From Angustibacter luteus (GTDB lineage Bacteria > Actinomycetota > Actinomycetes > Actinomycetales > Angustibacteraceae), in contig NZ_BAABFP010000002.1 in NCBI RefSeq assembly GCF_039541115.1, positions 744,001-808,000 of the forward strand: DNA of 64,000 nt, in the 5' to 3' direction. Positions within the stretch are counted from its first letter, which is position 1; every line of letters starts with the position of its first letter. The position numbers were made by a program, and so were the translations under genes. The notes under the pieces are model-generated. The model was not told the origin of the DNA. It saw only the letters and a list, made by a program, of their open reading frames with translations, and did not search any database. Positions 1 through 64,000 of this stretch are shown in pieces.

Positions 1-524
1 CGGGCCTGAGCTACGGCTACGAGGAGGCCCTCGGCTACTGCGTGGACCCGGAGGCGGTGCGGGACAAGGACGGCGTCAGCGCGGCGCTGATGGTCGCCGA
101 GCTCGCGGCGTGGCTGAAGTCTCGCGGCCACAGCCTGCTCGACGAGCTCGACGACATCGCCCGGGTAACCGGCGTCCACCTGACCGGGCAGCACTCCGTA
201 CGGGTGGCCGACCTCAGCCTGATCGCCGACGCGATGGCGCGACTGCGCACGGCGCCGCCCGCGTCGCTCGCCGGCTCCGCGGTGGAGCGGCTCGACGACC
301 TGGCCGCCGGGATCGGGGACCTGCCGCCCACCGATGGGCTGCGGTTCTCCCTCGCCGACGGCAGCCGGGTGATCGTGCGGCCCAGTGGCACCGAGCCGAA
401 GCTCAAGGCGTACCTGGAGGTCGTGCAGCCTGTGCCGGACACCGACGTGCCGGCGGCACGGGCCGTGGCCGTGCAGCGGTTGGCCGCGTTGCGGTCGGCG
501 GTCGCCGAGGCGATCGGGCTGTGA
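1..524 (+). CDS. Phospho-sugar mutase (PGM/PMM family), 3' part only; gene starts before the window
   Basis: Frame from position 3 reads GLSYGYEEALGYCVDP..RDKDG..IVRPSGTEPKLKAY, the PGM/PMM C-terminal motifs. Confidence 0.9.
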   Translation, partial: GLSYGYEEALGYCVDPEAVRDKDGVSAALMVAELAAWLKSRGHSLLDELDDIARVTGVHLTGQHSVRVADLSLIADAMARLRTAPPASLAGSAVERLDDLAAGIGDLPPTDGLRFSLADGSRVIVRPSGTEPKLKAYLEVVQPVPDTDVPAARAVAVQRLAALRSAVAEAIGL

Positions 525-1048
525 GCCTGCGACTGCGGCCCCTGACGGTCCAGGACGAGGAGCAGGCGCTGGCGGCTCAGGCCGAGCTGGCACCGGACGA
601 CTTCATGTTCCTGCTCGACACCACGCCCGGCCAGCCCTGGGCAGACTACGTCGGGCGGCTGGCGGCGATCCGCCGCGGCGAGGCCCTCAAGGAGGGCTGG
701 GTGCCCGCGACGTTCCTGGTCGCCGAGGTGGACGGCGAGATCGTCGGCCGGGTGTCGGTCCGGCACGAGCTCAACGGCTGGCTGACGCGCTACGGCGGGC
801 ACATCGGGTACGGCGTGCGGCCGCAGTTCCGCCGTCGCGGCTACGCCACCGAGATCCTTCGCCAGGCGCTGCAGGTGGCCCGCGCGGCCGGCGTCGAGCG
901 GGCGCTCGTGACCTGCGACCTCGACAACGTGGGCTCGGCCGCCACGATCGAGCGCTGCGGCGGGGTGTTCGAGGGCATCGAGCCCGAGAGCGAGGGCACG
1001 ACCGCCAAGCGTCGCTACTGGATCGACGTCCCCCCTCCCCCGCCGTGA
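521..1048 (+). CDS. GNAT family N-acetyltransferase
   Basis: GTG overlaps the upstream TGA; motifs GGHIGYGVRPQFRRRGYAT and VTCDLDNVGSAATIERCGG. Confidence 0.85.
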   Translation: MSLRLRPLTVQDEEQALAAQAELAPDDFMFLLDTTPGQPWADYVGRLAAIRRGEALKEGWVPATFLVAEVDGEIVGRVSVRHELNGWLTRYGGHIGYGVRPQFRRRGYATEILRQALQVARAAGVERALVTCDLDNVGSAATIERCGGVFEGIEPESEGTTAKRRYWIDVPPPPP

Positions 1049-1149
1049 TCATGCACGTTCACCCCAGGTGTGAACACGACAAGTGACCGGCGGCTGCTCC
1101 GTGTGATCGTGCCGAAGGAGCACCCTCCGACCTGGACTAGCCTGGACCG

Positions 1150-2142
1150 GTGAGTGCACCGACCCTGCCTGCGACGTCGCAGGCCGACCTCGCCGCGATC
1201 GCCGGCATCGACCACCTGACCGACGCGAGCCTCCGTCGCTTCCTGCACGGCCTGCCCGGCGTGGACCAGGTCGGGCTCGAGGCCCGCGCCGCGGGCCTGG
1301 GCACCCGGTCGATCAAGACGACGTCCAAGGCCTGGGCGATCGACACCGCCATCTCGATGATCGACCTCACCACGCTCGAGGGCGCCGACACCCACGGCAA
1401 GGTGCGCACGCTGTGCGCCAAGGCCGCCCACCCGGACCCCAGCGACCCGGCCTGCCCGACGGTCGCCGCGGTCTGCGTCTACAACGACCTGGTGGACGTC
1501 GCGGTGGACGCCCTGCGCGGCACCGGGATCCACGTCGCCGCCGTCGCCACCGCCTTCCCGAGCGGCCGGGCCAGCCGCGCGGTGAAGCTGGCCGACACCC
1601 AGGACGCGGTCGAGGGCGGCGCCGACGAGGTCGACATGGTGATCGACCGCGGCGCGTTCCTGTCCGGCCACTACCTGCAGGTCTTCGAGGAGATCGCGGC
1701 CACGAAGGCGGCCTGCACCGCCAAGGACGGCCGTGAGGCGCACCTCAAGGTGATCCTGGAGACCGGCGAGCTGACCACCTACGACAACGTCCGACGCGCG
1801 TCGTGGCTGGCCATGCTGGCCGGTGGTGACTTCATCAAGACGAGCACCGGCAAGATCCAGCCGGCCGCGACCCTGCCGATCACGCTGCTGATGCTCGAGG
1901 CGGTGCGGGACTTCCGGCTGGCCGGCGGTCGCCAGATCGGCGTGAAGCCGGCCGGCGGCATCCGGACCAGCAAGGACGCGCTGAAGTACCTCGTCACGGT
2001 CAGCGAGACGGCAGGCGACGACTGGATCGACCCGGACTGGTTCCGGTTCGGCGCCTCGACGCTGCTCAACGACCTGCTCCTGCAACGGCAGAAGCTCGCC
2101 ACCGGCCGGTACAGCGGCCCCGACTACGTCACCCTGGACTGA
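1150..2142 (+). CDS. deoC: Deoxyribose-phosphate aldolase
   Basis: IDLTTLEGADT, GADEVDMVI, LKVILETGEL, DFIKTSTGK, VKPAGGIR, FRFGAS. Confidence 0.95.
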   Translation: MSAPTLPATSQADLAAIAGIDHLTDASLRRFLHGLPGVDQVGLEARAAGLGTRSIKTTSKAWAIDTAISMIDLTTLEGADTHGKVRTLCAKAAHPDPSDPACPTVAAVCVYNDLVDVAVDALRGTGIHVAAVATAFPSGRASRAVKLADTQDAVEGGADEVDMVIDRGAFLSGHYLQVFEEIAATKAACTAKDGREAHLKVILETGELTTYDNVRRASWLAMLAGGDFIKTSTGKIQPAATLPITLLMLEAVRDFRLAGGRQIGVKPAGGIRTSKDALKYLVTVSETAGDDWIDPDWFRFGASTLLNDLLLQRQKLATGRYSGPDYVTLD

Positions 2143-2151
2143 GCGGACCTG

Positions 2152-3594
2152 ATGGAGATGCCGAAGTTCGAGTACGCACCCGCCCCCGAGTCGCGCGCCG
2201 TCGTCGACCTGCAGCCCTCCTACGGGCTGTTCATCGACGGCGAGTTCGCCGACCCGGCCAGCGGGCAGTCGTTCAAGACCGTGAGCCCGAGCACCGAGGA
2301 GGTGCTGGCCGAGGTCGCCGAGGGCGACGCCGCGGACGTCGACCGCGCCGTCCGCGCGGCCCGGCGCGCCTACGAGCGGGTCTGGTCGCAGATGTCCGGC
2401 GCCGAGCGCGGCAAGTACCTGTTCCGCATCGCGCGGATCATGCAGGAGCGTTCGCGCGAGCTGGCCGTCCTGGAGACGCTGGACAACGGCAAGCCGATCA
2501 AGGAGAGCCGGGACGTCGACATCCCGCAGGCCGCAGCCTGGTTCTTCTACTACGCGGGTTGGGCGGACAAGCTCGACCACGCTGGTCTCGGCCCGAACCC
2601 GCGCGCGCTGGGAGTGGCCGGCCAGGTCATCCCGTGGAACTTCCCGCTGCTCATGCTGGCGTGGAAGATCGCGCCCGCGCTGGCCTGCGGCAACACGGTG
2701 GTGCTGAAGCCCGCCGAGACGACCCCGCTGACGGCGCTGCTGTTCGCCGAGATCTGCCAGCAGGCCGACCTGCCGCCCGGCGTGGTCAACATCGTCACCG
2801 GTGCCGGCGCCACGGGGCAGGCCGTCGTCGAGCACCCGGACGTGAACAAGGTCGCCTTCACCGGGTCCACCGAGGTCGGCAAGCGCATCGCCCGCGCCGT
2901 CGCCGGCTCGCGCAAGAAGGTCACCCTGGAGCTCGGCGGCAAGGGCGCGAACATCGTCTACGACGACGCCCCCATCGACCAGGCCGTCGAGGGCATCGTC
3001 ACCGGGATCTTCTTCAACCAGGGCCACGTGTGCTGCGCCGGCTCGCGCCTGCTGGTGCAGGAGAGCATCGCGGACGACGTCGTGGACCGGCTGAAGCGCC
3101 GGCTGGCCACCCTGCGGGTCGGCGACCCGCTGGACAAGAACACCGACGTCGGCGCCATCAACTCGGCCGAGCAGCTGGCCCGGATCACCGCGCTGGCCCA
3201 GGTCGGCGAGGACGAGGGCGCCGAGCGCTGGTCACCCGCGTGCGACCTGCCCGGCACCGGCTTCTGGTTCGCCCCCACCGTGTTCACCGGCGTCTCGAAC
3301 ACGCACCGGATCGCCCAGGAGGAGGTGTTCGGCCCGGTCCTGTCGGTGCTGACCTTCCGCACTCCCGACGAGGCCGTCGCGAAGGCCAACAACACGCCCT
3401 ACGGGCTGTCCGCCGGGATCTGGAGCGACAAGGGCTCCCGCATCCTGTGGACCGCCGACCGGCTGCGCGCTGGAGTGGTGTGGGCCAACACCTTCAACAA
3501 GTTCGACCCCAGCTCGCCCTTCGGCGGCTACAAGGAGTCCGGTTACGGCCGCGAGGGCGGCCGCCACGGCCTGGAGGCCTACCTTGCCCACTGA
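2152..3594 (+). CDS. Aldehyde dehydrogenase (probably acetaldehyde from DeoC)
   Basis: IPWNFP, LKPAE, FTGSTEVG, LELGGK, FNQGHVCCAG (catalytic Cys), EEVFGP, PFGGYKESG. Confidence 0.93.
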   Translation: MEMPKFEYAPAPESRAVVDLQPSYGLFIDGEFADPASGQSFKTVSPSTEEVLAEVAEGDAADVDRAVRAARRAYERVWSQMSGAERGKYLFRIARIMQERSRELAVLETLDNGKPIKESRDVDIPQAAAWFFYYAGWADKLDHAGLGPNPRALGVAGQVIPWNFPLLMLAWKIAPALACGNTVVLKPAETTPLTALLFAEICQQADLPPGVVNIVTGAGATGQAVVEHPDVNKVAFTGSTEVGKRIARAVAGSRKKVTLELGGKGANIVYDDAPIDQAVEGIVTGIFFNQGHVCCAGSRLLVQESIADDVVDRLKRRLATLRVGDPLDKNTDVGAINSAEQLARITALAQVGEDEGAERWSPACDLPGTGFWFAPTVFTGVSNTHRIAQEEVFGPVLSVLTFRTPDEAVAKANNTPYGLSAGIWSDKGSRILWTADRLRAGVVWANTFNKFDPSSPFGGYKESGYGREGGRHGLEAYLAH

Positions 3595-4471
3595 CACCTC
3601 CGCCCGGCTCGAGGTCCGCAAGACCTACAAGCTGTACGTCGGCGGGAAGTTCCCGCGCAGCGAGTCCGGCCGCTCCTACGAGGTCACCGACTCCCGGGGC
3701 CGCTTCCTCGCGAACGCCGCCCAGGGGTCCCGCAAGGACGCCCGGGACGCCGTCGTCGCCGCCCGTGGCGCGGTGAAGGGCTGGTCCGGCGCGACCGCCT
3801 TCAACCGGGGCCAGGTGCTCTACCGGGTCGCCGAGCTGCTGGAGGGCCGTCGCGCCCAGTTCGTCGACGAGGTGTCCCGCGGCGAGGGGCTGACCCGTCC
3901 GCGGGCGGAGAAGGCCGTGGACGCCGCGATCGACCGCTGGGTCTGGTACGCCGGCTGGTCCGACAAGATCGCCCAGGTGCTCGGCGGCCTCAACCCGGTC
4001 GCCGGACCGTACTTCGACATCAGTGCACCGGAGCCGACCGGGGTGGTGGCAGTCCTTGCCCCGCAACGGTCCTCGCTGCTCGGGCTGGTCTCGGTCATCG
4101 CGCCGGCGATCGTCAGCGGCAACACCGTCGTCGTCCTGGCCAGCGAGCACCGCCCCCTGCCCGCGGTGACGTTGAGCGAGGTGCTCGCGACGTCCGACGT
4201 GCCCGGCGGTGTGGTCAACGTGCTGACCGGCCGGACCGCCGAGGTGGCGCCGTGGCTGGCCTCGCACATGGACGTCAACGCCATCGACCTGGCCGGGGCC
4301 GTCGACGCCGACGGTGTCGCGTGGGCCGATCTCGAGGTCGCCGCCGCGGACAACCTCAAGCGGGTCCTGCGGCCGGCCGACGCCGAGCCCGACTGGCGCA
4401 CGACCCCTGGCCTGGAACGGATCAAGGCGTTCGTGGAGACCAAGACCGTATGGCACCCCAAGGGGACCTGA
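3584..4471 (+). CDS. Short aldehyde dehydrogenase family protein lacking the catalytic domain
   Basis: ALDH-like NAD-binding part (PTGVV, GNTVVV, PGGVVNVLTG) and C-terminal ETKTVWHP; no ELGG or GxxC motif. Confidence 0.8.
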   Translation: MPTDTSARLEVRKTYKLYVGGKFPRSESGRSYEVTDSRGRFLANAAQGSRKDARDAVVAARGAVKGWSGATAFNRGQVLYRVAELLEGRRAQFVDEVSRGEGLTRPRAEKAVDAAIDRWVWYAGWSDKIAQVLGGLNPVAGPYFDISAPEPTGVVAVLAPQRSSLLGLVSVIAPAIVSGNTVVVLASEHRPLPAVTLSEVLATSDVPGGVVNVLTGRTAEVAPWLASHMDVNAIDLAGAVDADGVAWADLEVAAADNLKRVLRPADAEPDWRTTPGLERIKAFVETKTVWHPKGT

Positions 4472-5223
4472 ACGCGCCGGACTTCGTCGTCGAGCTCAGC
4501 CGGCGCGAGTCCGCGGCCACCTGGGACGTGACGGGCGGGATCGCCGTCGCGAACCCCACCTACGCGCACTCCCACGAGCAGAACCGCCTGCTGCTGACCG
4601 AGCCGACGCCGTGGGCGGTCGCCCTCGCGGACGCCGAGCGCGTCCAGGCGGAGGCCGGTTTGGCCCACCGTCGGGTCGACTGGCTGAACGGCGCGCCGCC
4701 CGACGTCCCGGACGTGCTGCCCGACGGGTGGTCCCTGTCGCGCACCGTCTTCATGGAGCTGACGCGCGACCTCGTCGGCGAGCCGGGCGCGGCGGAGCTG
4801 CTGACCTTCGACGACGTCCGGACGGCCCTGTGGGCCGACTGGCGCTCGCACCTGCCGGACGTGCCGGACGAGGTGATCGAGCACCTGGCCGGTCGCCGGC
4901 GCGCGACGGAGCGGGCCTGCGCCGTGACCTGGCACGCGGTGGTGCTGGACGGCGAGGTCGTGTCGTTCTGCGACCTGCGGGTGATGGCGGTCGGCGACGA
5001 GCTGATGGCGCAGATCGAGGACGTCGTCACCCTGCCTGCCCATCGCGGTCACGGCTACGCGCGGATGATCGTGGTGCACGCGGTGCGCGCGGCCCAGGCC
5101 GCCGGGGCAGACCGGATCTGGCTCGAGGCGGACGCCGACGACTGGCCGCGGGAGTTCTACTCCCGCATGGGATTCACCGAGTGCGGCCCGACCCCGGTCG
5201 TCGCGATGAGGCAGCTGCCGTGA
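4450..5223 (+). CDS. GNAT family N-acetyltransferase (paralog 1)
   Basis: IEDVVTLPAHRGHGYAR acetyl-CoA loop, LEADADDWPREFYSRMGF; start uncertain (ATG 4450 or CTG 4468). Confidence 0.75.
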   Translation: MAPQGDLNAPDFVVELSRRESAATWDVTGGIAVANPTYAHSHEQNRLLLTEPTPWAVALADAERVQAEAGLAHRRVDWLNGAPPDVPDVLPDGWSLSRTVFMELTRDLVGEPGAAELLTFDDVRTALWADWRSHLPDVPDEVIEHLAGRRRATERACAVTWHAVVLDGEVVSFCDLRVMAVGDELMAQIEDVVTLPAHRGHGYARMIVVHAVRAAQAAGADRIWLEADADDWPREFYSRMGFTECGPTPVVAMRQLP

Positions 5224-5990
5224 CGGCGGTCGAACACACTGGGCTGGGGCTGGGGCCGAGGTTCCTGCTGGAGCTGGGACGTCGCGAGGGCACGTCCTGG
5301 GAGCCGGTGCAGGGCGGCATCGCGATCCTGCACGAGGGGTTCCCGTTCTCCCACGAGCACAACCGGCTGCTGCTGACCGAGCGCGTGCCGTGGGACGTCG
5401 CGGTCGCCGAGGCCGAGCGGGTGCTCGGCGCCGCTGGGGTCGCGCACCGCCGCATCGACTGGCTGGCCGGCGGGCCGGGTGGCGTCGACGCCGCCTGGGA
5501 CCTCTCGCACACCGTCTTCATGGAGCTCGTCGGCGACGTCGTCGGTGGCCCGGGTAGTGCTGCGGTCGTGCCGTTCGAGTCGCTGCGGGACGCGATGCGC
5601 GAGGACTGGCGCGGGTGGGTTCCAGACGCGGACGACGACGAGCTGGACCAGATCGTCGACCGCCGCCGCGCCACCGCGGCCGCCTGCGACCTGACCTGGC
5701 ACGCGGTGCTCGTGGACGGCGAGCCGCTGACCTGGTGCGACCTGCGACTGCTCGAGGTGGACGGCGCGCTGGTGGGGCAGCTGGACGAGCTGCTGACCCT
5801 GCCGGAGCACCGCGGGCACGGCTACGGCCGCGCGGCCCTGACCCACGCGACGCTGACCGCCGTCGCCGCCGGTGCGACGTCGGTGTTCATGGAGGCGGAC
5901 CGGGACGACTGGCCGCGCGAACTCTACTCCCGCATGGGTTTCGTGGTTCGCGGACCGGAGACCACCGTGGCCGTGCTGGAGGCGTCGTGA
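5220..5990 (+). CDS. GNAT family N-acetyltransferase (paralog 2)
   Basis: GTGA overlap; LLTLPEHRGHGYGR, MEADRDDWPRELYSRMGF; colinear with the preceding gene. Confidence 0.8.
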   Translation: MTAVEHTGLGLGPRFLLELGRREGTSWEPVQGGIAILHEGFPFSHEHNRLLLTERVPWDVAVAEAERVLGAAGVAHRRIDWLAGGPGGVDAAWDLSHTVFMELVGDVVGGPGSAAVVPFESLRDAMREDWRGWVPDADDDELDQIVDRRRATAAACDLTWHAVLVDGEPLTWCDLRLLEVDGALVGQLDELLTLPEHRGHGYGRAALTHATLTAVAAGATSVFMEADRDDWPRELYSRMGFVVRGPETTVAVLEAS

Positions 5991-6796
5991 GCACCGGGGA
6001 CGCGGTCAGCGGCTGGGACGACTGGCGGCAGGCGAGGCTGGACCGGCTGCGCGGGCCGTCGAGCCCGCTCGCGCTGACCGGCACCCACTGGTTCGACGAC
6101 GAGCTGACCCTGGACGGCGTGCCCGGCCACTGGGTCGCCGGCGGCAGCGGCGGCAGCGGCGGCGTGACGCTGGCCGCCTCGGCGACGGACGACGTCCGGG
6201 TGGACGGCGAGCTCCTGGACGGCACCGCCGCGATCGTCAGCGACCTGGCGCTCACCCCCAGCGACGTCCGGGCCGGCCCGCTGCGGCTGCGGCTGATCGA
6301 CCGGGACGGCGTCCTCGCCGTCCGGGTGTACGACCCGGCCGGTCCTGCGGCCAGCGGCTTCAGCGGGCTCGACGTGTTCCACTTCGACCCCAGCTGGGTG
6401 CTGCCCGCGAGGTTTGAGCCCTTCGAGGCCACCCGACAGGTCGTCGTGCCGAACGCGGACGGCGTCGACCGCCCGCTCCCGCTGGGCGGGACGGTGACGT
6501 TCGCCCGCCACGGCACCGAGATCAACCTCCAGGTCGAGGTGGACGAGGAGACCGGCGAGATGCAGGCCGTGTTCGCCGACCTGACCAGCCGGTCACCCGA
6601 CCCGGATCGGCGCGCCTACCGGTTCAGGTTCGTGAACTTCCCGCCGCCGGACGCCGACGGGGCGACCGTGGCCGACCTCAACCAGGCCTTCCTGCCGCCG
6701 TGCGCGTTCAACGAGTTCTTCGTGTGCCCGTTCCCACCCCCGGGCAACACGGTGGACCTCGCCGTCGAGGCCGGGGAGCGCGCCGCACGCTGGTGA
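5987..6796 (+). CDS. DUF1684 family protein
   Basis: N-terminal WRQARLDRL..LALTGTHW and C-terminal DLNQAFLPPCAFNEFFVCPFPPPGN..VEAGE. Confidence 0.8.
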   Translation: MSTGDAVSGWDDWRQARLDRLRGPSSPLALTGTHWFDDELTLDGVPGHWVAGGSGGSGGVTLAASATDDVRVDGELLDGTAAIVSDLALTPSDVRAGPLRLRLIDRDGVLAVRVYDPAGPAASGFSGLDVFHFDPSWVLPARFEPFEATRQVVVPNADGVDRPLPLGGTVTFARHGTEINLQVEVDEETGEMQAVFADLTSRSPDPDRRAYRFRFVNFPPPDADGATVADLNQAFLPPCAFNEFFVCPFPPPGNTVDLAVEAGERAARW

Positions 6797-6852
6797 CCCT
6801 CTCCGTGCGGCCGGAGGAGTCGACCACCTCCTGGCGGTGCTCCGGCCGCGCA

Positions 6853-7539
6853 TCACTCGCGGCCCTGCCAGGTGGTCAGGCACGCGCGGTTGCCCTGCGG
6901 GTCGGCGAGCACCCAGAACGCCGGCGCGGCGGTGTCGTCGACCAGCTGGCCGCCGGCCGCGATCGCAGCGGCGATGCGGTCCTCGACCACCTCGGGCGGG
7001 ATGCGCAGGTCGAGGTGCCAGCGCTGCCGCGGAACGTCGTGCGCGTCGGTGGGCTGGAACCAGATCGTTGCCCGACGCCCCGTGGCGTCGCGGAGCTGGA
7101 TCTCCCCCCAGGCCTCGACCGTGTCGTAGTCGAGCAGGGCCGCCCAGAACGGCCTGATCTGCGCCTCGTCGGCCGAGTCGAGGCCGAGTTCGAGCACGCT
7201 GGTGCGTTCCGGGTGCGGCGTGGCCCCAGCGGCCAGCGCCAGCTCGCTGATGGTCTGGGCCAGCGCCACGTCGCGTGAGGTCACCCCGCCGACGTCGTGA
7301 CTGGTCAGCCGGACATCGAGCCGTCCGTAGGCCAGGTCGACGTCGGGGTGGTGGCCCATCTCCTCGGCGGCCAGCGAGATGGCGTCGACGAGCTTCACCG
7401 CAGTGACGAAGTCCCCGGTGTCGAAGCTGGCGTACAGCCGGTCGATCAGCATCCGCCAGTCGGGCAGCTGCGCATCGTCGACGTCCAGCTCCGTCAGCAC
7501 GCGCTTCGGCTCGGGCGGCGTCTCGGTCCTGTCGCTCAC
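6853..7539 (-). CDS. Pterin-4a-carbinolamine dehydratase fused to a VOC/glyoxalase-like domain
   Basis: AEEMGHHPDV..LTSHDVGGVT (PCD), then FWAALLDY..RWHLDL..VLADPQGNRACL (VOC); GTG 7539 follows a GA-rich RBS. Confidence 0.8.
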   Translation of the reverse strand: MSDRTETPPEPKRVLTELDVDDAQLPDWRMLIDRLYASFDTGDFVTAVKLVDAISLAAEEMGHHPDVDLAYGRLDVRLTSHDVGGVTSRDVALAQTISELALAAGATPHPERTSVLELGLDSADEAQIRPFWAALLDYDTVEAWGEIQLRDATGRRATIWFQPTDAHDVPRQRWHLDLRIPPEVVEDRIAAAIAAGGQLVDDTAAPAFWVLADPQGNRACLTTWQGRE

Positions 7540-7714
7540 TCGCGTCCCCTTCTCCCCGATCGGCACGTCGCCGGGATCGTCGACTGCCAGTCCTCGTAGC
7601 CGCTGACCTTGCCAGTCAGGGCGCCCACCGCCACACGTGGGTCTCCGTGCGTCGGGTCAGTGGGCATTCACGTTCCGGATGCGCTGACCCGGACCCACTC
7701 TGCGACAACGGTTC

Positions 7715-7736
7715 TGTCGGTGGTGGCCGATACCGT
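7715..7736 (+). promoter_or_regulatory. RecA-NDp/PafBC-type promoter motif TGTCGG-N10-TACCGT, leaderless spacing to ATG 7744
   Basis: Exact TGTCGG-N10-TANNNT pattern, 7 nt before an ATG. Confidence 0.65.
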
Positions 7737-7743
7737 CCTCTTC

Positions 7744-9083
7744 ATGACCTCAGCGACGAGCGGCCCACCGGATGCGCCGTCCGGCGTGTTCGCGGGCGCG
7801 CTGCGCGAGCTCGATGCGGGGGGAGCCGCCCGGTCTGGCACCTGTCCGATGGGGAGGTCGCAGCGGCCGTGACCGACCTTGACCGGCTGATCCGGCTCGC
7901 CGAGGCGCAGCAGTTGCGGCTCCTCGCCGAGGCCAGCACACGCGGCCTGCCCGGCCAGCAGGGGCACGCGCGCCTTGAGCAGTGGGTGCGAGCGCAGGTA
8001 CCCACGACATCCCGACGGCTCGCGGCGACCCTGGCCCGTCGAAGTGAACGACTGTTCACCGCTGCGGTGGCGGCCGAGCTGGCGCCGGCGCGGGAGGCGA
8101 TGCTGGCCGGACGGGTCAGTGTCGAGCAGGCGGACGTCGTCGCGCGCACCGTGCACTCGCTCGTCCCGCCGGCCGTCCCAGCCGAGGTCGTGCCCGCGCA
8201 TGTGGTCGTCGAGGCGCAGGCGTGGCTCCTGGACCAGGCCGTCGCGTTCGACCCGACCGAGTTGCGTCGCCTTGCCGACCGCCTCGTCGACCGGCTCGAC
8301 CCCGAGGCCGACGACCGGCTGGCCGCCAGCGAACGCGCGCAGCGGCAGGTGCGTTCGCTGACGCTGGCGACCACCACGGGTGGCATGGTGCACGTCGAAG
8401 GGCTGCTCACCCCGAACTGCGGCGCCGCCCTGCGCACGGCCATCGACGCCTGGTCCGCGCCCCAGCCAGCCGCCAACGGAACTCCGGACCCACGGACGGC
8501 CGCACAACGGCGCCACGACGGGCTCCAGCGGCTGGCCGAGAAGGCCGTCGCCGCACCCGACTTCCTGCCCAGCACCCACGGCAGCCCTTATCGGGTGGTC
8601 GTCACGATGAGCCAGCGCGACCTGGCCGAAGGGCTGGCCCCCACCCTGCCCGACGGTACCCGGCTCAGCCGTGCCGTCACCGGCACACTGCTCTGCGAGG
8701 CCGACGTCGTGCCGGTCCTGGTCGACGGCGTGGGCACCCCGCTGGACGTCGGGCGGACCCAGCGCGCCTTCACGGCACGGCAACGACAGGCGTTGGCGGT
8801 TCGGGACCGGCAGTGCACCTGGCCTGGTTGCGCCGCCCCACCCGAGTGGACGGACGCGCACCACCTCCGACCCTGGCAGCACGACGGGCCGACCGATCTC
8901 GACAACGCAGCGTTGCTGTGCAACCACCATCACCACCACGTGCACCGAGTCGGCATCGACGGCCGGGTCATCGACGGCGCGGTCAGCTGGGACACCGGCC
9001 CACCGGACAGGTCGACAGCACCGAGCATCACCCGCGCGCTGCACCTGGTCCACGACCTCGCGCGACGATGGCGCCTGCCCTGA
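7744..9083 (+). CDS. DUF222/HNH endonuclease (13E12-repeat-like), apparently frameshifted near the G6 run at 7818-7823
   Basis: RTAAQRRHDGL, PLDVGRTQR, RDRQCTWPGC..DAHHL..GPTDLDNAALLCNHHH; ATG 7744 is out of frame with the body; next in-frame GTG is 7869. Confidence 0.75.
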
Positions 9084-9221
9084 GCAGCCACTTTCGCAAG
9101 CAAGGGTCTCAGATGCCGAGAAGTTCCGTCTCGCGGTGAGAGCCACCCTGCACGGTTGGCTACTTTCGTTGCCAGGCAACGGCTTCGACCGACGCCCCAC
9201 CTCCACGACGAAGGCGACGAC

Positions 9222-9326
9222 ATGACTGCGGCCCGCACCGACACGGCGATCGCCCTGTCCTGCCGTCACGCTGCGCGTCGCCACGTGGACCTCCAGCGCG
9301 TCTCCAGCGCGCTGTGTCGCGCCTGA
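9222..9326 (+). CDS. 34-aa putative leader (attenuator) peptide MTAARTDTAIALSCRHAARRHVDLQRVSSALCRA
   Basis: GAAGG RBS; RRHVDLxRVxSALC motif typical of actinobacterial leader peptides upstream of sulfur genes; lies directly before ssuE. Confidence 0.75.
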   Translation: MTAARTDTAIALSCRHAARRHVDLQRVSSALCRA

Positions 9327-9444
9327 GCGCCACCTCCCCCTCCGCGCGATCGTGACGGCCGACGCCGTCTGACGATCACCCCTGCCCTGCAACGGATCGG
9401 GCTCCCGCCTATCCGTCGATACCCCCGTGCCCGAAAGGACCCCC

Positions 9445-10020
9445 ATGGCTGTCATCGCCACCATCTCCAGCAGTCCCTCCCCCACCTCCAGGACCGACGC
9501 CGTGCTCGCGGACGTGACCCACCGCCTGCAGCGCGACGGGCACGTCGTCGTCCCGATCGTGCTGCGAGACCTCCCCGCCCAGCCACTGCTGCACGGGGTC
9601 GCGGACGACCCGGCGGTCGCCGCCGCAGTGGCCGCACTCGAGGCGGCCGATGCCGTCGTCGTCACCACTCCGGTCTACAAGGCGGCGTACAGCGGGCTGC
9701 TCAAGACGTTCCTCGACCTGTTGCCGCAGTTCGCGTTGCGCGGCAAGGTCGTCCTGCCGCTGGCCACCGGCGGTGCCCAGGCCCATGTGCTGGCCGTCGA
9801 CTACGCCCTGCGGCCCGTGCTGGCCAGCCTGGCGCCGAGCGCCATCACCCCCGGGTGGTTCGTCCTGGCCTCCCAGGTCACCGTCTTCGACAGTGGCGAT
9901 GCCGTCATCGACGAGGACGCCGCGCGACCCCTGCGCGAGGTGACCGGCATCTTCCTCGATGCCGTCGCCGGCGCTTCTCTGCTCACCGTGCCAGCCGCTC
10001 GCCGCGAAGCGGTCGCGTGA
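9445..10020 (+). CDS. ssuE: NADPH-dependent FMN reductase
   Basis: SPSPTSRT, TPVYKAAYSGLLKTFLDLLPQ, LATGGAQAHVLAVDYALRPVL; RBS GAAAGGA. Confidence 0.9.
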   Translation: MAVIATISSSPSPTSRTDAVLADVTHRLQRDGHVVVPIVLRDLPAQPLLHGVADDPAVAAAVAALEAADAVVVTTPVYKAAYSGLLKTFLDLLPQFALRGKVVLPLATGGAQAHVLAVDYALRPVLASLAPSAITPGWFVLASQVTVFDSGDAVIDEDAARPLREVTGIFLDAVAGASLLTVPAARREAVA

Positions 10021-11066
10021 TGCGCCGCCTTGCGGTCCTTGCCGCCACCATCGCCGCCTCCATCGCCGGCACGCTCGCCCTCGGCACGCTCGCCGCCTGC
10101 TCGCTGCCCACCAGCGAAGCCAGCGAATCCAGCGACGGCAGTGGCGGTGTCACGCTCCGGTACCAGGGCAGCGCGAACTCCGTGAGCCTGCCCGAGCTCG
10201 CGGCCGACCTGGGCTACCTCCCCACCGTGAAGCTGAAGTGGGTCGGCAACACGATCAGCGGCCCGCAGGACATCCAGTCCGCGGCGACCGGTCAGACCGA
10301 CTTCGGCGGCGCCTTCGCCGGTGCCGTGGTGAAGCTCATCGACGCCGGCGCCCCGGTCAAGGCCGTCGTGAACTACTACGGCGAGGACGCCAAGTCCTTC
10401 AACGGGTTCTTCGTGCTCGACGGGAGCCCCATCCACTCGCCCCGCGACCTGATCGGCAAGAAGATCGCCGTCAACACCCTGGGCGCGCACGCCGAGGCCG
10501 TGATCGACACGTACCTGCAGCAGAACGGACTCAGCACCAGCGAGATCAAGCAGGTCCAGCTCGTCGTGCTGCCGCCCAACGACACCGAGCAGGCGCTGCG
10601 CCGCGGCCAGATCGACGTCGCCACCCTCAGTGGGGTGCTGCAGGACCACGCCGTCGCCTCCGGCGGCGTCCGGTCGCTGTTCAGCGACTACGAGCTGTTC
10701 GGCGCGTTCAACGGTGGCCAGTACGTGCTGCGCGACGACTTCATCGCGAAGCACCCGGCAGCGGCTAGGGAATTCGTCTCGGGGGTGGCGAAGGCCATCG
10801 AGTGGGAGCGCGCCACCCCGCGCAAGGACGTGATCGCCCGCTTCACCGAGATCATCAATCGGCGCGGCCGGAACGAGAAGACCGACAACCTCCAGTACTG
10901 GAAGAGCGTGGCCATCCCGTCGAAGGGCGGCGCGATCAGCGACGTCGACTTCACCCGCTGGCAGGCCTGGCTGGAGCAGTCCGGCATCGTCGGCCGGGGT
11001 GAGCTGAAGCCGGGCGAGCTGTACACCAACGAGTTCAACGCGCTCGCCCCCGGCGGTGGCTCATGA
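10020..11066 (+). CDS. ABC substrate-binding lipoprotein (SsuA/NitT/TauT family)
   Basis: Lipobox LAAC; DLIGKKIAVNTLGAH; operon context. Confidence 0.85.
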   Translation: MRRLAVLAATIAASIAGTLALGTLAACSLPTSEASESSDGSGGVTLRYQGSANSVSLPELAADLGYLPTVKLKWVGNTISGPQDIQSAATGQTDFGGAFAGAVVKLIDAGAPVKAVVNYYGEDAKSFNGFFVLDGSPIHSPRDLIGKKIAVNTLGAHAEAVIDTYLQQNGLSTSEIKQVQLVVLPPNDTEQALRRGQIDVATLSGVLQDHAVASGGVRSLFSDYELFGAFNGGQYVLRDDFIAKHPAAAREFVSGVAKAIEWERATPRKDVIARFTEIINRRGRNEKTDNLQYWKSVAIPSKGGAISDVDFTRWQAWLEQSGIVGRGELKPGELYTNEFNALAPGGGS

Positions 11067-11917
11067 CGGCCAAGATCTGCCTCCGCTCGGTGACCAAGGA
11101 GTTCCTGGTCCGCCCCAGCAGGGGTCAGTCCGCGGGCAGCGTGCTGCGCGCACTGGAGGACGTCACCCTCGACGTCCCCGACGGCCAGTTCCTCACCCTG
11201 GTCGGGCCGAGCGGGTCCGGCAAGACCACGCTGCTCGACCTCCTCGGCGGGCTCAGCTCCCCGACGTCGGGCGAGGTCCTGGTGGACGGGGCGCGCGTCG
11301 CGGGACCCGGACTGGACCGCGGCATCGTGTTCCAGCAGTACGCCCTCTTCCCGTGGCGCACCGCGCTGGCCAACGTGGAGTTCGGTCTCGAGCAGCAGCG
11401 GCTGCCCCGACGCGAACGCCGTGAACGGGCTCGCCAGCACCTCGACCTGGTCGGCCTGAACGGCTTCGAGGACCGCTACCCGCACGAGCTGTCCGGGGGG
11501 ATGAAGCAGCGCGTCGCCATCGCCCGGAGCCTGGCCTACCAGCCCAGCGTCCTGCTGATGGACGAACCGTTCGCTGCCCTCGACGCCCAGACCCGCGAGC
11601 AGCTGCAGGACGAGCTGCTGCGGATCTGGCGGACCACCGCGACGACCGTCGTGTTCATCACCCACGGCATCGAGGAGGCCGTCTACCTCGGGCAGCGGGT
11701 GGCCGTGCTGAGCTCGCGCCCGGGCCGGCTCAAGGCCCTGGTGGACGTCGACCTCGGCGACCGCGCCCTCGCTCAGGACGGGGCAGACCTGCGCGCCGAT
11801 CCGCGGTTCGTGGAGTACCGCCACCAGATCTGGGCGCTGCTGCACGACGAGGTCCGACGCGCCCAGGACGCCGGGCACCGCAAGATCCAGCCCGACGGCA
11901 CCGAGAGGGCGGCCTGA
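11063..11917 (+). CDS. ABC ATP-binding protein (SsuB/TauB-like)
   Basis: GPSGSGKTT, LSGGMKQRV, LLMDEPF. Confidence 0.92.
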   Translation: MTAKICLRSVTKEFLVRPSRGQSAGSVLRALEDVTLDVPDGQFLTLVGPSGSGKTTLLDLLGGLSSPTSGEVLVDGARVAGPGLDRGIVFQQYALFPWRTALANVEFGLEQQRLPRRERRERARQHLDLVGLNGFEDRYPHELSGGMKQRVAIARSLAYQPSVLLMDEPFAALDAQTREQLQDELLRIWRTTATTVVFITHGIEEAVYLGQRVAVLSSRPGRLKALVDVDLGDRALAQDGADLRADPRFVEYRHQIWALLHDEVRRAQDAGHRKIQPDGTERAA

Positions 11918-12816
11918 TGAGCACCGTGACCCTGGACCAGCAGCAGGGCGTCGACCGGTCGGCTGCGGACGCCTCGACGTCGAACCCGCCCCCGGTCGCC
12001 GCACCGGCCCACGGGAGATGGCGCGAGGTCGGCCGGCGAGGTCTGCGGCGGGCCCTGCGGGTGGCGTGGCACTCGGCCGCCCTGGTCGCCTTCCTGGTGC
12101 TGTGGGAGCTGGCGCCGCTGTACCTGATGGACTCCTCCCGACGCGTCTTCCTGCCGCCGCTGCACCAGGTGCTGCAGGCGACGTGGGGGCTGATCGAGAC
12201 CGGTCAGCTGCAGCAGCACCTGGCGGCCAGCCTGACCCGCGCGGTGCTGGGCTTCGGCTTCGCCGTGGTCGCCGGGATCAGCCTCGGCCTGCTGGTGGCC
12301 TGGTACGAGCCGCTGCGCCAGCTGATGACCCCGTTGCTGGAGCTGTTCCGCAACACCGCCGCGCTGGCCCTGCTGCCCGTGTTCGTGCTGCTGCTGGGCA
12401 TCGGCGAGGTGAGCAAGGTGGCGATCGTCGCGTACGCCAGCTTCTTCCCGGTGCTGCTGAACACCGTCGCGGGCGTGCGCACGGTCGACCCGCTGCTGGT
12501 CCGGGCCGCCCGGTCGCTGGGTCTGTCCAGCGTCCAGCTCTTCCGCAAGGTGATCCTGCCCTCGGCGGTCCCCACGATCTTCACCGGCATCCGGATGGCC
12601 GGCACGGCCTCGATCCTCGTGCTGATCGCCGCCGAGATGGTGGGGGCCAAGGCAGGCCTGGGCTACCTGATCGTCAACGCGCAGAGCAGCTTCCAGATCC
12701 CCGACATGTACGCCGGCATCCTCACCGTCTCGGTGCTCGGGCTGCTGGTCAACGTCGGCCTGGTCCGGCTCGAGCGGCACTTCTCCCGCTGGCGCGTCGA
12801 CGCCACCACCCGTTGA
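11917..12816 (+). CDS. ABC permease (SsuC/TauC-like)
   Basis: Hydrophobic; VRAARSLG..VILPSAVP EAA-like loop, AAEMVGA. Confidence 0.9.
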   Translation: MSTVTLDQQQGVDRSAADASTSNPPPVAAPAHGRWREVGRRGLRRALRVAWHSAALVAFLVLWELAPLYLMDSSRRVFLPPLHQVLQATWGLIETGQLQQHLAASLTRAVLGFGFAVVAGISLGLLVAWYEPLRQLMTPLLELFRNTAALALLPVFVLLLGIGEVSKVAIVAYASFFPVLLNTVAGVRTVDPLLVRAARSLGLSSVQLFRKVILPSAVPTIFTGIRMAGTASILVLIAAEMVGAKAGLGYLIVNAQSSFQIPDMYAGILTVSVLGLLVNVGLVRLERHFSRWRVDATTR

Positions 12817-12852
12817 CAGCCGCTGAACCTACCCCTGAGAGGACGCAAACCC

Positions 12853-14196
12853 ATGAGCAGCACCGAATCCGCCCCGCGAAGACTGCACCTGAATGCCTTC
12901 ATCATGGCCAACGGGCACCACGAGGCGGCCTGGCGGCACCCGGCCGTCGACCCGCGCGCCGCCCTGACCCTGCAGCACTACGTCGACATCGCCCGGACCG
13001 CCGAGCGCGGCCGCCTGGACTCGATCTTCCTCGCCGACGCCGTCGCCCTGCACGGCAACGTGAAGCACAACACGCACAGCGCGTTCGAGCCGCTGACCCT
13101 GCTGTCCGCGCTGGCGGCCTCGACGCAGCACGTCGGGCTGATCGCCACCGCGTCCACCACCTACAACCACCCGTACACGCTGGCCCGGGCGTTCGCCTCG
13201 CTGGACCACCTCAGCGGTGGCCGGGCCGGCTGGAATATCGTCACGTCGGCCGGGCAGGACGAGGCGCTGAACTTCGGCCTGCCCGGACGGCCGGACGGCC
13301 GGTACGCCCGGGCCACCGAGTTCGTCGAGGTCACCACGGCACTGTGGGACAGCTTCGACGACGCGGCGGTGCTGGCCGACAAGCGCACCGGGATCTACGC
13401 GGACACCGACCTGATCCGCCCCGTCGACCATCACGGCGAGCACTTCGACGTCCGCGGTCCGCTGAACATCCGACGGCCGGTCCAGGGGTATCCCCTGCTC
13501 GTGCAGGCGGGTTCGTCCGAGGCGGGCAAGGAGTACGCGGCCCAGTTCGCGGAGGCCGTCTTCACCGCGCAGCAGACCCTGAACGACGGGCGAGCGTTCT
13601 ACGCGGACCTCAAGGGCCGGTTGGCGAGCCACGGACGGCGCCCGGCCGAGCTGCTCGTCCTCCCCGGGATTAGCCCGGTGATCGGCCGAACCGAGGCCGA
13701 GGCCCACGCCAAGGAGGCCGAGCTCACGGCGCTGATCAGTCCGGCGTACGGACTGGCGCAGCTGTCGGCGATGCTCGACACCCGGCTGACCGAGGCCGAC
13801 CTGGATGGCCCGCTGCCGGACGTCGGCACCGCCACCGAGGGCAACCAGAGCCGGTTCACCCTGGTCACCGACCTGGCCCGGCGCGAGTCGCTGACCGTCC
13901 GCCAGCTGATCGAGCGGCTGGCCGGCGGCCGGGGCCACCGGGTCTTCGCCGGCACTCCGGAGCAGGTGGCGGACCAGATCGAGGAGTGGTTCACCGGCGG
14001 GGCGGCGGACGGCTTCAACGTGATGCCGCCGACGCTGCCCGGCGGCCTGACCGACTTCGTCGACCTCGTCGTCCCCGAGCTCCAGCGTCGGGGCCTGTTC
14101 CGCACCGAGTACGAGGGCTCGACCCTGCGCGAGAACTACGGGCTGGCCAGACCGGCCAACCGCCTGCACCACAACCAGAAGGAGACCGCAGCATGA
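12853..14196 (+). CDS. Flavin-dependent monooxygenase, NtaA/SnaA/DszA-type luciferase-like family
   Basis: IFLAD, FEPLTLL, TASTTYNHPY, SLDHLSGGRAGWNIVTS, QAGSS, DGFN. Confidence 0.9.
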   Translation: MSSTESAPRRLHLNAFIMANGHHEAAWRHPAVDPRAALTLQHYVDIARTAERGRLDSIFLADAVALHGNVKHNTHSAFEPLTLLSALAASTQHVGLIATASTTYNHPYTLARAFASLDHLSGGRAGWNIVTSAGQDEALNFGLPGRPDGRYARATEFVEVTTALWDSFDDAAVLADKRTGIYADTDLIRPVDHHGEHFDVRGPLNIRRPVQGYPLLVQAGSSEAGKEYAAQFAEAVFTAQQTLNDGRAFYADLKGRLASHGRRPAELLVLPGISPVIGRTEAEAHAKEAELTALISPAYGLAQLSAMLDTRLTEADLDGPLPDVGTATEGNQSRFTLVTDLARRESLTVRQLIERLAGGRGHRVFAGTPEQVADQIEEWFTGGAADGFNVMPPTLPGGLTDFVDLVVPELQRRGLFRTEYEGSTLRENYGLARPANRLHHNQKETAA

Positions 14197-15098
14197 CCAC
14201 CATCGCCACCGACCGAGACGTCCGCCGGCTCACCGGCCGCATCGGCGCCGAGATCCTCGGGGTCGACATCACCCGACCCCTCGACGCCGAGACCGTGTCG
14301 TTCCTGCGCACCGCGCTGCACGAGCGCAAGGCACTCGTCTTCCGGAACGCACCGCTGGACGACGACGGCCAGCAGCGTTTCGCCGCTCACTTCGGACCGC
14401 TGACCACGGCCCACCCCACGGTCGCGGCCGTCGAAGGCGCGCCGCGCGTCCTCCCGGTGGACAGCGAGCGTGGGGTGGCCAATCAGTGGCACACGGATGT
14501 CACGTTCGTGCAGGCCCCACCGTCGGCCACCACGTTGTCCAGCAAGGTCGTGCCCCCGTACGGCGGTGAGACGCTCATCGCCAACACCGGAGCCGCCTAC
14601 CGCGCCCTGCCCGAACCGCTGCGCGCGTTCGCCGACACGCTGTGGGCGGTGCACACCAACGACTACGACTACGCGCAGCCGCCGGAGGACGAGGACGACG
14701 CGGTGCGCGAGCGGCGGGCCGAGTTCACCTCGACCACGTTCGAGACCGCCCACCCCGTGGTACGCGTGCACCCGGAGACGGGCGAGCGGGGGCTGTACAT
14801 CGGCGGTTTCGCTCAGCGGATCGTCGGGCTGGGCAAGAGTGAGAGCCGGGACGTGCTCCGGCTGCTGCAGGCGTACGTGACACGACCGGAGAACGTCGTG
14901 CGGGTGGCCTGGGAGCCCGACCAGGTGGTGGTGTTCGACAACCGGATCACCCAGCACTACGCGGTGGACAACTACGACGGCCTGGCCCGGCGGTTGCACC
15001 GTGTGACGGTGGCCGGTCCGGTGCCGGTGGGCGTGAACGGCGAGACGAGCCGCGCCATCCGGGGCGACGCCACGCACTACAGCGGAGGCCCCGCCTAG
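14193..15098 (+). CDS. TauD/TfdA family Fe(II)/2-oxoglutarate dioxygenase
   Basis: WHTDVTF (HxD), HPVVRVHPETG, DNRITQHYA, RRLHRV. Confidence 0.92.
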   Translation: MTTIATDRDVRRLTGRIGAEILGVDITRPLDAETVSFLRTALHERKALVFRNAPLDDDGQQRFAAHFGPLTTAHPTVAAVEGAPRVLPVDSERGVANQWHTDVTFVQAPPSATTLSSKVVPPYGGETLIANTGAAYRALPEPLRAFADTLWAVHTNDYDYAQPPEDEDDAVRERRAEFTSTTFETAHPVVRVHPETGERGLYIGGFAQRIVGLGKSESRDVLRLLQAYVTRPENVVRVAWEPDQVVVFDNRITQHYAVDNYDGLARRLHRVTVAGPVPVGVNGETSRAIRGDATHYSGGPA

Positions 15099-15103
15099 CT
15101 CGG

Positions 15104-16108
15104 CTACCGCCGGTGGGACGGACCCGTCGAAGCATCCGGGTCCGGCCCGTCGGCGGTCGGGGCGGCAGCGACCGCCGCAGCGGCCTCCCGCGCGGCAGCC
15201 AGCGCCTTGTAGTGGTGCCACCGGCGGAAGACCCAGGACGCCCCGACGGTGGCGTTGACGATCAGCAGGGCGGCGTAGACGACCTGGAAGACCACCAGGT
15301 CATGGTGGTTGGGCGAGCCGATCCAGGCCTCCGTGTTCGGCCACTCCAGCGACCAGCCGCTGCCGTTCAATCCCTGGGTGATCAGGATCGCCCAGCCGTA
15401 CGACTGGTCCCACAGCGCGTGCAGGGTGACGATGCCGAGGCACGTCCAGACCAGGTTCCACGTGACGCGCAGCCGGCCGTCGGGACGGCTGGCTGCGAAG
15501 AGCGCGCCGCCGAACAGCGCGGTCCAGGTGATGTGGCCGAACGGCGCCAGGACCGCCCGGTTGATCTCGGTCTGCAGGATGTTGAGCACGGGGTGGTTCT
15601 GCTGGTGCTGGATCAGCGCGCTGAGCGCGTAGCCAGCACTCTCGAAGGCGGCGAAGCCCGCACCGACCGTGGCGCCGAACACCATGCCGTCGCGGGGTCG
15701 CCGGGTGGTCACCTTCCGCGCGACGAAGATGACCAGGAGCGCCTTGGTCGTCTCCTCGATGAGCCCGACCATGATGAAGGTGCCCTCGGCGGTCGGCAGC
15801 AGGTACGTCTCGACCAGCGCCGCGAAGACGACCCCGACCGAACCGCCCAGGATGAACGAGAGCATCAGCCAGTCCTCGGACAGCTGGTCCTCGCCCTCAC
15901 GGGTGAGCGCAAAGACCACCATCGTGATGGGCACGAGGAAGCTGCCCATCAGGATCAGCGTCGGCACCAGGATGTCGTCCGCGGTGACGGCGGTGATCAC
16001 TGCGCCGACGATCCAGATGAATGAGCCCAGCACGAGCACCCACACGAACGTGTAGCGGTGCACCGGGCGCGAGGAGTCCACCGTCACCTGTACTGCCTGA
16101 TCAGTCAT
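15104..16108 (-). CDS. PrsW family intramembrane metalloprotease
   Basis: GLIEETTK, GAGFAAFES, PFGHITWT, LHALWD. Confidence 0.85.
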   Translation of the reverse strand: MTDQAVQVTVDSSRPVHRYTFVWVLVLGSFIWIVGAVITAVTADDILVPTLILMGSFLVPITMVVFALTREGEDQLSEDWLMLSFILGGSVGVVFAALVETYLLPTAEGTFIMVGLIEETTKALLVIFVARKVTTRRPRDGMVFGATVGAGFAAFESAGYALSALIQHQQNHPVLNILQTEINRAVLAPFGHITWTALFGGALFAASRPDGRLRVTWNLVWTCLGIVTLHALWDQSYGWAILITQGLNGSGWSLEWPNTEAWIGSPNHHDLVVFQVVYAALLIVNATVGASWVFRRWHHYKALAAAREAAAAVAAAPTADGPDPDASTGPSHRR

Positions 16109-16206
16109 GGAGCCGAGCATCGCGCGGCGACGCGGGCGCGCACGTCACCCGTTGTGGATGACTCTCCCAGCCCGACGAGCCGCCGCCGAGACCGATCGGT
16201 CCTCGT

Positions 16207-17436
16207 TCATCCGCTATGTCCCTCCCGCTGGCCCATCCGGCGCTGCAGGCTCGGCCCCAGCGCGGCGGCCAGCCCGGCACAGGCGATCGACGCGACCAGC
16301 GCTCCGCCCCAGACCACCCAGCGACCGGCCTGCAGCGCGTAGGCGCCGAGGATCGGGCCGATGAACGCGCTGCCGCCGTAGGCGAGGCCGATGACGCCGT
16401 TGTAGCGGCCCCGCAGCCGGTCGGGGGAGATCGCGTTGATGAGCGTCGGCGCGACCGAGTTGACCCCGATCTCGCCGAGGCTCCAGACCGCGATGGTGCC
16501 TGCGTACGCCAGGGTGCTGTGGGCGAAGCCGGTGAGGAAGAAGCCGGCGCCCAGCAGGAGGATCGAGCCGACGTACAGCGGCACGGGCGGCAGCCGGCGC
16601 AGCTGCGGGAACGTGAACGGCTGCACCGCGATGATCACGACGGGGTTCACGGCGTACGCGAGGCCGTACCTGGCCGGCGAGAGGCCGTCCGCCCGCATGG
16701 CCAGCGGCAGCGCGACGTAGGCCTGGATGTAGACGCACGCCCCGACCAGGGTCAGCAGCCCGAGGGCCAGCAGCAGCCGGTCGCGCAGGACCTCGCCGTA
16801 CCCGCTCGTGTCGTGCTCCTCGCGCGGCGCCCGCGACTCCGGCACCCCACGGGCCACGAGCACCGCGAACACGACGCAGGTGACCGCGTCCAGCAGGAAG
16901 AGCAGCCACCAGCCGCGCTCGGCCAGCAAACCGCCCAGGACACCACTGACGGAGACCCCCAGGTTCACCGCCCAGTAGATGAGCCCGAACGCCCGGGGGC
17001 GGTCGGCCGGCTCGACGATCTCGGCCACGGCGGCCGAGATGGCCGGGCGGTAGACGTCCATCGCGACGCCGAGCAGGAACGCGCACACCGCGATCTGCCA
17101 CAGCTCGCGCGCCAGTCCCAGCGCGGCCAGCCCGGCCGCCGTGGCCAGCAGCCCCCAGATCAGCGTCGGACGGCGTCCGAACCGGTCGGCCAGCCAACCG
17201 CCGAGGACGGGTGAGACGAACAGGCCGGCGCCGAAGCACGACACGAGCGTGCCCGCCGTGGCCACCGACGTCCCGCGGCCACCCACGAGGTACAGCGACA
17301 GGAACGGCTGCACGAACTGGCCGACCCGGTTGACGATCGTGCCGGCGAACAGCACCCAGAACGGGCGCGGGAAGCCGCTGAAGGATCGGCCCCACCACGC
17401 CCGGACCCCGACCTGGGCCTGGAGGTTCTCGGACAC
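16207..17436 (-). CDS. MFS transporter
   Basis: GGWLADRFGRR motif A; multiple hydrophobic segments. Confidence 0.9.
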   Translation of the reverse strand: MSENLQAQVGVRAWWGRSFSGFPRPFWVLFAGTIVNRVGQFVQPFLSLYLVGGRGTSVATAGTLVSCFGAGLFVSPVLGGWLADRFGRRPTLIWGLLATAAGLAALGLARELWQIAVCAFLLGVAMDVYRPAISAAVAEIVEPADRPRAFGLIYWAVNLGVSVSGVLGGLLAERGWWLLFLLDAVTCVVFAVLVARGVPESRAPREEHDTSGYGEVLRDRLLLALGLLTLVGACVYIQAYVALPLAMRADGLSPARYGLAYAVNPVVIIAVQPFTFPQLRRLPPVPLYVGSILLLGAGFFLTGFAHSTLAYAGTIAVWSLGEIGVNSVAPTLINAISPDRLRGRYNGVIGLAYGGSAFIGPILGAYALQAGRWVVWGGALVASIACAGLAAALGPSLQRRMGQREGHSG

Positions 17437-17486
17437 GCGCCGACTCTAGGAGACACCTGCGACACGGAATTGACGCCAGCCAAGAC

Positions 17487-17505
17487 TTAGGTCAGGCTTA
17501 CCTAA
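17487..17505. promoter_or_regulatory. IdeR/DtxR/DmdR iron box TTAGGTCAGGCTTACCTAA
   Basis: 17/19 match to the consensus TTAGGTTAGGCTAACCTAA; upstream of bfd-bfr, just downstream of TTGACG (-35-like, 17470-17475). Confidence 0.85.
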
Positions 17506-17561
17506 GCCATCGAGGTGAGTCGGTGGCGCGACCACACCGACCGAGCAGGGGGACGACCAGC

Positions 17562-17774
17562 ATGATCGTCTGCCACTGCAAGGTCGTGAGCGACCGCGAG
17601 GTCGTCGCCGCCATCCAGGACGGCGCCCGCACGGTGCGTCAGATCTGCGGCGCCAGCGGGGCCGGCAAGGACTGCGGCGGCTGCGTCTTCTCCCTGAAGC
17701 GACTCCTGTGCGAGCATGGGGCGGTCCTCAGTGCCGTCTCACCCGTGCCGGAGGCCGAAGGTGCAGCCTGTTGA
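17562..17774 (+). CDS. bfd: Bacterioferritin-associated (2Fe-2S) ferredoxin
   Basis: MIVCHCKVVSD..AGKDCGGC, immediately before bfr. Confidence 0.85.
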   Translation: MIVCHCKVVSDREVVAAIQDGARTVRQICGASGAGKDCGGCVFSLKRLLCEHGAVLSAVSPVPEAEGAAC

Positions 17775-18249
17775 TTCCCGAGTCGTCGACCTGCTCAACG
17801 AAGCGCTCACGCTCGAGCTGACCGTCACCAACACGTACTTTCTGCACGCCCGCATGCTCGACAACTGGGGTCTGACCCGGCTCGGCAAGGTCTTCTACGA
17901 CCTGTCGATCGACGAGATGCGCGATGCGGACGAGCTGATCAACCGCATCCTGATGTTCGACGGGCACCCCAACGTGCAGCGGCTGGGCGCGATCACCGTC
18001 GGCGAGGACGCGGAGGAGATGCTGCGCCTCGCCCTGGACGGCGAGAAGGGCGCGGTCGCGGCGTTCAACGCCGCCGCCCAGGAGTGCCACGCCCTCGGTG
18101 ACCACGGCACCGCGGCCGTCTTCGAGGAGATGGTGCGCGACGAGGAGAAGCACGCCGACTGGTTCGAGAGCCAGCTCGACGCGATCGCCCGGGTCGGCGC
18201 ACCCCAGTACCTGGCCCAGCAGATCTCGGCGGGCGAGGGCCCCGGTTAG
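17761..18249 (+). CDS. bfr: Bacterioferritin
   Basis: LNEALTLELT..YFLHARM..SIDEMRDA..GHPNVQRLG..DEEKHADWFE. Confidence 0.9.
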   Translation: MQPVDSRVVDLLNEALTLELTVTNTYFLHARMLDNWGLTRLGKVFYDLSIDEMRDADELINRILMFDGHPNVQRLGAITVGEDAEEMLRLALDGEKGAVAAFNAAAQECHALGDHGTAAVFEEMVRDEEKHADWFESQLDAIARVGAPQYLAQQISAGEGPG

Positions 18250-18259
18250 CTCGACCCGG

Positions 18260-19159
18260 CTAGCGCCCGGCGGGCACCAGCTGCTCGACCGCCGCCACCA
18301 CCTCGGCCACCTGCTCGAACACGCCCTCCTGCGCGACGTTCGGCATGTTCACGATGGCCTCGTCGATGCCCAGCTCCGCCAGCCCGGCGAGCTGGTCGAC
18401 GACCTCCTGCACGCTCTGCCCCTCGGAGCCGCCGACGGACAGGTTCACGGTCCCGAGCGTCGTCCGGGTGATCTCGGCGTAGTCGCGCCCGACGTCGGCG
18501 CAGTGGCCCTGCAGCACGTCGAGCTTGTGCAGGATGCTGTCCCGGCCCGCCGAGAAGAGGTTGCAGGCGTCGGCGTACTGCGCGACCAGCCGCAGCGTCT
18601 TCCTCTCCCCCGACCCGCCCACCATGATCGGCGGGTGCGGCGTCGACAGCGCCTGCGGTGAGTTCAGTGGGCGCTCGAGCCGGTAGTGCTCGCCCTCGAA
18701 CGCGGACTCGTCACCGGCCCACATCTGGTGCGCGATCCGCAGCGTCTCCTCCAGCAGCTCGAAACGCTCCGACGTCGACGGGAACGGGACGCCGAGACCG
18801 CGGTGCTCCTCCTCGTTCCAGGCCGCACCGATGCCCAACCACGCGCGGCCACCGGACAGCACGTCCAGCGTGGTCACGGTCTTCACCAGCAGCCCCGGGT
18901 GCCGGTACGTCACGCCGGTGACCAGCGTGCCCAGCCGGACCCGCTCGGTGACCGCGGCGAGGTGGGCGAGCGTCGTGTAGCCCTCGAGCATGTCCTGCTC
19001 GGGCGGGCCCATCATCGAGATCTGGAAGAAGTGGTCCATCACGAAGATGCTCGACAGCCCGGCGTCCTCCGCCTCGCGGGCCACCCGGCGCAAGGTGGGG
19101 CCGAGTGCGGTGGGGCCGTCGGGAAAGGTGAACCAGGGGATCTGCAGTCCGAGTCGCAT
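18260..19159 (-). CDS. LLM class F420-dependent oxidoreductase
   Basis: FVMDHFFQI, LVTGVTYRHPG, LDVLSGGRAWLGIGAAW, GGSGERKTLRLVAQYAD. Confidence 0.9.
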   Translation of the reverse strand: MRLGLQIPWFTFPDGPTALGPTLRRVAREAEDAGLSSIFVMDHFFQISMMGPPEQDMLEGYTTLAHLAAVTERVRLGTLVTGVTYRHPGLLVKTVTTLDVLSGGRAWLGIGAAWNEEEHRGLGVPFPSTSERFELLEETLRIAHQMWAGDESAFEGEHYRLERPLNSPQALSTPHPPIMVGGSGERKTLRLVAQYADACNLFSAGRDSILHKLDVLQGHCADVGRDYAEITRTTLGTVNLSVGGSEGQSVQEVVDQLAGLAELGIDEAIVNMPNVAQEGVFEQVAEVVAAVEQLVPAGR

Positions 19160-19207
19160 GTCCCGAGTCTGCGCCCGATCAGTCGCGAGCGCGCGTCACC
19201 AGCTCGC

Positions 19208-19564
19208 TCACCAGTCGACACCGGCTGCGGCGAGCCCGGCCTCGATCTCCAGCCGGGCCACCGCGTTGAACGGCGCCTCCCCCGGCGGCAGCACCCCCAC
19301 GGCGCGGCAGGTGTCGCACAGGACCAGGTCGTAGGCCCGGGTCGCTGACTGGAGCCGGTGGAACAGCGCGGGTGTGCGCCGGTCGCTGACCCGCAGCCGG
19401 GCGATCTCGTCGTCCAGCCGGTGCAGCGTGGCGCACAGGTGCTGCAGCGAAGGAGGCACGGGCGACGGCAACGGCACGACGCGAGCTCCCAGGGCGCTCA
19501 GCGACGCCGCGCCGACGCGCGTGAGGAGCTGCCCGCTGCGGGCCGCGATGCCCATGGTCCCCAT
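19208..19564 (-). CDS. Hypothetical protein
   Basis: ORF fills the gap; ends AYDLVL..RLEIEAGLAAAGVDW; start uncertain. Confidence 0.55.
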   Translation of the reverse strand: MGTMGIAARSGQLLTRVGAASLSALGARVVPLPSPVPPSLQHLCATLHRLDDEIARLRVSDRRTPALFHRLQSATRAYDLVLCDTCRAVGVLPPGEAPFNAVARLEIEAGLAAAGVDW

Positions 19565-19634
19565 GGTGCTCCCGTCGGGGTGGCCCTCGCCACCGTGTTA
19601 GGTCAACGCGTCGGATCTGCGAGAATCTTCCCTC

Positions 19635-20231
19635 GTGCCGACCCACCCGATCCGACTCGTCGTCCTGGCGGGTCCGTCGGGCAGCGGGAAGTCCCACCTG
19701 GCCGCCCGGCTCGGGCTGCCGGTGCTGCGCCTGGACGACTTCTACCGCGACGGCGACGACCCCGAGTTACCGCGCGCGTTCGGCATCGTCGATTGGGACG
19801 ACCCGGCGTCCTGGGACTGCGAGGCGGCCGTGCGCTGTGCCACCGAGCTGTGCCGGACCGGCCGGGTCGACGTCCCCCGGTACGACATCCCGACGTCCCG
19901 GGCAGTCGGTCACTACCTGGTGGACTGCGCGGGTTCGCCCGTGGTCATCGCCGAGGGGATCTTCGCGGCCGAGGCGATCGGGCCGCTGCGGGACGCCGGG
20001 CTGGTCGCCGACGCGCTGTGCCTGACCCACCGGCCCATGGTGACCTTCGCCCGGCGGCTCGCCCGAGACCTGAAGGAGCGCCGCAAGCCGCCGCTCACGC
20101 TCGTCCGCCGGGGGTGGGGGCTGATGCGCGCCGAGCCCCAGATCGTCGCGCGGCAGGTCTCACTCGGCGCGACGCCGTGCACGCCGAAGCAGGCGGAGCG
20201 CCGCATCCGCACCCTGCTCAGCCCTGCTTGA
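19635..20231 (+). CDS. P-loop kinase, uridine-kinase-like
   Basis: LAGPSGSGKS, LDDFYR, DWDDPASWD, IAEGIFA, RRLARD. Confidence 0.8.
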   Translation: MPTHPIRLVVLAGPSGSGKSHLAARLGLPVLRLDDFYRDGDDPELPRAFGIVDWDDPASWDCEAAVRCATELCRTGRVDVPRYDIPTSRAVGHYLVDCAGSPVVIAEGIFAAEAIGPLRDAGLVADALCLTHRPMVTFARRLARDLKERRKPPLTLVRRGWGLMRAEPQIVARQVSLGATPCTPKQAERRIRTLLSPA

Positions 20232-21384
20232 ACAGCAGCTGCGCGGCGGTCCCGGCGACCGTGCGCAGCGGTACCCCGCCGTCCGCCAGGCCGAACTCGA
20301 TCAGGTCGTCGAACACGACCCGGTCCTTGGCCGAGGCCCGCGCTCCGGCGTCCAGCACGGCGGGCCACCGGTTCAGCCGCTGCAGCAGGCGGGCGTCGCG
20401 CAGGTGCCGCCCGAGCCGGCGGTGCAGCGCGTCGCGGTAGGCGCGCCCCGGGTCGGCGGCTGTGGCCGCCGCCCGGCCAGCCAGCGCACCCGAGACGACC
20501 GCCTGCATGATGCCCTCGCCGGACAGCGGGTTCACCAGACCGAGCGCGTCGCCGACCAGCAGCACCCGACCGTCCGGCAGCGGTGCGCGGCCCGGCGACA
20601 GCGGCAGGTGCGCGGCGCGGAGGTCCTGCACCGCCCCGAGCCCGGGCAGCAGCCGGTGCATCCCCTCGAGCAGCTGCTCGCGGGACACCGCCTCCCCCCG
20701 CAGCAGCTGCCCGTACCCCACGTTCGCGCGTCCGTCACCGATCGGGAACGACCACGCGTACGCCGGCCAGTGCGCCCGGGTCATCACGATCACCTGGGTG
20801 GCCTCGGACGCCGGGTCCGGCGGGTCCGCCAGTGGATCGGCAGTCGCGTAGCCGCGGATCGCGATCGCGGTCTGGCCCGCGGCCGGGTGCGGCGCTCCGA
20901 TCGCACGCCGCACCGCCGACCCGACGCCGTCCGCGCCGATCAGCACCCGCGCGCGCAGACCCCCCTCCCGGGCGCCGTCGTCCAGGGTGACGCCGTCGCG
21001 GTCGACGTCGACCGTGCGAACCCGGTACCGACGCAGCTCGGCGCCGAGCCGGACGGCCTGCGCGACCAGCCGCGCGTCGAACACCTGGCGCGGAATGACG
21101 TGCACCGGTCGACCCATGCGTCCCTCGGTGACCGCCCCACCGGGTGAGGTCAGCCGGATCCGTTGCAGCGCAGGAAAACCCGCGGTCACCTCGGCGACGT
21201 CCACCCCGAGGTCGGCGAGCTGGGCCAGCACCTGGTCGGCGATCCCGTCACCGCACGCCTTGTCCCGCGGGAAGTGGGCGCGGTCCAGCAGCAGGACGCT
21301 CGCGCCCGCACGACGGGCCGCCACCGCAGCCGCGACCCCGGCCGGTCCGGCCCCGACGACGGCGACGTCCCACAGTTCGCTCAT
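20218..21384 (-). CDS. Geranylgeranyl-reductase-family FAD-dependent oxidoreductase
   Basis: VVGAGPAG, FPRDKACGDG, IGADG, YAWSFP, GDALGLVNPLSGEGI. Confidence 0.88.
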   Translation of the reverse strand: MSELWDVAVVGAGPAGVAAAVAARRAGASVLLLDRAHFPRDKACGDGIADQVLAQLADLGVDVAEVTAGFPALQRIRLTSPGGAVTEGRMGRPVHVIPRQVFDARLVAQAVRLGAELRRYRVRTVDVDRDGVTLDDGAREGGLRARVLIGADGVGSAVRRAIGAPHPAAGQTAIAIRGYATADPLADPPDPASEATQVIVMTRAHWPAYAWSFPIGDGRANVGYGQLLRGEAVSREQLLEGMHRLLPGLGAVQDLRAAHLPLSPGRAPLPDGRVLLVGDALGLVNPLSGEGIMQAVVSGALAGRAAATAADPGRAYRDALHRRLGRHLRDARLLQRLNRWPAVLDAGARASAKDRVVFDDLIEFGLADGGVPLRTVAGTAAQLLFKQG

Positions 21385-21389
21385 CGAGC

Positions 21390-22532
21390 TCACACCAGCT
21401 CGGCGTACCCCGGCTTGATCACCGAGTTGATCAGCGCGAGCCGCTGGTCGAACGGCAGGAACGCGCTCTTCATCGCGTTCACCGTCACCCAGCGCAGGTC
21501 GTCCGCACCCCAGCCGACCTCGTCGACCAGTAGCTGCATCTCGCGCGACATCGACGTCCCGCTCATCAGCCGGTTGTCGGTGTTCAAGGTCACCCGGAAG
21601 CGCAGCCGGGCCAGCAACGCGATGGGGTGCGCGGCGATGGACGGCGCGGCGCCGGTCTGCACGTTGGACGACGGGGCCATCTCGAGCGGGATCCGCATGT
21701 CGCGCACGTACGCTGCGAGCCGGCCGAGCGTGACGTCCTCGACCCGGGCCGCAGCATCCGCCTGCGGGTCCGCGCCGTAGGGCCGGGACCCGACCCGCAG
21801 GTCGTCGACGATCCGGACGCCGTGACCGAGGCGGTCGGCGCCGCACCACTGAATGGCCTCCCAGATGCTCGGCAGCCCGAACGCCTCACCGGCGTGGATG
21901 GTGAAGTGCGCGTTCTCGCGGCGCAGGTACTCGAAGGCGTCCAGGTGCCGGGTGGGCGGGAAGCCCGCCTCGGCGCCCGCGATGTCGAAGCCGCACACCC
22001 CCAGGTCGCGGTACTGGACCGCGAGCCGGGCGATCTCACGGCTGTTCGCGGCGTGCCGCATGGCCGTGACCAGCGTGCCCACCTTGATCCGGTGGCCGGC
22101 CGCGGCCGCGGCGTGCTCGCCGTCCCGGAACCCCTCCAGCACTGCCTCGACCACCTCGGTCAGGCTCAGCCCGCCGACCAGGTGCTGCTCCGGCGCGAAG
22201 CGCACCTCGGCGTACACGACACCGTCGGCGGCCAGGTCCTGCGCGCACTCGCTGGCGACCCGCACCAGGGACTCGCGGGTCTGCATCACAGCGACCGTGT
22301 GGGCGAACGTCTCCAGGTAGCGCACCAGCGAGCCCGAGTCCGCGGCGTCCCGGAACCAGGCGCCCAGCTCACCCGCGTCGGTGGCCGGCAGCGCGTCGTA
22401 CCCGGTCTCGCGGGCGATCTCGATGATCGTGGCCGGCCGCAGGCCGCCGTCCAGGTGGTCGTGCAGCAGCACCTTCGGCGCGCGCTGGACCAGGTCGGAG
22501 ATCGCGGTGGGGGCATCGTCAGTGATGGGCAC
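21390..22532 (-). CDS. add: Adenosine deaminase
   Basis: [31 protein letters not shown]. Confidence 0.93.
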
Positions 22533-22851
22533 CCGCCGAGACTAGTGCCGCCAGCGCGCCGCCGAGGGCGAGCAGCAGGGTCGCGGTCACGACCGACCAC
22601 AGCCGCAGCCACGGGGACGTCGACCCCGGCCCGTGCAGGTGACGCACGGATGCCGGGACGACCACCGCCGCGACGGCCGCGGCCAGCGCCGTGCAGCACA
22701 GCAGCAGGAGGACCACCAGGTGCAGGCGCTGGTGCGCGGCGGCCGCCAGCAGGGCCAGCGCGATCACCATCGTGGCCAGCGCCGTCCGCTGCCAGGCCAG
22801 GCCGGTGCGCTCGGGCTGCAGCCCGGGGTCCCGCACCGACGTCGTCCTCAC
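22519..22851 (-). CDS. DUF202 membrane protein
   Basis: [18 protein letters not shown] plus hydrophobic segments. Confidence 0.8.
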
Positions 22852-23222
22852 AACGCTGCACCGATGGCGTACCCGGCGAGCAGCAGCGCCAGGGCGACGA
22901 CCACCACGGCCAGGACGCCGAGCGTGCGAGGAGCGGGCAGGTGCTCACCACGCCGCAGGGAGCGCTCGACCCGGGCCCAGGACACCGCGGCCCGCACCGC
23001 CACCGCACCTCCGGTCAGGCAGGCCAGGGCGGCCAGGACGTCGAGCATCCGCGGCAGGTCCGCCAGCGTGGCCAGCGAGGTCAGCGCCACCCCGCCGGCG
23101 ACCAGGGCCAGCGCCGTGCGCACCCACGCCAGCGCCGTCCGTTCGTTGGCGAGCGAGAAGCGCGGGTCCGGGTCCGTGCCCTCCCCGTAGACCCACCGCG
23201 GACGGCGCTCGTCGGCCGACAT
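22848..23222 (-). CDS. YidH-like DUF202 membrane protein
   Basis: DPDPRFSLANERTALAWVRT. Confidence 0.85.
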   Translation of the reverse strand: MSADERRPRWVYGEGTDPDPRFSLANERTALAWVRTALALVAGGVALTSLATLADLPRMLDVLAALACLTGGAVAVRAAVSWARVERSLRRGEHLPAPRTLGVLAVVVVALALLLAGYAIGAAL

Positions 23223-23231
23223 CCGCGGCCG

Positions 23232-23591
23232 TCAGTCCTCGTCGTCGCGGTGCGCCAGCTCGGGCGCGAACGCCGGCAGGCAGACGGCCACGTACTCAGC
23301 ACCCTCGTCGCCGACGAGGTAGCGCACCCGCTCACCGGCGCGGGTGACCAGCGCCTGCCCGGCCCGGACGTCGGTCACGCCGCCCTCGTGCTCGACCTGG
23401 ACGGCGCCCCGCAGCACGAGGGTGACCTCGTCGAAGTCCGGTGCCTGGGCGGGCTCGGACCAGCCCGGCGGCGCCGTCATGTGCGCGACCGAGACCGCGG
23501 ACTCGCCGCTGGTCACGCGGCCGACGTACTCGTCGATCACCTTGCCGCCGGGGACGGGGATGCGGGTCGGGGCCTCGATCAGCTCTGGCAT
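23232..23591 (-). CDS. Cupin domain protein
   Basis: MPELIEAPTRI..GWSEPAQAPDFDEVTLVLRG..VCLPAF. Confidence 0.8.
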   Translation of the reverse strand: MPELIEAPTRIPVPGGKVIDEYVGRVTSGESAVSVAHMTAPPGWSEPAQAPDFDEVTLVLRGAVQVEHEGGVTDVRAGQALVTRAGERVRYLVGDEGAEYVAVCLPAFAPELAHRDDED

Positions 23592-23632
23592 GTCGACGAG
23601 CCTAGACCCGTTGACCCTGGACCCGCCGCGCC

Positions 23633-24928
23633 TCACTCGGCGGCGATGCGCTCCACGACGAGCGGCAGCAGGTCGGGTCGCGAACCGTCCGGCGCGATGA
23701 ACCAGCTGTCCTGCAACGCTTCCAGCGCCCGCTCGAACCGCTCGGGGGTATCGGTGTGCAGCGTCATCAGCGGCTCGCCGCCGCGCACCGGCGCCCCGGG
23801 CTTGACGTGCAGCTCGACGCCGGCGCCGGCCTGCACGACGTCCTCCTTGCGGGCCCGTCCTGCCCCCAGCCGCCACGCGGCGACGCCGACCTTCAGCGCG
23901 TCCAGCTGGGTCAGCACGCCCTCGGCCGGCGCGGTCACCACATGGGTCTCGCGAGCGCGCGGCAGCTCGGCGTCCGGGTCGCCGCCCTGCGCCGCGATCA
24001 TCCGGCGCCACACGTCCATCGCCGAGCCGTCGCGGAGCTTCTCGGCCGGGTCCACGTCGTCGCGGCCCGCCGCGGCCAGCATCTCGCGGGCCAGGGCGAG
24101 CGTGAGCTCGACGACGTCGTCCGGGCCGCCACCGGCCAGCACCTCGACGGACTCGCGCACCTCCAGGGCGTTCCCGGCGGTCAGCCCGAGCGGGGTCTGC
24201 ATGTTCGTCAGCAGGGCCACGGTGGTGACGCCGGCGTCGGTGCCCAGGTCGACCATGGTGCGAGCGAGCTCGCGGGCGTCGTCCACGGTCTTCATGAACG
24301 CGCCCGAGCCGACCTTGACGTCCAGCACCAGTGCGCCCGTGCCCTCGGCGATCTTCTTGCTCATGATGGAGCTCGCGATCAGCGGGATGGCCTCGACCGT
24401 GCCGGTGACGTCGCGCAGGGCGTAGAGCTTCTTGTCGGCCGGGGCCAGGCCGTCGCCGGCCGCGCAGATGACCGCGCCGACGTCCTCGAGCTGGGCCAGC
24501 ATCTCGGCGTTGCTCATCCTCGCTCGCCAGCCGGGGATCGCCTCGAGCTTGTCGAGGGTGCCGCCGGTGTGCCCGAGCCCGCGCCCGGACAGCTGCGGCA
24601 CCGCCACGCCGCAGGCGGCCACCAGCGGGGCCAGCGGCAGGGTGATCTTGTCGCCGACGCCGCCGGTGGAGTGCTTGTCGGCGGTCGGCCGGGACAGCGC
24701 GGAGAAGTCCATCCGCTCGCCGCTGGCGATCATGGCGGCGGTCCAGCGGCTGATCTCGCGCCGGTCCATGCCGTTCAGCAGGATCGCCATGGCCAGCGCG
24801 GACATCTGCTCGTCCGCGACCGCGCCCCGGGTGTAGGCGTCGACCACCCAGTCGATCTGCGCGTCGTCCAGGCCGTGGCCGTCGCGCTTGGCCCGGATCA
24901 CGTCGACGGCATCGAAGGGTTCGCTCAT
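23633..24928 (-). CDS. deoA: Thymidine/pyrimidine-nucleoside phosphorylase
   Basis: DKHSTGGVGDK, SGRGLGHTGGTLDKLE, SSIMSKK, LDVKVGSGAF. Confidence 0.93.
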   Translation of the reverse strand: MSEPFDAVDVIRAKRDGHGLDDAQIDWVVDAYTRGAVADEQMSALAMAILLNGMDRREISRWTAAMIASGERMDFSALSRPTADKHSTGGVGDKITLPLAPLVAACGVAVPQLSGRGLGHTGGTLDKLEAIPGWRARMSNAEMLAQLEDVGAVICAAGDGLAPADKKLYALRDVTGTVEAIPLIASSIMSKKIAEGTGALVLDVKVGSGAFMKTVDDARELARTMVDLGTDAGVTTVALLTNMQTPLGLTAGNALEVRESVEVLAGGGPDDVVELTLALAREMLAAAGRDDVDPAEKLRDGSAMDVWRRMIAAQGGDPDAELPRARETHVVTAPAEGVLTQLDALKVGVAAWRLGAGRARKEDVVQAGAGVELHVKPGAPVRGGEPLMTLHTDTPERFERALEALQDSWFIAPDGSRPDLLPLVVERIAAE

Positions 24929-25008
24929 GGGTCGATCCTCTCTGTTGCCGCGCGCGGCGTCACCAGCGGTTCGCCCCCGGCGTACAGCGCGCGTGCCAGC
25001 GGGGCTCC

Positions 25009-25102
25009 GGTTGTTGATCACGTGAAGTGGGCGAACATCCGCTTCTCGAGGCGAACAACCCTGGAGAAGCGGGCCCAGACCCACTGAACGTGATCAACAA
25101 CC
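25009..25102. repeat. 94-bp palindromic (REP/MITE-like) element
   Basis: GGTTGTTGATCACGTGAAGTGGG pairs with CCCACTGAACGTGATCAACAACC (21/23); inner CCGCTTCTC/GAGAAGCGG. Confidence 0.7.
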
Positions 25103-25112
25103 TGGGGGCAAC

Positions 25113-25191
25113 GGGTCGGCGGGCGGGGTCGGCGGGCGGGGTCGGCGGGCGGGGTCGGCGGGCGGGGTCGGCGGGCCGGGGTCAGCGGGCG
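25113..25191. repeat. 13-bp tandem repeat GGGTCGGCGGGCG, five copies plus one degenerate copy over the cdd stop
   Basis: Direct reading. Confidence 0.85.
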
Positions 25192-25589
25192 AGGTCGGGC
25201 GCGCCGAACGCATCGGGCAGGACGTCACTCATCGGCTTGATGCCGGACGACGTGTCCACCAGGCAGTCCGGGCCGCCGTTCTCCCAGAGCAGCTGGCGGC
25301 ACCGACCACACGCCATCAGTGGGTCGCCGTTGCGGTCGACGCAGGCGACGGCGACCAGCCGGCCACCGCCGGTGACGTGCAGCTGGCTGACCATGCCGCA
25401 CTCGGCGCACAGCGCGACGCCGTAGGCCGCGTTCTCGACGTTGCAGCCGACCACCACGCGACCGTCGTCCACCAGGCCGGCCACGCCCACCGGGAAGCCG
25501 GAGTACGGCGCGTAGGCGTGCGTCATGGCGTCCCGGGCGGCGGTACGCAGCGCGTCCCAGTCCACGTCCGGCCCGACCACGTCGGCCAC
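25182..25589 (-). CDS. cdd: Cytidine deaminase
   Basis: AYAPYS, GCNVENAAYG, LCAE, ACGRCRQ. Confidence 0.92.
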   Translation of the reverse strand: MADVVGPDVDWDALRTAARDAMTHAYAPYSGFPVGVAGLVDDGRVVVGCNVENAAYGVALCAECGMVSQLHVTGGGRLVAVACVDRNGDPLMACGRCRQLLWENGGPDCLVDTSSGIKPMSDVLPDAFGAPDLAR

Positions 25590-25590
25590 C

Positions 25591-26871
25591 TCAGCCGCCC
25601 TCTCCGCGCCGGTACGGCAACCCGTCCGCCGCGGGCATCCGCAACCGCTGCGCCGACAGGCTCAGCACCAGCAGCGTCGCGACGTACGGCGTCATGCCGG
25701 TGAAGTCGTCCGGCACGGCGGTCGTGGTGGCGTACCAGACGAAGAGCCCGACCGCGCAGGCCGCCGCGACCAGGGTGCTGGCGACGTTCGCCCGGCGCAG
25801 GACCCGCCAGACCACGATGCCGAGCAGGATCAGCGCGAGCAGCAGCAGCAGCGCGTGCACGCTCTCGCCGCCGCGCCGCAGCTGCAGCGCGTCCGTGTAG
25901 CCGAACAGCGTCGAGCCGGCCAGCAGCCCGCCGGGCCGCCAGTTGCCGAAGATCATGGCGGCCAGACCGATGTAGCCTCGCCCACCGGTCTGCCCGTCCC
26001 GGTAGATGCTGGCGGCCACCTCGGCGAGGTAGACGCCGCCGAAGCCGGCGAACGCGCCCGAGGCGATCACCGCGGCGTACTTGTAGCGGTAGACGTTCAC
26101 GCCGAGGGACTCGGCGGCCACCGGGCTCTCACCGCAGCTGCGCAGCCGCAGGCCGAACGCCGTGCGCCACAGGATGAAGAACGTCCCGATGACCAGGGCG
26201 AGCGCCAGGATCGTAAACAGCGAGACGTTGGTGGTCAGGCCGCGCACGACCCCCGCCAGGTCGGACACGAACAACCAGTGCTTGGCCTCGACGTCCTTCA
26301 GCCAGTCCGAGACGCCGGGCACGGTGAACGACGGCGGGCTGTCGATGTACGGCGACTGGGTCTTGCCGCCGCCGGGCTTGCCGACGAAGGCCAGACCCGA
26401 CAGGTACTTGACCAGGCCGGCCGCCAGCAGGTTCAGCGCGACGCCGGACACGATGTGGTCGACCGTGAAGGTCACCGTCGCCACCGCGTGCAGCAGGCCG
26501 CCGAGCGCGCCGAACAGCACGCCGCACACCAGCCCGGCCCACGGGCCCCACTGGTAGCCGCCGAAGCCGGCGCCCCACGTGCCGAAGATCATCATGCCCT
26601 CGAGGCCGATGTTCACCACGCCCGCGCGCTCGGCCCACAGGCCACCGAGGCCGGCCATCGCGATCGGCACGGCGAGCACCAGGGTGGCCGACACGGTTCC
26701 GCTGGAGTCGATGTCGTTGGCGCCCGTGATGACCCGCACCAGCGACATCAGCACCATGCCGCCGGCGAGCGCCAGCAGCAGGGTCACCGGGGTGACCCGG
26801 CTGCGCTTGCGGCCGGACTCGGTGTGCGCGGGGACCGGTGCGCCTGCGGCCTCGGCGATGTCGATGCTCAT
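25591..26871 (-). CDS. Nucleoside ABC transporter permease
   Basis: ERAGVVNIGLEG, GLRLRSCGE, GRGYIGLAA. Confidence 0.9.
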   Translation of the reverse strand: MSIDIAEAAGAPVPAHTESGRKRSRVTPVTLLLALAGGMVLMSLVRVITGANDIDSSGTVSATLVLAVPIAMAGLGGLWAERAGVVNIGLEGMMIFGTWGAGFGGYQWGPWAGLVCGVLFGALGGLLHAVATVTFTVDHIVSGVALNLLAAGLVKYLSGLAFVGKPGGGKTQSPYIDSPPSFTVPGVSDWLKDVEAKHWLFVSDLAGVVRGLTTNVSLFTILALALVIGTFFILWRTAFGLRLRSCGESPVAAESLGVNVYRYKYAAVIASGAFAGFGGVYLAEVAASIYRDGQTGGRGYIGLAAMIFGNWRPGGLLAGSTLFGYTDALQLRRGGESVHALLLLLALILLGIVVWRVLRRANVASTLVAAACAVGLFVWYATTTAVPDDFTGMTPYVATLLVLSLSAQRLRMPAADGLPYRRGEGG

Positions 26872-27995
26872 GCCGTCACCTCCTGCGCCGCGGTGCCGGG
26901 ACCGGCCGTGAGCTGTTCAGCCACCCGCCGTTGCTCGCGGGCCACGCCGTAGCGGCGGACCAGCTCGTAGGCCACGACGACGGCGAACGTGATGATGCCC
27001 TGCATCACCACGACGATCTCCGGCGCGACGCCGGCGATGATCTGCAGCGGGTTGCTGGAGGTGTTCAGGTAGGCGAAGAACAGCGCCGCGATCGCCACCC
27101 CGATCGGCGAGTTGCGGCCGACCAGGGCGATGGCGATGCCGGTGAAGCCGATGCCGGCCGGGAACGACAGGTCGTACTGGTAGGTCTTGCCGAGCAGCTC
27201 GGGCAGCCCCACCAACCCGGCGATCGCCCCGCTGAGGGCCATCGAGATGAGCACCATCCGCTTGACGTTGACGCCGCTGGCGACGGCGGCCGTCGCCGAC
27301 CGGCCGGTCGCGCGCAGGTCGAAGCCGAACCGGGTGCGGCCCAGCAGGTACCAGTAGCCGAAGCCGACCAGGATCGCGACGAACACGAAGCCGTAGGTCT
27401 GCACCGGGACGTCGGGCACCAGGGTGATGCCGGGCATCCGACCGGACAACGGGATCTCCTTGGTGGAGATGTTGTTGCTGGCCGGTTCGCCCGAGGCGAC
27501 CTTGCGCAGCAGGTAGGCCAGCAGGTAGCCGGCGATGGCGTTCAGCATGATCGTCGAGATGACCTCACTGACCCCGCGGCCGACCTTGAGCAGACCGGCG
27601 ATCGACGCCCACGCGGCACCGACCACCATCGCGACGACGATGATCACCAGCAGGTGCAGCGGGCGCGGCAGGTCCAGCCAGGAGCCGACGACCGCGGCGG
27701 CGAACACGGCCATCCGGTACTGGCCGTCGACCCCGATGTTGAACAGGTTCATCCGGAAGCCGATGGCCACCGCGATCGCGGACAGGTAGTACGTCGTGCC
27801 CAGGTTGACCGTCTGGAGCAGCGTGCGGGTCATGGCGTGCGGCTGGCCGCTGCCGAAGATCAGGGTCTTCCAGGTCAGCCAGACCGGGTCGCCCGCGACC
27901 AGCAGGATCACGCTGGTGACCAGCACCGAGAACGCGACGGCCAGCAGCGGCGCGGCCAGGGCCAGGCCGATGCGGTTCAGGTCGAGCCTCTTCAT
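26868..27995 (-). CDS. Nucleoside ABC transporter permease
   Basis: LFNIGVDGQ, EVISTIMLN, GFTGIAIAL. Confidence 0.9.
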   Translation of the reverse strand: MKRLDLNRIGLALAAPLLAVAFSVLVTSVILLVAGDPVWLTWKTLIFGSGQPHAMTRTLLQTVNLGTTYYLSAIAVAIGFRMNLFNIGVDGQYRMAVFAAAVVGSWLDLPRPLHLLVIIVVAMVVGAAWASIAGLLKVGRGVSEVISTIMLNAIAGYLLAYLLRKVASGEPASNNISTKEIPLSGRMPGITLVPDVPVQTYGFVFVAILVGFGYWYLLGRTRFGFDLRATGRSATAAVASGVNVKRMVLISMALSGAIAGLVGLPELLGKTYQYDLSFPAGIGFTGIAIALVGRNSPIGVAIAALFFAYLNTSSNPLQIIAGVAPEIVVVMQGIITFAVVVAYELVRRYGVAREQRRVAEQLTAGPGTAAQEVTA

Positions 27996-29566
27996 GCCTG
28001 GTCCTCCTGGCCGTCCTGGCGGTCGCTCGCGTCGGCGCCGGTCATGGCGGAGCCGAGCTGCTCGGGGGTCACGTTCGCGGGGTCGAACTGGCCGACGAAC
28101 CGGCCGCGCAGGATCACCTCGATCGTGTCGGACAGACCGATCAGCTCGTCCAGGTCCGCCGAGATCAGCAGGACGGCCAGCCCGGCCGAGCGGGCCGCCC
28201 GGATGTGCTCCCAGATCGCGGCCTGCGCGCCGACGTCGACGCCGCGGGTGGGGTGCGCGGCGAGCAGCACCACGGGCTCACCGGACAGCTCGCGACCGAC
28301 GATGAGCTTCTGCTGGTTGCCACCGGACAGCGCGTGCGCCGTCACGTCGATGCCCGGCGTCCGGACGTCGAACTCGCGCACGATGCGCTCGGTGTCCGCG
28401 CGGGCCCCCGAGCGGTTGATCAGCGGCCCGCGGGACGACGGGGGCTGGGTCTGGTGACCGAGGATGCGGTTCTCCCACAGCGGGGCCTCCAGCATCAGTC
28501 CCTGCCGGTGCCGGTCCTCCGGGATGAAACCGATGCCGGACTCGCGGCGCCGCCGGGTGGACCAGTCGGTGATGTCCACCTCGCCGAGCGTGATCGCGCC
28601 GGTCTCGGGCAGCCGTAGGCCCATCAGCGCGTCCACCAGCTCACCCTGGCCGTTGCCCTCGACGCCGGCGATGCCCAGCACCTCGCCGCGGTGGATGGTG
28701 AAGTCGATGCCCTCCAGGACGGCGCGCTCGCCGACCCGCAGGGTGAGGTCGCGCACCGACAGCATCGGGACGTCGGTGACGGTCGACTCGCGGGTCTGCG
28801 GGCTGGGCAGCTCGCTGCCCACCATGAGCTCGGCCAGCTGCCGGGACGTCGTCTGCTGCGGGTCCACGGTCGCCACGGTCTCGCCGCGGCGCACCACGGT
28901 GATGTCGTCCGCGACCGACAGCACCTCGTCGAGCTTGTGCGAGATGAAGATGACGGTCAGGCCCTCGGACTTCAGCTCGCGCAGGTTGGCGAACAGCTCG
29001 TCGACCTCCTGCGGCACCAGCACCGCGGTGGGCTCGTCCAGGATCAGCGTGTTCGCCCCGCGGTAGAGCACCTTGAGGATCTCGACGCGCTGCCGGTCGC
29101 CCACGCCGAGCTCCTCGACGAGGACGTCGGGGTCGACGTCCAGGCCGTACGACCCGCTGATCTCCCGGATCTTCGCGCGGGCCCGGTCCCCGATGCCGAA
29201 GAGGCTCTCCGCGCCGAGGGCCACGTTCTCCAGCACCGTGAGGTTGTCGGCCAGCATGAAGTGCTGGTAGACCATGCCGATCCCGTGCGAGATGGCGTCG
29301 CTGGGCGAGCTGAAGACGACCGACTGACCGGCGACCTCGATGGTGCCCTCGTCGGGGCGCTGCACGCCGTACAGGATCTTCATCAGCGTCGACTTGCCGG
29401 CGCCGTTCTCGCCGACCACCGCGTGCACGGTGCCCTTGCGGACCTCGATGTTGACGTCGTGGTTGGCGACGACCCCCGGGAATCTCTTGGTGATCCCGGT
29501 CAGCCGGACGGCCAGGTCGCCGGCCGCGGCAGGCGGTGTCTGGGTGGCATCGGTTGCGGTGGACAG
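27992..29566 (-). CDS. Nucleoside ABC transporter ATP-binding protein (two ABC domains), probable CTG start
   Basis: LTGITKRFPGVVAN..GENGAGKST, ILDEPT, LSGGNQQK; GAGGAGG RBS before CTG 29566; in-frame TGA 10 codons upstream. Confidence 0.88.
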   Translation of the reverse strand: MSTATDATQTPPAAAGDLAVRLTGITKRFPGVVANHDVNIEVRKGTVHAVVGENGAGKSTLMKILYGVQRPDEGTIEVAGQSVVFSSPSDAISHGIGMVYQHFMLADNLTVLENVALGAESLFGIGDRARAKIREISGSYGLDVDPDVLVEELGVGDRQRVEILKVLYRGANTLILDEPTAVLVPQEVDELFANLRELKSEGLTVIFISHKLDEVLSVADDITVVRRGETVATVDPQQTTSRQLAELMVGSELPSPQTRESTVTDVPMLSVRDLTLRVGERAVLEGIDFTIHRGEVLGIAGVEGNGQGELVDALMGLRLPETGAITLGEVDITDWSTRRRRESGIGFIPEDRHRQGLMLEAPLWENRILGHQTQPPSSRGPLINRSGARADTERIVREFDVRTPGIDVTAHALSGGNQQKLIVGRELSGEPVVLLAAHPTRGVDVGAQAAIWEHIRAARSAGLAVLLISADLDELIGLSDTIEVILRGRFVGQFDPANVTPEQLGSAMTGADASDRQDGQEDQA

Positions 29567-29614
29567 GACGTCCTCCTCGAGGTCTCGGGCACGTCATTGG
29601 CCCGGGCGGAAACG

Positions 29615-29648
29615 GGTCCGGGGCGACGCTACCGCGCCGCCCCGGACC
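29615..29648 (-). terminator. GC-rich stem-loop between the BMP lipoprotein and ATPase genes
   Basis: GGTCCGGGGCG / CGCCCCGGACC perfect 11-bp stem. Confidence 0.55.
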
Positions 29649-29701
29649 GTGGTCAGGCGTTGAGCACGAGCACGTCCGAGGACGGGCCCGCGACGATCAG
29701 G

Positions 29702-30751
29702 TCACGGAGTGGTGGGAACCGTGATCTTGCCGTCGATGATGTCCTGCTTCGCCTTGTCGACGTCGGCCTTGATGTCGTCCACGTGGCCACCGGTGGTGGC
29801 GTAGTCGACGCCGCCCTTCTTCAGGTCGTAGACCTGGTCGCCACCCTTGACGGTGCCGTCCTGGTTCGCCTTGATGAAGTCGAACACGGCCACGTCGACC
29901 TTCTTGAGCATCGACGAGATGATGACGTCGCGGACGCTCGCGTCAGCGGTCAGGGCCTGGTCGGAGTCGACCCCGATGGCCGAGGCGCCGGCAGCCTTGC
30001 ACGCCTCGAACACGCCGCCACCGGAACCGCCGGCCGCCGCGTAGATGACGTCAGCGCCAGCGTCGAGCTGACCCTGCGCGGCCGTCTTGCCCTTGGCCGG
30101 GTCGGAGAAGCCCGAGAAGTCCGGCGGCTGGGTCAGGTACTTGACCTGGATCTTGATGTCCGGGTTGACCGACTTGGCCCCGGCGACGTAGCCGGCCTCG
30201 AACTTCTGGATCAGCGGCACCTGGACGCCACCGATGAAGCCGATGTTGCCGGACTTGGACTTCTTCGCGGCGATGACGCCGACCAGGTACGAGCCCTCGT
30301 TCTCGGCGAACAGCAGGCTGGTTACGTTGGCGGGGGTCTTGTCGCCCTTGGCGCTGTCCACGATCGCGAACTTGGCGTCCGGGAACTCCGCGGCGACCTT
30401 GTCGACCGCACCGGCGTACGCGAAGCCGACCGCGACGACCGGGTTGTAGCCGGCCTGGGCCAGCGTGCGCAGACGGTCCTCCTTGGCGGACTCGGACTCA
30501 CCGGTGGTGGCCTCGGCCTCCTGGGCGGTGACGCCGAGGTCCGACTTGGCCTTGTCCAGACCGGCGGCGGCGGCGTCGTTGAACGACTGGTCGCCACGGC
30601 CGCCGATGTCGTACGCGAGACCGACCTTCAGGGCGCTCTTGGTGCTCGAGCTGGTGCTGCCGCTCGAGCTGGTGTCATCGCTGCTGCCGCACGCGGCCAG
30701 AGCGAGTGCGGCCACCGAGGTGACAGCAACGATCTTCATCACCCGACGCAA
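29702..30751 (-). CDS. BMP family nucleoside-binding lipoprotein
   Basis: Lipobox LAAC, GGRGDQSFN, GADVIYAAAG, AIGVDSDQ; TTG start after GAAGGAG. Confidence 0.9.
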   Translation of the reverse strand: MRRVMKIVAVTSVAALALAACGSSDDTSSSGSTSSSTKSALKVGLAYDIGGRGDQSFNDAAAAGLDKAKSDLGVTAQEAEATTGESESAKEDRLRTLAQAGYNPVVAVGFAYAGAVDKVAAEFPDAKFAIVDSAKGDKTPANVTSLLFAENEGSYLVGVIAAKKSKSGNIGFIGGVQVPLIQKFEAGYVAGAKSVNPDIKIQVKYLTQPPDFSGFSDPAKGKTAAQGQLDAGADVIYAAAGGSGGGVFEACKAAGASAIGVDSDQALTADASVRDVIISSMLKKVDVAVFDFIKANQDGTVKGGDQVYDLKKGGVDYATTGGHVDDIKADVDKAKQDIIDGKITVPTTP

Positions 30752-30903
30752 GGGTGTCTCCTTCATTCAATGCCTCGTGGAGGTGACCACTGGAGGCGGG
30801 GATGGTGGAGCCGATACCTGGTGGACCACCCGGCTCAACTCGCAGGGATGCTACCTGGGCTGGCTGGGTGCTGTCCGCCTCAGACGGTGCAGTATCCGAA
30901 CTG

Positions 30904-32145
30904 TTACCGGGTGGTCACGTCGTCAAGTGTTGACGTGGACCGGCTCGCGTCGTCCAGCGCGCCGAGCCCCGCGCGAGCGAGCAGCTGCGCCCCGACCGGG
31001 ACGGCGGCGTCGTCGACGCGAAGGTTGCCCTGGTGCAGGTCGAATGTCGGACCGCCGGGGGTTCGGGTGCCCAACCGGGCCATCGCGCCGGGCACCGACT
31101 CCAGGTACCAGGCGAAGTCCTCGCCGCCCAGGCTCTGCTCGGTGCCGACCAGCGCGCCGGCCCCGACCACCTGGCCGGCCGCGGCGGCCAGCCGCCGGGC
31201 GGCCCGCGGGTCGTTGACCACCGGCGGGACGCCGCGCACGTGCTCGACCTCGGGGGTCACGCCGTACGGTGCGACGACGGCGCGCACCACCTCGTTCACG
31301 ATGTCCTGAGCGGCCGCCCAGGCGCGGATGTCGAGCACTCGAAGCGTGCCCTCGACCTCACCGAACGCCGGGATCACGTTGGCCGCCGAGCCCGCGCCGA
31401 TGCGGCCCCAGACCATGCTGGCGCCGGCCCGCGGGTCCAGCCGGCGCGACAGCGCGGCCGGCACCTCGGTGACGACCTTCGCGAGCGCGAAGGTGAGGTC
31501 CTGGGTGAGGTGCGGCCGGGACGTGTGCCCGCCCTTGCCGCGCAGCCGCACGGTCACCTGGTCCGTCGCCGCGGTGATCGGGCCCTCGCGCAGCCCGATC
31601 GTCCCGACGTCGATCGAGGGGTCGCAGTGCAACGCGAAGATGCTTCGGACGTCGTCCAGCACCCCGTGCGCGACCAGGTCGAGCGCTCCGCCGGGCATGA
31701 CCTCCTCGGCGGGCTGGAACAGCAGCCGGACCCGGCCGGGCAGCGGGCTCACGCGGTGCTGCTCGGCCAGCGCCAGGCCGGCGCCGAGCAGCGCGGCGGT
31801 GTGCACGTCGTGACCGCAGGCGTGCGCCACGCCGTCCACGGTGGAGCGCCACGGGTCGGTGGTCTCGTCCTCCAGCGGGAGCGCGTCCAGGTCGGCCCGC
31901 AGGGCGACGACGGGGCCGTCCGAGTCCGGGTGGCCGACCTCGGCGACCAGCCCGCTGCGCGGCAGCCCCTGGACGGCGATGCCGGCCTTCTCCAGCCGGG
32001 TGGCGACGACGTCGCAGGTCCGCACCTCCAGCCAGGACGGCTCGGGGTGGGCGTGCAGGTCACGCCGGACGTCGACCAGCTCGGTGGCGAGGTCCGCCAC
32101 GATCTGGGATGTCGAGAGCGCAGAGTGCTGGGCGTCGGGAGTCAC
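30904..32145 (-). CDS. M20 family amidohydrolase
   Basis: RRDLHAHPE, LRADLDALP, HACGHD, FQPAEE, GGEDF. Confidence 0.9.
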   Translation of the reverse strand: MTPDAQHSALSTSQIVADLATELVDVRRDLHAHPEPSWLEVRTCDVVATRLEKAGIAVQGLPRSGLVAEVGHPDSDGPVVALRADLDALPLEDETTDPWRSTVDGVAHACGHDVHTAALLGAGLALAEQHRVSPLPGRVRLLFQPAEEVMPGGALDLVAHGVLDDVRSIFALHCDPSIDVGTIGLREGPITAATDQVTVRLRGKGGHTSRPHLTQDLTFALAKVVTEVPAALSRRLDPRAGASMVWGRIGAGSAANVIPAFGEVEGTLRVLDIRAWAAAQDIVNEVVRAVVAPYGVTPEVEHVRGVPPVVNDPRAARRLAAAAGQVVGAGALVGTEQSLGGEDFAWYLESVPGAMARLGTRTPGGPTFDLHQGNLRVDDAAVPVGAQLLARAGLGALDDASRSTSTLDDVTTR

Positions 32146-32162
32146 GATGTGTCCAGGTTAGT

Positions 32163-33746
<1,584 letters not shown>

Positions 33747-33810
33747 CCGGGCAGGGTATCGACGCGGGCCCGCCTCGGCCCGGCCTCGTGTCCGACCTCA
33801 CACCCCCGAC

Positions 33811-33873
33811 CGCAGATAGCGGGATATCCGGGGTTTTGGGACGCGAATGAGCCCGAAGAGCGGGCTATCTGCG
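33811..33873. repeat. Intergenic inverted repeat CGCAGATAGC...GCTATCTGCG
   Basis: Perfect 10-bp inverted arms with a 43-nt spacer. Confidence 0.5.
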
Positions 33874-33884
33874 CGGGGACGGGG

Positions 33885-34967
33885 TCAGAGGAGGTCGGTG
33901 CGGCCGGCGGCCGTGAGCCGGTCGACCACGCCCTTGACCTGCTGGGCGTGCGAGCGGGCCGCCACCAGCACCGCGTCCGGGGTGTCCACCACGACCACGT
34001 CGTGCAGCCCGATCAGCGCCACGACCCGGCCGGACGTCGTCACCACCACCCCCGTGGAGTCGGTGGCCAGCAGCTCGCCGTCCCCGATGACCTGCAGGTC
34101 GCCCGCCGGGAGCACCGTGCCGAGCGAGTCGAAGTCCCCCACGTCGTCCCAGCCAAAGGCCCCCGGCACCACGGCCACCCGTCCGGCGGCCGCCGCGGGC
34201 TCGGCCACCGCGTAGTCCACGGCCACCTTCTCGAGCTGCGGCCAGACCTCGTCGAGCACCCGCTGGCGGTCCGGGCCGTCCCAGGCGGCGCCGAGCACCC
34301 GCAGCCCCTCCGCCAGCGCCGGCCGGTACTCGGCGAGCAGGTCGAGCAGCACGGACGCCCGCGCCACGAACATCCCGGCGTTCCACCGGTAGCCCTGCGC
34401 GACGTACCCGGCGGCGGTCTCGGCGTCCGGCTTCTCGACGAACTCGGCGACGGCGAGCGCCGACGGCGCGTCCGGGACGTCGAGCGCCGCCCCCGCGCGG
34501 ATGTAGCCGAAGCCGGTGGCCGGGTGGGTCGGGGTGATGCCGATGGTGACGAGGAGCCCGGTGCGGGCCACCGCGACGGCCTCGCCGACGGCGGCGGCGA
34601 ACGCGGCGGCGTCGGCGATCACGTGGTCGGCCGCGAACGAGCCGATGACCGCCTGCGGGTCCCGGGCGTGCACGACGGCGGCGGCCAGGCCGATCGCGGC
34701 GGCGGAGTCACGCGGCGAGGGCTCGGCCAGCAGGTCGTCCAGGTCGAGCCCGGGCAGCTGACGCGCCACGGCACCGGCGTGCCCCGCACCGGTCACCACG
34801 CACACCCGGGCGGCGACGTCGTCCAGCCGGTCCCAGGTCTGCTGCAGCAGGGTGCGTCCGGTGCCGGTCAGGTCGAGCAGGAACTTGGGCTGGGCGCGGC
34901 GCGAGAGCGGCCAGAGCCGCGTCCCGGCACCGCCGGCGGGCACCACGGCGGTCAGGTCGGCGATCAC
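33885..34967 (-). CDS. manC: Mannose-1-phosphate guanylyltransferase
   Basis: PAGGAGTRLWPLSR..PKF, EPSPRDSA, ADHVI, FVEKP, WNAGMF, WDDVG. Confidence 0.9.
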   Translation of the reverse strand: MIADLTAVVPAGGAGTRLWPLSRRAQPKFLLDLTGTGRTLLQQTWDRLDDVAARVCVVTGAGHAGAVARQLPGLDLDDLLAEPSPRDSAAAIGLAAAVVHARDPQAVIGSFAADHVIADAAAFAAAVGEAVAVARTGLLVTIGITPTHPATGFGYIRAGAALDVPDAPSALAVAEFVEKPDAETAAGYVAQGYRWNAGMFVARASVLLDLLAEYRPALAEGLRVLGAAWDGPDRQRVLDEVWPQLEKVAVDYAVAEPAAAAGRVAVVPGAFGWDDVGDFDSLGTVLPAGDLQVIGDGELLATDSTGVVVTTSGRVVALIGLHDVVVVDTPDAVLVAARSHAQQVKGVVDRLTAAGRTDLL

Positions 34968-35168
34968 CCCGGTGACGCTATCGAACCCGGCCGCGGCGCC
35001 GGAGCCACTCTGAGGGGTTGGTCACACCCAGCCATCCCGGTGCGGCCCCAGCGGCCCCACGTCACTACAGTGACCACGTCGTGGACGTCGCCGTCCCCCG
35101 CCTCCAGCGCCATCTCAGCAGCCGTGCGGGTCGACGCGTCACCCTCCCGCCAGGCGAAAGGGAACGTC

Positions 35169-35543
35169 GTGCCCAAGGCACCCGCAGGCACCCTCTACCG
35201 GGGCCGCGAGGGGATGTGGTCGTGGGTCGCCCACCGGGTGACCGGCGTGCTGATCTTCTTCTTCCTCTTCGCGCACGTGCTGGACACCGCGCTCGTGCGG
35301 GTGTCCCCCGAGGCGTACAACGACGTCATCGGGACGTACAAGAACCCGATCGTGGGGCTCGGTGAGGCCGGGCTGGTCGCCGCGATCATCTTCCACGCGT
35401 TCAACGGCGTGCGGATCATGCTGGTCGACTTCTGGTCCCAGGGCCCGCGCTACCAGCGGCAGATGCTCTGGGTCGTCATCGGCGCCTGGGTGCTGCTGTT
35501 CGCGCCGTTCGCCGTCCGCCACCTGATGCACGTCTTCGGCTGA
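35169..35543 (+). CDS. sdhC: Succinate dehydrogenase cytochrome b subunit
   Basis: GTLYRGREGMWSWVAHRVTG..HVLDT..FHAFNGVR. Confidence 0.92.
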   Translation: MPKAPAGTLYRGREGMWSWVAHRVTGVLIFFFLFAHVLDTALVRVSPEAYNDVIGTYKNPIVGLGEAGLVAAIIFHAFNGVRIMLVDFWSQGPRYQRQMLWVVIGAWVLLFAPFAVRHLMHVFG

Positions 35544-35553
35544 GGGAGCTGAC

Positions 35554-35997
35554 ATGACGACCCTCGACGCGCCCCGCGCCCCGTTCCGCCGCAGCCGCGC
35601 CACCCGCAGCAACTTCGAGCTCTACTCGTGGCTCTTCATGCGCGGGTCGGGCGTGGTGCTGATCGCGCTGGTCTTCGGCCACCTGTTCGTGAACCTGGTC
35701 GCCGGCGACGGCATCAAGGCCATCGACTTCGCGTTCGTCGGCGGCAAGTGGTCCAGCCCGTTCTGGCAGACCTGGGACCTGCTGATGCTGTGGCTCGCCG
35801 AGCTGCACGGCGTCAACGGGGTCCGCACCGTGATCAACGACTACGCGGAGAAGGACAGCACCCGCATCGTGCTGAAGACCCTGCTGCTGGTCAGCGCCGC
35901 CGTGGTGCTGGTGCTCGGCACCTTGGTCATCTTCACGTTCGACCCGTGCCCGGTGGGCGAGCCCGCCAACCTGCTCCCGTCGTTCTGCACCCAGTAA
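35554..35997 (+). CDS. sdhD: Succinate dehydrogenase membrane anchor
   Basis: [21 protein letters not shown]. Confidence 0.92.
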
Positions 35998-36010
35998 AGG
36001 CAGGCAACCC

Positions 36011-37762
36011 ATGCAGACGCACACCTACGACGTGGTCATCGTCGGCGCCGGCGGCGCCGGCATGCGCGCGGCCCTGGAGTCCAGCAAGCGCGCCCGGACG
36101 GCGGTCCTCACCAAGCTCTACCCGACGCGCTCGCACACCGGTGCGGCCCAGGGCGGCATGTGCGCCGCCCTGGCGAACGTCGAGGAGGACAACTGGGAGT
36201 GGCACACCTTCGACACCGTCAAGGGCGGCGACTACCTCGTCGACCAGGACGCGGCCGAGGTGATGTGCAAGGAGGCCATCGACGCGGTCCTGGACCTCGA
36301 GAAGATGGGTCTGCCGTTCAACCGGACGCCCGAGGGCAAGATCGACCAGCGCCGGTTCGGCGGCCACACCCGCAACCACGGCGAGGCTGCCGTGCGCCGC
36401 TCGTGCTTCGCGGCGGACCGCACCGGCCACATGATCCTGCAGACGCTCTACCAGAACTGCGTCAAGCAGGACGTCGAGTTCTTCAACGAGTTCTACGTGC
36501 TCGACCTCATCATGACCGGCAGCGGCGAGCACCGGCGCACCGCCGGCGTGGTGGCCTACGAGCTGGCCAGCGGCGAGATCCACATCTTCCGCGCCAAGTC
36601 CGTGGTGCTGGCCACCGGAGGCGTCGGCAAGGTCTTCAAGACGACCTCCAACGCGCACACGCTCACCGGTGACGGCATGGGGATCGCCTTCCGCAGCGGG
36701 ATCCCGTTGGAGGACATGGAGTTCTTCCAGTTCCACCCGACGGGCCTGGCCGGGTTGGGCATCCTGCTGTCCGAGGCGGCGCGCGGCGAGGGCGGCATCC
36801 TGCGCAACAGCGAGGGCGAGCGCTTCATGGAGCGCTACGCCCCGACCATCAAGGACCTCGCGCCGCGCGACATCGTGGCGCGCTCGATGGCCAACGAGGT
36901 CCGCGAGGGCCGCGGCTGCGGTCCGAACAAGGACTACGTGCTGCTCGACCTGACCCACCTGGAGCCCGCGCACATCGACGCGAAGCTGCCGGACATCACC
37001 GAGTTCGCCCGCACGTACCTGGGCGTCGAGCCGTACACCGAGCCGGTTCCGGTGTACCCGACCGCGCACTACGCGATGGGCGGCGTGCCGACCAACATCG
37101 AGGCGGAGGTGCTGCGGGACAACACCCACGTCGTCCCGGGCCTGTACGCCGCCGGCGAGGTCGCGTGCGTGTCCGTGCACGGCTCGAACCGGCTGGGTAC
37201 CAACTCGCTGCTGGACATCAACGTCTTCGGACGCCGGGCCGGTATCGCCGCCGCGGAGTTCGCGGCCACCGCACCGTTGCTCGACCTGCCCGACACGCCC
37301 GAGGTGGCGACCGTCGAGCTGCTGGAGTCGATGCGCTCGCGCCAGGACGGCGAGCGGGTGGCCACGGTTCGCAAGGCGCTGCAGGAGACCATGGACCGCA
37401 ACGCCCAGGTGTTCCGGACCGAGGGATCGCTGAAGCAGGCGCTCAGCGACATCGAGGGTCTGAAAGCGCGCTACCGCAACGTGTCCGTCCAGGACAAGGG
37501 CCAGCGCTTCAACACCGACCTGCTGGAGGCGGTCGAGCTGGGCTTCCTGCTCGACCTCGCCGAGGTCATCGTGCTGGGCGCACTGGAGCGCAAGGAGTCC
37601 CGCGGCGGGCACTTCCGTGAGGACTACGCGCACCGCGACGACGTGAACTTCATGCGGCACACCATGGCCTACCGTGAAGAGGGCGCGGACGGTTCCGCCG
37701 TGCGCCTCGACTACAAGCCGGTCGTGCAGACCCGTTACGAGCCGATGGAGCGCAAGTACTGA
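36011..37762 (+). CDS. sdhA: Succinate dehydrogenase flavoprotein
   Basis: [35 protein letters not shown]. Confidence 0.97.
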
Positions 37763-38523
37763 TGACGACCACGACGGACGCCGCCGCCTCGAGCACCGAG
37801 GTCGGTGTGGTGCCCAGCTTCGACGTCACGCTGCGGATCCGGCGGTTCAACCCGGAGTCGGACACCGAGCCGCACTGGGAGGACTACACCGTCTCGGTGC
37901 ACGCCACCGACCGGCTGCTCGACGCGCTGCACACCATCAAGTGGGAGCAGGACGGCTCGCTGACCTTCCGCCGGTCCTGCGCGCACGGCGTCTGCGGTTC
38001 GGACGCCATGCGGATCAACGGCAAGAACCGGCTGGCCTGCAAGACCCTGCTGAAGGACCTGAACCCGAAGAAGCCGATCACGGTCGAGCCGATCAAGGGA
38101 CTGGCGGTCGAGAAGGACCTCGTCGTCGACATGGACCCGTTCTTCGCGGCCTACCGCGAGGTCATGCCGTTCCTCATGACGTCCGGCAACGAGCCGAGCC
38201 GCGAGCGGATCCAGAGCCAGGAGCAGCGCGACCGGTTCGACGACACCACGAAGTGCATCCTGTGCGCGGCGTGCACGTCGTCCTGCCCGGTGTTCTGGGG
38301 CGACGGACAGTACTTCGGGCCGGCCGCGATCGTGAACGCGCACCGATTCATCTTCGACAGCCGCGACCAGGCGGCGGACCAGCGGCTGGAGATCCTGAAC
38401 GACAAGGAGGGCGTGTGGCGCTGCCGCACGACCTTCAACTGCACCGACGCGTGCCCGCGCGGCATCGAGGTGACCAAGGCCATCCAGGAGGTCAAGCGCG
38501 CCCTCCTGACCCGCAAGGTCTGA
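37762..38523 (+). CDS. sdhB: Succinate dehydrogenase iron-sulfur subunit
   Basis: RRSCAHGVCGSD, CILCAACTSSCP, CRTTFNCTDACP. Confidence 0.97.
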   Translation: MTTTTDAAASSTEVGVVPSFDVTLRIRRFNPESDTEPHWEDYTVSVHATDRLLDALHTIKWEQDGSLTFRRSCAHGVCGSDAMRINGKNRLACKTLLKDLNPKKPITVEPIKGLAVEKDLVVDMDPFFAAYREVMPFLMTSGNEPSRERIQSQEQRDRFDDTTKCILCAACTSSCPVFWGDGQYFGPAAIVNAHRFIFDSRDQAADQRLEILNDKEGVWRCRTTFNCTDACPRGIEVTKAIQEVKRALLTRKV

Positions 38524-38527
38524 TCGC

Positions 38528-39727
38528 GTGCGCCGCCGCGCCCGCTCCGCCGCCACCGTGGCCGTCGCCCTCGCGGCCGGCCTGTCGGTGAGCGTCGCCG
38601 CCGGCCCCAGCGCGAACGCGTCGATCACCCGGCCGGTGGTCGGCGGTCCGCTGCTGGGCGCGACGTCGGTCGTCACGGACCTCCCGGACGGCGTGCCGGC
38701 ACCGCCGACGTTCAACGCTGCGGGGTGGGTGCTGGCCGACCTCGACACCGGCGCGGTGATCGCCGCGCGCAACCCGCACGGGCGGTACCTCCCGGCATCG
38801 ACGCTGAAGACGTTGACGGTGCTGACCACGCTGCCCAAGGTCGACCAGTCGCAGGTCGTGCTGGCCGAACCGAGCGACGTCGTCGAGGGCTCCCAGGTCG
38901 GGCTGGACCCGGGCTCCACGTACACGGTCCGCCAGCTGCTGCAGGGCACCATGCTCTCGTCCGGCAATGACGCGGCGACCGCGCTGGCCCGGGTGGCCGG
39001 CGGTGTCCCGCAGACCGTGGCCGCCATGCAGGCCGAGGCCAACCGGCTGGGTGCGTTCGACACGACGGTGCGCAATCCCAGCGGGTTGGACGCCCCGGGG
39101 CAGAGGTCCAGTGCGTACGACCTGGCTCTGGTGGCACGCGCCGCGCTCGACGTCCCGGGCTTCCGTGAGCTGGTCGCGACCAAGCACATCCGGTTCCCCG
39201 GCAAGGTGGTGAAGGGCAAGAAGCGCACCAGCTACCAGATCCAGAACCACAACAAGCTGCTCTACAACTACGACGGCGCGATCGGCGTGAAGAACGGCTA
39301 CACCGTGGCGGCGCGGTGGACGGCGATCGGCGCGGCCACCCGGGGTGGGCACACCTACGTGCTGACCGCGATGCGCCGCGGCGAGAGCAGCTGGCGCCCG
39401 CAGGCCGCGATGCTGGACTGGGCCTTCACGTACGGCGCCCGCGCCCGGCCGGTCGGCACCCTGGTCACCCCGGACCAGGCGGCGGCCCTGGCCCACCCGG
39501 CGGGGCCGTCCGGCCCGTCCGCCGCGGCGATCGCTCCGGCGGGCGCCGCGCAGTCCGCGGCCCTGCGCTCCACGCCGACCAGCACCAGCACCGCACGCGT
39601 CGTCGGCCTGGCCGGTATCGCCTTCGCGCTGGTCGCCGTGACGCTGCTCGCGCTCAGCGCCCGCGCACGACGCCGACAGCTGCTCGCAGCCCGTCGCGCG
39701 CGGTACGAGCGACAAACAGTGCGCTGA
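38528..39727 (+). CDS. D-alanyl-D-alanine carboxypeptidase (peptidase S11)
   Basis: PASTLK (SxxK), SGNDA (SxN), GVKNGYT; signal peptide and C-terminal TM. Confidence 0.88.
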   Translation: MRRRARSAATVAVALAAGLSVSVAAGPSANASITRPVVGGPLLGATSVVTDLPDGVPAPPTFNAAGWVLADLDTGAVIAARNPHGRYLPASTLKTLTVLTTLPKVDQSQVVLAEPSDVVEGSQVGLDPGSTYTVRQLLQGTMLSSGNDAATALARVAGGVPQTVAAMQAEANRLGAFDTTVRNPSGLDAPGQRSSAYDLALVARAALDVPGFRELVATKHIRFPGKVVKGKKRTSYQIQNHNKLLYNYDGAIGVKNGYTVAARWTAIGAATRGGHTYVLTAMRRGESSWRPQAAMLDWAFTYGARARPVGTLVTPDQAAALAHPAGPSGPSAAAIAPAGAAQSAALRSTPTSTSTARVVGLAGIAFALVAVTLLALSARARRRQLLAARRARYERQTVR

Positions 39728-40730
39728 CCCCGAGGACCGCGCCGGCGGCCAGTGACGTGCGGTCACGGGCCCGGGGGCCGAAGCTGGGCTGAACGTCCTC
39801 GCGCGGGCCGGCCGGGAACGGCAGCGGCTCCGGCGGCTCCGTCGGGCCGAGCGGTGCGGCCAGCCGGCCGGTCGCCCGCAACCGGGTCGCCGACCAGGCC
39901 GCGGACAGCAGCACGACGCGGCTGATCAGGTTGATCAGGACCAGCAGCCCGATGATCACGGCGAAGCTGGCCAGCAGGGGCTTGTTCCCGGCGCTGGCGA
40001 GCAGTCGACCGCTGGCCAGCTTGAGGACGCCGAGCCCGACCGCGCCGATCAGCGCGCTCTGAGCGACGTCCTTGCGAGACAGGGCGATCCCGCTGAGCAG
40101 GCGCAGGATGATCACCATGAGCAGGAAGTCGGCGACCAGGACGACGAGGACGCTGAGGACCTGCAGCAGCACCTTCGTCCCGGTGGCGTCCTCGTCCAGA
40201 TGGACCCGCGCCAGGGCCCAGGACGCCGCCCCGGTGGCCACCAGCGACAGCACGGCCGATGCGAGCATCGGTACGCCGAGCAGCGCCAGCAACCCCAGGT
40301 CACGCACCTTGCCCAGCACCGGGTTGGACTTCAGCTTGGGCTGGTCGTACATCGTCCGGACGCCCTCGCGGATCGCGGCGACCCACCCGAGACCGGCCAG
40401 CAGCAGCGTGACCAGGCTGATCAGGCCGGCCACGGTCAGCACGTCCGGGGTGGGCGGGTTCGACGCGTCCAGCAGACCGTTCGGGTTCGACTCGTCCTTG
40501 ATGATCCCCGGCAGCGTGTTGGAGACCGACGCCACGACCCGGTCGAACAGGTCGGGTTGATTGCGAAGCACGAAGCCGAAGACGGTGAAGCCGATGATCA
40601 GCGCCGGGATCACCGAGAAGAACCCGACGAAGGTCATGCCCCCGGCGAGCAGGTTGCCCCGGACCTGGCCGTAGTGCTCCCACGACCGGTACGGGTGGCT
40701 GGCCTTGAGGCGCGCGAGCAACGCCTTCAC
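39654..40730 (-). CDS. YihY/virulence factor BrkB family membrane protein
   Basis: RGNLLAGGMTFVGFFS, multiple TMs; GTG 40730 overlaps the upstream stop. Confidence 0.82.
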   Translation of the reverse strand: MKALLARLKASHPYRSWEHYGQVRGNLLAGGMTFVGFFSVIPALIIGFTVFGFVLRNQPDLFDRVVASVSNTLPGIIKDESNPNGLLDASNPPTPDVLTVAGLISLVTLLLAGLGWVAAIREGVRTMYDQPKLKSNPVLGKVRDLGLLALLGVPMLASAVLSLVATGAASWALARVHLDEDATGTKVLLQVLSVLVVLVADFLLMVIILRLLSGIALSRKDVAQSALIGAVGLGVLKLASGRLLASAGNKPLLASFAVIIGLLVLINLISRVVLLSAAWSATRLRATGRLAAPLGPTEPPEPLPFPAGPREDVQPSFGPRARDRTSLAAGAVLGVSALFVARTARDGLRAAVGVVRGR

Positions 40731-41275
40731 CCGGAGCTGCCCGGGAACGGGAACCAGCCCTGGGGGCGCCACACGCCGTCCGCGCCGTGCTCGTAGAGGT
40801 GGAAGCCGTCCACCACGAACCGGCACTCGAAGTCCGCCAGCTCGCGTGCCGCGCGGTCGAGGGCGTCGTCCGCGAGGTGGTGCGCGATGGTCACGTGCGG
40901 GTGGTAGTAGAACTGCAGGTCGCGCGCCAGCGGCCCGCTGCGCACCGCCTGCTCCAGCACCTCGCACCCACCGATGCCCTGAACCAGCGGCACGAACACC
41001 ACCGGCGACACCGGGCGGAAGGTGGACGTCCCGCGCAGGTGGATCTCGAACGGCGTGGCCTTCGCGGCGACCGACGACAGGTGCTCGGTGACGACACTGG
41101 CCTCGGGCCGGTCCAGCTCGGTGGGCGGCAGCAACGTGACGTGGGTGGGGATGGACGACGCCAGCGGGTCGCCGAACGACGCGCGGTGGGCGCGCAGCTC
41201 CTCGCCGTACGGGTCCGGGATGGAGATCGCCACACCGATGGTTCGCTGCACCCCGTCGTCCGGCCCGTTGGTCAC
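40727..41275 (-). CDS. 2H phosphoesterase (2'-5' RNA ligase/LigT-like)
   Basis: Two HxT motifs, PTHVTLLPP and YHPHVTIAH; start uncertain. Confidence 0.85.
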   Translation of the reverse strand: MTNGPDDGVQRTIGVAISIPDPYGEELRAHRASFGDPLASSIPTHVTLLPPTELDRPEASVVTEHLSSVAAKATPFEIHLRGTSTFRPVSPVVFVPLVQGIGGCEVLEQAVRSGPLARDLQFYYHPHVTIAHHLADDALDRAARELADFECRFVVDGFHLYEHGADGVWRPQGWFPFPGSSG

Positions 41276-41321
41276 CGTCTGATCCTGCCCTAAGTTGCCG
41301 GCCCGGACACCCATCGGGGCC

Positions 41322-43695
<2,374 letters not shown>

Positions 43696-43848
43696 CGGCG
43701 TCCACCTCCTGAGGTCTCGCCGGATTCTAGGCGTCCCGTCCACCCGTACGTAACAGACCCCTTTACAGAAGTTGTCTTGCCAGTTATCTTCAGGCCCGTC
43801 TTGTCCCGTTCCCTCCCCTTTCGTGGGGATGGCCAAGGAGCGCGCACC

Positions 43849-44134
43849 ATGCCCAGATCCACCGCACTCACGCTGGCCCTGGCCCTGGGGTCCGCGGGCG
43901 GCACCCCCACGACCACCCCCACCAGCCAGCACCACGACCTCGACGCCGACCACCACGTCGACGCCGACCATCACGACAGGCCCCGGGCAGTACCCGGCCT
44001 GGGCCGTGGGCACCGCCTACCCGGCGGGCGACCACGTGTCGTACGGCGGCAGCCGCGACCAGTGCCTGCTGGCGCACACGGCGTACCCCGGCTGGACGCC
44101 GGACGTCGTCCCCGCGCTGCGGCAGAAGCTCTGA
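43849..44134 (+). pseudogene. Degenerate secreted chitin-binding (CBM5/12) protein remnant
   Basis: RBS AAGGAG; MPRSTALTLALALG plus P/T linker, frameshift near 43925, then YPAWAVGTAYPAGDHVSYGG..CLLAHTAYPGWTP. Confidence 0.65.
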
Positions 44135-44178
44135 CCCGGCCGCCACACCCGACCGCACCTCACTGAGAGAAGGAACCG

Positions 44179-46296
44179 ATGAGACCCAGGACGACCAGAC
44201 CCCCGACCGGACGTCGGCGAGCCCTGCGCGTGGCCCTGGTGGCCGCCGTCACGGCCGCACTGTCGACCGTGACGATGGCGCCCGCGTTCGCGCACGGCTC
44301 CACCTCGGCACCCGCCAGCCGCACGTACACGTGTTGGCAGGAGGGCGCCGAGCACCCCCGGTCCGAGGCCTGCAAGGCCGCGATCGCGCTGGGCGGCACC
44401 CAGCCGGTGTACGACTGGAACGAGGTGAACATCGCCAACGCCAACGGTCACCACCGCGAGCTGATCCCCGACGGCAAGCTCTGCAGCGCCGGCCGCGACA
44501 AGTACCGCGGCTTCGACCTGCCGCGGGCGGACTGGCCGGCCACCGCACTGACGGCCGGCCCGACCACCTTCACGTACACCGAGACGGCAGCCCACCCGGG
44601 CACGTTCGAGCTGTACCTCACCAAGCAGGGGTACGACCCGACCCAGCCCCTGAAGTGGTCCGACCTCGACGCCACCCCGTTCGCGAAGGTGCTCAACCCG
44701 CCGGTGGTCAACGGCGCCTACCAGATCCAGGGCACCGTCCCGGCCCGCAGCGGTCGCCAGCTGGTCTACATCATCTGGCAGCGCACCGACTCGGCCGAGG
44801 CGTTCTACGCGTGCAGCGACGTGATGTTCGGCGGGAGCACCCCGACACCCACCAGCACGCCCACCAGCACGCCCACCAGCACGCCCACCAGCACGCCCAC
44901 CAACCCCGGTAGCTGCACCGCACCGGCGTGGAGCGCGACCGCGGTGTACACCGGCGGCAACCAGGTCTCCTACGCGAACCACACCTGGCAGGCCAAGTGG
45001 TGGACCCAGGGCGAGACCCCGGGCACGACCGGCGAGTGGGGGGTGTGGAAGGACCTGGGGGCCTGCAGCGGGACGACCCCGACCACCACCCCGACCAGCA
45101 CCCCGACGACGACACCGACCGGGACGCCGACGGGGACGCCGACGACCACCCCGACCGGGACCCCGACGACGAACCCGCCGTCCGGCAAGCGGATCGTCGG
45201 CTACTTCCCCGAGTGGGGGACGTACGACCGGCACTTCAACGTGAAGAACGTGCAGACCAGCGGGGCGGCGGACAAGCTGACCCACCTGAACTACGCGTTC
45301 GGCAACGTGACCGGCGGCAAGTGCGTGATCGGTGACTCGTACGCCGACTACGACAAGGCGTTCACCGCCGCCGAGAGCGTCGACGGCGTCGCCGACTCCT
45401 GGGACGACCCCAGCGGCCTGCGCGGCAACTTCAACCAGCTGCGCAAGCTCAAGAAGCTGCACCCGAACCTGAAGATCATCTGGTCGTTCGGTGGCTGGAC
45501 GTGGTCCGGTGGCTTCGGTCAGGCGGCGGCCAACCCGGCCGCGTTCGCCCAGTCCTGCCGGGCCCTGGTCGAGGACCCGCGCTGGGCCGACGTGTTCGAC
45601 GGGATCGACATCGACTGGGAGTACCCCGGATCCTGCGGCCTGAGCTGTGACACCAGCCCGGCCAGCGCCTACAAGAACCTGATGGCGGCGCTACGGACCA
45701 GCTTCGGGTCCGACCTGGTCACCTCGGCCATCACCGCCGACGGCAACCCCGGCGGCAAGATGGACAAGGCCGACTACGGTGGCGCGGCCGCCTCGGTCGA
45801 CTGGTTCCTGCCGATGACGTACGACTACTTCGGCACGTGGGACGCCAAGGGACCGACGGCACCGCACTCGCCGCTGACGTCGTACCCGGGTATCCCGATC
45901 CAGGGCTTCGACGCCACGACGACGGTGAACGCGTTGAAGGCCAAGGGTGTGCCCTCCAGCAAGATCCTGCTCGGCCTCGGCTTCTACGGCCGCGGCTGGA
46001 CGGGCGTCACGCAGGCGGCACCCGGTGGTACCGCTACCGGCGCTGCCCCCGGCACCTACGAGGCGGGCAACGAGGACTACAAGGTGCTCAAGACCAAGTG
46101 CCCCGCCACCGGGACCGTCGCCGGCACGGCGTACGGCTTCTGCAACGGGCAGTGGTGGAGCTACGACACCCCGGCCACGATCGCGGGGAAGCTGACGTAC
46201 GCGAAGGGCCAGGGGTTGGGCGGAGCCTTCTTCTGGGACCTGAGCGGCGACACCGACAACGGTGAGCTCATCTCGGCGATCAGGTCGAACCTGTGA
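44179..46296 (+). CDS. Secreted AA10 LPMO - CBM5/12 - GH18 chitinase fusion
   Basis: AFA|HGS (His1), TAAHPG, WQRTDSAEAFYACSDV; AWSATAVYTGG..AKWWTQG; SFGGWT, FDGIDIDWEYP, MTYD; P/T linkers including (ACCAGCACGCCC)x4. Confidence 0.93.
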   Translation: MRPRTTRPPTGRRRALRVALVAAVTAALSTVTMAPAFAHGSTSAPASRTYTCWQEGAEHPRSEACKAAIALGGTQPVYDWNEVNIANANGHHRELIPDGKLCSAGRDKYRGFDLPRADWPATALTAGPTTFTYTETAAHPGTFELYLTKQGYDPTQPLKWSDLDATPFAKVLNPPVVNGAYQIQGTVPARSGRQLVYIIWQRTDSAEAFYACSDVMFGGSTPTPTSTPTSTPTSTPTSTPTNPGSCTAPAWSATAVYTGGNQVSYANHTWQAKWWTQGETPGTTGEWGVWKDLGACSGTTPTTTPTSTPTTTPTGTPTGTPTTTPTGTPTTNPPSGKRIVGYFPEWGTYDRHFNVKNVQTSGAADKLTHLNYAFGNVTGGKCVIGDSYADYDKAFTAAESVDGVADSWDDPSGLRGNFNQLRKLKKLHPNLKIIWSFGGWTWSGGFGQAAANPAAFAQSCRALVEDPRWADVFDGIDIDWEYPGSCGLSCDTSPASAYKNLMAALRTSFGSDLVTSAITADGNPGGKMDKADYGGAAASVDWFLPMTYDYFGTWDAKGPTAPHSPLTSYPGIPIQGFDATTTVNALKAKGVPSSKILLGLGFYGRGWTGVTQAAPGGTATGAAPGTYEAGNEDYKVLKTKCPATGTVAGTAYGFCNGQWWSYDTPATIAGKLTYAKGQGLGGAFFWDLSGDTDNGELISAIRSNL

Positions 46297-46313
46297 GCCG
46301 CACCGGCTGAGAC

Positions 46314-46360
46314 CCGGGTCCGGGGCGGGCGTCACACACTCCCTCCCGCCCCGGGCCCGG
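46314..46360. terminator. Stem-loop between the convergent chitinase and alpha-galactosidase genes
   Basis: CCGGGTCCGGGGCGGG / CCCGCCCCGGGCCCGG 16-bp stem. Confidence 0.65.
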
Positions 46361-46364
46361 ACCG

Positions 46365-48563
46365 CTAGGACGTCAGGTGCAGCAGCAGCGCCGACCCCGG
46401 CGCCAGCACGGGCATCGTGAGCCCGACCTCGCCCAGCACGGCCCCGGACAACGTCACCCCGTCGGCCAGCCAGCCTGGCGCGAACGCCTGCACGACCGCC
46501 GGCGCCCCGACGTCCTCCCGAACGCGAACGGTGTACTGCCGCAGCGGGTCCAACCCGGGCAACCTCACCAGCCCGGGGTGCGCGGCCGGGGCGGACGTCA
46601 GCCGCACGTACGCCAGCACCGCCTCGCCGCCGTCCTGGGCCACCACCCCGTGCAGCAGCGCGTCCTCCACGTCGAGGTCGCCGCGCACCACCCGACCGGA
46701 GTGCAGCAGGCCGCGCAGCCCCCGGTACGCGGCGATCCAGTCCGCCACCGCCGCGAGCTCGTCGGGGGCGAGCCGGGTCAGGTCCCACTCCAGTCCGGCG
46801 TGACCGAACAGCGCTGTGACACACCGCATCTGCAGGTCCAGGTGGCGGTGCGTGGTGTGCGACTCGGGCGGCCCCACGTGCCCGCCGACCAGCTCGGGCG
46901 CCAGCACCTGCGTCGTCCAGCGCTGGATCTGCTGACGCTCCAGGGCGTCGTTGCAGTCCGAGGCCCAGACCCGGTCCGTGTGCCCGAGGATCCCCAGGTC
47001 GACACGCGCCCCGCCGGACGCGCAGGACTCGATCTCCAACCCGGGATGTCGGGCGCGCAGCTCGTCGAGGAGCGCGTAGAGCCGCGTGGTCTGAGCGTGC
47101 ACCACCGGCCCGAACGTGCCGCCCGCACTGGACGCCGAGCCGGCGGCGTGCAGGTCGCGGTTGTGGTCCCACTTCAGGTAGTCGATCCGGTACTCGCCGA
47201 CCAGTGCGTCGAGCCGCTCCAGCAGGTACTCCCAGGCCGACGGGTTGGTCAGGTCGAGCACCTGCTGGTGCCGCCACACCGGCGGTCGCTCGTCCGCGTT
47301 CGGGGACAGCACCCAGTCCGGGTGCTCGCGCACCAGGTCCGAGTCGGGGTTGACCATCTCCGGCTCCACCCACAGCCCGACCTGCATGCCGCGCTCGCGC
47401 ACGTGCTCGACGAGCGGGTGCAGACCCTGCGGCCAGACGTCGGGGTCGACGTACCAGTCCCCCAGGCCGGCGGTGTCGTCCCGCCGACCACGGAACCACC
47501 CGTCGTCCAGCACGAACCGCTCCACACCGGCCAGGGCCGCCACGTCCGCGAGGGCGGTCAGCCGCGCCAGGTCGTGGTCGAAGTACACGGCCTCCCAGGT
47601 GTTCAGGACGACGGGCCGCGGGCTGCGCGGGTGCGTCGAGCGGGCGCGTTGCCAGGCGTGCCACCGGTCCGCGACGCCGTCCAGCCCGGCGCCCGACCAC
47701 GAGTACAGCGCGGTCGGCGTCCGGTAGGACTCACCCGGCCCGAGCCGGATCTCCCCGGCCCGCAGCAGCTCGGCTGCGCCCAGCGTCGCGGCGTGCGGTC
47801 CGACGCCCTCCGGCGGCCGCTCCAGCAGGTACTCGCCGTCGCCGCTCCAGGCCAGGTGCACGGCCCAGACCTCGCCGCGCCGGAAGCCGAACGCCGCGGT
47901 GCCCGCCGCCATCAGTAGGGGGCCCTCGTGACCGGTGCGACCACGGCGAGTGGGGCGCGCCCAGGTGCCGTAGCGCAGCGGGGCGCGCTGCGGGCTGCCC
48001 TCCCGGCACCAGCGACCCGTGGTGTCCAGCTGCTCCACGGCGACCGCGGGCAGCGGCAGGGTCGGGCGCAGCGCGGCCAGGTCGTACGTGCCGTCCCCGG
48101 TGTTCTGGACCGCCGCGGCGAGCTCGACCACCCCGTGCTCCGTCAGCCGCAGCACGACCTCGACGTCGACCCCGGCGGCCCCGTCGCGGGCCTGCGCGGT
48201 GACGGTCCCGCCACCGGCCGGGCCCACGTCCACCTGCACCGCCGACGACAGCCGCAGCACCGGGTGCGCGGCCCCGCCGTTGCGGTGACCGGCCAGGCCC
48301 GGTGCGCCGGACCAGCCGTCGGACTCCACGGGTAGCAGCGTGAACGCCATGGGGGCGTCGAGCGCGCTGCGCGGGACCGCCGCCGTCACCGCAGCCAGCA
48401 CGTCCGACGTCCCGGCCTGACCGCTCGCGCCGAGGTCGCCGACGTCGGCGCCCCAGTGCAGGACCCGCGGCAGCGCCGGCCCGCCGACGTCCAGCAGGAC
48501 GCTCGTACCGGCCGCACGCAGCAGGACCAACCGGTCCGGCTCGGACGTCGAGGGCTGGCTCAT
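46365..48563 (-). CDS. Alpha-galactosidase (GH36)
   Basis: LNTWEAVYFD, FVLDDGWF, GLWVEPEMVN, YLKWDHNR, ESCASGG, WASD. Confidence 0.93.
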   Translation of the reverse strand: MSQPSTSEPDRLVLLRAAGTSVLLDVGGPALPRVLHWGADVGDLGASGQAGTSDVLAAVTAAVPRSALDAPMAFTLLPVESDGWSGAPGLAGHRNGGAAHPVLRLSSAVQVDVGPAGGGTVTAQARDGAAGVDVEVVLRLTEHGVVELAAAVQNTGDGTYDLAALRPTLPLPAVAVEQLDTTGRWCREGSPQRAPLRYGTWARPTRRGRTGHEGPLLMAAGTAAFGFRRGEVWAVHLAWSGDGEYLLERPPEGVGPHAATLGAAELLRAGEIRLGPGESYRTPTALYSWSGAGLDGVADRWHAWQRARSTHPRSPRPVVLNTWEAVYFDHDLARLTALADVAALAGVERFVLDDGWFRGRRDDTAGLGDWYVDPDVWPQGLHPLVEHVRERGMQVGLWVEPEMVNPDSDLVREHPDWVLSPNADERPPVWRHQQVLDLTNPSAWEYLLERLDALVGEYRIDYLKWDHNRDLHAAGSASSAGGTFGPVVHAQTTRLYALLDELRARHPGLEIESCASGGARVDLGILGHTDRVWASDCNDALERQQIQRWTTQVLAPELVGGHVGPPESHTTHRHLDLQMRCVTALFGHAGLEWDLTRLAPDELAAVADWIAAYRGLRGLLHSGRVVRGDLDVEDALLHGVVAQDGGEAVLAYVRLTSAPAAHPGLVRLPGLDPLRQYTVRVREDVGAPAVVQAFAPGWLADGVTLSGAVLGEVGLTMPVLAPGSALLLHLTS

Positions 48564-49480
48564 CCCTTGTTCGCGCCGAGCGTCAGGCCAGAGACGAACT
48601 GCTTCTGCAGCAGCACGAAGATGATGATGGTCGGGATGGCGGCGAGGACCGAACCGGCGGACAGCAGGTTGTAGTCGGTGAAGAACTGGCCGCGCAGGTT
48701 CTGCAGGGACGACGTGATCGGGAACTTGTCGCCCTGGCTCATGAAGGCGACCGCCCAGAAGAAGTCGTTGTAGATCCAGGTGATCTCGAGGGTCGCCAGC
48801 GCGGCCAGCGGCGGACGGCACAGCGGCAGGATGACCTGCCAGAACTGGCGCAGCACACCGGCGCCGTCCACCACCGCAGCCTCGGTCAGCTCCTGCGGGA
48901 GGGTCTTCATGTAGTTGCTGAGCACGAACGTGCAGAAGCCGGTCTGGAAGGCGATGTGGGTGATGATCACTGCCCAGTAGCTGTTGTAGAGCGTCCCGGA
49001 GTCGCTGAGCCAGAACGGCACCTCGACCGAGTTGTACAGCCGGTAGAGCGGCACCAGCATCGCCTGCTGCGGCAGCAGGTTCGCCGCGGTGAACAGGATC
49101 AGCATGGGCAGGTTGAACCAGAAGCTGAACCGGGCCACCACGAACGCGGCGCACGAGGCGAACAGCAGGGTGATCACGACGGCCGGCACGGTGATGATCA
49201 CCGAGTTGAGGAAGTGCTGCCCGAAGTCGCCCTGCCGCCACGCGTCGGCGTAGTTGTGGAACGTGTAGCCGCCGATGGACACGTACCCGTGCGCCGACGT
49301 GAAGTCGTAGTCCCGGAACGAGTTCAGCACGGCCCAGAAGACCGGGAAGATCCAGATCAGCGCCATCACGCTGAGGAACACGTAGAGCAGCGTGTGCCGT
49401 GGGCGGTGCGGCGGCTTGGGCACGTCGGCCGTCGCGGCGTCCCGCGCTCCGGTGCGGGTGTCGCCGGTGGCGGTGCTCAT
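48560..49480 (-). CDS. Carbohydrate ABC transporter permease
   Basis: LPQELTEAAVVDGA EAA motif. Confidence 0.92.
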   Translation of the reverse strand: MSTATGDTRTGARDAATADVPKPPHRPRHTLLYVFLSVMALIWIFPVFWAVLNSFRDYDFTSAHGYVSIGGYTFHNYADAWRQGDFGQHFLNSVIITVPAVVITLLFASCAAFVVARFSFWFNLPMLILFTAANLLPQQAMLVPLYRLYNSVEVPFWLSDSGTLYNSYWAVIITHIAFQTGFCTFVLSNYMKTLPQELTEAAVVDGAGVLRQFWQVILPLCRPPLAALATLEITWIYNDFFWAVAFMSQGDKFPITSSLQNLRGQFFTDYNLLSAGSVLAAIPTIIIFVLLQKQFVSGLTLGANKG

Positions 49481-50424
49481 CGCTTCTCCTCACGCATGAT
49501 CGCCACCATGTAGATGACGATGAACACCAGCGAGATCAGCAGCATGATCGTCGCCAGGGCTGATCCGAACGGGATGCGTTGACCCTCGCCGACGATGTTG
49601 CTGAACACCAGGGCCCCGATCACCTCGAGACCGTTGCGGCCCTTGTTGATGACGTAGACGAGGTCGAACGCGCGCAGGGACTCGATGACGGTGACCACCA
49701 GGACGATGATGTTGATCGGCCGCATGACCGGGAAGACGACGCTGAAGAACGTGCGCGTCTGCGACGCCCCGTCCATCGCGGCCGCCTCCCGCAGCGACGG
49801 GTCGACCGCCTTCAGGCCGGCTAGGTACAGCAGCATGATGTACCCGGTGTGTCGCCAGCTCGCCGCGACCAGCACGGCCCAGAGGTTCACCTTGGAGTCG
49901 CCGTACCAGTCGATCGCCCGGTCACCGTGCAGCCCGAGCATCGCGTTCAGCAGGCCCTGGTCGCGCGAGTAGATGAGCTGCCACATGAAGCCGACCAGCG
50001 CGAGCGAGAGCACGACCGGCAGGAAGAAGGCGCTCTGGTAGACCCGGGTGAACCGCAGCTCGCGGTCGAGCAGGACGGCGATGAACATGCCCAGGACGGT
50101 GGGGATGGCGAACGTCACGAACAGCCAGATCAGGTTGTGCTGCAACGCCGGCCAGAAGGGCGGGTAGTTCGTGGTGACCTGCCGGTAGTTCTCCAGCCCG
50201 ACGAACTTGCTGTCCGAGAGCGGCGCGAAGCCGTCCCAGTTCGTCATGGACAGCCCCACCGTCACCAGGGCGGGGATCCAGATGAGACCGACGACCACCA
50301 CCGCGGGAACGCCGCCCAGCACGATCAGCCAGAAGCGGTCGCCACGCGTGAGCCACGTGGACTTCCTTCGGGACTTACGAATCTTCTGGGCAGGTGCAGG
50401 CGTTCCCGCGCTGGTGGTCGTCAT
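49477..50424 (-). CDS. Carbohydrate ABC transporter permease
   Basis: LREAAAMDGA EAA motif. Confidence 0.92.
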   Translation of the reverse strand: MTTTSAGTPAPAQKIRKSRRKSTWLTRGDRFWLIVLGGVPAVVVVGLIWIPALVTVGLSMTNWDGFAPLSDSKFVGLENYRQVTTNYPPFWPALQHNLIWLFVTFAIPTVLGMFIAVLLDRELRFTRVYQSAFFLPVVLSLALVGFMWQLIYSRDQGLLNAMLGLHGDRAIDWYGDSKVNLWAVLVAASWRHTGYIMLLYLAGLKAVDPSLREAAAMDGASQTRTFFSVVFPVMRPINIIVLVVTVIESLRAFDLVYVINKGRNGLEVIGALVFSNIVGEGQRIPFGSALATIMLLISLVFIVIYMVAIMREEKR

Positions 50425-50441
50425 GGGTCGATCGTCCTCGC

Positions 50442-51794
50442 TCAGCTGTCGGTGGCGAAGATGGACTGCTTCTGCTTCTCGATGCTGTTCACCAGGCCGT
50501 CGATGTCCTTCGGGTTCTTGATGAAGGTCTGGATCGCCGGGATCATCACGTTGCTGGCGAAGTCCGGACGGGTGTCGCGGTCCATGAACTGCGAGATGTT
50601 CTTCGCGCTCCCCACGAACTCGACGGCCTTCTTCTGCAGCGCCGAGTACGCGCCGGTGTCGGCGCCGCTGTTCACCGCGATGACCGTCGGGTCAGCCGCG
50701 ACGGACACGCCCTCCGCCTCGGGGGTGGCGAGGTACTTCAGGAACGCCTTGGCACCGGCCTCGTTCTTCGGCCGCTTGGACATCATGAAGCCGTCGATCG
50801 GGGCCTCGATCGCGTCCGAGCCGATGGCGGAGTCGATCTCCGGGAAGGTGAAGAAGTCCAGGTCGTCCTGCTCAGCGCCCTTCGGGAACTGCTGCCCGAC
50901 GAACATGCCCAGCACGTACATGCCGGCCTTCTTCTGCTGCAGCGACTGCGCCGCCTCCTGCCAGGTACGCCCGAGCGAGGCGTCCTGGTGGTAGGGCAGC
51001 AGGCCTGCCCAGGTGTCGAACACCTTCTTGACCTCGGGGCCGTTCCACGGCTTCTTGCCGGCCATCAGGTCCATGTGGAACTGGAAGCCGTTGATCCGCA
51101 TGTTCAGCTGGTCGAACGTGCCCATCGCGGGCCAGCCGTCCTTGTCGCCGAACGCGATCGGGGCCAGCTTGTCCTTCTGCATCTGCTTGGACAGCGCGAC
51201 CAGGTCGTCCAGGGTCTTCGGCACCTGGTAGCCCTTGTCGGCGAACACGCTCTTGCGGTAGAAGATCGCCCACGGGTAGTTGGTGAACGGCACGAAGTAC
51301 TGCTTGCCGTCGTCACCCGTCGACGCCGTCTTGAGGGCGTCGGAGAAGCCCTTCATGTCCGGCCAGATGTCACTGATGTCGCCGGCCAGACCCTTGGCGG
51401 CGAAGAAGCGCATCCGGAAGCCGGAGAACCAGGTGAACACGTCGTCCGGGCTGCCCTGCAGGTAGCTGTTGATCTGCTCCTGGAAGGTGTTGTGGTCCAC
51501 CGTGTTCGTCTTGACGGTGAGCTTGGGGTTGGCGGTGTGGAACTGGTCCGTGACCTTGGCGTAGGCGGCCTTCGGGACCTCGTCCGACTGGTTGGAGCCG
51601 AACGTCACGACACCGGTGGCGGACTTGGTGTCCGCCGCGCTGTCGCCGCTGTCGCCGCCACAGGCGGCCAGCGATCCGGCGGCCGCGACGCCGAGCGCGC
51701 CACGGAAGAGGGCCCTGCGACCGAACTGCGTGCCCGCCACCGACGGCGGTAGGAGCGACGCGAGGTACTCGGCTTGGGACTGGGGGCGGGACAT
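50442..51794 (-). CDS. Carbohydrate ABC substrate-binding lipoprotein (Tat-like signal)
   Basis: GRRALF twin-arginine and LAAC lipobox; operon with permeases and alpha-galactosidase. Confidence 0.9.
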   Translation of the reverse strand: MSRPQSQAEYLASLLPPSVAGTQFGRRALFRGALGVAAAGSLAACGGDSGDSAADTKSATGVVTFGSNQSDEVPKAAYAKVTDQFHTANPKLTVKTNTVDHNTFQEQINSYLQGSPDDVFTWFSGFRMRFFAAKGLAGDISDIWPDMKGFSDALKTASTGDDGKQYFVPFTNYPWAIFYRKSVFADKGYQVPKTLDDLVALSKQMQKDKLAPIAFGDKDGWPAMGTFDQLNMRINGFQFHMDLMAGKKPWNGPEVKKVFDTWAGLLPYHQDASLGRTWQEAAQSLQQKKAGMYVLGMFVGQQFPKGAEQDDLDFFTFPEIDSAIGSDAIEAPIDGFMMSKRPKNEAGAKAFLKYLATPEAEGVSVAADPTVIAVNSGADTGAYSALQKKAVEFVGSAKNISQFMDRDTRPDFASNVMIPAIQTFIKNPKDIDGLVNSIEKQKQSIFATDS

Positions 51795-52005
51795 CGCGTC
51801 TCCTTTGACGGTACTTCAGCCGACACGGTCAACCATGATCAGACAAATTCGATCATGCCGATGGCGCTTACCATCGTCACGATCCCGGCTGTTGTCAAGA
51901 CTTCTCACCAAGTTGGCGCGTTGGCGCGTCGTCCTTCACCCACCGTTCGGCTCGATCTGTTGGTTATTGTTGACTTATTCAGCCGAGCGCGCCAAGGTCT
52001 GTCCC

Positions 52006-54030
52006 ATGCGGAGCTGGCCAACGAGGTCCCTGGCGCTGGGTGGCGACTACAACCCTGAGCAGTGGCCGGAGCACGTCTGGGACGAGGACGTCCGGTTGAT
52101 GGGCGAGGCCGGCGTCACCTTCGCGACCGTCGGCGTGTTCTCCTGGTCGCTGCTCGAGCCCGAACCCGGTCGATTCGACACGGACTGGCTCGACCGGGTG
52201 CTCGACCTGTTGCACGCCAACGACATCGCTGCCGACCTCGCCACGGCGACGGCCTCCCCGCCGCCCTGGATGTTCCACCTCGACCACGACCTGCTCCCCG
52301 AGCGTTCGGACGGCACCCGACTGTGGCCAGGGGGGCGCCAGCACTACTGCCCCAGCAACTCCACCTACCGCGAGCGCTCGCTCCAGCTCGTCGAGCACCT
52401 TGCGACCCGCTACCACGACCACCCCTCGGTGGCGATGTGGCACGTGGGCAACGAGTACGCCTGCCACGACGCGCCCTGCTACTGCGACCGGTGCGCGGTG
52501 CGGTTCCGCGCGTGGCTGCAGCGGCGCTACGGCGACGTCGACGCGATGAACGAGGCCTGGGGGACGGCCTTCTGGAGCCAGCGGTACACCTCGTTCGACC
52601 AGGTGCTGCCCCCGCGGGAGGCGCCCACCGTGCCCAACCCGACGCAGGCGCTGGACTACCGCCGCTTCACCTCGGACAACATCCTGGAGCTGTTCGTCGC
52701 CGAGCGGGACGTGCTGCACCGCCTGTCCCCCGGGATCCCGGTGACCACGAACTTCATGACGCTGAGCCACTTCCGGCACCTCGACTACTTCGTGTGGGGG
52801 CCGGAGCAGGACGTCGTCAGCACCGACAACTACGTGGTGGCGGCCGAGCCCGACCCCGAGGCGGAGCTGGCGTTCAGCGGCGACCTGACCCGCGGCATCG
52901 CGGGCGGCCGGCCGTGGATGCTCATGGAGCACTCGACGAGCGCGGTGAACTGGCAGCCGGTCAACCAGGCCAAGCGTCCCGGGGCCACGCTGCGCAACAG
53001 CCTCGCGCACGTCGCGCACGGCGCCGACACGCTGGGCTTCTTCCAGTGGCGGGCCGCCAAGGCAGGCGCCGAGAAGTTCCACTCGGCCCTGCTCCCGCAC
53101 GCGGGCACGGACTCCCGGCTGTGGCGCGAGGTCGTCCAGCTCGGCGAGGTCTGCGAGCGGCTCGCCGAGGTGGTCGGCACCACCGTGCAGGCGCAGGTGG
53201 CCGTGCTGTGGGACTACGACGCGGGCTGGGCCACCGACCAGCCCTCCCACCCGAGCTCGCTGGTCCGGTACGGCGACGACGCGCACGCGATCCACCGCGC
53301 CCTGCTGCTGCGCGGGATCACCGCGGACGTCGTGCACCCGTCGGCCGACCTGAGCGGCTACGCCCTGGTCGTCGTCCCGACGCTGTACGCGGTGGACGAC
53401 GCGGTCGCGGACTCCCTGCACGCGGCGGCCGACCGCGGAGCGAGCGTCCTGGTGACGTTCTTCTCCGGCATCGTCGACGGCAACGCGCACATCCGCCTCG
53501 GCGGCTACCCCGGCGCGTTCCGTGAGCTGCTCGGCGTGCGCGTCGAGGAGTTCGCCCCGCTGATGCCCGGCGAGCAGGTCGCCCTGGACGACTTCCCTGA
53601 CGTCGTCGGCGCCACCGCGACCGTCTGGACCGAGCACCTGCACCTGACCGGCGCCACCGCGCAGGCCTCGTTCACGAACGGCCCGCTGCCCGGCGTCCCG
53701 GCCCTGACCCGCAACGCGGTCGGCCAGGGCGCCGCCTGGTACCTGGCCACCCGCCTGGACGAGGCGTCCCTCGGCGCACTGGTGGACCGACTCGTCGCGG
53801 AGTCGGGCGTGCAGCCCGCGGCGTCGGCCCCGGCCGTCGCCCCCGCGCCGTACGGTCTCGAGCTGGTCCGCCGCAGCGGCGACGGCCGCTCGTACCTGTT
53901 CGCGATCAACCACACCGAGTACGCCCTGACGATCACCGCGAACGGCCACGACCTGGTCGCCGACGTCCCCGTGACCGGTGAGCTCACCGTGGCCCCCGGT
54001 GCGGTGGCCGTCGTCCGAGAGCAGGTCTGA
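52006..54030 (+). CDS. Beta-galactosidase (GH42)
   Basis: GGDYNPEQW, VGVFSW, WHVGNEY, CYCDRC, WMLMEH, FFQWR..EKFH; possibly leaderless (TTGACT-N17-CAAGGT-N7-ATG). Confidence 0.93.
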   Translation: MRSWPTRSLALGGDYNPEQWPEHVWDEDVRLMGEAGVTFATVGVFSWSLLEPEPGRFDTDWLDRVLDLLHANDIAADLATATASPPPWMFHLDHDLLPERSDGTRLWPGGRQHYCPSNSTYRERSLQLVEHLATRYHDHPSVAMWHVGNEYACHDAPCYCDRCAVRFRAWLQRRYGDVDAMNEAWGTAFWSQRYTSFDQVLPPREAPTVPNPTQALDYRRFTSDNILELFVAERDVLHRLSPGIPVTTNFMTLSHFRHLDYFVWGPEQDVVSTDNYVVAAEPDPEAELAFSGDLTRGIAGGRPWMLMEHSTSAVNWQPVNQAKRPGATLRNSLAHVAHGADTLGFFQWRAAKAGAEKFHSALLPHAGTDSRLWREVVQLGEVCERLAEVVGTTVQAQVAVLWDYDAGWATDQPSHPSSLVRYGDDAHAIHRALLLRGITADVVHPSADLSGYALVVVPTLYAVDDAVADSLHAAADRGASVLVTFFSGIVDGNAHIRLGGYPGAFRELLGVRVEEFAPLMPGEQVALDDFPDVVGATATVWTEHLHLTGATAQASFTNGPLPGVPALTRNAVGQGAAWYLATRLDEASLGALVDRLVAESGVQPAASAPAVAPAPYGLELVRRSGDGRSYLFAINHTEYALTITANGHDLVADVPVTGELTVAPGAVAVVREQV

Positions 54031-54810
54031 ATGCTCGCCCGGCAGCGCCAGGAACGCATCCTCACCGAGGTCCGCCGGCACGGCGGCGCTCGGGTGTCCG
54101 ACCTGGTCGACCTGCTGGGCGTCTCGGACATGACGGTCCGCCGCGACATCGAGACCCTGGCCCGACAGGAGCTCGTGCTGCGCGTGCACGGCGGCGCCAC
54201 CGCGGTCGACGAGCGCAGCAGCGACGAGCCGGGGTTCGCGGCCAAGTCGGTGCTGGCGCTGGCCGAGAAGTCGGCCATCGCCGAAGCCGCCGCGCGGCTC
54301 ATCCTGCCCGGCGCGTCGGTGGCGCTCTCCGCCGGCACGACCACGTACGCGGTGGCGCAGCAGCTGGTGGACGTCGCCGACCTGACCGTGGTGACGAACT
54401 CACCGCCCGTCGCCGACCTGCTGCACGAGCGCCCGGCCCCGGGCCGCACGGTGGTGCTGACCGGCGGCACCCGGACGCCGTCCAACGCCCTGGTCGGTCC
54501 GGTCGCGGTGCGGGCCCTGGCCGACCTGCACGTCGACACGCTCGTGCTGGGGGTGCACGGCATCGACGAGCGGTTCGGGGTGACCACACCGAACCTGGTC
54601 GAGGCCGAGACCAACCAGGCCCTGGTGGCCAGTGCGCGCCGGGTCGTGGTGGTCGCGGACCACTCGAAGTGGAACGTGGTGGGGCTGGCCGGCATCACCT
54701 CGCTCGACCGGATCGACGTCCTGGTGACGGACTCCGGGCTGCCGGCCAAGACGCGCCGCACCCTGGCCGGTCTGGTCGGCGAGCTGGTGGTGGCCGAGGT
54801 GATGCTGTGA
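54031..54810 (+). CDS. DeoR/GlpR family transcriptional regulator
   Basis: LGVSDMTVRRDI..VHGGA; AGTTT, VVTNS, ADHSKW. Confidence 0.92.
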   Translation: MLARQRQERILTEVRRHGGARVSDLVDLLGVSDMTVRRDIETLARQELVLRVHGGATAVDERSSDEPGFAAKSVLALAEKSAIAEAAARLILPGASVALSAGTTTYAVAQQLVDVADLTVVTNSPPVADLLHERPAPGRTVVLTGGTRTPSNALVGPVAVRALADLHVDTLVLGVHGIDERFGVTTPNLVEAETNQALVASARRVVVVADHSKWNVVGLAGITSLDRIDVLVTDSGLPAKTRRTLAGLVGELVVAEVML

Positions 54811-55952
54811 GCGAGTCCGCCCCGGTACGACGGACCCGCGGTCACCTGCACGACGGCCGCGAGATCATCTACTACGACGACAGCCACCCGTACGTCGACG
54901 GGACCGCGACCCGCGAGCTCACCGACACCCGCCCACCGGTCTCGCCGGAGCGAGCGGGGCAGATGCGGTACGACCCGCTCAGCGGGTCGTGGATCGCCAT
55001 CGCCACGCACCGGATGGACCGGGCGTACATGCCGCCGGCCGACGAGTGCCCGCTGTGCCCCACCGGCCGGGGAACGGAGCCGTCCGAGATCCCGGCCGAC
55101 GACTACGACGTGGTGGTCTTCGAGAACAAGTCACCCAGCTTCTCGACCCGGGTGGACGGCGTCCCGGGCGTCAGCACGCTCGTGGACGACGAGCCGCTGT
55201 GGCCGACCCTGCCGGCGTTCGGCCGGTGCGAGGTGCTCTGCTTCACCAGCGACCACGACTCGACCTTCTCCGACCTGACCGTCGCCCGGGCCCGCACGGT
55301 CGTCGAGACCTGGGTCGACCGCACCGTCGAGCTCGGCGCCATCGACGGCGTCGAGCAGGTGTTCTGCTTCGAGAACCGCGGCGCCGAGATCGGGGTGACG
55401 CTCACCCACCCGCACGGGCAGATCTACGCCTACCCGTGGGTGACCCCGCGGACCCAGCGCATCCTCACGCTGGCGACCGAGCACCGCGAGCGCACGGGCG
55501 GCAACCTGCTGCGCGACGTGCTCGACGCTGAGCTGCGCGCCGGCGAGCGCGTGGTCCTGTCGGGCCGACACTGGGCCGCGTACGTGCCGGCCGCCGCGCG
55601 CTGGCCGGTCGAGGTGCACCTGGCGCCGCTGCGCGACGTCCCCGACCTCCCGGCGCTGGACGGCGACGAGCGGGACGAGCTCGCCGAGATCTACCTGGAC
55701 CTCTTGCGCAGGCTCGACCGGTTCCACGTCGCCCCGGACGGCTCGGGCGTGCGGCTGCCGTACATCGCGGGCTGGCACCAGGCGCCGGTGAGCACCGGCC
55801 GCGACCTGGCCCGGCTGCACCTGCAGATCACCTCGGTGCTGCGCGCGCCCGGCAAGCTGAAGTACCTTGCGGGATCGGAGACGGGGATGGGCGCGTGGGT
55901 GAACGACGCGACACCCGAGCAGATCGCTGCGAGGTTGCGGGAGGTCGGGTGA
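54807..55952 (+). CDS. galT: Galactose-1-phosphate uridylyltransferase
   Basis: CPLCP, FENK, FENRGAEIGVTLTHPHGQ, KYLAGSE. Confidence 0.93.
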   Translation: MSESAPVRRTRGHLHDGREIIYYDDSHPYVDGTATRELTDTRPPVSPERAGQMRYDPLSGSWIAIATHRMDRAYMPPADECPLCPTGRGTEPSEIPADDYDVVVFENKSPSFSTRVDGVPGVSTLVDDEPLWPTLPAFGRCEVLCFTSDHDSTFSDLTVARARTVVETWVDRTVELGAIDGVEQVFCFENRGAEIGVTLTHPHGQIYAYPWVTPRTQRILTLATEHRERTGGNLLRDVLDAELRAGERVVLSGRHWAAYVPAAARWPVEVHLAPLRDVPDLPALDGDERDELAEIYLDLLRRLDRFHVAPDGSGVRLPYIAGWHQAPVSTGRDLARLHLQITSVLRAPGKLKYLAGSETGMGAWVNDATPEQIAARLREVG

Positions 55953-57163
55953 CGGGCGCGGTGCGCTGGTACCCGGTGCCCGACCTGGGGGCGCGCGCCG
56001 AGCAGGTGGCCGCCGCGTTCCAGCAGGCGTACGGCGCCCCGGCGACCGGGGTGTGGGCCGCTCCCGGCCGGGTCAACCTGATCGGCGAGCACACCGACTA
56101 CAACGGTGGCCTCTGCCTGCCGATCGCCTTGCCGCAGAGCACGTTGGCGGCGGCCCGGGCGACGGCCACCGGTCGCTTGCGGGTGCGGTCGGCCCAGCGC
56201 GCCGGGGAGCCCGTGGACGTCGCGCTCGACGACATCGCCCCGGGTCGGCCGGGCGGCTGGGGTGGGTACGTCGCCGGCGCGGTGGCGATGCTGGCGGCCG
56301 ATCCCGCGGCCGGACCGCTCGGCGGCCTGGACATCGTCGTCGACAGCGACGTGCCGGTGGGCTCCGGGCTGTCGTCGTCCGCCGCCCTGTCCTGCTCGGC
56401 CGTGCTGGCCGCCGCCGAGCTGGCCGGGCTGAGCTGGGCGGACGACGACGAGGGACGCGCGAGGCTCGTGCAGCTGGCCGTGCGCGGCGAGAACGTCATC
56501 GCCCAGGTGCCGTCCGGCGGGCTGGACCAGGCTGCCGCCCTGCACTGCGAGGCCGGGCACGCGCTGCTGCTGGACTGCGCGGACCACAGCCTCGAGCAGG
56601 TGCCGTTCGACGTCGCCGCCGACGGGCTCGCCCTGCTGGTGATGGACACCCGGGCCGAGCACACCCACTCGGGCAACGAGTACGCGGCGCGGCGGGCCGC
56701 GTGCGAGGAGGCCGCGCGCGAGCTCCGGGTCGAGACGTTGCGCGAGGTCGCCGACGACCCGGTCGAGGCGACCCTGGCCGCGCTCGACGAGCGAGAGCTG
56801 CGGCCGCTGGTCCGGCACGTGGTGACCGAGATCGACCGGGTGCGCCAGGTCTGCGCGTTGCTCGACGAGGGGCGGCTGCCGGACCTGGGCCCGCTGTTCG
56901 ACGCCTCGCACGCCTCGCTGCGCGACGACTACCGGGTGTCCGCGCCCGGGTTGGACGTGGCGGTCGAGGTCGCCCGTTCCGCGGGGGCGCTGGGTGCCCG
57001 GATGACCGGCGGTGGCTTCGGCGGGTCGGCGATCGCGCTGGTGCCGGTGGGGTCCGTGGACGACGTCGCGCTCGCCGTGCACGAGGCCTTCGTCGAGCGC
57101 GGCTGGGTCGAGCCGGCCTTCCTGCTCGCAGAGCCGTCGTCCCCCGGTCGCCGCCTGCGCTGA
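55949..57163 (+). CDS. galK: Galactokinase
   Basis: APGRVNLIGEHTDYN, PVGSGLSSSAA, GARMTGGGFGG. Confidence 0.95.
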   Translation: MTGAVRWYPVPDLGARAEQVAAAFQQAYGAPATGVWAAPGRVNLIGEHTDYNGGLCLPIALPQSTLAAARATATGRLRVRSAQRAGEPVDVALDDIAPGRPGGWGGYVAGAVAMLAADPAAGPLGGLDIVVDSDVPVGSGLSSSAALSCSAVLAAAELAGLSWADDDEGRARLVQLAVRGENVIAQVPSGGLDQAAALHCEAGHALLLDCADHSLEQVPFDVAADGLALLVMDTRAEHTHSGNEYAARRAACEEAARELRVETLREVADDPVEATLAALDERELRPLVRHVVTEIDRVRQVCALLDEGRLPDLGPLFDASHASLRDDYRVSAPGLDVAVEVARSAGALGARMTGGGFGGSAIALVPVGSVDDVALAVHEAFVERGWVEPAFLLAEPSSPGRRLR

Positions 57164-57189
57164 GGCCCCCGCTCGCAGGCAGCCCGCGC

Positions 57190-57552
57190 TCAGCGGGTGG
57201 CGAGGACGACGGCGAGGGCGAGGACCGCCGGCACCGTCTGCACCAGCAGGATCCGCCGGCTCACGGTCACCGCGCCGAACAGCCCCGCGACGGCCACGCA
57301 GGTCAGGAAGAACGTCTCGACCTGCCACTGCAACGGGTCACCGGCGAGCAGACCCCAGACCAGTCCGGCGACCAGGAACCCGTTGTACAGCCCTTGGTTC
57401 GCGGCCATCGCCGCCGTCTGCTCGGCGAACTCCTCGGTCGTCCCGAAGGCGGCGCGGCCCCGCGGCGTCCGCCAGAGCAGCATCTCCAGCACCACGATGT
57501 AGACGTGGATCAACGCCACCAGCGCGACGAGCACCTGCCCGAGTGCGTGCAC
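57190..57552 (-). CDS. DUF1304 membrane protein
   Basis: HVYIVVLEM..AANQGLYNGFL. Confidence 0.82.
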   Translation of the reverse strand: MHALGQVLVALVALIHVYIVVLEMLLWRTPRGRAAFGTTEEFAEQTAAMAANQGLYNGFLVAGLVWGLLAGDPLQWQVETFFLTCVAVAGLFGAVTVSRRILLVQTVPAVLALAVVLATR

Positions 57553-57597
57553 GGGCCGAGCATAGGCCCAGCCGGCTGCCTCGGGCAGGCACCCGGC

Positions 57598-57852
57598 TCA
57601 CCGCTGCGCCCGCAGCACCTCGAGCCGCGCCCGGTACTCGGACTCGTCGACCTCGCCGCGGGCGTACCGCTCCGCCAGCACCGCCTCAGCGGACCCGGCC
57701 GGCGACCAGCCCGGTCCGTAGCCGCGTCGGCGCCACGCCCACGGACGCACCACGAACAGCACCAGCACCCAGAAGCCGAAGAAGAACAGCGGGATCAGCG
57801 GGAACCAGAAGAACCCGTGCGTCCCGGGAGCACACACCGTGCCAGCCACCAT
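57598..57852 (-). CDS. Small membrane protein with a SHOCT domain
   Basis: TM segment then AEAVLAERYARGEVDESEYRAR. Confidence 0.78.
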   Translation of the reverse strand: MVAGTVCAPGTHGFFWFPLIPLFFFGFWVLVLFVVRPWAWRRRGYGPGWSPAGSAEAVLAERYARGEVDESEYRARLEVLRAQR

Positions 57853-57999
57853 CGGCCGACCTCCTTGTCTCGGACGACGGACCAGCCGTCGCACCGGCCA
57901 GCTCTGACCGGTGACCCGAGACTGCTCGCAAGGGCACTGCCTCGTCGTCCCGCTCTGGGCTGCTCCTGCCCTACTCCCCCAGGCGTACCGAGCCGCGCA

Positions 58000-58668
58000 C
58001 TAGCCCAGCCAGCCGGGCCGAACCAGGCCGGACTCGTACGCCAGGACGACGAGCTGGGCCCGGTCCCGGACGCCGAGCTTGACCATGGCCCTGCTCACGT
58101 GGGTCTTCGCGGTGGCCGGGCTCATCACCAGCCGGTCGGCGATCTCGGCGTTGCTGAGCCCCTCGCCGACCAGCGTGACGATCTCGCGCTCGCGCCCGGT
58201 CAGCCGGGCGACGTCCGGACGCTCGTGCGGCAACGGCTTCGCGCCGACCGCGACGTGCTCGATGAGCCGGCGGGTCACGGACGGCGAGAGCTGGGCGTCG
58301 CCGGCCGCGACCGCGCGCACGGCCTTGACCAGGTCGGCCGGCTCGGTGTCCTTGACCAGGAACCCGCTGGCCCCGACCCGCAACGCCTCGAACACGTACT
58401 CGTCCAGCTCGAAGGTGGTGAGCACGAGGACCCGGGTGCCGGACAGCTCGGGGTCCGCGGCGATCAGCCGGGTCGCGGCCAGACCGTCCAGCCCGGGCAT
58501 CCGGATGTCCATGAGGACGACGTCCGGGTGGGTGCGGCGCACCACGTCGAGTGCGGCCTCGCCGTCCGCCGCCTCACCAACGACCCGCAGGTCGGGCTCG
58601 GCGTCCAGCAACGCCCGGAACCCGGCGCGCACCAACGCCTGGTCGTCCGCCACCACCACGTCGATCAC
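58000..58668 (-). CDS. NarL/LuxR family response regulator
   Basis: ADDQALVR, LMDIRMP, FLVKD, LTGRERE..GLSNAEIA. Confidence 0.93.
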   Translation of the reverse strand: MIDVVVADDQALVRAGFRALLDAEPDLRVVGEAADGEAALDVVRRTHPDVVLMDIRMPGLDGLAATRLIAADPELSGTRVLVLTTFELDEYVFEALRVGASGFLVKDTEPADLVKAVRAVAAGDAQLSPSVTRRLIEHVAVGAKPLPHERPDVARLTGREREIVTLVGEGLSNAEIADRLVMSPATAKTHVSRAMVKLGVRDRAQLVVLAYESGLVRPGWLG

Positions 58669-59867
58669 GCGGGCACCTGCTCCGGTGTCAACGGGAAGCG
58701 GACGGCGACCCGCAGGCCGCCGCTCGGACGGACCGCGACGTCGACGGTGCCGCCCAGGGCCCGGGCCCGCTCCCGCATGCCCAGCAGCCCACGTCCTTCC
58801 GACACGGGCGCGCGCGCCGTCCCGTCATCGGACACCTCGACCTCCAGGGCGGCCGGCCCACGACGCAGCCGCACGGTCGCGGACGCCGCTCCGGCGTGCC
58901 GGCTGACGTTCGTCAGCGACTCCTGCACCACCCGGTAGGCGGCCGCCTGCACCGGCCCGGGCACCCCGATCGCCAGGTCCCCCACCGCTTCTGGCGCGAG
59001 GTCGACCTGCAGGCCACCCGCGCGGGCCTGCGCGACCAGCACCTTCACGTCGCCCAGCGCCGGCGCCGGGGTGCGCGGCACGTCACCCTCCGCGCGCAGC
59101 ACGGCCAGCACGGTGCGCACCTCCTCGAGGGCGTCCCGACTGGCGTCCCGGATGGCCGTCAACGCCGGCCGGGCCTGCTCGGGGTGCTCGTCCAGCAGGT
59201 GCAGCGCGACGCCGGCCTGGACGGCGATCAGCGACAGCGAGTGCCCGATGGTGTCGTGCAGGTCGCGGGCCAGGGCCAGCCGCTCCTCGCCCACCGCGGC
59301 CTCCTGCTCGGCGGCCCGGGCCCGGCGCGCTGCCGCGAACTGCTCGGCCCGGCGTCGCGGCAGCTCGCCCACCAGCAGCAGCACGAGCAACCAGGCGGCG
59401 GCCGCGAGCGCCGCGCCCAGCCCGACCGGGTGGTCGCTGACTGCACCGAGCCCCAGCGTCAGCGCGTACCCGCACCCCGCGACCAGCCAGGCCGCCACCC
59501 GCCGTCCGGACGCGACCGCGACCACCAGGGCCAGGCCCGCGCTCGCCACCACCGGCCCGCGCGGGTACCCCAGCCCCAGGTAGGTGGCGGCGGCGCCGAC
59601 CGCCACGGCCGCGACCGCCACCCGGTGCCGGGGCAGGACGAGCAGCGCCAACGGCCCCAGGGCGAGCAGCAGGTAGCCGGCCACGTCGAGCGCCCGGGCC
59701 TGCGGTTGCCGGGTGGCCGCCGCAGTGGAACCTCCGAGCTGGACGACGAGCAGGACCAGCGCCACCACCCGGGCGACCGCCCGCTGGCGGACGGCGCTGC
59801 CGGCCCACGGTGCACCCGCCCACGGTGCACCCGCCCACGGCGGCCCCCAGGTCGACACGTCACCCAT
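58665..59867 (-). CDS. Membrane sensor histidine kinase (HisKA_3)
   Basis: ERLALARDLHDTIGHSL, YRVVQESLTN, VSDDG, GRGLLGMRER; N-terminal PWAG repeated three times. Confidence 0.9.
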   Translation of the reverse strand: MGDVSTWGPPWAGAPWAGAPWAGSAVRQRAVARVVALVLLVVQLGGSTAAATRQPQARALDVAGYLLLALGPLALLVLPRHRVAVAAVAVGAAATYLGLGYPRGPVVASAGLALVVAVASGRRVAAWLVAGCGYALTLGLGAVSDHPVGLGAALAAAAWLLVLLLVGELPRRRAEQFAAARRARAAEQEAAVGEERLALARDLHDTIGHSLSLIAVQAGVALHLLDEHPEQARPALTAIRDASRDALEEVRTVLAVLRAEGDVPRTPAPALGDVKVLVAQARAGGLQVDLAPEAVGDLAIGVPGPVQAAAYRVVQESLTNVSRHAGAASATVRLRRGPAALEVEVSDDGTARAPVSEGRGLLGMRERARALGGTVDVAVRPSGGLRVAVRFPLTPEQVPA

Positions 59868-60017
59868 CCCGCGAACGTAGCGCGGCCGGCCCGCGAGCGG
59901 CATCCGCCGACGGGAGGCAGCGTTCCTACGACCCAGGGTGTATCTAACTCGCGACCGGACCGCTCTTTCCATCGACGAACCACGGCAGGGGGTCGTGGTT
60001 CCCCAAGGAGGAACGGC

Positions 60018-61091
60018 ATGCGCATCTCGAAGAAGACGACGATCGTCGCCTGGATGACCGCGGCTGCTGCGGTGACAGCCGTCGGCGTGGGGGGCACGCA
60101 GGCATCGGCGGCGTCCGGCAACGGCAAGGCCAAGCTCGCTCCGACGCACAGCAAGGCCCTCGCGGCCTCGAGCTCGCCGGACTACAAGGCGGCGCGGGCC
60201 GCGAAGGCCCCGGTCGCCACCAAGGCGTCGAAGGCGGCCCTGGCCACCGTGCAGGATCGCATCGCGAAGTACGTCGCGAAGAACGGCACCAGGTACACGT
60301 TCGGTTCGTACTCCGACCCGAAGACCGGCGCGCTCGTGCTCGACACCAACGCCCCGGCCAGCCTGGTGAAGTCGCTGACCAACCTGAAGACCGCCACCGC
60401 CGCCAAGAGCGTCGCCGGCCTGACCAGCGTCAAGGTCACGACCCACAAGGTCACGACGAACGACGCCTACCACCGCCGCGACGACGTCCCGGCCTTCTAC
60501 GGCGGCGGCGGACTGTCGGCCGAGGGCTTCCTGTGCTCGACCGGCTACACCGTGCAGAGCTCGACCGGAGCCCGGTGGATGGTCACCGCAGGTCACTGCT
60601 TCTCCAACGGCGCGAGCGTCAAGACCGAGTCCGGCGCGAACGTCGAGGGCACCGTGACGGCGCGCACGCTGGCCTCGCTCGGCGGCGGCCCCATCGACGT
60701 CGAGTTCCTCGCCGGCAAGTCGTACGCCGGCCGGATCTTCACCGGTGGCGTGACCAGCAGCACCAGCATCCCCGTGGTGGGTTCGGGCGCCGCGTACGTC
60801 GGCTACACGGACTACTGCCACAGCGGTCGGACCACCGGTGAGCAGTGCGGTCACACCGCGACCAGCGTCACCGCCCAGGTCTGCACCGCGACCGGCTGCA
60901 AGTCCCCGGTGATCGCCTACACCGGTGGCACCGTCCAGCAGGGCGGCGACTCCGGCGGCACGTTCTACGCCAAGAACTCCACCGGCGCGTGGATCCGCGG
61001 GCACGTCATCGCGGGCAACTCGGTCACCGGCTACATCGAGCCGTACACCGAGATCACCAAGCGCTGGGCCGTCACCGCCTCGCTGGGCTGA
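60018..61091 (+). CDS. Secreted S1 (alpha-lytic/streptogrisin-like) serine protease with pro-region
   Basis: RBS AAGGAGG; signal peptide; CSTGY, VTAGHC, CHSGRTTG, GDSGG. Confidence 0.88.
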   Translation: MRISKKTTIVAWMTAAAAVTAVGVGGTQASAASGNGKAKLAPTHSKALAASSSPDYKAARAAKAPVATKASKAALATVQDRIAKYVAKNGTRYTFGSYSDPKTGALVLDTNAPASLVKSLTNLKTATAAKSVAGLTSVKVTTHKVTTNDAYHRRDDVPAFYGGGGLSAEGFLCSTGYTVQSSTGARWMVTAGHCFSNGASVKTESGANVEGTVTARTLASLGGGPIDVEFLAGKSYAGRIFTGGVTSSTSIPVVGSGAAYVGYTDYCHSGRTTGEQCGHTATSVTAQVCTATGCKSPVIAYTGGTVQQGGDSGGTFYAKNSTGAWIRGHVIAGNSVTGYIEPYTEITKRWAVTASLG

Positions 61092-61130
61092 TCAACAGAT
61101 GGGCTGATCACCAGATGGGCTGATCACCAG
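61084..61130. repeat. 16-bp direct repeat TGGGCTGATCA(A/C)CAGA, three copies, starting over the protease stop
   Basis: Direct reading; third copy is 15 nt. Confidence 0.75.
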
Positions 61131-61146
61131 CACCACACGCTCGACC

Positions 61147-61180
61147 GGGACGCCCGGGGCCACACGGCTCCGGGCGTTCC
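61147..61180. terminator. Stem-loop between the protease gene and the xth remnant
   Basis: GGGACGCCCGGGGCC / GGCTCCGGGCGTTCC 15-bp stem with two G-U pairs. Confidence 0.6.
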
Positions 61181-61189
61181 CGCGCGCGC

Positions 61190-61336
61190 TCAGACGTCGT
61201 AGTCGACGACGACGGCGGCGTGGTCGCTCCACCGCTCGGCGTACGTCGCGGCCCGCCCGGCCTCGGCCTTCACTGCTCGGCCGGCCAGGGTGGCCGTCGC
61301 CAGCTGGTAGTCGATCCGCCAGCCCGAGTCGTTGTC
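61190..61336 (-). pseudogene. xth: Orphan 3' fragment (48 aa) of exodeoxyribonuclease III
   Basis: DNDSGWRIDYQLAT..AATYAERWSDHAAVVVDYDV*, carrying the ExoIII GWRIDY and SDH motifs; nothing ExoIII-like upstream of 61337. Confidence 0.85.
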
Positions 61337-61539
61337 CAGGGATCGCCGCTATATGTACACAACCACTACGAACGCGGCTGCCTGACCAGCATTTATCACG
61401 CTGTGTCACCAAACCTCGCGAACGCCGATAGATCGGCACACCAGTCACATCAGCACCACCGGAGCGCCTCGCCCGCTCGGTCTGACTCCGGCCAAACCTT
61501 GGCCCGACACGGCAGTTCTCGATCGCAATCGTCCGTGCA

Positions 61540-61561
61540 TGTCGGAGCTCGGGTCTACGTT
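61540..61561 (+). promoter_or_regulatory. RecA-NDp/PafBC-type promoter motif TGTCGG-N10-TACGTT, leaderless spacing to ATG 61568
   Basis: Exact pattern, 6 nt before the ATG; no Shine-Dalgarno. Confidence 0.65.
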
Positions 61562-61567
61562 GTTCGC

Positions 61568-62359
61568 ATGAGCGCCGGTCAGCTACTGGGTCGCGCGACG
61601 TCGAATACGTCTCGCGTTCTGGCAGGTATCCGCGACGCACTGGGACAGCAGGCGCCAGACCGCCTGGCATTGATGCTCTACGGCAGCGTCGCTCGCGGAA
61701 CGCAGGGCGACGACTCTGACATCGACGTCCTCGAATTGGTCTCCGGCGATGCAGCGACGTATCAGGTCGGAACCATCAACGTGACGCAGTACCGCCCTGC
61801 CCACCTCAGGGCTCTTGCCGCGCAGGGCAGCTTGTTCGTGTTGCATCTACGCACGGATGGCGTTGTCATCGAGGATCGGTTCGGACTGCTCACTCGGACA
61901 CTGGAAGCTTATGAGCGGCCGCTCACATACGCCCCAATATGGGACCAACTGGCGACCGCAGCAGGCGTGCTCGACGTCTCCGCTCACGATGTCCGCGGAT
62001 ACCTCCGCGGACTTGGCCGTCTCGGTGTCTATATCGCGCGCACCGCCGCATACCTTCGCAGCGTCGAGGCGGGCGAGGTCAACTTCGACATCGGCTTGCT
62101 CAGCCAACAACTCGACCAGCCTGGGCTCGCCGACGCAGTTGCTCTTCGCCGTCAGGCGACGTTCTCGCTCTCCGATATCGCAAAGCTGCGTCATGAGATC
62201 GAGCGCATCGTGCCAAACGTGCCAAGCGGCCCTATCGAATCCGTTGAGTCGTACGCCATCGCACATGCAGACCATGGGGAACTGGCAATGCTCATGGCCA
62301 CGGTGTTGACCGATGAAGACGAGCTGGAGTACAGCGCACTCACCCTCCCCCCGTTCTGA
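61568..62359 (+). CDS. Pol-beta superfamily nucleotidyltransferase (possibly HalB-like), 263 aa
   Basis: LYGSVARG..DSDIDVL (GS plus DxD); GSLFVLHLRTDG; helical C-terminal half ending EDELEYSALTLPPF. Confidence 0.8.
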   Translation: MSAGQLLGRATSNTSRVLAGIRDALGQQAPDRLALMLYGSVARGTQGDDSDIDVLELVSGDAATYQVGTINVTQYRPAHLRALAAQGSLFVLHLRTDGVVIEDRFGLLTRTLEAYERPLTYAPIWDQLATAAGVLDVSAHDVRGYLRGLGRLGVYIARTAAYLRSVEAGEVNFDIGLLSQQLDQPGLADAVALRRQATFSLSDIAKLRHEIERIVPNVPSGPIESVESYAIAHADHGELAMLMATVLTDEDELEYSALTLPPF

Positions 62360-63036
62360 TGCGTGAACGGATCGCGGTCGTCGGTGACGTCCACGGCAAC
62401 GCTCGGGCGTTGGCGCGAGCCTTCGAGTGGCTTGAGACTTGGGACGGATTGGTGATCTTCGTCGGGGATTACGTAAACCGTGGCCCGGCATCGCGCGAAG
62501 TCGTCGATCACTTGATCCTCGCCAAGGACGCACTCGGCGAGCGCTTGGTGCTCCTGCGTGGCAATCACGACCAAGTGCTGCTGGACTTCATTTCGGGCGA
62601 GAGCCCACGCCGACTGCTTTCGCATGGCGGCCTGACCACCGTCAGCAGCTACCTGAAGGGTACGGAGGCTCAGGCGAGCATTGAGACTTTTCGCGAAACC
62701 TTTCCCGACGGGCATCTACGTCTCCTAGGCGACACAGGGACGCACTTCGAGACCGACGAGATGCTGGTGTCGCATGCCGGCTATAACCCTGACAGACCAA
62801 CAAGTAGGAGGTCAGAAGACTTGGCCTTGGGACGGCATCATGGGATCTTTTCCCGAGGCGCTACTGCACCAAAGGCGCTCATCATCTGCGGCCACTACAT
62901 CCAGAGGGGGATGAAGCCGTTCGAGTCGAGGAACCTGATATGCCTTGACACCGGAAGCGGCACGACCGCGGGGGCTCCGCTGACGTTGGTCACGCTGCCA
63001 GATCGCAACTTCTACCAATTCTACGGAGAGACATGA
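62359..63036 (+). CDS. Calcineurin-like metallophosphoesterase (PPP/ApaH-like)
   Basis: GDVHG, GDYVNRG, LRGNHD, SHAG, CGHY, LDTG; TGATG coupling. Confidence 0.9.
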   Translation: MRERIAVVGDVHGNARALARAFEWLETWDGLVIFVGDYVNRGPASREVVDHLILAKDALGERLVLLRGNHDQVLLDFISGESPRRLLSHGGLTTVSSYLKGTEAQASIETFRETFPDGHLRLLGDTGTHFETDEMLVSHAGYNPDRPTSRRSEDLALGRHHGIFSRGATAPKALIICGHYIQRGMKPFESRNLICLDTGSGTTAGAPLTLVTLPDRNFYQFYGET

Positions 63037-64000
63037 CGGATCTGAAGGAGGCATGTCGGGACCTTTTCGCGGCGCTCGATGAGGGCAAGCGCGTAATCTG
63101 CATCCACTATAGTTGCGAAAACTTCCACGATGTCACCGACCGCCCTGTTGCGGTGAGCGCCATCGCTGTTTCCGAACTGACCGATGCAACAGGGGGACGA
63201 GAGTCAACCGTCTTCTCCATCGCCAATTCTTCAGCAAACCAAGACCCGGTCGAACGCGAAAAGGAGATGTTTGCCAGATTCTTCGAGTATGCACGCACAC
63301 GCCCCGATGCGTTCTGGGTTCACTGGAATATGAACAACGCCACCTACGGCTTTTCTGCACTGATCTCTCGATACCGTTACCTGTTGGGCTCTGAACCCAA
63401 CAGTCCGTGGCAGAGCAACCGTCTCTTCGATCTTGACTCACTAGTGGGCGCCAGGTACGGCGATCAGTTTGCCAAGCACCCAAAACTCCTGAGTCTTTGC
63501 TCGTTGAATGGGTATTTCCTCTCGTTCTTCAAGGCGGGCCGTGACGAAGCAAAGGCGTTTTCGGACGGCGACTACGGCTTGTGCGAGAGGTCCACTGCGG
63601 AGAAATCACACCTTCTAGCATCTATTTTGACTGACTTCCGTGCGGGATCGCTGCGTACACAAAACTCAGTCGGTTCACTGCACTTTGCATCCGAGCCCCT
63701 AGACGCTGTGAAGGTCGTGCTGGCCATAGGTGATCGCTTTCGATATGTGGAACGGCAACTGCTCCGTCGCCACGCCTCTCGCGACACGCTTAAGATTCAA
63801 GACGAGTACGATGCACAGGATTTGCTCAGGGCGCTCCTTGCCGTGTTCTTCGAGGATATTCGCCCTGAAGAGGTCGCACCAAAGCTTGGCGGCGCCTCCT
63901 CACGCATCGACTTCATTCTTCCCGACTACGCGCTCGCACTAGAGCTGAAGTACGCGCGTAGCAGCATGACTTCAGCTTCACTCGGCGAGGAACTCATCGT
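63033..64000 (+). CDS. Degenerate DnaQ-like exonuclease-fold domain fused to a DpnII/MboI-like PD-(D/E)xK nuclease; partial, more than 322 aa
   Basis: Translated by hand, no stop to the window end; ATGA overlap; ICIHYSCE..EKEMFARFF..WVHWNM..YGFSAL..RY..LFDL; IQDEYDAQDLLRALL..FEDIRPEE..SSRIDFIL..ALELK. Confidence 0.8.
   Translation, partial: MTDLKEACRDLFAALDEGKRVICIHYSCENFHDVTDRPVAVSAIAVSELTDATGGRESTVFSIANSSANQDPVEREKEMFARFFEYARTRPDAFWVHWNMNNATYGFSALISRYRYLLGSEPNSPWQSNRLFDLDSLVGARYGDQFAKHPKLLSLCSLNGYFLSFFKAGRDEAKAFSDGDYGLCERSTAEKSHLLASILTDFRAGSLRTQNSVGSLHFASEPLDAVKVVLAIGDRFRYVERQLLRRHASRDTLKIQDEYDAQDLLRALLAVFFEDIRPEEVAPKLGGASSRIDFILPDYALALELKYARSSMTSASLGEELI

Follow-up and report, generated by a model that had tools for sequence, protein, structure and literature searches.

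A three-gene cassette of Angustibacter luteus that looks like an undescribed Hailong variant with a nuclease effector

What might three low-GC, translationally coupled genes be doing at the start of an island of ~5 kb? This question was raised by a 64,000-nucleotide stretch of the Angustibacter luteus genome (contig NZ_BAABFP010000002.1, positions 744,001 to 808,000), which is referred to below as the window. A reading made from the letters and the open reading frames of the window, here called the sequence-only reading, had proposed a new anti-phage operon consisting of a nucleotidyltransferase (NTase), a metallophosphoesterase and a fusion of a pseudo-exonuclease to a restriction nuclease. 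Our analyses indicate that the trio looks like an undescribed variant of the Hailong system, that is, a three-gene anti-phage cassette of the abortive-infection type with a different effector. In the explanation that we prefer, and to which we would give an even chance, an exonuclease-like domain lets the NTase product control a soluble nuclease, and that product is itself processed by the phosphoesterase. The features of the locus are listed in Table 1.

Table 1. Features at the left end of the island, in window positions or, for domains, in residues of the protein.
Feature	Position	Strand	Description
Native xth 3'-end remnant	61190..61348	-	53 codons; left edge of the insertion
Island left end and upstream untranslated region of the operon	61349..61567	+	GC content falls here
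ORF1	61568..62359	+	263 aa from ATG; HalB-like nucleotidyltransferase
ORF2	62359..63036	+	225 aa; ApaH/PPP-type metallophosphoesterase
ORF3	63033..64000, on to window-equivalent 64163	+	376 aa; L002 4033-5163
ORF3 N-terminal domain	residues ~17-207		DnaQ/PolB-exo fold without recognisable DEDD signature
ORF3 C-terminal domain	residues 230-371		DpnII/MboI PD-(D/E)xK nuclease

The coupling of the genes and the drop in GC content described in the sequence-only reading were both seen: ORF1 and ORF2 overlap by 1 nt in the TGATG at 62357-62361, ORF2 and ORF3 overlap by 4 nt in the ATGA at 63033-63036, with GGAGAG preceding the ORF3 start by 3 nt, and GC content is 0.63-0.54 across the trio versus 0.70-0.80 in the flanks. 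The third frame had been reported as open at the window end, with more genes suspected beyond position 64000. Sequence past the window was read as L002 (contig C2:803001-823000), in which the ORF3 stop was found 163 nt beyond the window end, followed within the island by two further genes, one for a Schlafen/AlbA_2 protein of 404 aa and the other for a protein of 208 aa without a family. An alternate start for ORF1, the GTG at 61220, was rejected because it overlaps the xth remnant and because a 75%-identical homologue of 261 aa fully covers the 263-aa form.

The island is located at the 3' end of xth, which the insertion had been said to truncate, and this claim needs revision. A native remnant has indeed been displaced: its translation, with the C-terminus ...AERWSDHAAVVVDYDV before the stop, aligns to the 3' end of an intact xth (L002 7264-8070, minus strand), and homology to xth ends at ~61345. 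However, that intact gene (268 aa; Exo_endo_phos, E 9.6e-27) is present at the far end of the island beyond the window, and its final ~150 nt, which are island-borne, represent a diverged, lower-GC copy of the remnant. Rather than inactivating xth, the insertion therefore pushed its native 3' end aside and brought a replacement with it. No integrase was seen within the island, scans of the island for sigma-70 consensus promoters and terminators returned nothing beyond shuffles or chance, and no att-like direct or inverted repeats flanking the island were found other than the diverged xth duplication. As tblastn searches with xth and the CAP protein gave no match in 84 other loci, insertion at xth does not recur among these. 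Overall, the setting is that of a mobile island, which fits a role in defence.

The sequence-only reading had designated ORF1 a pol-beta NTase; it is an NTase, but rather than a generic one it is a full-length homologue of HalB by sequence and structure. The NCBIfam model NF051895 (anti_phage_HalB) matched ORF1 at E 1.6e-31 over profile positions 1-197 of 211, and the only strong PDB sequence matches were the three HalB entries 9dbh, 9dbi and 9dbj (E 1.6e-12 by sequence and 4e-22 by profile). Consistent with this assignment, Foldseek comparison of the AF2 model (pLDDT 88.9) returned a TM of 0.81-0.83 to HalB versus 0.48 for the next family. The catalytic residues are G39-S40, D51-x-D53 (invariant in 31/31) and D103, and among the HalB residues named in the PDB titles, D21/D23 align with D51/D53 and R164 aligns with the LRR at 193/194. 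There are two candidate priming tyrosines, Y121, which aligns with a HalB tyrosine, and Y255, which is invariant and lies in the low-confidence C-terminal tail. The score of 109.6 bits is under the equivalog cut-off of 190 bits, so ORF1 represents a related clade and not an equivalog. The match is specific: the genome studied here was the sole match to the HalB model among 401 genomes of the phylum, and none of 14 control genomes had one.

According to reviews that cover the Hailong system of Tan et al. 2025 (PMC13434031, PMC13276650, PMC13586616), HalB is constitutive and makes a tyrosine-primed oligo-dA, to which it is covalently linked via the tyrosine and which inhibits the effector, so that a short bacterial DNA acts as a tripwire restraining a killer protein; they describe the system with a single effector, the ion channel HalA, and a two-gene layout. 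The homology of ORF1 to HalB thus suggests that it makes a linear oligo-DNA product and, by analogy, that control is inhibitory rather than activating. The two systems are alike in the catalytic aspartates and the R164-equivalent arginine, and each is a small mobile operon that pairs an NTase with an effector that kills the cell. They differ in that the effector here is a soluble protein with an exonuclease fold and a PD-(D/E)xK nuclease, and in the third gene, an ApaH/PPP phosphoesterase whose coupling to the NTase is obligatory. HalA (pentapeptide-repeat/K+-channel) is encoded by neither ORF2 nor ORF3, and the best match to the HalA model NF051894 in the whole genome scored 26.8 bits versus a cut-off of 250 and is ~490 kb away, with similarly weak matches occurring in 5 of the 14 control genomes. 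Given the lack of HalA and a score under the HalB cut-off, the cassette is not Hailong proper, and its product could differ.

A weaker similarity of ORF1 to MntA (NF047752, E 1.4e-05), accompanied by MNT entries among its other weak structural and PDB matches, raises a different explanation, since the type VII toxin–antitoxin system MntA-HepT (MNT-HEPN) also has a minimal pol-beta NTase that regulates a nuclease toxin. By this logic the nuclease would be held inactive by NTase-catalysed nucleotidylation of ORF3, or of the NTase itself, and would be armed once the phosphoesterase removed the modification. PPP-family enzymes do act on phospho-proteins, ORF3 has two invariant tyrosines (Y26 and Y328), and HalB is itself joined to its product by a tyrosine, according to the reviews cited above. 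However, the MntA match (24.9 bits versus a cut-off of 60) is confined to the NTase core, in contrast to the full-length match to HalB, ORF2 and ORF3 showed no HEPN domain, and the phosphoesterase is additional to the MntA-HepT pair. The NTase and phosphoesterase also exist as a pair without ORF3 (see below), and a nucleic-acid-binding exonuclease fold would be left without a role. We consider protein modification of this type improbable.

ORF2 was identified as a metallophosphoesterase by PF00149 (E 1.3e-14; 55.5 bits versus a cut-off of 21.5). Its nearest NCBIfam models, ApaH, PrpE, Pnkp-phosphatase and protein phosphatase, all scored under their cut-offs, and it is an equivalog of none of ApaH, PrpE and PrpA/B. 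Among its PDB matches are diadenosine tetraphosphatase and PP1/PP2A, and similarity was also seen to the Pnkp phosphatase domain and to a PHROG that carries the annotation 'RNA ligase'. The metal motifs GDxHG, GD, GNH (G68-N69-H70), H and GH are invariant in 11/11 sequences and only the R of the second motif (GDxxxRG) varies; with all of the metal motifs intact, ORF2 appears to be an active enzyme.

The description of the third protein as a pseudo-exonuclease joined to a restriction nuclease agreed well with our results. Its C-terminal domain was matched by PF18742 (E 8.5e-42; 142.7 bits versus a cut-off of 27) and, judged by the D...ExK triad of D293, E304 and K306, which is invariant in 40/40, the nuclease site is intact. 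All three motifs that had been singled out beforehand, E304-L-K306 with its E and K, the GNH of ORF2 and the DxD of ORF1, are therefore real and conserved. In the AF2 model (pLDDT 89.6) the N-terminal domain has a DnaQ/RNase H-like fold, that of a proofreading exonuclease, with VIA-align Z scores of 15.6 to a PolB exo domain (2.8 A over 169 residues) and 12-13 to ExoI, epsilon and 3'hExo, and a Foldseek match of 3.4e-05 to RNase T. By sequence, none of the Pfam exonuclease models matched this domain, an hhalign comparison of the sensor-domain alignment with the DEDDh Orn of the same genome gave a non-significant probability of 0.15%, and no Asp occupies an invariant or nearly invariant column of the broad family. 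In a tentative mapping based on where the strands and helices of the model fall, with a register that the non-significant hhalign alignment shares, the ExoI Asp would be replaced by S/A/G27, with E29 mostly kept, the ExoII Asp by the variable T104 and the ExoIII motif by S187-x3-K191. The exonuclease pocket is likely to be catalytically dead.

A similar nuclease half occurs in the AgaN or 'Aga_Helical-REase' nucleases of short pAgo systems, which have a DpnII/MboI-type PD-(D/E)xK effector domain (ORF3 versus PADLOC PDLC02411, E 1.2e-17; versus EcbAgaN, PDB 23wq, E 6.8e-05 over residues 252-331). Unlike ORF3, those proteins have another regulatory half, and the Argonaute partner is absent here. 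The sequence-only reading did not recognise the trio as a named system and neither did we: PADLOC v2 matched the trio to none, NCBIfam has no family for ORF3, and our literature search found no such three-gene system and, among the Hailong titles listed, no nuclease-effector variant of Hailong.

Conservation of the gene neighbourhood had been suggested as a check on the operon. In all 11 of the informative metagenome loci, i.e. those in which the ORF3 relative is complete and is preceded by at least 1.4 kb of sequence, ORF1, ORF2 and ORF3 were present in the same order, with the junction of genes 1 and 2 overlapping in 11/11 by a first-start-codon rule; a 12th locus, whose upstream sequence ends at 948 nt, has ORF2. 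For 21 ORF1 relatives the longest contig is equal in size to that of an ORF3 relative, and in Humibacter the relatives of ORF1 and ORF3 are tagged DVJ78_17340 and DVJ78_17350. The first two genes also occur by themselves: in 3/3 Rhodococcus plasmids an NTase (84.7 and 88.4 bits to NF051895) and a phosphoesterase overlap by 4 nt without ORF3, and these phosphoesterases are true ORF2 relatives (E 1e-28; hhalign probability 100%). The NTase and phosphoesterase are a unit in their own right, and since the phosphoesterase accompanies the NTase even without ORF3, it may process the NTase product rather than act as a simple eraser. Relatives of ORF3 were found in 2 of the 401 genomes of the phylum, the own genome included, the other having the REase domain only. 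A single-protein search of genome contigs recovered just three loci, all with the REase domain only, and the trio was not found in IMG/VR viral contigs with the alignment patterns used, one of which gave 29 loci, all with the REase domain only, and another none.

The N-terminal domain of ORF3 has a wider distribution than the trio. It is matched by phrog_8766 (E 5.6e-26, residues 2-210), a family of prophage and plasmid proteins of ~265 aa with a membrane tail, such as those of B. thuringiensis pAW63 and the Streptococcus Javan prophages, which have the same domain and share H25, Y26, E76, H97-W98, R113, N159, S187 and K191 with ORF3. The domain lacks a Pfam, NCBIfam or PADLOC model. Among 24 relatives of the domain that were scanned, five are fused to TIR, one to HEPN and one to DpnII-MboI, and a C-terminal hydrophobic tail is present in 84 of the 105 domain relatives of 235-300 aa; the exonuclease-like domain is a swappable module whose partner may be TIR, HEPN, REase or a membrane tail. 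In contrast to ORF3, the phrog_8766 proteins have the membrane tail in place of the nuclease, and in 5/5 of the TM-tailed contexts examined they are single genes without an NTase or phosphoesterase. Two loci with ORF3-type genes (L014 and L015) likewise have neither partner within ~950 nt upstream. As the domain is mostly found without an NTase, it must be able to sense something other than the product of a dedicated NTase.

These distributions bear on the proposal that the genes have no role in immunity and instead form a mobile module for nucleic-acid end processing or repair, made up of a tailing enzyme, an end-healing phosphoesterase and a nuclease and working for the island or for DNA metabolism. 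The similarity of ORF2 to the Pnkp phosphatase domain and the 'RNA ligase' PHROG would suit such a function, as would the location of the island in a repair gene and the fact that the Rhodococcus pair adjoins an Orn-like exonuclease in which the DEDDh residues are all retained. Conversely, the genes are sporadic and island-borne (ORF3 relatives in 2/401 genomes and HalB-like proteins in 1/401), the insertion in xth does not recur among the 84 other loci, and the sensor domain is swapped among the TIR, HEPN, TM and REase killing modules. Moreover, sensor-domain genes occupy lysogeny-module positions in prophages, and one ORF3-type gene is embedded in a type I R-M locus between hsdM and hsdS. 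A repair module is, in our assessment, very improbable.

In the Hailong-type explanation, ORF1 would make a linear oligodeoxynucleotide, as HalB does, and ORF2 may release it from the priming residue, trim it or turn it over to keep the signal short-lived. The DnaQ-fold domain of ORF3 would bind the 3' end of the oligonucleotide, and the bound molecule, by analogy to Hailong, would hold the PD-(D/E)xK domain off. Loss of the oligonucleotide during infection, either to phage exonucleases or because synthesis stops, would then free this predicted effector to cut DNA. The opposite sign of control would make the cassette comparable to CBASS or type III CRISPR, with an NTase that is silent until infection, an oligonucleotide that switches the nuclease on and a phosphoesterase that clears stray signal, prevents self-killing and resets the system, which is the writer, eraser and reader layout put forward in the sequence-only reading. 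A dedicated degrading enzyme suits the setting of a threshold, and an inhibitor-only guard has no obvious need for a phosphoesterase. In addition, the nearest families of ORF2 hydrolyse dinucleoside polyphosphates and nucleic-acid ends, and sensor proteins of the TM, TIR and HEPN types, which stand alone, are easier to explain if the ligand activates them. CBASS with nuclease effectors also has an NTase-made nucleotide signal, sensor-DNase fusions and swappable effector modules. However, the ORF1 enzyme is not a CD-NTase (the PADLOC 'Cyclase' model gave only E 0.058 and 10.7 bits), no sensing domain outside the HalB fold was evident from the AF2 model and Foldseek, the sensor has an exonuclease fold and is not of the SAVED, STING or Cap4 type, and the signal is probably linear DNA. 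Further, HalB, the closest characterised relative of ORF1, is constitutive with an inhibitory product according to the Hailong reviews. An activating signal of the CBASS kind is unlikely as an account of the whole cassette and, on the sign of control by itself, we lean modestly towards inhibition over activation.

If the Hailong-type explanation is true, the cassette would show that a HalB-type NTase can act with a soluble DNase as its effector, that a catalytically degenerate proofreading-exonuclease fold has been recruited as a receiver, and that a dedicated phosphoesterase belongs to the signal-making module, where it could release free oligonucleotides from the protein-linked polymers of HalB-type enzymes. 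We speculate, tentatively and with more doubt than conviction, that the phrog_8766 domain is a new, widespread family of sensors that recognise the 3' ends of oligonucleotides or ssDNA and control at least four kinds of killing module (membrane tail, TIR, HEPN and PD-(D/E)xK), and that the HalB-like NTase and the ApaH/PPP phosphoesterase that obligatorily accompanies it form a portable maker and processor of DNA signals for varied receivers. Such receivers would include the ORF3-type nuclease, a NACHT protein, and an Orn-like exonuclease accompanied by a DUF4062-TPR protein. Sensors and signal makers would jointly constitute an immune network based on linear oligo-DNA, of which Hailong was the first branch described and whose breadth would be comparable to that of cyclic-nucleotide signalling. 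Prophages and plasmids commonly carry the receiver domain; a name for it would give hundreds of 'hypothetical' genes an annotation and would open to testing the question of how DNA ends or oligonucleotides are sensed by cells in infection.

With regard to the surroundings of the relatives, the neighbours include a GmrSD-like gene together with an integrase, an integrase, and HipA. Defence genes were present in a minority of the flanks, most of the neighbouring genes being without a family.

The three ORFs of the candidate operon lie on the same strand of a high-GC genome (4.16 Mb, 11 contigs), with a TGATG junction between ORF1 and ORF2 (62357-62361), an ATGA junction between ORF2 and ORF3 (63033-63036) and the sequence GGAGAG immediately 5' of the ORF3 start. 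The GC content of the flanks is 0.70-0.80, versus 0.63, 0.61 and 0.54-0.56 across ORF1, ORF2 and ORF3, respectively. The sequence-only reading had described three low-GC ORFs coupled in this way, the last of them without a stop in the window and possibly followed by more genes, and all of this was borne out: the frames, junctions and GC drop were recovered, ORF3 is open at the window end and stops beyond it, and two more low-GC genes, encoding proteins of 404 aa and 208 aa, are present beyond the window, 3' of the trio.

Features of the trio, its island and the related Rhodococcus plasmid loci (window coordinates unless marked; the window is contig C2:744001-808000, and L002 is contig C2:803001-823000, across the window end)
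Feature	Position	Strand	Description
ORF1	61568-62359	+	263 aa counted from ATG (ORF list)
ORF2	62359-63036	+	225 aa (ORF list)
ORF3	from 63033, no stop inside window; end at L002 5163 (window-equivalent 64163)	+	full length 376 aa
Schlafen/AlbA_2 protein	L002 5251-6465 (window-equivalent 64251-65465)		404 aa; PF04326, E 2.5e-06; GGAGGA ribosome-binding site 5'
208-aa protein	L002 6597-7223 (window-equivalent 65597-66223)		no family match
xth C-terminal remnant	61190-61348	-	53 residues to stop (translation)
Complete xth	L002 7264-8070, beyond window, far end of low-GC stretch	-	268 aa; Exo_endo_phos, E 9.6e-27
R. erythropolis pLRE138 (L126)	2742-7012		202-aa gene, NTase, metallophosphoesterase, TPR protein
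R. qingshengii pdjl-6-4 (L128)	2756-6831		like gene set, annotation table only
Rhodococcus pseudokoreensis plasmid (L127)	1-5340		pair directly 3' of large NACHT-domain protein, linear-plasmid end

The two-domain architecture of ORF3 is recurrent in many Actinobacteria and metagenomes, and yet sporadic: among 401 genomes of the phylum two had relatives, namely the window's own and one that has the REase domain only. At E <= 0.001 there were 251 related proteins, and PF18742 was present in all 120 among the matches listed. A metagenome scan with the ORF3 family alignment gave 80 loci, which together with four others were searched by tblastn with the five island proteins. Near-full-length ORF3 relatives were identified in 16 of these 84 loci, 11 of which had at least 1.4 kb of upstream sequence, and in 11 of 11 the relatives of ORF1 and ORF2 were directly upstream in the same order, so that the neighbourhood conservation proposed earlier as a check of the trio was found in every informative locus. 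Genes 1 and 2 overlap in all 11, by 4 nt in eight (first-start-codon rule). In L024 (948 nt upstream) ORF2 is present and ORF1 is lost to the locus edge, L014 and L015 (938 and 985 nt upstream) have a relative of neither gene, and L018 and L021 are uninformative for the trio count. Since tblastn identified no relatives of the other two island proteins, ORF4 and ORF5, in any of the 84 loci, the unit is the trio. There were two independent hints of co-occurrence: Humibacter sp. BT305 has relatives of both ORF1 (DVJ78_17340) and ORF3 (DVJ78_17350), and 21 ORF1 relatives have a longest contig equal in size to that of an ORF3 relative. Two decayed forms were also found. In L026 the NTase is followed directly by a frame-broken ORF3, without ORF2; in L013 (150-1415) a single 421-aa frame, which is probably the deletion remnant of a trio, fuses the first ~120 residues of an NTase of the ORF1 type to ORF3-type residues 122-376. 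Most neighbours of the trio loci match no family; those that do include integrases in L022 and L023 (the latter also with a GmrSD-like gene), HipA in L019 and an HTH protein in L010. The cassette is a real, conserved mobile unit.

In Pfam, ORF1 gave no more than a match to the generic core of NTases (PF01909, E 4.2e-06), and a sharper identity came from the NCBIfam model of HalB (NF051895), the nucleotidyltransferase that forms the two-gene anti-phage system Hailong with the ion channel HalA. ORF1 matched profile positions 1-197 of 211 in this model (E 1.6e-31) at 109.6 bits, under the equivalog cut-off of 190 bits; no other genome matched the model among 401 of the phylum (E 1e-8), nor did any of 14 control genomes. 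Among PDB sequences, strong matches were limited to the three HalB entries, at E 1.6e-12 when ORF1 alone was the query and at 4e-22 when a profile of 31 family members was used. A structure search with the AF2 model (pLDDT 88.9) ranked HalB chains at the top (TM 0.81-0.83, E 3.5e-12), far ahead of kanamycin nucleotidyltransferase as the second family (TM 0.48). The HalB mutants named in PDB titles are D21A/D23A and R164A; D21/D23 align with D51/D53 of ORF1 (invariant in 31/31) and R164 with the "LRR" at 193/194, where R194 is nearly invariant. As judged from sequence and predicted structure, ORF1 is a HalB homologue. Two tyrosines are invariant in its family: Y75, aligned to a leucine in HalB, and Y255, in a conserved C-terminal tail where model confidence is ~50. 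A third, Y121, is nearly invariant and aligned to a HalB tyrosine.

ORF2 had been called a metallophosphoesterase, an assignment supported by its match to PF00149 (E 1.3e-14) and by the metal motifs (GDxHG, GD, GNH, one histidine and GH), all invariant among 11 family members. Its nearest curated models, all scoring under their cut-offs, were symmetrical Ap4A hydrolase, PrpA/B-type protein phosphatases, the Pnkp phosphatase domain and PrpE, and among PDB sequences a putative diadenosine tetraphosphatase came first, followed by PP2A and PP1. ORF2 is an active-looking phosphoesterase of the ApaH/PPP type.

The C-terminal half of ORF3 (residues 230-371) agrees with the DpnII/MboI-like nuclease domain originally proposed, matching PF18742 (E 8.5e-42) and having D293, E304 and K306 invariant in 40 homologues; it also matched the pAgo-associated "Aga_Helical-REase" of PADLOC (E 1.2e-17) and EcbAgaN in the PDB. 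No model in Pfam, NCBIfam or PADLOC matched the N-terminal half. In the AF2 model (pLDDT 89.6) its core is beta-beta-beta-alpha-beta-alpha-beta. VIA-align relates it to the exo domain of a family-B polymerase (Z 15.6; 169 residues at 2.8 A) and, at Z 12-13, to ExoI, epsilon, 3'hExo and the exo domain of DinG; Foldseek relates it to RNase T (3.4e-05). In the ESM Atlas unnamed clusters were closest, with the PolB-exo and YprB RNase_H_2 families more distant. The model thus points to a proofreading-exonuclease (DnaQ) fold. The DEDD signature is not recognisable in this domain, no exonuclease Pfam model matching it, and hhalign against the same genome's DEDDh oligoribonuclease gave a probability of 0.15%. 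Across 40 aligned members of the broad family, the positions that are invariant or nearly so are H25, Y26, C28, E76, H97, W98, M100, G106, F107, R113, G143, N159, G169, E172, S187 and K191; none of these is an aspartate. Judging only by where strands and helices fall in the model, a small residue probably stands in place of the ExoI Asp, a variable Thr/Ser in place of the ExoII Asp and S187-x3-K191 in place of the ExoIII pair. Because of this basis for the mapping, we regard the domain only as likely to be catalytically dead.

The trio resembles Hailong in working from a HalB-type enzyme, but it is not Hailong proper, as it has three genes, an ORF1 below the equivalog cut-off and no HalA; in the window's genome the best HalA match was 26.8 bits versus a cut-off of 250, and similarly weak matches occurred in 5 of 14 control genomes. 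Nor is it CBASS, as it lacks a CD-NTase, or MntA-HepT, as it lacks HEPN and the similarity is limited to the core. According to a 2026 paper (PMC13586616), neither DefenseFinder nor PADLOC yet detects Hailong itself. The literature searched, which did not extend to the original Hailong paper or the 2015 survey of nucleotide-centric conflict systems, gave no description of the trio or the sensor domain, in keeping with the initial impression that it is unnamed.

Two results on modularity bear on the mechanism. A tblastn search of 72,556 plasmids with ORF1 identified three records, all Rhodococcus. In each, a gene for a metallophosphoesterase of 207-210 aa shares 4 nt with that of the HalB-like NTase, and an ORF3-type gene is absent from all three. 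Two of these NTases were scanned with the HalB model (NF051895; E 6.7e-24 and 4.9e-25), and the phosphoesterase is a full-length ORF2 relative (31% identity, E 1e-28, hhalign probability 100%). The NTase and phosphoesterase pair is a unit of its own. On two of the plasmids a divergent gene of 202 aa precedes it and a convergent gene for a TPR protein follows it; on pLRE138 the product of the former is Orn-like with all five DEDDh residues kept, and the latter encodes a DUF4062-TPR protein. This module may represent a further system, so far undescribed, that is based on the pair. The neighbour on the third plasmid is a NACHT protein. A pentapeptide-repeat protein is encoded 2 kb upstream on pLRE138.

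The exo-like domain, in turn, is a swappable module. When ORF3 residues 1-220 were searched with phmmer in a set of 1.84 billion representatives, 625 sequences matched at E <= 0.001, of which 347 reached E <= 1e-10. Scanning of 24 of them identified TIR in five, HEPN in one and DpnII/MboI in one, and PADLOC recognised only the effector halves, as SpbK-like TIR and PDC-M34B. Among the matches listed (145 relatives), 105 are of 235-300 aa, and 84 of these end in a strongly hydrophobic 19-residue window by a Kyte-Doolittle screen, which is not a dedicated TM predictor. This membrane-tailed form corresponds to phrog_8766, whose function is not annotated. Plasmids of seven genera carry it, as do 18 Streptococcus prophage records; in the five contexts examined (pAW63, the Calothrix, Cereibacter and Legionella plasmids, and Javan10) it had no NTase or phosphoesterase neighbours. 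On the Cereibacter plasmid it adjoins an integrase, and in Streptococcus phage Javan10 (L091, 4013-4801) it is part of the lysogeny module, with the excisionase side on one flank and the Cro/CI-integrase side on the other, a slot that is a typical site of prophage exclusion and defence genes. The ORF3-type gene of L015 (3-2764) lies between type I hsdM (E 8.3e-76) and hsdS, a classic place for embedded defence genes, and the 985 nt upstream of it encode neither an NTase nor a phosphoesterase.

The DnaQ fold is a natural binder of single-stranded 3' ends. For Hailong, a review (PMC13434031) describes HalB as constitutively making tyrosine-primed poly-dA, which is "probably transformed" to short oligo-dA by cellular enzymes; the oligo-dA keeps HalA closed until its degradation by a phage exonuclease triggers the channel. 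By homology to HalB, we propose that ORF1 would synthesise a linear oligodeoxynucleotide, that the exo-like domain of ORF3, having lost the DEDD signature, would read it, and that its loss would release the PD-(D/E)xK domain. ORF2 would act on the NTase product: it might free it from the priming residue, trim its 5' end or turn it over. This role is more likely than that of a receiver-specific part, because the phosphoesterase follows the NTase where receivers differ and an apparently active 3'-5' exonuclease, as judged from its residues, is encoded beside the pair on one Rhodococcus plasmid. Whether control is inhibitory or activating is the least secure step of the mechanism, since most members of the sensor family act without any NTase and so must answer another cue.

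The claim that the insertion truncates xth was half right, because the ~5 kb segment pushed aside the native 3' end and brought a replacement, so that xth is left intact at the far side and the gene is not lost. The last ~150 nt of the complete xth align to the remnant at 61190-61348, with lower-GC codons. Within the island, PADLOC matched neither the Schlafen/AlbA_2 nor the 208-aa protein, no integrase was found, and there were no flanking repeats besides the diverged xth duplication. A CAP/SCP-domain gene lies just past xth (L002 8092-8565), and one is also present 3' of the trio in metagenome locus L016 (7486-8274), where tblastn with the window xth and CAP proteins gave no similarity. Near the left edge of the island, directly behind the upstream gene's stop codon and shortly before the xth remnant, are three tandem 16-nt copies (61084-61131) of the unit TGGGCTGATCAACAGA, the other two being 94% and 88% identical.

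Follow-up and report, generated by a model that had tools for sequence, protein, structure and literature searches.

A HalB-like nucleotidyltransferase and a metallophosphoesterase share an operon with a pseudo-DEDD nuclease effector in Angustibacter luteus

At the right-hand end of a 64,000-nt stretch of the Angustibacter luteus genome (hereafter the window), a gene encodes a protein in which a domain reminiscent of proofreading exonucleases, with altered acidic residues, precedes a nuclease domain. This raises the question of what such a domain is for if it no longer cuts, and how it could control the nuclease to which it is attached. The original prediction, made from the sequence of the window, was that a dead exonuclease fold serves as a sensor, possibly of an oligonucleotide made by a nearby nucleotidyltransferase (NTase), and gates a DpnII/MboI-like DNase. 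We have examined these proposals using profile searches, structural models, and surveys of related loci.

Architecture of the effector

The effector gene and its two domains are laid out as follows, the genome placing the end of the reading frame beyond the window end by which it is cut:

63033..64000, continuing to window-equivalent 64163, + strand: effector gene, 376 aa (open reading frame list and genome)
63081..63650, + strand: pseudo-DEDD domain, effector residues 17-206 (fold of the proofreading domain of family-B polymerases, PolB)
63720..64000, cut by the window end, + strand: PD-(D/E)xK nuclease domain, effector residues 230-371 (PF18742)

The motifs on which the original prediction was built can all be found in the translation, ICIHYSCE (residues 22-29), EKEMFARFF (76-84), WVHWNMNNATYGF (95-107), LFDL (131-134), and PKLLSL (150-155) in the N-terminal domain, and DEYDAQD (257-263), RIDF (291-294), and ELK (304-306) in the nuclease domain. 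Pfam recognizes PF18742 alone in the effector (residues 230-371, E 8.5e-42, 142.7 bits against a cut-off of 27); it returned nothing for residues 1-216 at E 1, and neither PADLOC nor NCBIfam produced a match to the N-terminal domain at E 0.1. Among 8000 candidates scored, 251 were homologues of the effector, and the best 120 of these 251 all have PF18742.

To describe the N-terminal domain in three dimensions, we used AlphaFold models of the whole effector (45-row alignment, pLDDT 89.3) and of residues 1-210 (11 rows, pLDDT 90.5). Both VIA-align and Foldseek match the models to DnaQ-family exonucleases, in agreement with the DnaQ/PolB-type fold that had been proposed. In VIA-align, the whole-effector model superposes on Pyrococcus PolB 4flt (Z 15.6, rmsd 3.0, 170 aligned), and the N-domain model alone gives almost the same values with PolB exonuclease domains (Z 15.1, rmsd 3.1, 173 aligned). 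The best Foldseek matches of the effector model are to RNase T (E 8.5e-5), and ESM Atlas features also point toward a DnaQ-family exonuclease fold for the N-domain, for which a sequence search against the PDB gave nothing real.

To locate the catalytic positions, we built a profile of the domain from 161 sequences and aligned it to DEDD proteins that occur naturally in genomes. The profile aligned to four PF10108 proteins (the four of five fetched loci that passed a motif filter) with a probability of 93.7% and an E-value of 3e-8, and gave no significant alignment to RNase_H_2 (two proteins) or PolB (three proteins). In the profile-profile alignment, the PF10108 motif WNGGGFD pairs with WNMNNATYG, which puts G106 in the place of the ExoII Asp, and YCETD pairs with STAEK, which puts S187 and K191 in the places of the ExoIII Tyr and Asp, respectively. 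The assignment of H25 and S27 to the ExoI Asp and Glu, which comes from the strand register and an RNase_H_2 alignment of 0.9% probability, is less firm than those of ExoII and ExoIII. The DEDD acidic residues are thus altered as originally claimed, and the change extends to all four metal ligands, replaced by H25, S27, G106, and K191, the last of these, an Asp-to-Lys change in ExoIII, being absent from the earlier account. Among the 161 homologues, acidic residues occupy these positions in 0, 0, 0, and 1, respectively. The domain has the RNase H-like DnaQ fold of an active DEDD/DnaQ exonuclease and lacks its four metal-binding acids, and from this loss we infer that it is catalytically dead.

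The conserved residues of the pseudo-DEDD domain are H25, Y26, E76, W98, R113, E172, S187, and K191, most of which are near-invariant among the 161 homologues (H25 in 160, Y26 in 160, R113 in 161, S187 in 159, K191 in 158, and E172 in 157). Since the ligands are lost and other residues are near-invariant, the canonical two-metal site is gone, yet the pocket is under strong selection. Such conservation suits catalysis as much as binding, and H25, Y26, E172, S187, and K191 could conceivably form a new catalytic site that processes an oligomer or another nucleic acid, in which case the domain would not be dead. E172 is acidic where the PF10108 proteins have Val, and Maelstrom, which has a DEDD fold without the DEDD residues and is among the Foldseek matches of the effector model, keeps RNase activity. 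Nevertheless, we find a new active site quite improbable, because all four canonical metal ligands are lost and because the domain occurs in fusions with effectors of at least six unrelated types (described below), which is the pattern of a sensor.

As for the C-terminal domain, an intact PD-(D/E)xK site, as originally proposed, is predicted from the above-cut-off match to PF18742 and from the D293-E304-K306 triad, which is invariant in 45 of 45 sequences. The designation DpnII/MboI-like did not survive and is just the Pfam label, the nearest solved relative being a non-specific DNase. That relative, the only solved one for this domain, is EcbAgaN (PDB 23wq, E 6.8e-5 and 1.2e-6), and PADLOC correspondingly matches the domain to Aga_Helical-REase, a model of Argonaute-associated REases (E 3.1e-24). 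EcbAgaN is described as a non-specific DNase that is activated by a partner and leads to abortive infection (PMC10620215). The Pfam name might suggest a DpnII-like restriction enzyme that recognizes a sequence or a methylation state, in which the N-terminal domain would confer specificity, but we regard this as barely credible. Besides the kinship with a non-specific DNase, GATC is not depleted in the genome (24361 sites seen versus 24920 expected), the 5-kb island that harbors the effector has no methyltransferase gene (Pfam, PADLOC, and NCBIfam recognize no DNA methyltransferase among its five genes), and the partners conserved in 10 relatives are an NTase and a phosphoesterase.

Operon, partner enzymes, and genomic island

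The effector is the last gene of an operon with the order NTase, phosphoesterase, effector, in which consecutive genes overlap, the NTase stop and phosphoesterase start in a TGATG junction and the phosphoesterase stop and effector start in ATGA. The partner genes and the borders of the island are:

61190..61345, - strand: orphan 3' end of xth (exonuclease III), left edge of the low-GC island (aligns with the 3' end of intact xth)
61568..62359, + strand: HalB-like NTase, GS/DxD intact (263 aa if read from the ATG at 61568, the true start being uncertain)
62330..62332, + strand: codon of Tyr255 of the NTase, candidate priming tyrosine, 9 residues from the C terminus (conservation)
62359..63036, + strand: PPP/calcineurin-like metallophosphoesterase, 225 aa (PF00149, E 1.3e-14)
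Window-equivalent 66264-67070 (L001:10264-11070), - strand: intact xth (alignment with the orphan end)

The best NCBIfam family for the NTase is HalB (NF051895, 109.6 bits, E 1.6e-31), and HalB structures are its best PDB matches (9dbh, E 1.6e-12, or 1.7e-21 by profile). Because the 109.6 bits lie under the equivalog cut-off of 190, the protein is a relative of HalB, not an NCBI-named HalB; it also has a weak match to MntA (24.9 bits, E 1.4e-5). The catalytic motifs (GS, DxD) are invariant in 11 of 11 sequences, and so is Tyr255, which is found in at least 90% of a set of 62; of 120 homologues, 107 carry a Tyr among their final 12 residues. Tyr255 would be the equivalent of the HalB priming Tyr; the alignments to 9dbh stop before the C terminus, short of this residue. 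According to published descriptions, HalB makes Tyr-primed poly-dA; its oligomers keep the HalA channel repressed, and the repression ends when they are degraded by a phage 5'-3' exonuclease (PMC13434031, PMC13276650, PMC13275509).

The metallophosphoesterase is a conserved third part of the module that the original prediction had omitted. Its motifs GDxHG, GDxxxRG, GNH, H, GH, and DTG are invariant in 11 of 11 sequences. The best PDB match is RLPH2 (5vjv, E 4e-21), which is described in the literature as a tyrosine phosphatase; it is ahead of ApaH-like and other PPP enzymes by just a few orders of E-value, and the match does not establish phosphotyrosine specificity.

The three genes lie within a 5-kb island of 52-69% GC in a genome of 72% GC. 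Judging by its sequence, this island is inserted into the 3' end of xth and brought a replacement 3' end with it; GC3 is 0.92 in the orphan end and in the 5' part of xth, and 0.52 in the present last 52 codons. No integrase was recognized among the five island genes. Directly 3' of the effector is a Schlafen AlbA_2 gene (PF04326; window-equivalent 64251-65465, + strand, L001:8251-9465), probably a separate defense gene, and further on a 208-aa ORF (window-equivalent 65597-66223, + strand, L001:9597-10223) with no Pfam, PADLOC, or NCBIfam match. Both were ruled out as parts of the system since neither has a tblastn match in 10 related loci. On the left, short direct repeats with a GGGCTGATCA-type unit occupy window positions 61091-61130, just 3' of the stop codon of the upstream gene, which encodes a secreted protease-like protein.

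The cassette, its exchangeable effector, and the domain at large

A GTDB scan yielded 78 loci, 10 of which include the N-domain, and all 10 present the NTase, phosphoesterase, and effector in this order (one ends at a contig edge inside the effector). The other 68 have the nuclease domain without a pseudo-DEDD domain, and since none of them has the NTase (0 of 68, with a phosphoesterase in 1 of 68), the NTase tracks the sensor domain. The longest contig has equal size in the effector and NTase match lists in 31 of 120 cases, a mere proxy for co-location. The spread of the domain is patchy, as in defense genes: none of 400 other genomes of its own class (0 of 400) contained it. Two other groups gave 1 match among 400 genomes scored and 1 among 301, a sampling too thin to reveal further contexts; one of these matches comes from an unpublished genome and supports no conclusion here. 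When viral sequences were scanned with the REase-branch domain or with the NTase, no loci of the system emerged.

When metagenomes were scanned with the NTase motif GSLFVLHLR alone, we obtained 32 loci. A pseudo-DEDD effector adjoins the NTase in 17 of them (among the 17 are two duplicate pairs, an effector divided between two ORFs, another truncated at the contig end, and two located upstream), while in five a HalA homologue, or its C-terminal end, lies upstream and replaces the effector; the remaining loci end before any effector (four) or are broken or without one (six). The effector slot is therefore exchangeable. Of the 17 effector loci, 15 also have the phosphoesterase (one contig ends first, and L096 has none between NTase and effector), as do three of the five HalA-linked loci (L102, L104, and L107). 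Two of the upstream proteins were scanned with the NCBIfam HalA model and score 212 bits (L103) and 195 bits (L107) against a cut-off of 250, and that of L107 matches PDB 9nyi with E 8e-21. In an unrooted tree, the HalA-linked NTases, in which the C-terminal Tyr is also found, form one clade (100/99) among the pseudo-DEDD-linked NTases, with moderate support (92/91). The window NTase is 30-35% identical to HalA-linked NTases (four compared) and 27-42% identical to other pseudo-DEDD-linked ones (eight compared). An AU test (p 1e-27) was set aside because rows of unknown context, near-copies of labeled rows, force rejection.

The HalA-linked and pseudo-DEDD-linked sister loci indicate that one NTase-phosphoesterase cassette serves two unrelated effectors. 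HalA is gated by the NTase product, and the sharing of the cassette is our main ground for thinking that the pseudo-DEDD domain reads that product.

The surveyed loci also include other arrangements. With their HalA-HalB-metallophosphoesterase content, L102, L104, and L107 have one gene more than the two-gene Hailong of reviews. The NTase and phosphoesterase occur without a pseudo-DEDD effector in L106 and in L092, L093, and L094, the last three being Rhodococcus plasmids on which the HalB-like cassette, also without HalA, neighbors a NACHT protein or, alternatively, a convergent DUF4062/TPR gene and a divergent DEDD (RNase_T) exonuclease. An AbiGi-like gene (L118:3794-4687) lies directly upstream of another three-gene module, which fits a defense-island setting.

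The analysis establishes the anatomy of the effector, its operon, the loss of the metal ligands, and the exchange of effectors. We are highly confident that the three genes are functionally coupled, and the module probably has an anti-phage role in which the effector is the toxic arm. That the NTase product is the ligand of the pseudo-DEDD effector seems fairly likely, and we have good confidence that the ligand is inhibitory. Our preferred explanation, in which we have slightly more doubt than confidence, is a guard of the Hailong type with a DNase in place of the ion channel, where a DNA oligomer made by the NTase and lodged in the dead pocket would keep the DNase off until a phage destroys the oligomer. 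By homology, the HalB-like NTase would make a tyrosine-primed single-stranded DNA oligomer, probably oligo-dA, which the phosphoesterase may free or trim, for example by cutting the phosphotyrosine link or a terminal phosphate. The oligomer would then pass to the pseudo-DEDD domain, the ancestral job of which was presumably to hold a single-stranded 3' end, and the His and Lys that replace metal ligands could allow binding without cutting. By analogy with Hailong and EcbAgaN, the C-terminal PD-(D/E)xK domain would be off as long as the oligomer is bound; on the same analogy, its removal by a phage exonuclease or single-stranded DNA-binding protein would lead to non-specific DNA degradation and death of the infected cell. 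Counting against this explanation are the NTase-free forms of the domain (see below), the loci in which the cassette lacks this effector, the missing phosphoesterase of L096, the NTase score under the HalB cut-off, and the domain's want of any HalA match in sequence or fold.

The polarity could also be that of CBASS, with infection turning the NTase on, the product activating the DNase via the pseudo-DEDD pocket, and the phosphoesterase clearing stray signal. A signal-degrading phosphoesterase is the natural partner of an activating messenger, which counts for this alternative, and stand-alone forms of the domain (see below) suggest that it can be activated by binding. However, the NTase and phosphoesterase are also found with HalA homologues (L102, L104, and L107), where the product is expected to repress, and published accounts have HalB acting constitutively to yield an inhibitory product (PMC13434031), so that we judge an activating signal improbable.

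Returning to an inhibitory oligomer, we asked whether a contact between the NTase and the pseudo-DEDD domain is predicted. The complex scored 0.50 (0.23, 0.50, and 0.50 in individual runs), versus 0.00 for the best of three controls, with runs agreeing in at least 93% of contacts and partner pLDDT of at least 89. The mark used for such predictions is reached by 116 of 157 solved pairs and 2 of 215 mismatched pairs, and passes at 0.60 or under comprise 18 of the 157 solved pairs and both passing mismatches. PDB searches returned solved HalB structures and no complex with a pseudo-DEDD domain. The predicted contact is weakly supported and slightly lifts the odds of our preferred explanation.

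The pseudo-DEDD domain is not confined to this module. In a profile search, 932 clusters at 50% identity proved to carry it. The best 150 matches consist of 17 nuclease fusions, 91 proteins in which a single predicted membrane helix follows the domain, 8 with long tails, and 34 with short tails and no helix, many of which are fragments. The long tails are TIR_2 (five), CAP12-TIR, Abi_C, and HEPN_Swt1, and a further search added a fusion to an AAA ATPase. The sensor role originally proposed finds support in this variety, since the same domain is fused to REase, TIR, CAP12-TIR, HEPN, Abi_C, and ATPase moieties and to a single membrane helix. In a quick tree, 22 nuclease-fused domains and four TIR fusions are apart from the short forms (SH-aLRT 92, not starred), and the REase-fused domains have residues of their own (D36, D135, and E190), a division that also speaks for our preferred explanation. 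Together, tree and fusions support the reading of the domain as a modular sensor, as far as sequences can tell. Judged by their pseudo-DEDD domain, the four TIR fusions that join the nuclease-fused, NTase-linked branch in this tree are P0139, P0140, P0191, and P0202.

The short form corresponds to PHROG 8766, annotated "unknown function" (E 2e-26). We inspected 63 short-form loci (9 of 13 plasmid matches, 2 of 18 phage matches, 1 genome locus, and 51 from IMG/VR, many of them near-copies), with flanks of at least 1.4 kb on both sides in 47 and under 1.4 kb on one side in 16, and an NTase, phosphoesterase, or nuclease is nearby in none. Streptococcal prophages have the gene next to the repressor and integrase. 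These stand-alone proteins with one membrane helix (L082, L164, and L165-L215, and on plasmids L080, L081, L083, and L158-L163) make PHROG 8766 a candidate single-gene defense system.

Pocket residues H25, Y26, E76, R113, E172, S187, and K191 are equally conserved in forms without an NTase. As the commonest form of the domain has no NTase nearby in the loci inspected, the product of this enzyme is not the sole ligand of the family, and the stand-alone forms, with the same pocket and none of the partners nearby, must read another cue. Consequently, the link to an NTase product stands in part: it has grown stronger than the original prediction could make it, as the NTase is HalB-like and the effector fills the HalA slot of sister loci, but the link is not family-wide. 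It could then be argued that in the effector, too, the domain senses a phage cue directly, either DNA ends that arise in the course of infection or a phage protein, while the NTase and phosphoesterase restrain the effector by other means. Protein contact would be one such means, and a reversible nucleotidylation of the kind found in MNT-HEPN toxin-antitoxin pairs another. The dominance of short forms (91 of the best 150 matches), several of them in prophage lysogeny regions, the identity of the pocket in NTase-linked and NTase-free groups, the weak MntA match, and a weak complex score that fits protein contact equally well all speak in favor of direct sensing. We nevertheless think it unlikely because the NTase resembles HalB far more than MntA, keeps the C-terminal Tyr, and has sister enzymes serving HalA, whose ligand is the oligomer.

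A broader picture can also be drawn, which we consider rather doubtful. In it, the pseudo-DEDD domain would be a widespread immune receptor for single-stranded DNA ends, a module of the class of SAVED, CARF, and WYL. Its stand-alone forms on prophages and plasmids would respond to oligonucleotides of host or phage origin by triggering a membrane helix, TIR, HEPN, or Abi_C effector, and one branch would have been captured by a HalB-phosphoesterase cassette with its self-made ligand, Hailong being a plug-in signal source for unrelated receptors.

Comparison with known systems

The N-domain shares its fold with the proofreading domain of family-B polymerases (Z 15) and its motif order with PF10108 exonucleases (93.7%), but it is without all four metal-binding acids and is fused to toxic effectors. 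HalA is not among its sequence or fold matches; a weak likeness in fold may exist. With PHROG 8766, the effector has in common the domain and its conserved pocket; unlike the effector, PHROG 8766 stands alone, with no NTase or phosphoesterase, and has a membrane helix instead of a nuclease. Although hundreds of clusters contain the domain, joined to toxic domains that are unrelated to one another, no Pfam, PADLOC, or NCBIfam model covers it; identification of the ligand would define a new sensor family and assign PHROG 8766 a function.

The nuclease is homologous to the PD-(D/E)xK domain of EcbAgaN (23wq, E 1.2e-6), the non-specific, partner-switched nuclease associated with long-B Argonaute (BPAN). 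The alignment is limited to this domain, which is here fused to a pseudo-DEDD domain; the island has no Argonaute, none of its five genes matching Argonaute models in Pfam, PADLOC, or NCBIfam.

The closest comparison is with Hailong, which reviews describe as a two-gene system with an ion-channel effector, in which long poly-dA chains are probably made into short oligomers by cellular enzymes (PMC13434031, PMC13276650). The conserved phosphoesterase is a direct candidate for this shortening. Our search, which covered titles and the starts of abstracts and left most subscription papers outside, found no publication on the NTase-phosphoesterase-pseudo-DEDD arrangement. The Hailong study of Tan et al. 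2025 reportedly includes a survey of alternative effectors and may already list HalB beside nuclease or phosphatase genes.

The module shares with Hailong (HalA and HalB; PDB 9dbh and 9nyi) an NTase of the HalB family that retains its motifs as well as a C-terminal Tyr and whose sister enzymes adjoin HalA homologues. It differs in that the effector is a soluble pseudo-DEDD-DNase fusion unrelated to HalA, the metallophosphoesterase is a third gene, and the NTase is under the HalB cut-off. On our preferred explanation the module would operate as Hailong does; it is not a strict member, as an adjacent HalA channel is absent (the effector has no NCBIfam match at E 0.1, the HalA model included). 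If a soluble DNase is indeed gated by a HalB product, the inhibitory-DNA guard of Hailong would prove to be modular, and reconstituting it with this DNase would be far simpler than with a membrane channel.
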